A DNA stretch of 32,000 bases from the NCBI GenBank assembly GCA_028279805.1, contig JANQMZ010000007.1, positions 420,001 through 452,000 of the forward strand, read 5' to 3'. This document shows, piece by piece, positions 1 through 32,000 of the stretch. The notes under the pieces are model-generated. The model was not told the DNA's origin. It did no database searches and saw nothing but the letters and a program-made list of their open reading frames with translations. The position numbers and the translations under genes were made by a program. The number at the start of each line of letters is the position of its first letter. Position 1 is the stretch's first letter. The stretch comes from an archaeon. GTDB taxonomy: Archaea > Iainarchaeota > Iainarchaeia > Iainarchaeales > JANQMZ01.

Positions 1-286
1 TAATATTAGTTGGAACTTTAACCTTGTTTAATCTTCTTGTAATTTTGCTCCAGCCGGCTAAAACAAAATAACCAACAACTGTAACAATCAATGCAACTGT
101 TATGTCAACAAACAAAGGAGATTCAGAAAAAGCCAATGTGACATATTTGTCAATAAAAGTTCGGAAAGCCTGAGCCCAGAAAATTGCAATAGCAACAATA
201 ATTCCAAACCTTAAATTTTGAGGAACATTTTTTCCAATATCCGAAACAGGTTTTTTGTAATGCTTAATAATTTTCTTTTCAGGCAT
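1..286 (-). CDS. small membrane protein, C-terminus cut by window edge
   Basis: Own minus-strand translation from the ATG at 286 gives MPEKKIIKHYKKPVSDIGKNVPQNLRFGIIVAIAIFWAQAFRTFIDKYVTLAFSESPLFVDITVALIVTVVGYFVLAGWSKITRRLNKVKVPTNI, with no stop before position 1. It has two hydrophobic helices. It is missing from the ORF track because it has no stop in the window. Confidence 0.4.
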   Translation of the reverse strand, partial: MPEKKIIKHYKKPVSDIGKNVPQNLRFGIIVAIAIFWAQAFRTFIDKYVTLAFSESPLFVDITVALIVTVVGYFVLAGWSKITRRLNKVKVPTNI

Positions 287-318
287 TTAAAAAAAAAGTG
301 TTTTTTACTATTTAATGA

Positions 319-633
319 TTACATTACACCCAAAAAAGTTCTGGTAAAATGTCTTTTTGACACTTTAAAAGCCTGTTTTCCTTCACCGGTTAAACTGTAA
401 ACAATTGTTTTACCTTGTTTTTTTTCTTTAATAAAACCGGAATTTTTAAGGCTTTTTAAGGCCGGATAAATTGTTCCCGGGCTCGGCCTGGAACCTTTTC
501 TTTTTTCCAGTTCATCAGCAAGTTCCTGGCCATGCATAGATTTTTTTGACAATAAAAATAAAATCAAAAATGACAGCATTCCGCGCATATCACAGCAATT
601 ATGATATTTGTGATAATGACCCTTCATACACAT
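319..633 (-). CDS. PadR-like winged-helix transcriptional regulator with Cys/His-rich N-terminus
   Basis: 104-aa ORF. The core MRGMLSFLILFLLSKKSMHGQELADELEKRKGSRPSPGTIYPALKSLKNSGFIKEK...YSLTGEG fits the PadR wHTH pattern (G-x-x-YP-x-L-x-x-L). It is preceded by MCMKGHYHKYHNCCD. Confidence 0.75.
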   Translation of the reverse strand: MCMKGHYHKYHNCCDMRGMLSFLILFLLSKKSMHGQELADELEKRKGSRPSPGTIYPALKSLKNSGFIKEKKQGKTIVYSLTGEGKQAFKVSKRHFTRTFLGVM

Positions 634-668
634 ATTGGATGTCCGATAGGTTTAAAAACAAAAAGGTT

Positions 669-688
669 TATATCGTATATACGATATA
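669..688. promoter_or_regulatory. perfect 20-bp palindrome TATATCGTATATACGATATA in a divergent promoter region (candidate PadR operator overlapping the TATA-like sequence)
   Basis: Read directly from the sequence; it is its own reverse complement. It lies between the regulator start (633, minus) and the micro-ORF start (705, plus). Confidence 0.6.
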
Positions 689-704
689 ACGGAGGTTGAT
701 AAAA

Positions 705-872
705 ATGGGTTATGGTAATTGCTCATGTCATGGTTATAGTTATCGTGGAAGTGGCAGAAGTTTTTTAACAAAAGAAGAAAAAATTGAAATGTTAAAAGAC
801 TATCAAGATTCTTTGGAAAAAGAAGCTAAAGGCATTTCTGAAAGAATTGCTGAACTGGAAAAGAATAATTAA
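705..872 (+). CDS. 55-aa DUF5320-like small protein (Gly/Cys/His N-terminus plus coiled coil)
   Basis: Own translation (below the track's 60-aa cutoff): MGYGNCSCHGYSYRGSGRSFLTKEEKIEMLKDYQDSLEKEAKGISERIAELEKNN. GGAGG at 691-695 lies 9 nt before the ATG. The pattern resembles DUF5320 family proteins as I recall them. Confidence 0.55.
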   Translation: MGYGNCSCHGYSYRGSGRSFLTKEEKIEMLKDYQDSLEKEAKGISERIAELEKNN

Positions 873-951
873 TTCTTTTCCTTTTTTTCACTTTTTTGTT
901 AATCAAAAACTATTTAAATGAAAAAATCATAATCAAGCTGAGGTGAAATGA

Positions 952-1374
952 ATGCTTGAAACACAGGTTAGCTTGATAGGCGTGGTTGTAGCAGCAGTTG
1001 CAAGTATGATTGCAGGCTTTTTGTGGTACTCTCCTGCTTTGTTCGGAAAAAAATGGGCAAGTCTGAAAGGGTTTAAAATGAAAACCAAGGAAGACATGAA
1101 AAAAATGCAGGAAAAAGCAAAACCGGCATACATTGGTTCATTTGCAGCAGCACTGGTTACAGCATGGATTTTATCACAGTTTTTGATTTTAACACAGGCA
1201 ACAACATTAATGGCTGCAGCAACAACAGCTTTCTGGATTTGGTTTGGTTTTATTGCAACAACAATGTTTGCAATGCACTTGTTCAGCGAACAGTCAAAAG
1301 AACTTTACCTGATTGATGTCGGACACCAGCTTGTATCACTTATTGTAATGGCAGAAGTTCTGGTTTTATTATAA
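952..1374 (+). CDS. DUF1761-family membrane protein
   Basis: 140-aa ORF. The N-terminus VVVAAVASMIAGFLWYSPALFGKKW and four hydrophobic segments match the DUF1761 pattern. GAGGTGA sits upstream of the ATG. Confidence 0.65.
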   Translation: MLETQVSLIGVVVAAVASMIAGFLWYSPALFGKKWASLKGFKMKTKEDMKKMQEKAKPAYIGSFAAALVTAWILSQFLILTQATTLMAAATTAFWIWFGFIATTMFAMHLFSEQSKELYLIDVGHQLVSLIVMAEVLVLL

Positions 1375-1439
1375 AAACCAGGATTTTTTCTTTTTTTTAT
1401 AACGAAACAAATTTATACGGGTAAATGTAAATACTTGAT

Positions 1440-2033
1440 ATGCAAAAAAGACCATACCTTGTTTCTCTGGCAATAATTCTGATTTTGGCATGGTATTATT
1501 TTATTTTCCGCGCATTCCCAATAACATTAGGATTTGTTAATGCAGTTGTTGCTTTTGCTTCAACTTTTATTATCAGCTTGTCTTTTTTGTTCGGGCCACT
1601 GGCAAAATTTGTAAAATTTTTCGGCAAATATTTGCATGACAGAAAAGATTATGGATTGATTGGATTTGGTTTGGCTGCACTGCATACTTTTTTAGCAGTT
1701 CCAAACATGTTAAGCAATAATAAGGAAATTTTGTTGGCTGATGCCGGTTCACTGGCTTTTGCCGCCATTGCATTTGCAATTTTTATTTTAATGGCTTTAA
1801 CATCCACAAATGAATGGATGCAAAGCCTTGGTTATAATAACTGGAAAAATTTGCAGAGAACAGGTTATCTGGCTTTTTTGTTTGTGGCATTTCACATTGT
1901 TTTGCTGGAAAGTGGCATATTTTTGACAAGAACAATTGGCATGATAGCATTAAGCGTTATTTTGGGAATAATTTTGTTAAGAATTATTGCTTCCATTTTT
2001 GGAATGCCTGCTCTGGAAAAAATAAAAGTTTGA
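1440..2033 (+). CDS. ferric-reductase-type transmembrane protein (MsrQ/YedZ-like)
   Basis: 197-aa polytopic ORF with conserved His in helices (AALHTFL, AFHIVLL), as in the heme-b-binding ferric reductase TM domain. It is a paralogue of 28475-29209. Confidence 0.55.
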   Translation: MQKRPYLVSLAIILILAWYYFIFRAFPITLGFVNAVVAFASTFIISLSFLFGPLAKFVKFFGKYLHDRKDYGLIGFGLAALHTFLAVPNMLSNNKEILLADAGSLAFAAIAFAIFILMALTSTNEWMQSLGYNNWKNLQRTGYLAFLFVAFHIVLLESGIFLTRTIGMIALSVILGIILLRIIASIFGMPALEKIKV

Positions 2034-2034
2034 G

Positions 2035-2751
2035 TTATTTTTTCATTAATTCTTTTTTTTCTTTTACAGTGAAACGTTCAATTGCATAACGCAACGTAGT
2101 TCTTGGTAGTTTTAATTTGTTTTTTCTTAAAAATTTTAATACTGGAGGCTTGTTGGCTTTTGCTGCTTCACGTAAAGTCCAGCCCATTGCTTTTTGAACC
2201 AAATCATCCTCTTCTTTTAACATTCTGGAAACGGTTTTAACAACTTGATTTGAATAATCATTGTTTCTTGCAATGTTAACATATGAAACCAGGGAACATC
2301 TGCGCAGCCAGCGGTTTTTGCTTTTATGCCAGGAAAAAATTTTTGATTTTAAGGATGGAAATTCCGTTATTAAATAACCTATTGGGTTGGGGCATAAGCT
2401 GTCACAATAAGCCCAGTTTGTTATATATTTTTTTATCCATTTTTCAAACACGTTCAGGGTTTGTTTTGAATAGTCTTTTTGAAATCTGGAAATTAGAAAA
2501 AAAGCAAAAATGCTTTGTTCAAATAAGTCGTCTTTTAACAATTCTTCACATAAAATAACAGCTTCTTTGTAAGTTAAATCCGGATGTTTTTTGTGAAATT
2601 CTTTAACCAAAAGCCTTACTTTTGGCATTCTAATTCCTAACGGGTTAACTTTTTCTTTAAAAAAATATTTAACGTTGGGAATAAATTTTTTGTTTGAATT
2701 TTTTTTAAGCAACAATTTTGCTTCTTTTTTTAATGCATTAATGTTTGCCAT
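2035..2751 (-). CDS. DNA alkylation repair protein (AlkD/AlkC-type HEAT-like repeat family)
   Basis: 238-aa ORF. The segments KYFFKEKVNPLGIRMPKVRLLVKEF, NWAYCDSLC, SKNRWLRRCSLVSYV and GWTLREA follow the PF08713 DNA_alkylation pattern. Confidence 0.7.
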   Translation of the reverse strand: MANINALKKEAKLLLKKNSNKKFIPNVKYFFKEKVNPLGIRMPKVRLLVKEFHKKHPDLTYKEAVILCEELLKDDLFEQSIFAFFLISRFQKDYSKQTLNVFEKWIKKYITNWAYCDSLCPNPIGYLITEFPSLKSKIFSWHKSKNRWLRRCSLVSYVNIARNNDYSNQVVKTVSRMLKEEDDLVQKAMGWTLREAAKANKPPVLKFLRKNKLKLPRTTLRYAIERFTVKEKKELMKK

Positions 2752-2760
2752 TAGAATCAG

Positions 2761-3111
2761 CTATAACAAGTCGCCTATTTTATTTTTCTTTTTTTCAAGC
2801 TTCTTTTTTTTACTTTCAGGAATTGTTGCTTCAACAGTTTCTTCAACTTTTTGAGATTTATCCAAAACATCGTCAAGTTTTTTTTCAATATCTTCAAGCT
2901 TTTGGTTAACCTGTTTTTCCCTGTGAAAAAAGAATAACACCCAGAACAAAAAGTTTGCAACAACCGCTTTTCCGACATCAAATGCGGATGGCAAATCAAG
3001 TTTTAACTGATCAAGCTGAATAAAAGCCAAAACCAGGACCAGATAAGCAACCAAAGCGAGAGTGCCCCGAAACAAAAGGCTTCCAATTGTCCTGAAATCA
3101 ATTTCTTTCAT
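2761..3111 (-). CDS. hypothetical membrane protein with charged coiled-coil tail
   Basis: 116-aa ORF with two hydrophobic helices followed by a Lys/Glu-rich C-terminus. No recognisable family. Confidence 0.5.
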   Translation of the reverse strand: MKEIDFRTIGSLLFRGTLALVAYLVLVLAFIQLDQLKLDLPSAFDVGKAVVANFLFWVLFFFHREKQVNQKLEDIEKKLDDVLDKSQKVEETVEATIPESKKKKLEKKKNKIGDLL

Positions 3112-3142
3112 ATAACCAGAACAGCTTTGAAATATTTAAACT

Positions 3143-3742
3143 TTAATTTATTTCAAGAATTTGTTTAACCCTTTTTTTATCATGGTTTAATTCGTAAAAA
3201 AATCCTTTGCCTCTTTTAACTTTTCTAAAAAATCGTTCAATTAAAGCCATATATAAATGAATTTGTTCCGGGTTTGGGTCAAGAATTATTCTCAAACCCT
3301 GCCTTATCTTTTCCCTGTGTTCAAAAAGAAATTCTGATAACAAAAATTCGGAGGGATGCATTCCGAGTTTTTCTCCGAATTTTTTGCTTTCCCTTGTTTC
3401 AGCTTCAGCAGACCATTTCCAGTAACCCGGCTGGCCGATATACTGAGTCCTTTCCCTTTGAATTGAAAAAATTCTCACAAGATTTGAAGCTATTGGAGAA
3501 TGCTGTAAAGTAACTCTTGCACGCCCGCTCCCGTCAGATAAAACAAAGTGGGGATTATTAGTCCAGCCTTGTTGTAAAGGATTTAAAACGGCAGGTTTTC
3601 TGTCCACATAATCCCAGCCATTTACTGTTTTAAAAGAAAAAGAATTTTCAACAGCTTTGCTTCTATGAGGAACAGTTGAAAATGAAACAGGTTTGGATGT
3701 TTGTCGTTTTACTTTTTTTCCGGTTTTTACAAATTTTCCCAT
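3143..3742 (-). CDS. hypothetical protein
   Basis: The track ORF is 3143-3880. I trimmed it to the internal ATG (MGKFVKTGKK...) at 3742, because the upstream 46 codons are low-complexity and overlap the plus-strand gene starting at 3825. Confidence 0.5.
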   Translation of the reverse strand: MGKFVKTGKKVKRQTSKPVSFSTVPHRSKAVENSFSFKTVNGWDYVDRKPAVLNPLQQGWTNNPHFVLSDGSGRARVTLQHSPIASNLVRIFSIQRERTQYIGQPGYWKWSAEAETRESKKFGEKLGMHPSEFLLSEFLFEHREKIRQGLRIILDPNPEQIHLYMALIERFFRKVKRGKGFFYELNHDKKRVKQILEIN

Positions 3743-3824
3743 AAAAAAATAATGCTTTAAATGTTTATAAAAATTGGTAAAATCTGGCAAAAACATTAAA
3801 AAAAGAAAAAAACAATACACTTGA

Positions 3825-4595
3825 ATGAAAACAGAAAAAGTTGAATTTGAAAATTCAAGAGGGCAAAAAATTGTCGGCATTTTGGATTTGCCTCAGGAAA
3901 AAAATCCCGAAATTATTATAATTTGCCATTCTTTTACAGGTTACAAAGAATTAAAACAATTGCACGCCATAGCCAAAAAATCTGTTGAAAAAGGATTTGC
4001 AGCTTTAAGATTTGATTTTTCAGACTGCATCGGAGAATCAGGCGGAACATGTGAGGAAATGAAACTGGATAATCAGGTAAATGATGCAATATCGGCACTG
4101 GATTTTGTTGAAACACTTGAAGGAATTAACAAAGAAAAAATCGGAATCTGCGGCCATTCACTGGGCGGGACAACAGCAATAAATGCAGCTGTTGATAATC
4201 GTGTGAAAGCATTGGTTTCAATTGCAGCTTTAGCCAAACCGGAATGGGAGCATTTGTTTGATGATGAAAAAGTAAAACAATGGAAGCAACAGGGCTGGAT
4301 TGAATTTCAGTCACACAAAAAAGGCCCGGTTAAAATAAATTATTCTTTTTATGAAAATATTATCAAGCATAAGTGCGGTGAAACAATTAAAGAAATAAAT
4401 TGCCCTGTTCGCGTTTTACATGGCACCAAAGATGAATTGCTGGATTTAATGAATGCCGCTTACCTGTATGACAATGCAAAGGAACCAAAAGACATTAAAT
4501 TAATTGAAAATGCGGATCATTTGTTTTTAACATCGCCTTACATGGAAAAAATGGCGGAATTAACAGTTGACTGGTTTGAAAAAAATTTAAAATAA
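3825..4595 (+). CDS. alpha/beta hydrolase (dienelactone-hydrolase/BAAT-like esterase)
   Basis: 256-aa ORF with a GHSLGG nucleophile elbow, a later TKDELL Asp and an ADHLF His, giving the catalytic triad order Ser-Asp-His. Confidence 0.8.
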   Translation: MKTEKVEFENSRGQKIVGILDLPQEKNPEIIIICHSFTGYKELKQLHAIAKKSVEKGFAALRFDFSDCIGESGGTCEEMKLDNQVNDAISALDFVETLEGINKEKIGICGHSLGGTTAINAAVDNRVKALVSIAALAKPEWEHLFDDEKVKQWKQQGWIEFQSHKKGPVKINYSFYENIIKHKCGETIKEINCPVRVLHGTKDELLDLMNAAYLYDNAKEPKDIKLIENADHLFLTSPYMEKMAELTVDWFEKNLK

Positions 4596-4667
4596 AAAAA
4601 AGTTAAAAAGATTTTATTCAAAGTGGCACATAAGAAAAAGTATTAAGAAAAAAAGTTTTTTTTATTT

Positions 4668-4826
4668 TTATTCTGATGCTTCTGCAGCAGGTTCTTCAGG
4701 CGAACCGGATTCATCTTCTGCAGCCGGTGCTTGTTCTTCCACAGCACTCATTGCAGCACCACAGTGTTCAGGAGCTTCTTCCGCTTCTGCTGTTGCTCCG
4801 CAACTTTCACATTTAAAAGTTGTCAT
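4668..4826 (-). CDS. 52-aa acidic zinc-knuckle-like micro-protein
   Basis: Own translation (not in the track): MTTFKCESCGATAEAEEAPEHCGAAMSAVEEQAPAAEDESGSPEEPAAEASE. GGAGGAG lies 8 nt upstream of the ATG. The stretch is noticeably GC-richer than its surroundings, and an oligo-T run follows the stop. Confidence 0.5.
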   Translation of the reverse strand: MTTFKCESCGATAEAEEAPEHCGAAMSAVEEQAPAAEDESGSPEEPAAEASE

Positions 4827-4940
4827 AAAATATCTCCTCCCTAAAAGTTGATAATTTGATAAGCTGAGGGTTTTTTTATATAAAAGTGTTTTCCCAGTTC
4901 CAAAACCGGGCTATAAAAGGCTTAAGCTTGATTTAAAAAG

Positions 4941-4989
4941 AACCTGTTAACCTGTTTGCTTTTTGCTAACAAATTGTTTTCTAACAGGT
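4941..4989. promoter_or_regulatory. three copies of the 8-mer AACCTGTT (two tandem direct, one inverted) upstream of the secreted-protein gene
   Basis: AACCTGTT occurs at 4941-4948 and 4949-4956. The inverted copy TAACAGGT is at 4982-4989. Read directly from the sequence. Confidence 0.4.
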
Positions 4990-5096
4990 ATAACCAAAAA
5001 TGCGTTATCATAAAGCTAATAGTCTTTATCTTTTTAGAAAGTGTATTAAAAAAGCCTGACATAATTTACTGACCAAAAAAAAGGAGGAGTAAAAAA

Positions 5097-6647
5097 ATGA
5101 AAAAAATTGTAATAATACTGATTGTGATGACTTTAATGTCAGGACTTGTCTGGGCAAAAGAGGTTAATGTAAAATTTAATTTTCCTCTTGATTTTGCAAC
5201 ACAGGATGTTTTTGATACTGTGACAATAAATAATGATGAAAATGCTTACACTGCATTTGTTTTGGCAGCGCAAGCAAATAACATTGAACTTTCAATAGAC
5301 TATTATGATTTTGATGGTGATGGTTCATTGGAATCGGCTTTCATAAGCAAAATTGATGGCTTGGGAGCATCAGAAGACTGGAGTGAATACTGGCAGTTTT
5401 CACAAAATAATTCATCTTCTTTTGTGGGAATAAGTGCAAGTTTTCCTGATGACGGGGATACTGTTTCACTGGATTATCTGAACGGATTTGAGGAGGATGC
5501 AATTGAATGGCTTGCCGACAACCAAAAGGAAAGCGGAATTATTGGCAACAACTCTTTTCAGAATTCTTTTGCATTAATGGGATTGTCAATGGCGGGACAA
5601 AACAATGTAAGTTTAGATTCAGGCATTGTAAACGATGCAATTGACAATCTTTTAACACACCAGGAAAATGATGCAGGGTTCGGAAACGATTTGACAACAG
5701 CAACAGCGATAATGGCCTTGCTTTCAAACGGAAAAGAATTAACAGATTTTTTAAAAACAGGAAAAAACAGCATTGAAAACTTAAGAGAAAACCAGATGGA
5801 TGACGGTGGTTTTAAAAGCGGTTCAAATGAAAGCGATGTTGACACAACTTCATGGGCAATGATTTCATTTGCACAGGCAGGATACCAAATGCCTGAAAAT
5901 GATGATGGCAAAAGCCCTGTTGATTATTTGCTTTCGGCACAGCATGAAAACGGTTCTTATGGTTACAATGCTTCAGATTTAAAAGAGAGCATTGATTTTA
6001 CAGAGGAAGCATTAATTGCTTTGGCTGTTGCAAACCGGTCAGCTGAAAATTCGGTTAACTGGCTTTCATCAAAACAAAACGAACAGGGATGCATAAGTGA
6101 CGGGTTCAGGACTGCATTGGGAAGCATTGCTTTCAGAATGCACGGAGAAACAGATAAAGCGGATAAAGCTTTAGAATGCTTAAAAACGCTGGCAAAAGGG
6201 GATGGAAGTTTTGGAAGAACAACCAATTCTTCAAATGCCCTGGACACAGGCTTAGCTTTAATTGCTTTAAGTTCTGAAGAATTTCCTTTAACAGTTTCAG
6301 AATCATTGGATACAGATGGAATGGCCGGCTTGAATTCAATTGTAAAATTTGTTGTTCAGATTAAAAACACGGGAAAAGTTAAAGCTGAAAATGTCAGCAT
6401 AACATTGGATGGTTTGGCTGAAAACTGGGTTTTTGATTCAGGACAAGGTTCAATTGATTTTTTTGACGAAATAAAACCGGGAGAAACAAAGACTGCTGAA
6501 ATTTTTGCCCAGATGAAAGATGTTGGAAACTTTGAAGTTAAAGCAAATGTTTCAACAAAAACACGCCTGAATGACACAAGTTCAACAAATTTTGTAGAAG
6601 TGAACGTTGAACAGGCAAAACTGGATGTTTCAATAGGATTTGAATAA
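5097..6647 (+). CDS. secreted protein: DUF4430 (transcobalamin-like beta domain), prenyltransferase-type alpha/alpha-toroid repeats and a CARDB-like domain
   Basis: 516-aa ORF with GGAGGAG upstream. Signal peptide MKKIVIILIVMTLMSGLVWA. DUF4430-like AFISKIDGLGASEDWSEYWQFSQNN...DDGDTVSLDY. Six Q-x-x-D/N-G-x-F/Y-G repeats. C-terminal VVQIKNTGKVKAENVSITL...IKPGETKTAEI. Confidence 0.7.
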   Translation: MKKIVIILIVMTLMSGLVWAKEVNVKFNFPLDFATQDVFDTVTINNDENAYTAFVLAAQANNIELSIDYYDFDGDGSLESAFISKIDGLGASEDWSEYWQFSQNNSSSFVGISASFPDDGDTVSLDYLNGFEEDAIEWLADNQKESGIIGNNSFQNSFALMGLSMAGQNNVSLDSGIVNDAIDNLLTHQENDAGFGNDLTTATAIMALLSNGKELTDFLKTGKNSIENLRENQMDDGGFKSGSNESDVDTTSWAMISFAQAGYQMPENDDGKSPVDYLLSAQHENGSYGYNASDLKESIDFTEEALIALAVANRSAENSVNWLSSKQNEQGCISDGFRTALGSIAFRMHGETDKADKALECLKTLAKGDGSFGRTTNSSNALDTGLALIALSSEEFPLTVSESLDTDGMAGLNSIVKFVVQIKNTGKVKAENVSITLDGLAENWVFDSGQGSIDFFDEIKPGETKTAEIFAQMKDVGNFEVKANVSTKTRLNDTSSTNFVEVNVEQAKLDVSIGFE

Positions 6648-7127
6648 ATGAACAAAAAAGAAATTAAAAGAATTGCAGTTATTCTTGCCGGCTTGGGAAT
6701 AGCTGCAATTTTTCTTTTTTTTGTCAATTCTTCAGGCACAGGTTTTGTTGCATTGGCAGAAGAAAATTCTGAGGAAAAAAATTTTTTTGAATCGGAAGAA
6801 AAACTTTCAAACAGTTTGTCTTTTCAGGTTGTAAAAAAAACAGAACTAAAAACAGAGCTTGTTCAGGGAATTTTGCAAAATTGTCCGCAGTATTCAAATC
6901 TTGTTTTTAATGTTCAGAACATAGGCAAAAATTTGGCTGAAAGATTGTTTGTTGAATATCCTTCCAATTTAAAGGTTAAAAATTGTTTAAACTGTTCAGT
7001 AAAAGAAATAAAACCAAAACAAATTGTTAAAATAACATTAAATGCATGCAAGTCAAATGATTCAAAAATTGGCGTAAATTTTTCATCAATTAACACGGAA
7101 AAAAACACAATAAAAATTGAAAAATAA
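6648..7127 (+). CDS. membrane-anchored protein with a CARDB-like beta domain
   Basis: 159-aa ORF that starts directly after the upstream stop (TAA ATG). It has an N-terminal TM helix, and LVFNVQNIGKNLAERLFVEY resembles the CARDB first-strand motif. Confidence 0.5.
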   Translation: MNKKEIKRIAVILAGLGIAAIFLFFVNSSGTGFVALAEENSEEKNFFESEEKLSNSLSFQVVKKTELKTELVQGILQNCPQYSNLVFNVQNIGKNLAERLFVEYPSNLKVKNCLNCSVKEIKPKQIVKITLNACKSNDSKIGVNFSSINTEKNTIKIEK

Positions 7128-7154
7128 CGGAAATTTTATCAGGATTTGAATAAT

Positions 7155-7706
7155 TTATTTGCGCCTTAATCTTTGCCTGCCTCTGTCTGCAATATTTCTT
7201 TTATAAACATGAAAATCATCAGAATTATGCTTTTGTCCTCGTGAAGTTCTTCCCAAAACTTTGTTGCCATAAAGTCTTCCCGCTCTTGCGCCCTCCCTCG
7301 TAATAACTGTTCCGTAAATTTTTTCAAAACCTAATCTGATTAAATGTTCTTCAATTTCAGCCATATGATGCCAGCCCATTCTTGAATTTGGTTTGGTTAT
7401 GGTGTGACCCAGCCAGCAGGATTTTTCACCTTTTTCATTTCTTGCAGCAACTCCGCCGGTGTAAGCAACAACGTTTCCTTTTTTGTCAACGGCCAATGCA
7501 TAAAATTTTCCCGGTTTTTTTCTCAAAAACATTCTTCTAAAATTTTGAATCCTGTCACCAGGCTCTCTAACACGGGCAAAAGTCTGGTCAATTAAGGAAC
7601 GCACCTGTTCCCATAAACCGGTGTTTTGCCTGAATTCATCATGAGTTAAAAAAATCAGAGATAAATCATTTCTCCAGGAACCATGCTCTAAAACAACTTT
7701 TACCAT
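7155..7706 (-). CDS. hypothetical protein, possibly acyltransferase (GNAT)-like fold
   Basis: 183-aa ORF. The central FYALAVDKKGNVVAYTGG...EEHLIRLGFEKIYG is reminiscent of the GNAT beta4-alpha3 region. This is a weak by-eye call. Confidence 0.4.
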   Translation of the reverse strand: MVKVVLEHGSWRNDLSLIFLTHDEFRQNTGLWEQVRSLIDQTFARVREPGDRIQNFRRMFLRKKPGKFYALAVDKKGNVVAYTGGVAARNEKGEKSCWLGHTITKPNSRMGWHHMAEIEEHLIRLGFEKIYGTVITREGARAGRLYGNKVLGRTSRGQKHNSDDFHVYKRNIADRGRQRLRRK

Positions 7707-7776
7707 TAAAAATTAACTGTTTTAACATAAAAAAGGCTTTTCTTTTTTTGAATGAAAAGCTTTAAATTCTTTAAAT

Positions 7777-8007
7777 ATGATAAAATTGGATAACATGGCT
7801 AAAACAAGAAAAAAGGAAGGGAAGCCTTTACCTGAAACTGCTGACATGAAAATGTGGAAAAAAGAATATGAAAACATGTCAGAAGAAGAACATCATCAAA
7901 AACTAAAGCAATTAGGATTGTCTGACGAGGATATGAAAGAATTTGATGAGGTTTTGGAAGAGGAAAAAAAAGAAAAAAAATCAGAATCAGATGAAGATTC
8001 AGAGTAA
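7777..8007 (+). CDS. small highly charged protein
   Basis: 76-aa Lys/Glu-rich ORF. An alternative ATG at 7795 (MAKTRKK) is possible. Confidence 0.4.
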   Translation: MIKLDNMAKTRKKEGKPLPETADMKMWKKEYENMSEEEHHQKLKQLGLSDEDMKEFDEVLEEEKKEKKSESDEDSE

Positions 8008-8010
8008 AGA

Positions 8011-8346
8011 TTGAAAATGCTTTCAGCAAGTCTTTTTTTAAATTTTTTAGTAGATGTTGTTGCATTATTTTTTGTAGCAGGATTTTTTGGCGTTAAACAA
8101 AACAGAGCTGCTTCCGTTTTAATCATAACAATTGTATCTTACCTGGTCGGACATTTTGCCGTTCCCTTAATTGTTTCAAGCGTTTCATTCGGCATAGGAG
8201 CATTACTTGTAACACTTTTAGGCGTTTTATTCATACGCCTTGTAATGATCTGGATAGTTTTCAAAACAGGAATAGTAAACGGCTTAATGATCTGGATATT
8301 GTCTGCAGTAGTAAGCATAATATTCTCATTATACCTGCCGTTATAA
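8011..8346 (+). CDS. small integral membrane protein
   Basis: 111-aa ORF with three or four hydrophobic helices. It has a TTG start at 8011, or an ATG at 8017. Confidence 0.5.
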   Translation: MKMLSASLFLNFLVDVVALFFVAGFFGVKQNRAASVLIITIVSYLVGHFAVPLIVSSVSFGIGALLVTLLGVLFIRLVMIWIVFKTGIVNGLMIWILSAVVSIIFSLYLPL

Positions 8347-8406
8347 TTGGAACAAATCATGGCATAGATTTTTATTCTCTCCATTCTTTTTTTGTTATTG
8401 ATTCAA

Positions 8407-9687
8407 ATGCTGGACACGCCTAACGAAGTTATCTGTGAAGTTTGCAAAATTCAGTTAGACAAAGTTTCAATGGTAAAAATTTTAACAGATTATGAATTGT
8501 TTTTATTGAATCATCCGGCAAGAGTAATAACAATTAATATTCCAATGAAAATGGATTCCGGGGAAATAAAAGTGTTTCCTGCTTTCAGAATTCAATACAA
8601 TGATGCTCGCGGCCCTACAAAAGGAGGAATAAGGTTTCATCCCAATGTTAACATGGAGGAAGTAGAACAACTGGCTTTTTTAATGACATTAAAATGTTCA
8701 CTGGCAAATATTCCTTTCGGAGGGGCAAAAGGAGGCATAACCGTTAATCCAAAAGATTTAAGTGAACGGGAATTGCAGACTTTAAGCAAATTATATGTTA
8801 AAAATTTTCATCCGTTTATAGGGCAGGAAAAAGATATTCCTGCTCCGGACGTTAATACCAATCCGCAAATAATGGCCTGGATGCTGGAAGAATATGAAAC
8901 AATTTTGGGCAAAAGTGTTCCAGCAACTTTTACAGGCAAGCCTGAAGAATTAGGCGGAATTGAAATAAGAAATTCTTCAACTTCTTTAGGAGGTGCAATT
9001 GTTTTGAGAGAATATTTTAAAAGCATTGGAAAAAAACTTGAAGGAATAACAGTTGCAATTCAGGGATTTGGAAATGTTGGTTCACATATGGCCCGCATTT
9101 TAGATGAATGGAATGCAAAAATTGTTGCTGTAAGCGATGCATCAGGTGCTGTTTACAACAAAGACGGGTTGGATATTAAGGAATTGTTTGAAAAAAATCC
9201 AAATGCAATGTCTCTTGAAGGATTAAATGGTGAAAAAATTTCAAATGAAGAATTATTGGAATTGGATGTTGATGTTTTGATTCCGGCTGCAGTTGAAGAC
9301 CAGATTAATGAAAAAAACATGAAAAACATTAAAGCATCCGTTATAATGGAAATGGCTAATGGTCCTGTAAGTGTTGAAGCTGATGATTTTTTGCAGGATA
9401 AAATTACAATAATTCCTGACATTCTGGCAAATGCCGGAGGAGTTACAGGCTCATATCTGGAATGGACTCAGAATTTAAAAAAAGAAGACTGGACAACAAA
9501 AGAATTGGAAACAAAACTTGAAGAATTCATGGTTAATGCTTTTAATGCAATGAATGATTATTCAAAAAAACATTCTTTTCCGATGAGAAAAAGTGCTTAT
9601 GTTTTAGCTGTTGAACGAGTTTTAAAAGCTGAAGCAGCAAGAGGCAACATTTCAAGCATTAAAGCAAAACAAAACGGTTTGAAATAA
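8407..9687 (+). CDS. gdhA: glutamate dehydrogenase (Glu/Leu/Phe/Val dehydrogenase family)
   Basis: The ORF carries the canonical RGPTKGGIRFHP and FGGAKGGI motifs and the GFGNVG dinucleotide-binding loop. The track starts at TTG 8392; I prefer the first ATG at 8407. Confidence 0.9.
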   Translation: MLDTPNEVICEVCKIQLDKVSMVKILTDYELFLLNHPARVITINIPMKMDSGEIKVFPAFRIQYNDARGPTKGGIRFHPNVNMEEVEQLAFLMTLKCSLANIPFGGAKGGITVNPKDLSERELQTLSKLYVKNFHPFIGQEKDIPAPDVNTNPQIMAWMLEEYETILGKSVPATFTGKPEELGGIEIRNSSTSLGGAIVLREYFKSIGKKLEGITVAIQGFGNVGSHMARILDEWNAKIVAVSDASGAVYNKDGLDIKELFEKNPNAMSLEGLNGEKISNEELLELDVDVLIPAAVEDQINEKNMKNIKASVIMEMANGPVSVEADDFLQDKITIIPDILANAGGVTGSYLEWTQNLKKEDWTTKELETKLEEFMVNAFNAMNDYSKKHSFPMRKSAYVLAVERVLKAEAARGNISSIKAKQNGLK

Positions 9688-9737
9688 TTCTTTAAATCAT
9701 TTTTAAATTATTTCTTCACTTATTTTAAAGTGAGAAA

Positions 9738-10268
9738 ATGAAGAAACTATTTTTTCTAATTTTATTTCTGATTTTTTTAATTTTTGTTTTTAATAATCTT
9801 TCATTTAAGGATCAAATGCAGATAAAATCAATAGCAACATGCGGACTTGTCAATGGAAAATTTTGCGAATCAGACAATTTTTGTGCCGGATTAAAAATTG
9901 GAGGACATCCTGGAAACTGTTGCATGGGCTTTTGTTATGACATAGATTGGAAAAGCTGTGACCAAGATTCAGATTGTATTAGAGTAAACAAAACTTGTTG
10001 TTCTTTTAGCAGAACTGCAATAAATAAAAAATATGAGCAGAAATGGAGTCTATTTCTACATCAAGACGGTTGCTACTGTCAAGCATGGATGCCTAGGCCA
10101 TCAATTGACTGGTTTGCAAAACCAGTTTGTGTTGAAAACAAGTGTGTTTTGGATTTAGAGGATTCTTCAGTTTGTGAAAATGAAGAAACTGCTAAACGCG
10201 CTGATTTATGTTATTCTTTATTTGATAAAGATGTGCAAGAAGGAAGGATTTTTGATCAGCCTCGCTAA
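9738..10268 (+). CDS. secreted cysteine-rich protein (16 Cys in the mature part)
   Basis: 176-aa ORF with an N-terminal hydrophobic signal/anchor (MKKLFFLILFLIFLIFVF). I counted 16 Cys after it. No family recognised. Confidence 0.6.
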   Translation: MKKLFFLILFLIFLIFVFNNLSFKDQMQIKSIATCGLVNGKFCESDNFCAGLKIGGHPGNCCMGFCYDIDWKSCDQDSDCIRVNKTCCSFSRTAINKKYEQKWSLFLHQDGCYCQAWMPRPSIDWFAKPVCVENKCVLDLEDSSVCENEETAKRADLCYSLFDKDVQEGRIFDQPR

Positions 10269-10370
10269 ACACCTTTTTAAACTATTTTGCCTAATTTTTG
10301 TTAATTGCGAGCTCAAGCGAGCAAGTGCCATTGTAAATGGCACGCGGAGTAACCGTACGCAATCGGTTGT

Positions 10371-10442
10371 GCCCTGGTAGTCTAGTGGTTAGGATACGGC
10401 CCTGTCGAGGCTGTGACTCGGGTTCGAATCCCGGCCAGGGCG
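10371..10442 (+). tRNA. tRNA-Asp (anticodon GUC at 10404-10406), no encoded CCA
   Basis: Hand-folded cloverleaf: acceptor GCCCUGG/CCAGGGC, D stem GUCU/GGAU, anticodon stem CGGCC/GGCUG, loop CUGUCGA, T arm UCGGG-UUCGAAU-CCCGG, discriminator G. The acceptor and T arm closely match archaeal tRNA-Asp sequences as I remember them. Confidence 0.9.
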
Positions 10443-10464
10443 CTTTAAAATAATGGTGATGTGA

Positions 10465-10704
10465 ATGAAAACAATGACTTGTAAACAGCTTGGGGGTTCT
10501 TGTGATAAAGAATTTCATGCTGAAACTTTTGATGAAATGGCTGAAATGAGTAAAAATCATGGCATGGAAATGTTTGAAAAAAACGATGAAGAGCATATTA
10601 AAGCTATGGAAGAAATGAAAAAACTAATGAATAATCCTGATGCTTTGAAAGAATGGATGGAAAACAAGCAAAAAGAATTTGATGAATTGCCTGAAGACAA
10701 TTAA
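10465..10704 (+). CDS. DUF1059-family small protein
   Basis: 79-aa ORF. MKTMTCKQLGGSCDKEFHAETFDEMAEMSKNHGMEMF matches the DUF1059 N-terminal pattern. Confidence 0.6.
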   Translation: MKTMTCKQLGGSCDKEFHAETFDEMAEMSKNHGMEMFEKNDEEHIKAMEEMKKLMNNPDALKEWMENKQKEFDELPEDN

Positions 10705-10744
10705 TTTTGTTTGAATTTTTTTCTGGTTTTTTTTAAGTGATTTT

Positions 10745-11500
10745 GTGAATTTGTTTGAAGCAATAATTTTAGGAATTTTACAGGGAGTATTTGAATGGCT
10801 GCCTGTTAGCAGTCAGGGTCAAATTATTGCTGTTGCAATTGCTTTTTTTCAGATTTCAACACAGGAGGCTTTAAAGCATTCAATTTTTTTACATACAGGA
10901 ACTTTGATTGCTGCAATTATTTTTTTCAGAAAAGAATTAATTAAAATAATTCAAGGAGAAAACCCGGAATTAAGAAATTTTATTTTAATTGCTGTTTTGG
11001 CAACAATTATAACTGCTGTTCCGAGTTTTTTTATTTTAAAACAATTAATTTTTTCTTCAACAATTTTATTGTTTTTAATCGGATTTTTATTAATAATAAC
11101 CGGATTATTACAAAAAATTAAACAAAAACAAATAAAACCAAAATTAAACAAAAAAAATTCAATAATATTAGGCTTAATGCAAGGCTTTTCAGTATTACCA
11201 GGAATAAGTAGGTCAGGAATAACAACAGCAACACTATTATTCGAAGGATTTGAACCGGAAGAAGCTTTTAGGATTAGTTTTTTGCTAAGTGTTCCAACAG
11301 TTTTAATTGGAGAAATAGCTTATGGATTAGTTGAAGGATTTAGCTTTGAATTTAATTCCTTAATTGCTTTAGTATTTGCTTTTGTATTCGGATTAATATC
11401 AATTGATTTGCTGTTGAAACTGGCTAAAAGGATTAGCTTCAGTTGGTTTGCGATTGGTTTTGGATTAATTTATTTGATTATTGGGTTGGTTGGGGTTTGA
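10745..11500 (+). CDS. uppP: undecaprenyl-diphosphate phosphatase (UppP/BacA)
   Basis: 251-aa polytopic ORF. GILQGVFEWLPVSSQGQ and PGISRSGITTATLL are the two signature UppP motifs. GTG start. Confidence 0.8.
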   Translation: MNLFEAIILGILQGVFEWLPVSSQGQIIAVAIAFFQISTQEALKHSIFLHTGTLIAAIIFFRKELIKIIQGENPELRNFILIAVLATIITAVPSFFILKQLIFSSTILLFLIGFLLIITGLLQKIKQKQIKPKLNKKNSIILGLMQGFSVLPGISRSGITTATLLFEGFEPEEAFRISFLLSVPTVLIGEIAYGLVEGFSFEFNSLIALVFAFVFGLISIDLLLKLAKRISFSWFAIGFGLIYLIIGLVGV

Positions 11501-11518
11501 ATATTGTTTGTACAGACA

Positions 11519-12193
11519 CTAATCAAAAGGAATTAAACGATTCTCGATAAAATCTAACATCTCTTTAACATCTGACTCTTTATATTTATCAAAATGTCCG
11601 TGTGCTGCGTCACTACCAACATCAATATGTCCTTGAATTTTTCTCCAAAAAGATTTATCAAAAACCCCTTCAGATTTTAATTTATCATTAATTGTACCGA
11701 CCATTTCATTACCAGAAAGTTTAATTTCTTTTTTCTTACAAATATCTCTCAATTCTTCTTCAATAACAATTCTACCATAAATAGCTGCTGTGTCTTTATT
11801 TTTATTTTTCAAAAAATGTTTTGCCTGTTGAAGAATAGAATCAAAAATATCAGAAGCAACCAAATGATTAATTTTGTACAAAAAACCTTTTTTTATTTCC
11901 TCTTTTGCGCTTTCAAGTATCCTAACTGCGCTAGATAATTTCCCACGATAATTAAGCCCTCTGCTATTCAAAGCGTTTTGCAACATTTTATAGTGGATTT
12001 CTTTACCAAAAGTTTTTTCAATTAAGTTTAAAGCAGAAGGTGCCCATTTTAACCACAGATAATATCCATCAGTATCCCTTATACGGCCCAAGTTTCTAAT
12101 ACTGCTTCTCATTATTGGCACTCTTTCGAATCCTACCTCGTTTATAAGCTCATTAAATCTTTTTAAAATAGAATCTCTCATCCAAAATTTCAC
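11519..12193 (-). CDS. DUF4145-like protein (a domain commonly adjacent to restriction-modification genes)
   Basis: 224-aa ORF. The C-terminal INDKLKSEGVFDKSFWRKIQGHIDVGSDAAHGHF fits the DUF4145 helix-loop-...N/D-x-A-A/V-H pattern. Confidence 0.5.
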   Translation of the reverse strand: MKFWMRDSILKRFNELINEVGFERVPIMRSSIRNLGRIRDTDGYYLWLKWAPSALNLIEKTFGKEIHYKMLQNALNSRGLNYRGKLSSAVRILESAKEEIKKGFLYKINHLVASDIFDSILQQAKHFLKNKNKDTAAIYGRIVIEEELRDICKKKEIKLSGNEMVGTINDKLKSEGVFDKSFWRKIQGHIDVGSDAAHGHFDKYKESDVKEMLDFIENRLIPFD

Positions 12194-12225
12194 TACAAAT
12201 CTATTTAAAAAATTAAAGCTTTTTA

Positions 12226-13413
12226 ATGGTGGTTATGGATGAGAGAATAGAAGAACATTTTTCAACATTGGACTTAGATTTAAGAAAAACTAGATTTTCT
12301 AGATTTATCGACCAAAAAGTCACTCCAGACGTTTTATCTTTCATTGCAGATTGTATAATGGCACATACTGGAGGAAATGAAGAAAAAAAATTTAGAGTAA
12401 AGGACATATGGAACTCCGAATACTTCAAAAAAAACGTAATTCAAATATATAGCAAGCCGTCACCAGAAAATGAAACGGCGACACACGAATATGACAAGTT
12501 TATTGGACAACCTATGAGACTTTTGAACTACGGAAAAATAATAGAATCAGAAAAAAAAGGGAACGCTAATTTTTACTGGTGCTCAAATCCAGAAATACTC
12601 AACTATATATCAATGAATGAAACATATTCATTTAATTTTCTTTATTTATATCTAAAAAAAGTTTTAGATGATAGCGGATTTTTACAACATATAGAAAGAT
12701 ATAAGGAAAATGATAACCCGCAAAATTTTAGAGAATTGAAAAATAGGTTTCAAATATTTATTAGAGGGAACACAAAAATAAATACAGATGTTGAGATAAA
12801 TAGGATCTTTCCAAAAGTGCTTAACATATTTTCTGTAAAATGGAACATACGAGGAAGTAAAAAGGGAAGAATTTCCAGACACAGATTCAATTTTTCAGAT
12901 TTAACTTACAATGAAATAAATTGGAGAGATATAAAAAAAGACAAGAGAACTACTAGAACAGAGGCACAAAATAGAGAATTGGAAAAAGTAAAAAAATATG
13001 AAAAGTATACTGTTGAAAAAGCCAAAAGGATAATAAGAAAAAAATATAGAGAAACAGAAATAAAAGATCGGTGGGCTGGAGGAAAAGCAACACAAGTGCA
13101 CCATATTTTTCCGGAACACGAATATCCACAATTTGCAGCTTATCTTGAAAACCTAATAAAACTAACACCAGACCAGCATTTCACGAAAGCACACCCAAAC
13201 AATAGTACAAAAGATATAGATAAAACATATCAACTTGATTTGGTTATAGCTAAAATATACAGCATAGAAGATTCTTTATCAAAAAAAGAAACATATTACC
13301 ATAAAGATAGACTCATAGAACTATTGAACGAAACATTAGGAATCGAAATGTCTCAAATAACCTCCTTTGATGAAATCAGAAAAAAAATAAAAGAAATTCA
13401 ACTAAGTTTCTAA
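12226..13413 (+). CDS. HNH (beta-beta-alpha-Me) endonuclease, putative restriction subunit
   Basis: 395-aa ORF. ATQVHHIFPEHEYPQFAAYLENLIKLTPDQHFTKAH gives the HH...N...H spacing of HNH nucleases. It is convergent with the methyltransferase gene and overlaps its 3' end by 12 nt. Confidence 0.6.
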   Translation: MVVMDERIEEHFSTLDLDLRKTRFSRFIDQKVTPDVLSFIADCIMAHTGGNEEKKFRVKDIWNSEYFKKNVIQIYSKPSPENETATHEYDKFIGQPMRLLNYGKIIESEKKGNANFYWCSNPEILNYISMNETYSFNFLYLYLKKVLDDSGFLQHIERYKENDNPQNFRELKNRFQIFIRGNTKINTDVEINRIFPKVLNIFSVKWNIRGSKKGRISRHRFNFSDLTYNEINWRDIKKDKRTTRTEAQNRELEKVKKYEKYTVEKAKRIIRKKYRETEIKDRWAGGKATQVHHIFPEHEYPQFAAYLENLIKLTPDQHFTKAHPNNSTKDIDKTYQLDLVIAKIYSIEDSLSKKETYYHKDRLIELLNETLGIEMSQITSFDEIRKKIKEIQLSF

Positions 13414-15924
13414 TTTTCCGAAAAAATAAATTGAATTGCTATCGATGTTCATAGATCTAGTGCTTCTGTTTCTAGCAACGCTATAAAATTCTCTGAACTC
13501 AGAAGTGCTATAATAATTCAATGTTTTCTCATCAATTTCTGTTCCATTTTTTGGTTGAGCAATAGCCACTGAACCATCACAAATAGCGTTTTCCGGCATA
13601 AAACATGCTCTGGGATAATAAGTAAGATTTGGTATTAAAACAGAATTTCTAGAATTTAAAAATTTTTTAACCGTTAAGGAAGATGCCTCTCTATTACTGA
13701 TATATTTATCGTAACCGGAAATATCTTTTATTTTGTTATTCCCAATATTTCTAGATTTTAAAACTCTATATTTTCCTTTGTCGTAAAGAATTTTATTTGT
13801 AATCTGTCTATCTCTAAAAACTTTGAATATGTCAAATTTCATCTTTTTACTTATTTTATTAAAAAAATTGTTCCTGTAAATTAACCAATAAGGAAAAATA
13901 TCTGAAGCCATCTCCAATTGCTCTAAAAATCTTGCGTTTTTAGTTACATAAGACTCTATTTTTACCATATTCTTGGGGGTTCTTCTATTTCTTTTCAAGA
14001 TGAACCCAATAGTTTCTATCTTAACATCAAAAGCTTTTTCGCCAAAATCAACAATTTTTACAATGTTATATTGATTCATTAATTCCCTTGTTTTATTAAA
14101 TTCAGGAGTAGACAATAAACTTTTTGGGACAATAAATGAAATAAAATCGCCCAATGTTATTGCTCTTTCAATGAAAAAAGAAAAAAGATTATTTGTATCT
14201 TTGTTATTTTTCCCTCGCTTGTAATGTTTTAACAATTTTTTGTTGTTAACAACTTTTTTAAACGGAGGATTCCCCAATATAACATCATATTTAAAATTGC
14301 CATTATAAAAAATAAAATCAGCGTTTATATATTTTATTTTGAAATTATTTGGGATTCTTAATTTTTTTACTAAAATTTTTAAGAGGGTTATTGATTTTTT
14401 GTCTATATCTATAACATCTAAACTTACTTTTTTATTGTTTTTATATTTAGCTATAAGTGAGGGTAAAAAATTTCCTGCACCCACTGCGGGTTCAAGTAAG
14501 TGAATCTCTTTCTTGTTCTTAAAATCTGGTAAATCCTTAACAAGAGAAAAACAAATATTTGAGGGGGTATAGTAAGCGGAATTTTTTAATCTTTTTGCAT
14601 TAGAAAGTTCGGCGATCTTAGAAAGTGTATTGTATGAATATTTTTTTAGGTTTGTATTAATAAATGACTTAAGCTTACTGTGAGAGTCTAATTTGTTTTT
14701 TTCTATTATTTTTATTATTTTAGGTTTTGTTAACTCTTGATCTTTCAGTGCCCCTCTTATATTTCCAGCTATTTTTCTAAAAATAATTGTTGGCACAGCT
14801 TCTCCCACACACCTCCTTATGTTCAACTCATTTTTCTTTAAAAAAAATCTTTTCTTGTCCAAAGACTTATGATTGAGCACGTCAAAAGGAATTTTTGACC
14901 ATTTAAAGTTCCTTGGAATTGTCATTAGTTTCATGATTTCTCTAATTGAAAAAACTCTGTGGTCTCTTGGATGTATAGTCCACTGACTTGCTAAAATATC
15001 ATTTCTAGTATGTATACAATAAGCTGGTTTATCCCAGTAACATCTTTTGTATTTATCACCACTTTTGTTTTTGTTAAACACTATTTTATCATTTTTTATT
15101 CTGTGAGGAATTCTAGCACGAGCTCTATTCTCAAAGGCAGATTGCCCTTCTTTCAAATTTTCTATCCATTTAAGCATATATTTTGGAAATTTTCTATAGG
15201 AATGATAAATGTCCGAATAATCTATTTCGCCCATTTTTTTTAAAGGTTTTAATTTTCCAATGGTTTGTCTAACGGTTTTTTCTTTTTCTTTTGATGGAAA
15301 AAGCTCTAATGGGGAAATATCTATTAAATCTTTTCTAACTCCAATTACAAGAGTTCTTGTTCTTTGAGAAGGGCTTCCATAGTCCTTAAAATTTATAACT
15401 TCAGAATGAACATTATAATTTGTGAGATTTGACTCTATTGCTTCTTTTATTGACTTTAGATTTCCGTCAGAGTCAGTGCATTTTGTATTTAAAAAAGTCC
15501 TAACATTCTCAAACAAAAATATTTTTGGATTAATTTTTTTAGTTACTATTATGGATTCAACTACCAATGAATTTCTTTTTAACTCGTTTTTTTTATTATG
15601 ATTCGCTACAGACATTCCCTGACAAGGAGGCGTAGCCACAACAACATCAATTTCTTTTAAGCCGGTCTTTCTTTTCCAATGCTCTGTTTCTTTGTAAACT
15701 TTTTTTTTGATTTTTTCTTGACTCAAGTCTCCTAAAATATATCCTGAATCATGCTCGCATTTATTATTATATTTTTGAATATTGAGTCTTTCTTCAGAAA
15801 CTTCGTTTGTAGCTACACAGTTAAATTCTGTAAGATTGAACCCATTACATCCCACACCAGCACCACTGAAAAGGCTTACATAAGAAAGTGTCTGGCCTTT
15901 GCTTGAATCTTTATGGCGAGGCAT
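13402..15924 (-). CDS. bifunctional DNA methyltransferase: N-terminal C5-cytosine MTase fused to a C-terminal gamma-class N6-adenine MTase
   Basis: m5C motifs in order: LFSGAGVG (I), TPPCQGMS (IV), FENV (VI), QRTRTLVIG (VIII), GEAVP (X). After a Lys-rich linker come the m6A motifs YYTP, LEPAVGAGNFL (I) and GNPPF (IV). The track starts at TTG 15945; I prefer ATG 15924 (MPRHKD), which is preceded by AGGGAG. Confidence 0.85.
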   Translation of the reverse strand: MPRHKDSSKGQTLSYVSLFSGAGVGCNGFNLTEFNCVATNEVSEERLNIQKYNNKCEHDSGYILGDLSQEKIKKKVYKETEHWKRKTGLKEIDVVVATPPCQGMSVANHNKKNELKRNSLVVESIIVTKKINPKIFLFENVRTFLNTKCTDSDGNLKSIKEAIESNLTNYNVHSEVINFKDYGSPSQRTRTLVIGVRKDLIDISPLELFPSKEKEKTVRQTIGKLKPLKKMGEIDYSDIYHSYRKFPKYMLKWIENLKEGQSAFENRARARIPHRIKNDKIVFNKNKSGDKYKRCYWDKPAYCIHTRNDILASQWTIHPRDHRVFSIREIMKLMTIPRNFKWSKIPFDVLNHKSLDKKRFFLKKNELNIRRCVGEAVPTIIFRKIAGNIRGALKDQELTKPKIIKIIEKNKLDSHSKLKSFINTNLKKYSYNTLSKIAELSNAKRLKNSAYYTPSNICFSLVKDLPDFKNKKEIHLLEPAVGAGNFLPSLIAKYKNNKKVSLDVIDIDKKSITLLKILVKKLRIPNNFKIKYINADFIFYNGNFKYDVILGNPPFKKVVNNKKLLKHYKRGKNNKDTNNLFSFFIERAITLGDFISFIVPKSLLSTPEFNKTRELMNQYNIVKIVDFGEKAFDVKIETIGFILKRNRRTPKNMVKIESYVTKNARFLEQLEMASDIFPYWLIYRNNFFNKISKKMKFDIFKVFRDRQITNKILYDKGKYRVLKSRNIGNNKIKDISGYDKYISNREASSLTVKKFLNSRNSVLIPNLTYYPRACFMPENAICDGSVAIAQPKNGTEIDEKTLNYYSTSEFREFYSVARNRSTRSMNIDSNSIYFFGKLET

Positions 15925-15953
15925 TTTTTCATTCTCCCTTTCCAAAGTGAACT

Positions 15954-15977
15954 GTCTCTAAAACAAACTTTTGAGAC
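15954..15977. promoter_or_regulatory. inverted repeat GTCTC(T)AAAA-CAAAC-TTTTGAGAC in the methyltransferase leader/promoter
   Basis: Read directly from the sequence: a 9-bp stem with a one-nt bulge, 30-53 nt upstream of ATG 15924 and downstream of a TATA-like TTATAAAAG (minus-strand reading, about 15995-16005). Confidence 0.4.
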
Positions 15978-16057
15978 GAACCTATAACATAATACTTTTA
16001 TAATTTAAAAGTTGACGATATCAGTTTAAAGCTACTGAGAGCACATTTCCGCTGAAA

Positions 16058-16270
16058 TTACTGCGAATTTTTACACTGACATGGATTTCCGCCAGACATC
16101 ATTCCGGAAACCCAGTTATGCACTTTCACTTTTCCACATTTTTTACAACTTGCGTTTTTTACAGCTCTGGCGGTTCTTTCGTTCCATTTTTCCATTATTT
16201 TGTCTTCTTCTCTTCTTGAATTCAAAAATTCTTTTAATTCAATTATTTCAGTTTTAGTTAATTCAGTCAT
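16058..16270 (-). CDS. 70-aa protein with a C-terminal CxxC...CxC zinc-ribbon-like motif
   Basis: Track ORF MTELTKTEIIELKEFLNSRREEDKIMEKWNERTARAVKNASCKKCGKVKVHNWVSGMMSGGNPCQCKNSQ. It is co-oriented with the flanking defence genes. No family recognised. Confidence 0.45.
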   Translation of the reverse strand: MTELTKTEIIELKEFLNSRREEDKIMEKWNERTARAVKNASCKKCGKVKVHNWVSGMMSGGNPCQCKNSQ

Positions 16271-16388
16271 AAAAAAAAGAATTATTCTTATTATTAATTG
16301 GTTTTTGGTTCAATGGTGTAATTGAATTCAAACTTTCCGAAAATATATTCGTTTTTCTTCTTCTTTTGAGGAATTTTTTGATTTTTTA

Positions 16389-16798
16389 TTAATCCAAAGG
16401 CTTTCTATATTTTTCAATATCTGTGGACATTTTATTATTAAATCTAACATGCTTTGTTAGTGTGTGCTTAAATTTATCAATATCTGATTTTTTAAAAATT
16501 GCTAACTTTGGCTTTTTAGTCTCTGTGTTAAAATGAATAACATACAAATGTGTTGGACGGAACTTTAGACCTGAGGGGGTTTCAATAAATTCATATATAT
16601 ACGCATCAGGAATTCCTTTGTCCGATTCTGAAGTTTTAACCTCAATTAATCTAGGATCTTCTTTTTTTTTAAATCAACACTTATTATATCCATTCCTGAA
16701 TATTTTCTATTGCTCTGAACATCTGTTGGGAATCGACCATTAGCTGTTTCATATTTAATAACAATATCAATTCCTTTTTGTGCTAAATTTTTAGTCAT
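16389..16798 (-). pseudogene. DUF3883-like PD-(D/E)xK nuclease gene interrupted by a -1 frameshift in an A9 homopolymer (T9 on the plus strand, 16662-16670)
   Basis: Own translation. From ATG 16798: MTKNLAQKGIDIVIKYETANGRFPTDVQSNRKYSGMDIISVDLKKK, then a stop after 48 codons. Adding one A restores ...EDPRLIEVKTSESDKGIPDAYIYEFIETPSGLKFRPTHLYVIHFNTETKKPKLAIFKKSDIDKFKHTLTKHVRFNNKMSTDIEKYRKPLD, with the stop at 16389. The span is 410 nt, which is 137 codons minus 1 nt. G-x-DI...IEVK is the DUF3883/restriction-endonuclease-like signature. Confidence 0.65.
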
Positions 16799-16835
16799 TT
16801 TTTACTCACTTTCCAATTAATTTTTTTATCACAAA

Positions 16836-19472
16836 CTATTTTTCAACCTGCTCAACCATACTCCTCCAAAGCACTTCATCTTTCTTATTTTCAATCAAAT
16901 CTTCTAAGAATGTTTCCGGATTGTTTTTCCATTGCAAAAATTGGTTTATTTTGGTTGAGGCTGTTGTGAACGCTGATTGGGATGGCTGTCTGTCATCCAG
17001 TTTTGATGAAATTGTGCCGTCATTGATTCTTTTTCTTAAACCAATGTAGCCGATGGCTACTTTTATTTTATCCAAGGGAATGTTTTTTGATTGAGATAAC
17101 ATTCTTTTGTATAATTCTAATTGTTGCCTGTGATTGGATGAATAATCAGCACTTTTATCTGTTTTCCAGTCCACTATTAGATATTCTTCTCCGTTGGAAA
17201 AAACACTGTCAATTTTTCCGGTAAAATTAATTTCATCTTTTGTGTCAACAATTTTTGAAATTGATAAGGTTATTGTGGTTTCAACTTCTTCAACATTTGG
17301 ATAAGTTTTTTTAATTTCTTTAATGAACATCTGAACATTTTTAATAAATGGTTCAGTTTCTTTGGTTTTTTCAAATTTTTGGTTTTTTAAAATTTTTTCA
17401 GCAGCATTATGAACATCTGAGCCAAGAGTTGAAGCTTTAAACGGAATTGTTTGAATTTTTAAAATCCTGTTAACAAAATAATCATAAGAACTTTTAGGCA
17501 AAGCACTATAAGAAAGGCGATTAACGCCGGCAAAATGTTTTTTAACAAAATCTTTTAACCAGGGTTTACTATTTTCTAATTCTTGCCGGGCTTCTTTGAA
17601 TTGTTTATTTACAAATAAATTAAATGCTCTTTTTTGCAATTCGTTAAAGCTTTCAGGTGATTCTGTTTCAAATTGTAATTCTTGTTTTTCTGAAAAATCA
17701 TTCAAAAAATCAGCTGGTTTGCCAGTTAAAATGTAAAGATTTTTTTTGGCTCTGGTAAATGCAACAAAGTTTGAACGCAGTGTTTCTTCTTCCAGTTCTT
17801 CTTCTGCGTTAATTTTTTTGGATTTTAAAATTGCTTCAACAACAGCATCCTGAAAACTTGCACTATTTGAAGATTTTGAAGGAGCAAAAATAACTGTTTC
17901 AAATTCTTTTCCTTTTGCTTTATGAATTGTTGTTAGAATGATTTTTTGTTCAATGTCTGATTCATTTGCAAAAAGGTCAGCTGATTCTAAATAAGCAGTA
18001 AAATTGGCTAAATCCTTGTTTTCTAATAAGGAAATGGCTTCATTGCAGGAACTTTGAACATTCTGGGCAGCCAGCAAATATTCTTCTCCATAAGTTAAAG
18101 CAACCGGTATGATTTTTTCTTTAAATAACAAATTGATATCCTCAATGCTTGAAATTGATTCTCTTAATTGTTTGAATTCCGAGCTTTTTGCAAAAATATC
18201 ATTCAATGTTAAATTATAGTTTGAGGATAATTCAAATGCTTCATGCAAGGAAATGGGAAAAAAGCTGGTAAACATTGCGTTTTTAACAAATTCAATGTTG
18301 TTTGAAAAAATTCCTCGCAGAAAAGTAATAATGTTGTTTTTTGCTTCATTTGAAGCTGAAAAATAAGTGGAAGAATGTTCAATGTTGTGTTTTTCAAATT
18401 CTTTTGAAATTTCCCTTATTTGATTATTTGTTCTGGCAATGACAGCCACTTGGTTTGAATTTTTTAACAATTTTTGAGTTAATGCTCTAATTGCCTGGTT
18501 TTGATTATCCTGCACATCAAAAATAACCGGTTTTGGTCCTTTTTCTGCTGTTTTGTTTTCAAGGTTTTCTAATGCTTTGATATATTGTTCTTCTTTTGTT
18601 TTTTTAGAAAAATCTTCTTTTGCAAAATTTAAAATTTCGTTTGAACTTCTAAAATTTTCAGTTAAAACAAATTCTTTTGAGTTGTTGAATTTTTCAAAAT
18701 TTAAAATGGAGCCTCCTTGAAAACCAAAAATAGCCTGCTTTTGGTCTCCAACCGCAACAAAGTTTTCACAGGATTTCAAGGCAATATCAGCTTCCAGTTT
18801 GTTTACATCCTGCAGTTCGTCAACTAGAACATATTTGAATTTTTTAACATTGTCTAATTCCAAAAATTTTATTAGCAAATCATTGTAATCAAATCCCTTG
18901 TTTGCCTTAATTGTTTCATAATGCTGAAAAATTTTAACAAATTCTTCAAGAAATTGTTCAAGTTCTTCTTTTGAATAATTTTTAAAATCTTCCAAAAAAG
19001 TTTTTGAATCTTGCAAATCAATTGAATCGGGCATGACGCCAAAACTTTTCAAATACCTAATCAGGCTTTCTATTTTTGGAACAATTGTATTAATCAAATA
19101 TTCATCGCCGTAGTTTAAAACTTCATTTTGTTTCAAATAATCATAAATTGAATAACGCAAAAGATTTGAGGAAATAATATTATCATTGTCAATGTTGTCC
19201 AATGCAAACGAATGAAAGGTAAAAACCTGCAATTTTCCCAAATCAATTTCAACTTTTTCATCATTTAAAATTTTAATAATTCGGTTTTCCATTTCAGCAC
19301 GGGCTTTATTGGTAAAAGTCAGGCACAAAATTTCTTCCGGTTTCAAGCCTTTTTTGATTAAATCCACATATTTAAACGCTAATAAGAGGGTTTTGCCGGT
19401 GCCTGGGTTAGCAATAATCAAAGCATTTCCATCATGCTTAATAATTTCTTGCTTTTCTTTATTTGGTTTCAT
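16836..19472 (-). CDS. UvrD/PcrA-type SF1 helicase fused to a C-terminal RecB-family PD-(D/E)xK nuclease
   Basis: 878-aa ORF. Helicase motifs: ANPGTGKT, VDELQD, GDQKQAIFGFQGG, ENFRSS, TIHKAKGKEFETVIF, FTRAKKNLYI. C-terminal nuclease motifs: GKIDSVF, LIVDWKTDK, QQLELYKRML. There is no Cys cluster, so it is not Cas4/AddB-like in the Fe-S sense. Confidence 0.85.
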   Translation of the reverse strand: MKPNKEKQEIIKHDGNALIIANPGTGKTLLLAFKYVDLIKKGLKPEEILCLTFTNKARAEMENRIIKILNDEKVEIDLGKLQVFTFHSFALDNIDNDNIISSNLLRYSIYDYLKQNEVLNYGDEYLINTIVPKIESLIRYLKSFGVMPDSIDLQDSKTFLEDFKNYSKEELEQFLEEFVKIFQHYETIKANKGFDYNDLLIKFLELDNVKKFKYVLVDELQDVNKLEADIALKSCENFVAVGDQKQAIFGFQGGSILNFEKFNNSKEFVLTENFRSSNEILNFAKEDFSKKTKEEQYIKALENLENKTAEKGPKPVIFDVQDNQNQAIRALTQKLLKNSNQVAVIARTNNQIREISKEFEKHNIEHSSTYFSASNEAKNNIITFLRGIFSNNIEFVKNAMFTSFFPISLHEAFELSSNYNLTLNDIFAKSSEFKQLRESISSIEDINLLFKEKIIPVALTYGEEYLLAAQNVQSSCNEAISLLENKDLANFTAYLESADLFANESDIEQKIILTTIHKAKGKEFETVIFAPSKSSNSASFQDAVVEAILKSKKINAEEELEEETLRSNFVAFTRAKKNLYILTGKPADFLNDFSEKQELQFETESPESFNELQKRAFNLFVNKQFKEARQELENSKPWLKDFVKKHFAGVNRLSYSALPKSSYDYFVNRILKIQTIPFKASTLGSDVHNAAEKILKNQKFEKTKETEPFIKNVQMFIKEIKKTYPNVEEVETTITLSISKIVDTKDEINFTGKIDSVFSNGEEYLIVDWKTDKSADYSSNHRQQLELYKRMLSQSKNIPLDKIKVAIGYIGLRKRINDGTISSKLDDRQPSQSAFTTASTKINQFLQWKNNPETFLEDLIENKKDEVLWRSMVEQVEK

Positions 19473-19479
19473 TTGAAAA

Positions 19480-21204
19480 TCACGATGGTTTTGTCAGCTC
19501 TGCTATTTTTTCTATAATTAGATCTGCTCTTTGTTCGATAAAAGCATCAAAATTATCTTTCCAAATGGCAGAATTTTTCTCATAAGGAGGAATTAGATTT
19601 GACTTTAGGTCTTCTTCATAATGCTTATTCTTTTGTTTTACTTTTTTTTCAAAATAAGATGAAGGATTGTCATTCCCGATTATTTGATTGGATTTTTTTG
19701 GCAGAAAACAGATATTAACAACACAATCTACTTTATCTTTGTTAGAATTTATAACCGCATTAGATTTTTTGGGAAAAATGTGATGGAGTTCGCTTTTTTT
19801 AGGATTTATGAAAGAATCATAAATTGGAATCTCAGTGTGATTTGTGATGTCAAATGGTTTTTGACTAGCCATTAAACATAGAAGTGATCTGCAAAAACCA
19901 CTATTCAAATTTAATTTTTCGCTTAACAATGCCTCTCTATCACTAAAATCTTTTTCAAGTTTAAAGTTAAAATCAGATGCTTTAGTTAGAAATTTTTTGA
20001 AAAGGTTACAATCATTTTTTATTTCTTCATTAGTTGCCCCCAAGTAATCTGCATTAAACGATTTTGTCCAAAACCAATTTTCAATAGCTTTTTTTATGTT
20101 ATCAGATTGTGGATTGTCTTCTAACAAATAAAAGAAATATGCTAGGGAAACTATCATTGGAGAATATGGTAATATTTTTGGAGAAGCAACTCCAAGTTTG
20201 TTTGTTAAAAAAAGTATTGCTTCTTTAAGAGAATTTGATGCTTTATCCCAGTTGTCTTCAAGATCTTTTGACTTTAGTTTAAATAAATCGGATTCCTTGC
20301 ACGCTCCAAATCTAATTAAAGATATTAGTCTTATAATTGAAGTTTCATCCAAATCATCATAATTTAGCTTACCCAATCCTGTTGTTTCATCATATAATTG
20401 TTCTAAATTGTCTCTCAAATAAAAATCATCAGTGAAAGTGTTAGCTGTTATTAAATCAATAGTTGAAAGTTTCTTTCCACGCATGTTTACTCTGGTAAAT
20501 AATTCACACACTTCTTCTATTGGGACATTTTGTAAACTTATTATGGACAAAGAGTAATTTGAACTTAATCTTTCATTCACTTCATGATATAATGTTGCAA
20601 TAGATTTGTCCATATCTCTTAGTTTTAGAAGTAAATCCATGTCCGGTTTTATTAACTTACCCACTTCAACAAAATATTCCTTTTCTTCAGGATTTTGTTT
20701 TTGAATTTTTTGGAATTCTTTTTCAGTAAAAAATAAGTCAATATCTTTCTTTTTTTCTAAATCCTCCTCTTCAATTTCCTTTTTAGCTGCTTTTAGAGAA
20801 AAATATATTGTGAAATCAATTGGGTTTTTTCTATTTTGAGGTGTTTTTTTGCCGCCCAAACTAGAAACGATCAAAGAAGTTAATCTTTGTTGTCCATCTA
20901 AAACATAGTTGAAAAAAGAACCAGTACGGTCTTGACTAATTGATCTTACAAATTCAAAATTATCAACAATTTGCCGGTTATCAGGAAGTTTTTGTTCGCT
21001 TTCCCAAATTATAAGGCTGCCTATAGGATAATGCTTATATATGCTGTCCCAAAGAGCTTTGATGTCTTTTGGATCCCAAACAAAATGCCTTTGGAATTTA
21101 GGAATAGTGTAATCATATTCAACTTTTGAATTATTATCAGGATTATCTGGAATCATTTCAGAAAGTTTTCTTGAAAACACTGTTATCTTGCGTTTTTTAT
21201 ACAT
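19480..21204 (-). CDS. DUF262 (ParB-like NTPase) plus DUF1524 (His-Me finger nuclease) protein, GmrSD/BrxU/SspE-type architecture
   Basis: N-terminal IPKFQRHFVWDPKDIKALWDSI and DGQQRLTSL. C-terminal ELHHIFPKKS...NICFLPKKSNQIIGN. The track starts at TTG 21222; I prefer ATG 21204 (MYKKRK), preceded by AGGATGTGA. It lies 4 nt after the upstream stop. Confidence 0.8.
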   Translation of the reverse strand: MYKKRKITVFSRKLSEMIPDNPDNNSKVEYDYTIPKFQRHFVWDPKDIKALWDSIYKHYPIGSLIIWESEQKLPDNRQIVDNFEFVRSISQDRTGSFFNYVLDGQQRLTSLIVSSLGGKKTPQNRKNPIDFTIYFSLKAAKKEIEEEDLEKKKDIDLFFTEKEFQKIQKQNPEEKEYFVEVGKLIKPDMDLLLKLRDMDKSIATLYHEVNERLSSNYSLSIISLQNVPIEEVCELFTRVNMRGKKLSTIDLITANTFTDDFYLRDNLEQLYDETTGLGKLNYDDLDETSIIRLISLIRFGACKESDLFKLKSKDLEDNWDKASNSLKEAILFLTNKLGVASPKILPYSPMIVSLAYFFYLLEDNPQSDNIKKAIENWFWTKSFNADYLGATNEEIKNDCNLFKKFLTKASDFNFKLEKDFSDREALLSEKLNLNSGFCRSLLCLMASQKPFDITNHTEIPIYDSFINPKKSELHHIFPKKSNAVINSNKDKVDCVVNICFLPKKSNQIIGNDNPSSYFEKKVKQKNKHYEEDLKSNLIPPYEKNSAIWKDNFDAFIEQRADLIIEKIAELTKPS

Positions 21205-21208
21205 CAAT

Positions 21209-21799
21209 TCACATCCTTGCAATTTTTCCTGCGTCGGTTAGCTTTAATCCGTCTTTTTCTTCCAGGAGGCCTTTGTGTTTTAATTCTTTTACGTTCCGAT
21301 AAAGCATTGCACGGCTTTGTTTCAAGATTCCTGCTAATTTTGACAGATTTGGTGTTGATTCAATGTTTTCCAGTATTTGCAGTTGTGATTCGCTTAAATC
21401 AAATGACAATATTGGCAAGGTTATTATTTGGTTTTCATCAGCAGGGCAATAATAAATGTTTTTGATTTTCTTAGACCGGGAATAAGAGCCAAATAATAAT
21501 CCTAATGCTTGTGTTTTTTTGCTTGGTGTGATGTTTACAAAAATTTCATCGTCTTTTGGAAGAACATCAATAATGTTGACGCATTCTTTTGCAATTTTAA
21601 CAATGTCATACAATTCAATTTTTCTTTGCTTTACTTCAAGAACATTTCCAAAGCTTTCAACAATTGAATCAATTGTTTTTTGTTGGGTTTTATTAGGCTT
21701 TTTGTCCACAAGCAAAAAAATCCTGTCAATTCCAAGCTTTGTTGTAAGCAAGACAATTGAATCGCTTGAATAAGTTGTTGTTATTAGTACCTTAGCCAT
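21209..21799 (-). CDS. Csa3-like regulator: N-terminal CARF-like Rossmann domain plus C-terminal winged HTH
   Basis: 196 aa from ATG 21799 (AGAGG upstream). Alternating strand/helix segments (KVLITTTYSSDSIVLL, RIFLLVD, EIFVNITPSKKTQALGLLFG, IKNIYYCP) align by eye with the Sulfolobus Csa3 N-domain. The C-terminal LSESQLQILENIES...NLSKLAGILKQSRAMLYRNVKELKHKGLLEEKDG is a MarR/Csa3-type wHTH. Confidence 0.55.
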   Translation of the reverse strand: MAKVLITTTYSSDSIVLLTTKLGIDRIFLLVDKKPNKTQQKTIDSIVESFGNVLEVKQRKIELYDIVKIAKECVNIIDVLPKDDEIFVNITPSKKTQALGLLFGSYSRSKKIKNIYYCPADENQIITLPILSFDLSESQLQILENIESTPNLSKLAGILKQSRAMLYRNVKELKHKGLLEEKDGLKLTDAGKIARM

Positions 21800-21885
21800 T
21801 TGAAGCCTCTTTATAATAAAAACAGCCAAAATTTAAATAGTTTACTAATAATGCAATTATTGTAATGAAAAAGAGAATTGTATAC

Positions 21886-21904
21886 TATAAACGATACGTT
21901 TATA
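21886..21904. promoter_or_regulatory. 19-bp palindrome TATAAACG-ATA-CGTTTATA in the divergent promoter region
   Basis: Read directly from the sequence: perfect 8-bp arms with a 3-nt spacer. It overlaps the TATA-like box about 25 nt upstream of ATG 21927 (plus) and lies about 90 nt upstream of ATG 21799 (minus). Confidence 0.55.
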
Positions 21905-21926
21905 TATTTTCTTGTGTTATATTTAA

Positions 21927-22385
21927 ATGTTCGGGAATTTGTGGAAAAGAATGAAACCTAGCAGAAAAGTTTGGGAAAAAATGAAAAAGCTTGTTGAATG
22001 GGGGGGTTTTAAAGAAATGAAATTAAGCAAAGAAAAAGAGGAAGAGGTTGATACTTTGATTGAATGGAATGCGATTATGTTTAGTAATCCAGCAGGCGTT
22101 GTGAAAATAAATGACATGATGGAGAAAGCGCCTGCAAAAACAACTGACATGGATTTGTTTGTTCTTGCAAAAATTTTTGAAACAATGGAAGAGGAATTAA
22201 TTTATTCAAAAAACTTGGTGTCCAAACTGATTGGCCTTGGAAGCAAAACAAAGCTTTCAAAAAAGCTTGAAAAACAAGCTGGTAATTTCAAAAAAAAATA
22301 CATGCAAAGCATAATTGGAGATGCAAACACAAATAAATATTTGAGAAAATACTTTGAGTTCCGGCTTCAGAACAATTTGTTGTGA
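21927..22385 (+). CDS. hypothetical protein
   Basis: 152-aa ORF, apparently leaderless (TATA-like TTTATATAT about 25 nt upstream). No family recognised. Confidence 0.5.
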   Translation: MFGNLWKRMKPSRKVWEKMKKLVEWGGFKEMKLSKEKEEEVDTLIEWNAIMFSNPAGVVKINDMMEKAPAKTTDMDLFVLAKIFETMEEELIYSKNLVSKLIGLGSKTKLSKKLEKQAGNFKKKYMQSIIGDANTNKYLRKYFEFRLQNNLL

Positions 22386-22395
22386 TGGTGTTAAA

Positions 22396-22560
22396 ATGAA
22401 TGAAAATGGTTTGAATCAGCAGTTTAAGTCAAAGAAAACATTGAAAGCATTCAAAGAACTGGTTAAAAAATACAACTTGTACGAAGCAAAAATAAGCGAA
22501 TTGAGCGAATGTGACTTGGCGATTCTTCAAGTGATTAAAAGGCACAGTGAGAATATATGA
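22396..22560 (+). CDS. 54-aa hypothetical protein
   Basis: The track ORF 22354-22560 overlaps the previous gene. I trimmed it to ATG 22396 (MNENGLNQQF...). Its stop overlaps the next start (ATGA at 22557). Confidence 0.4.
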   Translation: MNENGLNQQFKSKKTLKAFKELVKKYNLYEAKISELSECDLAILQVIKRHSENI

Positions 22561-23306
22561 AAAAACTTTCAAAAAAAATTTTGAGAATTATGCTGTTAAT
22601 AATAGTGACAACTTCTGGCTGCTTGGAGGCAGAAACGATGGTTCCGGAAAAAGCCAAAAAACTTCTTCCCAAATTTGCTGATGAAATTGCAAAGTTGCCT
22701 AAAATAGATCCATCCTCCCTGGAAAGTTATGAGGGATTTAAAGGATCTCTTAATTCGGTTAATTCCATAATTATGATTCTGAACAGGGAGGGGGGATTAG
22801 AGTTGGAAGAGCTTGATATCAAATTTGAAACCTATAGAAAAATTTCTCGTGTTGCAACAGAATATGGACCACTTATAGACAATTACAATGAAGTTGTCCT
22901 AACAGCAAAAGAATTTGAGGAAGGAAACTCTGAAAAAGAATATGCCTTTTACATGGCAATAGGAAAATTTGGAGTTGAAGCTTTTTTAATAGTGACCATA
23001 GCTTACTACGGAGTTGCTTATACCACAACAGGATATTTGTACAGGGCTTCAGGATTAAATCGGCTTGCTTTTACACACCCTACAATTATATCTATAGTGC
23101 TTAACAAAACGCATTGGGCAATCCGCGGCGGATTAAGTGAAAAAAGTTCAGAATTTGCCGAAATCACTATTGAAACTGGAAAGCAATTTGCAGATTCTCC
23201 GGGCAAAAAATTAGAGGAAATTAAGGGCGACATAAAAAACATTTTTGATAATACCACAAACTGGGTAGGATGGCAACTTGGACAAACAATAAGGCAGAAT
23301 GGTTAA
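22557..23306 (+). CDS. membrane lipoprotein-like hypothetical protein
   Basis: 249-aa ORF with a signal sequence and lipobox-like TTSGC, then a soluble region, then two hydrophobic helices (FGVEAFLIVTIAYYGVAYTTTGYLY, LAFTHPTIISIVL). Confidence 0.5.
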   Translation: MKKLSKKILRIMLLIIVTTSGCLEAETMVPEKAKKLLPKFADEIAKLPKIDPSSLESYEGFKGSLNSVNSIIMILNREGGLELEELDIKFETYRKISRVATEYGPLIDNYNEVVLTAKEFEEGNSEKEYAFYMAIGKFGVEAFLIVTIAYYGVAYTTTGYLYRASGLNRLAFTHPTIISIVLNKTHWAIRGGLSEKSSEFAEITIETGKQFADSPGKKLEEIKGDIKNIFDNTTNWVGWQLGQTIRQNG

Positions 23307-23415
23307 ACGAATCAAGCTTGTCTTACACAAATTATTGGACACTGATTCAACGGAAATCTACTCCAAGTTGCCTTATATGTTCTTTGTTCCTGTTTTAACA
23401 AAAGGAGGTGAAAAA

Positions 23416-23766
23416 ATGCATCATGTTGGAAAAGTTTTACAGGTTTTAAGCCATAAAAATTCAAAAGTAACTTCATCAGACAATACGACACAAGCGGTTG
23501 TTGAAATGTGGGATGGGCCTAGATTTATTTTTGACGTTGAGCAAAAAATAGAAAACAAAATAAAAGAATCAGATTTTGTTATAGTTGATTATACTCCGCA
23601 AAAAAATCACGCACCAAAACACTATATTATAAAAATTTTGGATAAAAAAATAGGCGAAAAAACATGGAAATCATTCAAGGAATTTATAAAACAACAAGAA
23701 GAAATAGCTAGAAAAAGAATGCCACAAAAAGAGCCAGAAATAGCAAGCAAAATACACTACACCTAA
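23416..23766 (+). CDS. 116-aa hypothetical protein
   Basis: The track ORF starts at 23299. A strong AAAGGAGGTGA sits 5 nt before ATG 23416 (MHHVGKVLQVL...), which supports the shorter form. Confidence 0.5.
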   Translation: MHHVGKVLQVLSHKNSKVTSSDNTTQAVVEMWDGPRFIFDVEQKIENKIKESDFVIVDYTPQKNHAPKHYIIKILDKKIGEKTWKSFKEFIKQQEEIARKRMPQKEPEIASKIHYT

Positions 23767-23853
23767 AACCAATATTAAAAAAGGCAATTTCCATTGTTTT
23801 GCAATTTCACACTCATAAACCGTTAAATACTTGTTTTGCGTTCTTATTCAAGC

Positions 23854-25086
23854 ATGGTTAAAGAAAATCCTAAGCTTAAAAGAAATTTAACTTTGTCTTT
23901 GTTGACTTTTTACGGTATCGGCAACATCATCGGCGCGGGTATTTATGTTTTGATTGGGGAGGTGGCTGGGGCTGCTGGTTTGTATACTCCGATTGCTTTT
24001 GTTTTGGCTTCGATTTTGGCTGGTTTTAGTGCTTTTAGTTTTGCTGAATTGAGTTCAAGAATGCCCAAAAGTGCCGGTGAAGCTGTTTATATTCAAAAAG
24101 CTTTTGGAATTCAAAACTTTTCAATATTAATAGGATTAATGGTTGCAATAACGGGAATAATTGCAGCTTCAACAATAGTAAAAGGATTCACCGGTTATCT
24201 GGATGTATTTGTTTTAATTCCGCACTGGATTTCAACAGGATTTGTAATATTATTATTAGGCGGAATTGCCGCATGGGGAATAAAACAGTCGGCAATAGTT
24301 GCAACAATTGTCAGTTTGCTTGAAATTGGAGGAATATTATTTGTATTATGGGTTGGAAAAGATTTATTTTTACAGGTTCCGGAAAGATTACCGGAATTGG
24401 TTCCTTTAATGGGGTTAAGTGATGGCGGGTTTGGAATAATGTTGGGAGCTTTTCTGGCATTTTTTGCATTTGTAGGATTTGAGGACATGGTTAATGTTGC
24501 TGAAGAGGTTAAAAATCCGACAAAAAATATGCCACGTGCAATTATTATTGCTTTAATTGTTGTAACTATTTTGTATTTTTTGGTTTCATTGCTGGCTGTG
24601 CTGGCTGTTCCGTTGGAAGATTTAAGTGCAACAACAGCACCATTGGCTTTGATTTTTCAAAATGCAACCGGGGAGGTTCCAATTGTTATTAGTTTGATTG
24701 CATTGTTTGCTGTAACCAATGGTGCAATGATTCAGATTATTATGAGTTCAAGAATTTTATATGGTTTAAGTTCTCATGGATGGATTCCGGAATTGTTTGG
24801 AAGAATTCATCCAAAAACTCATACTCCTTTAATTTCCACATCAATTATAACAGGAATTATTTTGATTTTAAGCTTAAGTTTTCCAATTGGAATACTGGCT
24901 CAAATGACAAGTTTTATTATTTTAAGCGTTTTTACAATAATCAATTTAGCTTTATGGAAAATTAAAACAATGGAACCGGCACCAGACGGAGTAAAAGTTT
25001 ATCCTATCTGGGTTCCCATTGTTGGTTTTTTCATTAGCTTGGGATTTGTTTTATTCAGGGCGGCAGAATTCTTTGGATTGTTTTAA
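23854..25086 (+). CDS. APC-superfamily amino acid permease
   Basis: About 410-aa ORF with roughly 12 hydrophobic helices. FYGIGNIIGAGIYVLIGEVAG is the typical APC TM1 motif. The first ATG is at 23854. Confidence 0.8.
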   Translation: MVKENPKLKRNLTLSLLTFYGIGNIIGAGIYVLIGEVAGAAGLYTPIAFVLASILAGFSAFSFAELSSRMPKSAGEAVYIQKAFGIQNFSILIGLMVAITGIIAASTIVKGFTGYLDVFVLIPHWISTGFVILLLGGIAAWGIKQSAIVATIVSLLEIGGILFVLWVGKDLFLQVPERLPELVPLMGLSDGGFGIMLGAFLAFFAFVGFEDMVNVAEEVKNPTKNMPRAIIIALIVVTILYFLVSLLAVLAVPLEDLSATTAPLALIFQNATGEVPIVISLIALFAVTNGAMIQIIMSSRILYGLSSHGWIPELFGRIHPKTHTPLISTSIITGIILILSLSFPIGILAQMTSFIILSVFTIINLALWKIKTMEPAPDGVKVYPIWVPIVGFFISLGFVLFRAAEFFGLF

Positions 25087-25143
25087 TCAGCGGAAATCTG
25101 CTTTGGAAAAGCAGATATAAATAAAGGGCGTATTCTATAAAGG

Positions 25144-25166
25144 AAAGATATCCAAAAGATATCTTT
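25144..25166. promoter_or_regulatory. palindrome AAAGATATC-CAAAA-GATATCTTT abutting the TATA-like box of the toxin-antitoxin cluster (candidate antitoxin operator)
   Basis: Read directly from the sequence: perfect 9-bp arms, followed by TTTATATAT and the GTG start at 25178. Confidence 0.5.
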
Positions 25167-25177
25167 ATATATCTGGA

Positions 25178-25435
25178 GTGATCCATATTACTAAGAGGGT
25201 TAAAAAAGGCCATTATACTGTGGTAATCACAAGGCATGCTTACATTAGAGCGTTGCAAAGAGGAATTGATCCTGAACTTGTGGATGATTCCATTGTTAAT
25301 GGCAAAATGAAGAGGTTTGCAAAAAACAGAATAAAATTTGAAAAGAGGTTTAAAAAATTTTCAATAGTTTGCGTTGATGAAATTATTGAAAATGAAATAA
25401 TAATAGTTACTATTACAAAAAAGATGAGAAAATGA
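25178..25435 (+). CDS. DUF4258-family putative toxin
   Basis: 85-aa ORF. VVITRHAYIRALQRGIDPELVDDSIVNG...IIIVTITK fits the DUF4258 pattern (i-s-x-HA-x-x-R-x-x-x-RgI...viTv). Confidence 0.6.
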   Translation: MIHITKRVKKGHYTVVITRHAYIRALQRGIDPELVDDSIVNGKMKRFAKNRIKFEKRFKKFSIVCVDEIIENEIIIVTITKKMRK

Positions 25436-25740
25436 CTAAGAAAAGAACTTGCGTTAGATGCAAAGGAAAAATGATTGAAAAAAAGGATAAAACTCCGGAA
25501 GGGTTTACTTACAAGTACTTCAGTTGTAAAAACTGCAAGGACGAGATACTAACCATGAAACAGTTGCATGAAGTTGCTGAAAAATACAGAGAAATGAAAA
25601 AATACAGAGCAAAAGTTTCAAAATGGGGAACAAGCTTGGCTTTACGAATTCCAAAAGAACTGGCAAAAAAATATGGATTAAAGAAAAACAAAGAAGTTAC
25701 ATTGGTTCCAGATAAAAAAGCAATAAGAATTGTGAATTAA
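25432..25740 (+). CDS. putative antitoxin: N-terminal YgiT/MqsA-type zinc ribbon plus C-terminal SpoVT/AbrB domain
   Basis: 102-aa ORF with CVRCKG...CKNCKD (4 Cys), then SKWGTSLALRIPKELAKKYGLKKNKEVTLVPDKKAIRI (AbrB/MazE swapped-hairpin motif). Its start overlaps the upstream stop (ATGA). Confidence 0.65.
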   Translation: MTKKRTCVRCKGKMIEKKDKTPEGFTYKYFSCKNCKDEILTMKQLHEVAEKYREMKKYRAKVSKWGTSLALRIPKELAKKYGLKKNKEVTLVPDKKAIRIVN

Positions 25741-25932
25741 ATGGTTAAAGTGGAAGTTAAAAAAAAACAATTTAATGCGATTATTAAAGAAGATGAAACC
25801 GGAGGATATTTTGCACATATTCCCTCCCTGCCGGGATGCAATACGCAAGGAGAGACAAAGGAAGAAACTTTCAAGAATATAAAAGAAGCAATTGAGCTTT
25901 ATTTAGAAGTAAAATATGAGAATATTAAATAA
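25741..25932 (+). CDS. HicB-like (UPF0150) antitoxin-fold protein
   Basis: 63-aa ORF. FNAIIKEDETGGYFAHIPSLPGCNTQGETKEETFKNIKEAIELYLE is the classic HicB N-domain pattern. It starts immediately after the upstream stop. Confidence 0.7.
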   Translation: MVKVEVKKKQFNAIIKEDETGGYFAHIPSLPGCNTQGETKEETFKNIKEAIELYLEVKYENIK

Positions 25933-25944
25933 TTACACAAATTC

Positions 25945-26766
25945 TTGGACAAAAGCTTTAAAAGAATCAAAACTTATTCAAATAATATGGGTTCCGGCGG
26001 TTTAAGGAGAAGGAGGAGAATACTGGAAAGCCTTGATAAAAAAAAGAGGAAAGGAGAATATATTGATCCAGATATATATTCCCGTCATTACAGGCGTTTA
26101 AATACCGGAGAACATGTAAGAGGGATTAGAACACTTGAATCTCTTGTGGGAGGAGAGTTGAGGGCGTTGGTTGCAATTCTTGAATCTCAGATGAAATCTT
26201 ACAAAGGAATAATCGCACAAAGAGGAACGGAGGAAATAGAGGGTGGAAAGGAATTGATGCGATTAAAGGACAAGCTTGAAAAAAATCCTCCGGCAACAGC
26301 AGAAGAATTGGACAGCTTATCAAAAAGAGTTGGTGAACTGGAAAGATTATACGGAATGCATGGAAGTCATAATAATCTTTTCAGCTTTCAGGAATCTTTG
26401 GTGAAAATGTATGAAGAGGTTTTGGAATCCCGGCGAAAAGATTTAAAAGGCATTGAAAAGGAAAATCCTTCAATGCCCAAGGAAGCAAGACAAAAAATCA
26501 GGGAAATTGTTGAACAACATTCACCAGGAGAAGCAAAAAATCTTCTTCATGATTATGAACAGTTGATTAGAATAAGACTGGGTTCCTTGGATTTGGAAAC
26601 ATTCAGGGAAAGATTTAAGCGTGTTCTTGAAAGTGAAACAAAACCTCAAAGTGATTTTTTTTCAGAAGCAAAAGGAAAAATGATTGAAGGAGTTTTATTC
26701 AGTGTTGGAAATGATTTCAGAGAAGTTTTAAGTGAAATTCAAAAAGCAATGGAAAGAATAAAATAA
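25945..26766 (+). CDS. hypothetical Arg/Glu-rich coiled-coil protein
   Basis: 273-aa ORF with a TTG start (an alternative ATG is at 25987). No family recognised. Confidence 0.45.
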   Translation: MDKSFKRIKTYSNNMGSGGLRRRRRILESLDKKKRKGEYIDPDIYSRHYRRLNTGEHVRGIRTLESLVGGELRALVAILESQMKSYKGIIAQRGTEEIEGGKELMRLKDKLEKNPPATAEELDSLSKRVGELERLYGMHGSHNNLFSFQESLVKMYEEVLESRRKDLKGIEKENPSMPKEARQKIREIVEQHSPGEAKNLLHDYEQLIRIRLGSLDLETFRERFKRVLESETKPQSDFFSEAKGKMIEGVLFSVGNDFREVLSEIQKAMERIK

Positions 26767-27333
26767 TTATTTTTGATTTTTTTCAACTGTTTTTTTGATT
26801 TTATCCAGATAATCCTGTTCAGGTTTTTGAATTTGTTCACCGATTTTTCTGTAATTGCCGCCAAAATATAACAATGGTTTTTTTTCTTCAATTGCAGATA
26901 ATTCTAACACTTCGCCAACAAACATTACATGGTCGCCCAATTCAATTGCTTTAATTAATTTGCATTCAGCATTCATTGCAGCATCTTTAACCATTAAAAC
27001 ATTAATTTTTTTGGCATCATAAAATTCTGCAATTCCCAATTCTTTTAAAACAGCAATTTTATCAACATTTTTAGCAGAACTTTGGCCTGAAACGCTGGAA
27101 ACAACATTTTGTTGCTGGGAAGCAATGCTTATTCCAAATTCTTTTGATTCTTTGATGTTTTCAACAGTTGCTTTCTGAAAACCCAGATGAACTGCCATCA
27201 AACTTGGCTTATAGGACACGTGATTAGTCCATTCAGCAGCCATAATATTCTGGCCATGAGGGCCATTGCTTGTTATTAAGCCAATGTTTGAAACAAATTT
27301 TCTTGTTCTCCAGTCATTCCATTCTAAATCCAT
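26767..27333 (-). CDS. flavin reductase-like FMN-binding split-barrel protein
   Basis: 188-aa ORF. IGLITSNGPHGQNIMAAEWTNHVSYKPSLMAVHL and GDHVMFVGEV follow the Flavin_Reduct pattern. Confidence 0.7.
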   Translation of the reverse strand: MDLEWNDWRTRKFVSNIGLITSNGPHGQNIMAAEWTNHVSYKPSLMAVHLGFQKATVENIKESKEFGISIASQQQNVVSSVSGQSSAKNVDKIAVLKELGIAEFYDAKKINVLMVKDAAMNAECKLIKAIELGDHVMFVGEVLELSAIEEKKPLLYFGGNYRKIGEQIQKPEQDYLDKIKKTVEKNQK

Positions 27334-27374
27334 GAAAGATTAAAAGAATGGGAGAATTTAAGTGTTTTTCCAAA

Positions 27375-28379
27375 TTAGTTTTGTTTTTTTCTTGTTTTTC
27401 TAGGATTTAAAGATGATCCGGTTTTTATTTTCCTTTTCCCTCTGGGACTTAAAGTTATTCCTGTTCTTCTGGACTCTTTTTCAATTTTTTTTTGATGCCT
27501 ATATTTTTCATATTGAATGATTTCAGGATTAAAATCAAATCTTCTAACCAAATCTCTTTCCGGAAAAAATCCAAGCAAAACAGGAATTTCCATTCCGGCT
27601 TGATATAAAATTCTCGGATTTTCAAACATTTCAACAACTTGTTCAGGTGGAAAATGCAATTCTATTGCCAGTTTTGCTGCAACTTGTGTTCTGGGTTTTT
27701 TTGAAAAAATGTTAAAAAATTCTTTAAGAGTTATATCATAACTGTTTACCAGTTCATAACCAAACAAACCATTTTGACTTAAAAAATTCACAGAATCAAT
27801 TATGGTTTCTGGCTTTCTTCCATCAAAAAGTCTTGCTGATTGTTTTATCAAATCAACAGCTTCTTCTTTTGAAAACTTTTCTGGTTTTAAAGCCCTTCTT
27901 CTTCTTTTTCTTTCTTCTATAAAACCGGACATTCCCTCAGGCAATGCGTTGGTTCCCGGCCCCCCAAATGCGTTTTTTTTTCTTTGCAAACCGGTTTCAA
28001 GCTTGCCAACATCTTCTGAATCAGCACCTGCACGGATTAAAACATCTCCGGGAACCCCAGAATTAACCAGGTCTTCAAGCAAATAATGGCGAAGGAGTTG
28101 TTCAATTGGAAACTCAAGCTGGCGCGCATGTCCTGCAGTTAGAGTTACCGGATAAATTCTTCTGAATTCGCTTAAATCAATTTCATACACATCATTCAAA
28201 GTTCTTCCGCCCAAACCACGTTTTAATAAAAATTCAGAAGCCTTAAAGTATGATTCCTTCGCAGCTGCTCTTTGAACAAATGTTTCAATTTCTTCTCTTG
28301 AAAGTTCTCCTGCCAAAGCTCTTTGCCTGACGGTTTTTCCTCGAGTTCGAGGCTTTGATTGCCCTCTTTTTTTCAGCAT
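27375..28379 (-). CDS. hypothetical protein with an internally duplicated domain and basic termini
   Basis: 334-aa ORF. Two homologous halves of about 100 aa are visible by eye (see the finding for this region). The N- and C-terminal tails are Lys/Arg-rich. Confidence 0.55.
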   Translation of the reverse strand: MLKKRGQSKPRTRGKTVRQRALAGELSREEIETFVQRAAAKESYFKASEFLLKRGLGGRTLNDVYEIDLSEFRRIYPVTLTAGHARQLEFPIEQLLRHYLLEDLVNSGVPGDVLIRAGADSEDVGKLETGLQRKKNAFGGPGTNALPEGMSGFIEERKRRRRALKPEKFSKEEAVDLIKQSARLFDGRKPETIIDSVNFLSQNGLFGYELVNSYDITLKEFFNIFSKKPRTQVAAKLAIELHFPPEQVVEMFENPRILYQAGMEIPVLLGFFPERDLVRRFDFNPEIIQYEKYRHQKKIEKESRRTGITLSPRGKRKIKTGSSLNPRKTRKKQN

Positions 28380-28474
28380 GATATGAATAAGGAAAAGCTG
28401 AGTATAAATAGTTTTATGGTTTAAAAAGGCAAATTTGGAAAAAGTATTTAAAAGGGTTTAATTGTATTTTTGCC

Positions 28475-29209
28475 ATGAGCAGGTTGTTTGAAGGGGCAGT
28501 AAAAAACTGGAAATACGTTTTAAGCTTGTTAATAATTGGCTTGATTTTTTTATTATGGCAGTATTATTACCAGTTAAGTTTTATTCCGGATAACTGGCAA
28601 CTGGCTTTGGTTAGGGCATTAGGTTTTGCCGGAGCAACATTTTTTGCAATAGCTTTATTGTCAAGTTCAATGTTTAAATTCTGGCCGCAGTATGCAAAGT
28701 ATTGGACTGCAAGAAGAATGTTTGGAGTAATGGGTTTTACTTTTATTTTTTTACATTTTTTAACAACAACAATGTTTTTTTATGACGGAAATCCGATGCT
28801 GTTATATTTCCCTTTAAATCCTTTTGAAAATTTGTTAATATTTGGATTGGCAGCTTACCCCATTTTCTTTTTAATGTTTTTAACAAGCACAGACTGGGCT
28901 TATGAAAAAATGGGCCCGCCAAGATGGAAAGCTTTGCACAGACTTGTATATTTTGCTTTCATGTTTTCAGTTTTTCACTTTTTATTAATTAACCCGCCTG
29001 CATTGAAAAACCTGTCAGGTTACTTGTTATTATTGGTAACATTTTTGGCATTGCTGGGAGAATTATACTGGTTTATTAAAATGGCAATCCAAAAAGGATT
29101 CCGAGGATTAGGAGTAAAAATTGGTTTTTTAATAATTTTATTCTGGCTTGCTTTAATTTACTTGGCTTATCCGATGTTAACTAATGCTTTTGGAATTATT
29201 TTCAGTTAA
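28475..29209 (+). CDS. ferric-reductase-type transmembrane protein (MsrQ/YedZ-like)
   Basis: 244-aa polytopic ORF with His in TM helices (FIFLHFL, VFHFLL). It has the same layout as 1440-2033. Confidence 0.55.
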   Translation: MSRLFEGAVKNWKYVLSLLIIGLIFLLWQYYYQLSFIPDNWQLALVRALGFAGATFFAIALLSSSMFKFWPQYAKYWTARRMFGVMGFTFIFLHFLTTTMFFYDGNPMLLYFPLNPFENLLIFGLAAYPIFFLMFLTSTDWAYEKMGPPRWKALHRLVYFAFMFSVFHFLLINPPALKNLSGYLLLLVTFLALLGELYWFIKMAIQKGFRGLGVKIGFLIILFWLALIYLAYPMLTNAFGIIFS

Positions 29210-30282
29210 CCAAAAGTAAAAGTGTATAATTCAAATCCTTTTCCAGTAACTTCAAAAACAATTGTTTTCTGGGAATAATCCTGTGAAGAAACCAAATTGT
29301 ACAATTTTTGTTCTTCAACCGGAACAGCTAAATTCTGAACATCAGTTCCGGTATTTTCTTCTGTTAAAGGATTTTGATTTAATTCAATTGTTAAATTTGA
29401 TTTGTCTGGCGAGCCGGCAACTATATTGACATTTTTTGCTTTGAAGGTTAAGGCAACTTTTCCTTTATCTGAAACCAATTTTGAAAAATCTGCTTTTGTT
29501 TCCCATTCTCCGTCCAGATAAGCCAGATTCGGAATAAAAGTGTCAGGCAAAGAATATTCCGTTACTGCGTCTTTTTTGAACCCTTCTTTGTTGCCGAATG
29601 GTGCGCGAATAAATTTATAGCCGAAATAAATTTCAGGCGTGCCGATTTGCGAAAAATCAGGGTTTTCTGTTGAGCCCAAATTTGATTCTTCTTCTTTAAC
29701 TGTTTCATCTTTTTCTGATAATAATTTTAGTATTTGTTTTTCTGTTTCTTCATAGCCCCCTTCCCCAATATGGTCATAGCGGATAAAGCCTTGTGAATCA
29801 ATTAAAAACTTGTGAGGCCACCAGCGATTGTTGTAAGCACGCCATGTGCCAAAATCGTTATCCAGAACAACCGGATATTTTAATTGGTGTTTTTCTACAG
29901 CTTGTTTTACATTGTCAAAATTTTTTTCAAATTCAAATTCAGGGGAGTGAACGCCAATTATTACCAGGCCATTGTCTGAATATTTTTCATGCCAGTCTTT
30001 CAAATAAGGCAGGGTTCTGATGCAATTAATGCAACTGTATGTCCAGAAATCAACCAGTACAACTTTTCCTTTCAAATCTGCAATTTTAATGTCAGGTTCA
30101 GTGTTAATATAATTGTGAATTTTTTGTAATTCAGGAGCTTTTTGCAAACCGTTTTTTGTTTCAATAGGCGTAATCTCATTAATATTAAAATTTTTTGTTG
30201 ATTGCAATGCGAATATTGCTAAAATTATTATTAACAATATTCCTCCTACCAAAAAAGGATTGTTTGGCTTTAAAATTTTCAT
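29206..30282 (-). CDS. membrane-anchored thiol:disulfide oxidoreductase (TlpA/ResA-like thioredoxin fold) with a DipZ-type C-terminal beta domain
   Basis: 358-aa ORF with an N-terminal TM helix. LVDFWTYSCINCIRTLP is the redoxin CxxC site, and WRAYNNRWWPHKFLID is also present. A C-terminal extension of about 170 aa follows, as in DipZ-family proteins. Confidence 0.7.
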   Translation of the reverse strand: MKILKPNNPFLVGGILLIIILAIFALQSTKNFNINEITPIETKNGLQKAPELQKIHNYINTEPDIKIADLKGKVVLVDFWTYSCINCIRTLPYLKDWHEKYSDNGLVIIGVHSPEFEFEKNFDNVKQAVEKHQLKYPVVLDNDFGTWRAYNNRWWPHKFLIDSQGFIRYDHIGEGGYEETEKQILKLLSEKDETVKEEESNLGSTENPDFSQIGTPEIYFGYKFIRAPFGNKEGFKKDAVTEYSLPDTFIPNLAYLDGEWETKADFSKLVSDKGKVALTFKAKNVNIVAGSPDKSNLTIELNQNPLTEENTGTDVQNLAVPVEEQKLYNLVSSQDYSQKTIVFEVTGKGFELYTFTFG

Positions 30283-30284
30283 AA

Positions 30285-31001
30285 TTATCCCAACAACATT
30301 TGGTTAACAAAACCTAAATTGGCAACCAAAACCAATGTGTTTGTAAAAACCAAAATTCCCAGAATTATTAAAATTATTCCGAACACGATGTTAAACCATT
30401 TCAAATGTTTTGAAAATTTTTGAATAAAGCCTGATGCTTTTGAAGTGAATGCTCCTACCAAAAGAAACGGAATTCCCAGACCCAAAGAATAGGACAGCAT
30501 TAAAGGGAATGCTGCTTCAGGCTGGGTTGCCGCTAAAGTTAAAACTGCTCCTAAAACCGGCCCTACACAGGGAGTCCAGCCCACCGCAAACGCCGCACCG
30601 AATAAAAAGGAACTTAGGTACTGGAAGCGTGTTTTTTTAACTGTTAATTTTTTGTCGCCTTGCAGTTGCGGAATTTTAATTACTCCTAATAAAAATAAGC
30701 CGAATAATATGATGATTATTCCGCCAATCTGGCTTAAAGTGTTTCTTAAATCAAAAGCAATGCTTGACAAAACGCTTTGCAGTAAAACTCCTAAAATTGA
30801 AAAAACCAATGAAAAGCCTAAAACAAAAAACACTGAACTTAAAAAAATTGTAATTCTTACACGGGGAGCGTTTTCCTGCAATTCTTTTGTTGTTGTTCCG
30901 GCTAAAAAAGTTAAATATGCGGGAATTAATGGAAGAATGCAGGGACTTAAAAAAGATGCGATTCCTGCAAAAAATGCAATTATAATTGTAAACTCAGTCA
31001 A
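30285..31001 (-). CDS. ccdA: CcdA/DsbD-type transmembrane thiol-disulfide electron transporter
   Basis: 238-aa ORF with six TM helices. It has the two conserved Cys in SPCILPLIP and TPCVGPVLG. Confidence 0.85.
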   Translation of the reverse strand: MTEFTIIIAFFAGIASFLSPCILPLIPAYLTFLAGTTTKELQENAPRVRITIFLSSVFFVLGFSLVFSILGVLLQSVLSSIAFDLRNTLSQIGGIIIILFGLFLLGVIKIPQLQGDKKLTVKKTRFQYLSSFLFGAAFAVGWTPCVGPVLGAVLTLAATQPEAAFPLMLSYSLGLGIPFLLVGAFTSKASGFIQKFSKHLKWFNIVFGIILIILGILVFTNTLVLVANLGFVNQMLLG

Positions 31002-31003
31002 TT

Positions 31004-31510
31004 TTATTCACCCAATTCGTCCCTTGCAAAACTAATTTTATCCAGGATAACAGCTTTATTCCACTGGCCGATTCCTCTGACCAGAACATTTTCTTCCGAA
31101 TCAATAATAATGTGAGTGTGTTGTAATGAAACTCCAAATTTTCTTGCCAAATCTTCTTCATCTGCATCGGTTCTGGCATCCTTATAATTAACTTCTATTC
31201 CTGCAACATCTGTCGGAATTTCCTTAAAAGTTTCAACCAAAACAGGTTTTTGAACAACGCATGTAGGACACCAGTCTGCATGGAATTCTAAAAAAATAAT
31301 TTTATTATTCTGCAAAGCTTGTTGATAAGTTGTTTTAGAAAATTCTTTGTATTGGTTTCCGGTTAAATTTAAATTTTCATTTTCTTTTTCATTGGAATTT
31401 GATGACGGATTTGAATTTGAATTGTTTTGTGAAAAATCTGTTTCACTGACTGCCTGCGTGCAGCCGAACACAAAAATTATTGAAAGCAAAAGTATTGGCA
31501 ATGTTTTCAT
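31004..31510 (-). CDS. thioredoxin-like lipoprotein
   Basis: 168-aa ORF with a signal sequence and lipobox-like FVFGC, a Ser/Asn-rich linker and the thioredoxin active site HADWCPTCV. Confidence 0.7.
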   Translation of the reverse strand: MKTLPILLLSIIFVFGCTQAVSETDFSQNNSNSNPSSNSNEKENENLNLTGNQYKEFSKTTYQQALQNNKIIFLEFHADWCPTCVVQKPVLVETFKEIPTDVAGIEVNYKDARTDADEEDLARKFGVSLQHTHIIIDSEENVLVRGIGQWNKAVILDKISFARDELGE

Positions 31511-31511
31511 T

Positions 31512-31790
31512 TTATTCTCTCCATGTTACCCAGGCTAATGCAAGCAAGCCGGCTGTCTGTGCTCCGCTTACTAAAATTGCGTGCTGCATTGCTTCGGCTG
31601 TATAAAAATCAAGTTGTACAAAATGAAAATATGCTGCAAAAATGTTTTGCAATAATAACAAAAATGCAAAAACAATTAAACCTGAACAAAAAGTGCTTTT
31701 CATTTGCCTGTAATTCTGAATATAAACACTTAATAGGAATAACAACAATGCTACATTGATTAATTCCAATATTACCGGAAATTCCATCAT
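31512..31790 (-). CDS. small integral membrane protein
   Basis: 92-aa ORF with three hydrophobic helices. AAAGGAGGT lies upstream of ATG 31790. It is tightly coupled to the downstream gene. Confidence 0.5.
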   Translation of the reverse strand: MMEFPVILELINVALLLFLLSVYIQNYRQMKSTFCSGLIVFAFLLLLQNIFAAYFHFVQLDFYTAEAMQHAILVSGAQTAGLLALAWVTWRE

Positions 31791-31810
31791 ATACCTCCTT
31801 TTTTAGTTTT

Positions 31811-32000
31811 TTAAAGCTTTTTCCCAATTTTTGACCATATTTCCTCAAAAGCTTTTTTTTCTTCATCCGTAAAAGCCGGAAAAAACAATTCACCATATTT
31901 GTCCATGCTGCTTGTAATCCAGTTGTTTTTTTTCAAAACATCAACATGGTGTAAAATTGTTTTATAGTCAACACCTGCTTTTTTAGCCAGCTGGTTTTTG
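31811..32000 (-). CDS. winged-helix (ArsR/TrmB-like) regulator, N-terminus outside the window
   Basis: Own translation of the minus strand: ...KNQLAKKAGVDYKTILHHVDVLKKNNWITSSMDKYGELFFPAFTDEEKKAFEEIWSKIGKKL, with the stop at 31811-31813. The track ORF 31609-31896 is in a different, low-complexity frame. Confidence 0.5.
   Translation of the reverse strand, partial: KNQLAKKAGVDYKTILHHVDVLKKNNWITSSMDKYGELFFPAFTDEEKKAFEEIWSKIGKKL

Follow-up and report, generated by a model that had tools for sequence, protein, structure and literature searches.

A Csa3-like CARF-wHTH regulator heads an operon of GmrSD-like and UvrD-RecB-like nucleases in a DPANN archaeon and variable nuclease cassettes in its relatives

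To our knowledge, CARF domains are known almost exclusively as receptors for cyclic oligoadenylates that Cas10 makes. Csa3 (Sso1445 of Saccharolobus solfataricus, Csa3a and Csa3b of S. islandicus) is a protein of about 200 aa in which a CARF N-domain is joined to a MarR-like wHTH, and its classic context is beside type I cas genes. In Csa3, cA4 is bound by the motifs T-h-G-F-(N/D)-E and L-x2-G-h-R, and DNA binding in vitro was reported to be non-specific and cA4-independent (PMC8699464), so that ligand gating of transcription is unproven even for this model protein. HFX_2341 of Haloferax mediterranei (PF19810) is a Csa3-like regulator found also in species lacking CRISPR-Cas (PMC11434293); it is described as a global repressor of nutrient transport and cas genes, not as the head of a nuclease operon. 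A precedent for a CARF transcription factor beside non-CRISPR restriction genes is given by the RtcR-like regulators (CARF-AAA+-HTH) that are associated with R-M systems and were proposed to sense an infection-derived nucleotide (Makarova et al. 2014, PMC4012209). They belong to another CARF family, have another architecture, that of a bacterial sigma-54 AAA+ activator, and lack the archaeal Csa3-type wHTH.

The window, that is, the whole stretch of 32,000 nt analysed here, carries three minus-strand ORFs separated by 4 nt (genes 1 and 2) and 7 nt (genes 2 and 3) according to their coordinates. Gene 1 (21209..21799), the operon head, encodes a Csa3-family CARF-wHTH transcription factor of 196 aa from the ATG. 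Gene 2 (19480..21204, 574 aa) encodes a BrxU/GmrSD-family type IV restriction endonuclease with a DUF262 NTPase and a putative C-terminal HNH-like domain, and gene 3 (16836..19472, 878 aa) encodes a UvrD/PcrA-type SF1 helicase with a C-terminal RecB-family PD-(D/E)XK nuclease, an AddA/AdnB-like architecture. For gene 2, a purine stretch of the AGGA type falls within the 3' end of gene 1; no comparable Shine-Dalgarno sequence was seen before gene 3 on inspection of the sequence. The layout is thus as claimed in the preliminary description, and its three domain assignments (CARF-wHTH, GmrSD-like, UvrD-RecB) were upheld by profile matches. No CRISPR-like repeat array was found in the window. Among the ORFs scanned, about 25 of the about 39 in the window, none matched cas genes, Cas10 or a CD-NTase and no producer of a CARF ligand was visible; for these ORFs the claim that no CRISPR-Cas or cyclase lies nearby holds.

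Profile matches of the gene 1 product included Pfam HFX_2341_N (1.3e-11), the best Pfam match of its N-domain, CARF_Card1 (3e-5) and, over the full length, PADLOC CARF3--CARF (3e-61). It scored 72.7 bits against NCBIfam Csa3 TIGR01884, above the curated family threshold of 60.2. The CARF fold, which had earlier been proposed by eye, was borne out by structure comparison. An AlphaFold (AF2) model with a pLDDT of 92.4 had Csa3 as its best PDB matches in Foldseek (6wxq, 2wte and 6w11) and after these matched CARF proteins only (Crn1, Can2, Cam1 and Csm6), with Card1 also among the top matches. The structural alignment with Csa3 was full length (about 210 columns), at only about 18% identity to Sso Csa3. 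The C-terminal part of the model consists of helices at 137-145, 152-159 and 163-175 and a beta-hairpin at 179-187; the profile matched the MarR-family AdcR/ZitR and Lrs14, and the recognition helix (SRAMLYRN) is conserved among the regulator homologues. Within the motifs of the CARF pocket, residues T8, Y10, D84, N89, T91, K95 and T96 show no or almost no variation among 32 homologues. These motifs stand after beta1 and beta4 and match by eye the two Csa3 motifs given above; the gene 1 family keeps counterparts of the motifs that contact cA4. At one position, the Gly of both Csa3 and the family consensus is replaced by Ser in the window protein. Given this conserved pocket, the ligand to which the regulator responds is most likely of nucleotide type, be it cA4-like or some other signal of infection or damage.

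A TATA-box-like element, TATTTAAA, is located at 21832..21839 on the minus strand, 33-40 nt upstream of the ATG, and is presumed to be the operon promoter; a BRE/TATA-like sequence, GAAAGnTTTATAAA, is found at the same place in relatives. Farther upstream, about 82-98 nt from the regulator ATG, lies a candidate operator, GTATCGTTTATAGTATA (21881..21897, minus strand). Its pattern, GTATC-N6-AGTAKA, precedes the regulator gene in the window and in two related loci, L002 and L030 (three sequences only), and occurs in 0 of 295 intergenic controls. A family-wide 16-bp palindrome, TCTAY-N6-RTAKA, was found in 44 of 77 regulator upstream regions and in 5 of the 295 controls; it has its right half in common with the clade-specific element and is absent from the promoter in the window even at one mismatch. 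Both differ from the CAPPa motif of Sulfolobales, TCCC-N8-GGGA. The palindrome at 21886-21904, which the preliminary description had proposed for binding assays with the regulator, is present but not conserved. Counting this one, the window holds about 13 distinct perfect palindromes with 8-bp arms, whereas shuffled sequences hold about 7. What is conserved is the clade-specific element, which overlaps its right arm.

The gene 2 product matched Pfam GmrSD_N (1.9e-30) and, over its full length, the PADLOC models PDC-M55C (2e-46) and HEC-05, which is BrxU (5e-41). BrxU (7p9k) matched the gene 2 family profile with an E value of 1.8e-39, the N- and C-terminal stretches being collinear. Common to gene 2, BrxU/HEC-05 (PDB 7P9K) and the GmrSD family of type IV restriction enzymes are DUF262 with the LWDS/DGQQR NTPase motif and a long linker. 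The catalytic motifs are intact: DGQQR103-107, HH474-475, N497 and N506 are invariant in the gene 2 family. Pfam DUF1524 was not called on the C-domain. The gene 2 profile was collinear with the BrxU C-domain at a weak 12.9 bits, with HH/N/N in register with DHIYP...N...N; gene 2 has HHIFP...N...N, in which a His takes the place of the acidic residue that precedes the catalytic His in BrxU. The setting differs as well, as gene 2 lies outside BREX, Hma and type I R-M systems, stands behind a CARF regulator and coexists with a resident m5C/m6A methyltransferase. As for components A and B of the PADLOC candidate system PDC-M55, which would accompany C, no PDC-M55 model was present among the 25 PADLOC matches of gene 1 or the best 25 of 35 of gene 3; a search of the available papers did not turn up a description of this system.

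The gene 3 product matched Pfam UvrD-helicase (6e-42), UvrD_C (8e-19) and PDDEXK_1 (1e-11), and its PDB matches were PcrA, UvrD, AddA, RecB, AdnB and GajB. Walker A, DELQD, D755, DWKT768-771 and QLxxY784-788 do not vary among 18 homologues, and the alignment with these confirmed that the Cys cluster is absent. As in AddA, AdnB and RecB, a UvrD/PcrA-type SF1 motor and a RecB-family nuclease motif (D...DWKT...QLxxY) are combined in one chain; unlike them, gene 3 is shorter (878 aa) and is without an AddB, AdnA or RecC partner. No second helicase-nuclease-like ORF that could be a partner subunit (AddB, AdnA, RecC/RecD) adjoined it in the window or in 12 related loci. PADLOC GajB models of the Gabija system matched the motor, but GajB has no nuclease domain and the window contains no OLD/GajA gene; an OLD homologue was found only in L002.

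The operon is part of a defence island of about 10 kb, from a type II R-M system through the three genes, with a GC content of 28-31% as against 33-36% in the flanks, which consist of housekeeping genes. The R-M system adjoining the operon, and thus the fuller island, had been overlooked earlier. Its restriction endonuclease (12226..13413, plus strand; PADLOC REase_II PDLC03488, 2e-104) is convergent with a fused m5C and m6A DNA methyltransferase (13402..15945, minus strand), which likely has its own promoter. The methyltransferase matched Pfam DNA_methylase (2e-40) and Eco57I (5e-14), PADLOC MTase_II PDLC03277 over its full length (3.7e-229) and, weakly, the Alw26I/Eco31I/Esp3I family. Upstream of it is a Cys-rich, zinc-ribbon-like ORF of 70 aa with weak matches (16058..16270, minus strand). 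The frameshifted DUF3883-like gene reported 37 nt downstream of the operon does exist (16390..16798, minus strand). Three-frame translation placed a single frameshift at an A-run near 16660-16670, either the mark of a pseudogene or a sequencing error, and the repaired 136-aa product of this small PD-(D/E)XK-like gene matched PF13020 NOV_C, which is DUF3883, at 27.4 bits (cutoff 22.1). The suggestion that it is a fourth member of the operon was not sustained, as it does not adjoin the triad of L002, which is followed by an OLD nuclease.

To compare related loci, genes were called as simple longest ORFs. With these calls, the gene following the regulator was co-directional in 55 of 72 DPANN loci and lay within 20 nt in 44 of them, frequently with a 4-nt overlap, which indicates operon coupling and not mere adjacency. 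The genes carried behind the regulator, the cargo, were diverse: PDDEXK_1 (10), Bro-N (10), UvrD (7), DUF2779 (6), Schlafen/HATPase_c_4 (5), GmrSD (4), YhcG (3) and NucS (2), together with type I and type III R-M genes and with ORF6N alongside Bro-N. About half of the following genes had no Pfam match, and several matched PADLOC "PDC" candidate families; defence models matched by the cargo were PDC-S13, PDC-S05, PDC-S02, Old/GajA and type IIG R-M. Cargo types are scattered over the regulator tree and swapped between close relatives. Whereas Csa3 is classically found beside cas genes, the regulator heads non-Cas nuclease operons, with no CRISPR-cas within 10 kb in the window and 79 of 80 related loci. 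The exception is L022: its regulator gene is divergent to an adjoining complete type I-B cas operon, and its array is the only one among 93 loci. The constant feature across DPANN archaea is the regulator as head gene, while the cargo varies. The preliminary description dealt with the single locus and did not include this wider pattern of a Csa3-like family at the head of variable nuclease and defence cassettes.

The three-gene composition, put forward earlier as a system, is not conserved as such. The exact triad recurs in one of 80 related loci, L002, in the same order, at about 50-56% protein identity to the window and between unrelated flanks; in L087 a DUF262 gene, a UvrD-nuclease and a CARF homologue occur together. 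L012, L014 and L065 have GmrSD but no UvrD-nuclease. The reverse holds for L063, in which the UvrD-nuclease directly follows the regulator, and for L013, L025 and L066. A GmrSD homologue 55% identical to gene 2 adjoins a type I R-M system, without the regulator or the UvrD-nuclease. The UvrD-nuclease itself is conserved at 50-62% identity and fixed length across DPANN phyla. Seen from its side, 4 of 6 loci have a regulator homologue within 10 kb, L089 and L091 have none in that range, and all six sit among R-M, AIPR or RadC genes.

Our best explanation, which we consider probable, is a defence-island operon controlled by a ligand-sensing Csa3-like factor, with the two enzymes as interchangeable cargo modules and not as subunits of one machine. 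The factor would bind the conserved candidate operator that immediately precedes the BRE/TATA of its own gene, and would control the transcription of itself and of both enzymes, which would be translated from the same mRNA. By homology, the BrxU/GmrSD-type protein is predicted to be an NTP-dependent HNH endonuclease that cuts base-modified invader DNA, and by analogy with AddA, AdnB and RecB the UvrD-RecB enzyme may unwind DNA and degrade it from ends or breaks. Since a presumably modification-dependent nuclease here coexists with the resident m5C/m6A methyltransferase, transcriptional gating is a plausible safeguard against self-cleavage. Points against the favoured explanation are that the window promoter lacks the family-wide palindrome, its clade variant being known from three sequences, that DNA binding by Csa3 is reported as cA4-independent (PMC8699464), and that HFX_2341, a haloarchaeal relative, is a global regulator (PMC11434293). 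The gaps of 4 and 7 nt, the identical gene order in L002 despite unrelated flanks and the gene content of L087 could also point to one co-dependent, signal-gated system, in which a second messenger would activate the regulator and GmrSD cleavage would feed the helicase-nuclease. Such a system is quite improbable, as the triad occurs in 2 of 81 loci (window included), each enzyme is found without the other, the 55%-identical GmrSD has neither partner where it adjoins type I R-M genes, and BrxU and HEC-05 function as single genes.

A regulon for DNA repair or recombination, in which a Csa3a-like factor would induce RecB/Cas4-like nucleases and the UvrD helicase-nuclease after DNA damage, was also considered. 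RecB/Cas4-like PD-(D/E)XK nucleases, DUF2779, NucS-like proteins and UvrD helicases dominate the cargo, and a repair role fits a UvrD-nuclease that is widespread in DPANN archaea at constant length. There is a precedent in Sulfolobus, where Csa3a activates DNA-repair genes according to work cited in PMC8844856. We nevertheless think this regulon unlikely, because the cargo is patchy, is exchanged between close relatives and accompanies genes that are characteristic of defence islands (R-M, AIPR, Bro-N/ORF6N, OLD and Schlafen); moreover, gene 2 encodes a type IV restriction enzyme and the region is a low-GC island. The regulator might instead exert no control over the cargo and merely border an insertion hotspot for defence genes, either as a general housekeeping factor like HFX_2341, a global regulator that is likewise present in species without CRISPR (PMC11434293), or as a ring nuclease of the Crn1 type (SSO1393, Sis0811), whose CARF+wHTH proteins are good structural matches (TM 0.65-0.70). 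The highly variable flanks without conserved synteny would agree with this. Three observations make it unlikely: the next gene lies within 20 nt in 44 of 72 loci, the residue aligned to the catalytic Ser of Crn1 (position 11) is not conserved (S/G/L/N/R), and both the recognition helix and the candidate operator beside the BRE/TATA are conserved.

Beyond the interchangeable-cargo operon that we favour, it is possible, although doubtful, that the DPANN Csa3-type CARF-wHTH, uncoupled from CRISPR-Cas, is a ligand-gated master switch over exchangeable cassettes of innate-defence genes and answers to a nucleotide signal that Cas10 does not make. The ligand could then come from an undiscovered host synthase, or be a virus-derived metabolite or a breakdown product of nucleic acids. 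This well-conserved receptor of the Csa3 type, found in archaea whose genomes are tiny, is almost always away from CRISPR-Cas (79 of 80 loci), and this raises the concrete question of which ligand the intact CARF pocket binds and what makes it. Few defence systems are reported to be recognisable in DPANN archaea, possibly because theirs are unknown (PMC12259885), so that the genes following the regulator are a ready-made list of candidates. If the master-switch reading is true, there would be a CRISPR-independent CARF signalling pathway, and the regulator would serve as a 'bait' gene for unknown defence genes in lineages in which few can be detected.

Three consecutive minus-strand open reading frames were located at 21799-21209 (gene 1, 196 aa counted from the ATG), 21204-19480 (gene 2, 574 aa) and 19472-16836 (gene 3, 878 aa), and the gaps of 4 nt and 7 nt between them were as claimed in the preliminary description. 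Alignment of homologues favoured the ATG at 21799 (M-A-K-V-L...) over an upstream TTG as the start of gene 1. The ribosome-binding site of gene 2, which had been placed inside gene 1, was found as a purine-rich AGGA stretch in the 3' end of gene 1. No such stretch precedes gene 3, and translational coupling is therefore the likelier link there. The G+C content was 28-31% across approximately 11 to 22 kb of the window versus 33-36% in the flanks, which contain housekeeping genes (glutamate dehydrogenase, BacA, amino-acid permease and peroxiredoxin). The sole Rfam match in the window was a single tRNA-Asp (10371-10443), around which no att-like repeat bounding an integrated element was detected. 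As had been noted, the window contained no CRISPR-like array. The accompanying claim that cas genes, Cas10 and CD-NTases are missing held for the approximately 25 of approximately 39 window ORFs that were scanned, and the absence of a cyclase refers to those scanned ORFs only.

Gene 1 encodes a Csa3-family CARF-wHTH protein. It matched the Pfam families HFX_2341_N (1.3e-11) and CARF_Card1 (3e-5), and the PADLOC model CARF3--CARF end to end (3e-61); the CasR and Csa3 models matched as well. The score against NCBIfam Csa3 TIGR01884 was 72.7 bits, the curated cutoff being 60.2. An AlphaFold2 model built with 32 homologues as input (mean pLDDT 92.4) comprised an alpha/beta domain of six strands and, after it, three helices and a beta-hairpin. 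The best PDB matches of the model were S. solfataricus Csa3 with and without cA4 (6wxq, 2wte and 6w11; E ~5e-10, ~210 aligned columns), and the next were Crn1 ring nucleases, Can2, Cam1, Csm6 and Card1. All of these are CARF proteins, so the CARF fold that had been proposed by eye was borne out. The pocket motifs of Csa3 that hold cA4 are T-h-G-F-(N/D)-E after beta1 and L-x2-G-h-R after beta4 (PMC8699464). Residues T8, Y10, D84, N89, T91, K95 and T96, which correspond to these motifs, are invariant or nearly so in the regulator family. The aromatic Y10 occupies the position of the adenine-stacking F10 of Csa3. Where Crn1 ring nucleases have their catalytic Ser, the residue varies within the family. 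The recognition helix, SRAMLYRN, is almost unchanged across the family.

Judged by its sequence, gene 2 encodes a BrxU/GmrSD-type type IV restriction enzyme. It matched Pfam GmrSD_N (1.9e-30) and, over the full length, the PADLOC models PDC-M55C (2e-46) and HEC-05 (5e-41), the latter of which is BrxU (bioRxiv 10.1101/2024.01.29.577857). A family profile of 32 homologues aligned with BrxU (7p9k) at 1.8e-39 across the DUF262 half and gave a weak match, in register, to the C-terminal HNH motif. DGQQR103-107, HH474-475, N497 and N506 are invariant in the family. The DUF262 half of the architecture previously assigned to this gene was recovered. Because the Pfam DUF1524 model gives no match in gene 2, the C-terminal DUF1524-type domain is considered likely, not proven.

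The product of gene 3 has the features of a UvrD/PcrA-type helicase fused to a RecB-family nuclease (Pfam UvrD-helicase, UvrD_C and PDDEXK_1), and the closest solved proteins were PcrA, UvrD, Rep, AddA, RecB, AdnB and GajB. Across 18 homologues the Walker A motif, DELQD, D755, DWKT768-771 and QLxxY784-788 are invariant and no Cys cluster is conserved, in agreement with the earlier reading of a full UvrD motif set joined to a RecB-family nuclease lacking that cluster. No AddB-, AdnA- or RecC-like partner is encoded beside gene 3. We also considered gene 3 as half of a Gabija-like pair; the OLD/GajA partner was found in a single related locus, L002, and this assignment was rejected. Database relatives numbered 582, with a length of ~880 aa and 50-62% identity, and a metagenome scan with gene 3 returned two loci only. 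A defence function and the substrates of the gene 2 and gene 3 enzymes remain presumptive.

The frameshifted DUF3883-like gene that had been reported 37 nt downstream of gene 3 is present on the minus strand at 16390-16798. It contains exactly one frameshift, in a homopolymer A-run near 16660-16670, and the repaired product of this small gene exceeds the Pfam threshold for NOV_C (= DUF3883). The frameshift could reflect a pseudogene, an assembly error or slippage. A 70-aa Cys-rich ORF lies between this gene and a fused m5C and m6A methyltransferase of 847 aa (PADLOC MTase_II, 3.7e-229), which is convergent with a type II restriction endonuclease (REase_II, 2e-104). This type II R-M pair occupies 12226-15945, and the methyltransferase has a weak match to the Alw26I/Eco31I/Esp3I family. 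The pair is located 900 nt from the GmrSD-like (type IV) enzyme, which is presumably modification-dependent.

The regulator has 277 database relatives of 45-65% identity, and all those with a named source are from DPANN archaea (Woese-, Nano-, Aenigm- and Micr-archaeota and Diapherotrites). A scan over species-representative genomes yielded 80 related loci, across which all-against-all ORF clustering found no conserved synteny. Apart from the regulator, genes 2 and 3 were the only window genes that recurred. The next gene was co-directional in 55 of the 72 loci with downstream sequence and lay within 20 nt in 44 of those 55, with frequent 4-nt overlaps. The commonest Pfam families among 105 proteins encoded after the regulator (cargo) were PDDEXK_1 (10), Bro-N (10), UvrD helicase (7) and DUF2779 (6), followed by Schlafen-AlbA_2 with HATPase_c_4 (5), GmrSD_N (4) and YhcG (3). 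ORF6N, NucS-like, HD and Fic-like proteins and type I and type III R-M genes were also present. Full-length matches to PADLOC models for defence systems or candidates included Bro-N as PDC-S13, ORF6N as PDC-S05, NucS-like as PDC-S02, OLD/GajA and type IIG R-M. The cargo types were scattered over a neighbour-joining tree of the regulators, and one MAG (JAHIUF01) had a pair of CARF-wHTH paralogues whose downstream cargo differs (L053 and L071).

A CRISPR array was found in one of 93 loci, the Micrarchaeota MAG locus L022 (31-9803). A member of the regulator family is divergent there beside the array and a complete type I-B operon (Cas6, a 644-aa protein without a match, Cas7, Cas5, Cas3, Cas4 and Cas1). 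This context ties the family to genuine Csa3, and a CRISPR context is unusual for the family. Scanning of viral contigs with the regulator profile gave one match, which came from a giant-virus bin, and the family is not typical of viruses. In approximately 16 of the 80 loci, a divergent gene just upstream of the regulator encodes a ~490-aa protein with two AAA+ domains (PADLOC IetA-like, 9e-33; L026:7616-9097 and 15 other loci), which is absent from the window. L090:3722-5179 is a further case. Small proteins (~180-200 aa) that have a nucleotidyltransferase domain of the NTP_transf_2/Polbeta type recur near the islands (L051:14327-14884 and five other loci; L081, L091 and L092) and are probably parts of MNT-HEPN toxin-antitoxin pairs.

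A 16-bp palindrome, TCTAY-N6-RTAKA, was found in 44 of 77 regions upstream of regulator genes versus 5 of 295 other intergenic regions of the same loci. It mostly adjoins a BRE/TATA-like GAAAGnTTTATAAA (e.g., L046, L020, L043 and L065) and is a candidate operator of the family. The position of the palindrome and the near-invariant recognition helix fit autoregulation through one type of operator. With at most one mismatch it was not found in the window promoter, and its total over the window was at chance level. A variant, GTATC-N6-AGTAKA, is common to the window and its two clade relatives, L002 and L030 (3 of 77 regions versus 0 of 295 controls), and the window copy lies at 21881-21897. The palindrome at 21886-21904, which the preliminary description had suggested for binding assays with the regulator, was neither conserved in relatives nor statistically unusual; its right arm overlaps this clade variant. 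Its left arm may serve the divergent gene at 21927 as a TATA-like element. At 668-689, in an intergenic region, lies a perfect palindrome of 22 bp, TTATATCGTATATACGATATAA; it has an ACGATA/TATCGT core in common with that at 21886-21904, which may be due to chance.

The exact order of regulator, GmrSD and UvrD-nuclease recurred once, in the Diapherotrites MAG locus L002, at ~50-56% identity and with unrelated flanks. The proposal that the three genes form a conserved unit was not upheld, as each enzyme was also found without the other. After the regulator, L012, L014 and L065 have a GmrSD-like gene but no helicase, and L063, L013, L025 and L066 have the helicase-nuclease but no GmrSD. A 55%-identical GmrSD has neither partner; its neighbours are a type I R-M system and AbiEii. 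A regulator homologue was located within 10 kb of the helicase-nuclease in four of six loci (L090, L092, L087 and L088) and not in L089 and L091; R-M and other defence genes abound in all six. We conclude that GmrSD and the helicase-nuclease are independent modules, often but not always under the regulator, and an obligate three-part system is the least probable of the explanations considered here. In L002 (6271-11788) an OLD/GajA-type ATPase-TOPRIM nuclease comes after the UvrD-nuclease and forms a Gabija-like pair with it; a type IIG R-M enzyme is next. L090 (5785-18416) contains 8-9 co-directional, tightly spaced genes, including those for the CARF-wHTH protein, a 174-aa ORF, AIPR, HD, a 227-aa ORF, the UvrD-nuclease, an MmeI-type R-M enzyme and a second UvrD helicase. 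An integrase ~1 kb beyond this run suggests that mobile islands can carry the cassette. In L092 (6876-12661) the gene for an HFX_2341_N protein of 242 aa is transcribed divergently from one for a protein of 747 aa that matches a Piwi domain weakly (3e-5, below cutoff). The UvrD-nuclease comes directly next, and this may be an Argonaute-helicase-nuclease pairing.

The many RecB/Cas4-like nucleases in the cargo and the wide conservation of the helicase-nuclease would agree with a DNA-repair regulon resembling that of Csa3a, but the patchy, defence-island context argues against it, and we regard such a regulon as unlikely. It is slightly less probable still that the gene 1 product is a general regulator or a ring nuclease merely bordering an insertion hotspot. 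Alongside the observed folds, intact motifs, operon geometry, recurrent head-gene layout and operator motif, the reading that we favour, and consider reasonably probable, is control of the operon by its own first gene. The Csa3-family factor would bind an operator beside its own promoter and determine the abundance of a polycistronic mRNA that carries its own gene together with those for the modification-dependent HNH endonuclease and the helicase-nuclease. The conserved CARF pocket would couple this control to a nucleotide-type signal. Binding to DNA, the direction of regulation and the ligand are what we infer in this reading.

All the parts are members of known families, and there are precedents for the general idea that CARF regulators can be tied to defence genes outside CRISPR. 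RtcR-like CARF-AAA+-HTH proteins adjoin R-M systems, and every CARF family has members unlinked to CRISPR (PMC4012209). HFX_2341 is a Csa3-like global regulator that is also found in species without CRISPR (PMC11434293). The subfamily has already been catalogued, since PADLOC has a CARF3 model. In the literature covered, which did not extend to the CARF classification of Makarova et al. 2020, we found no description of this DPANN subfamily heading operons of variable nuclease and defence genes. The finding would gain interest if the ligand proves to be independent of Cas10.
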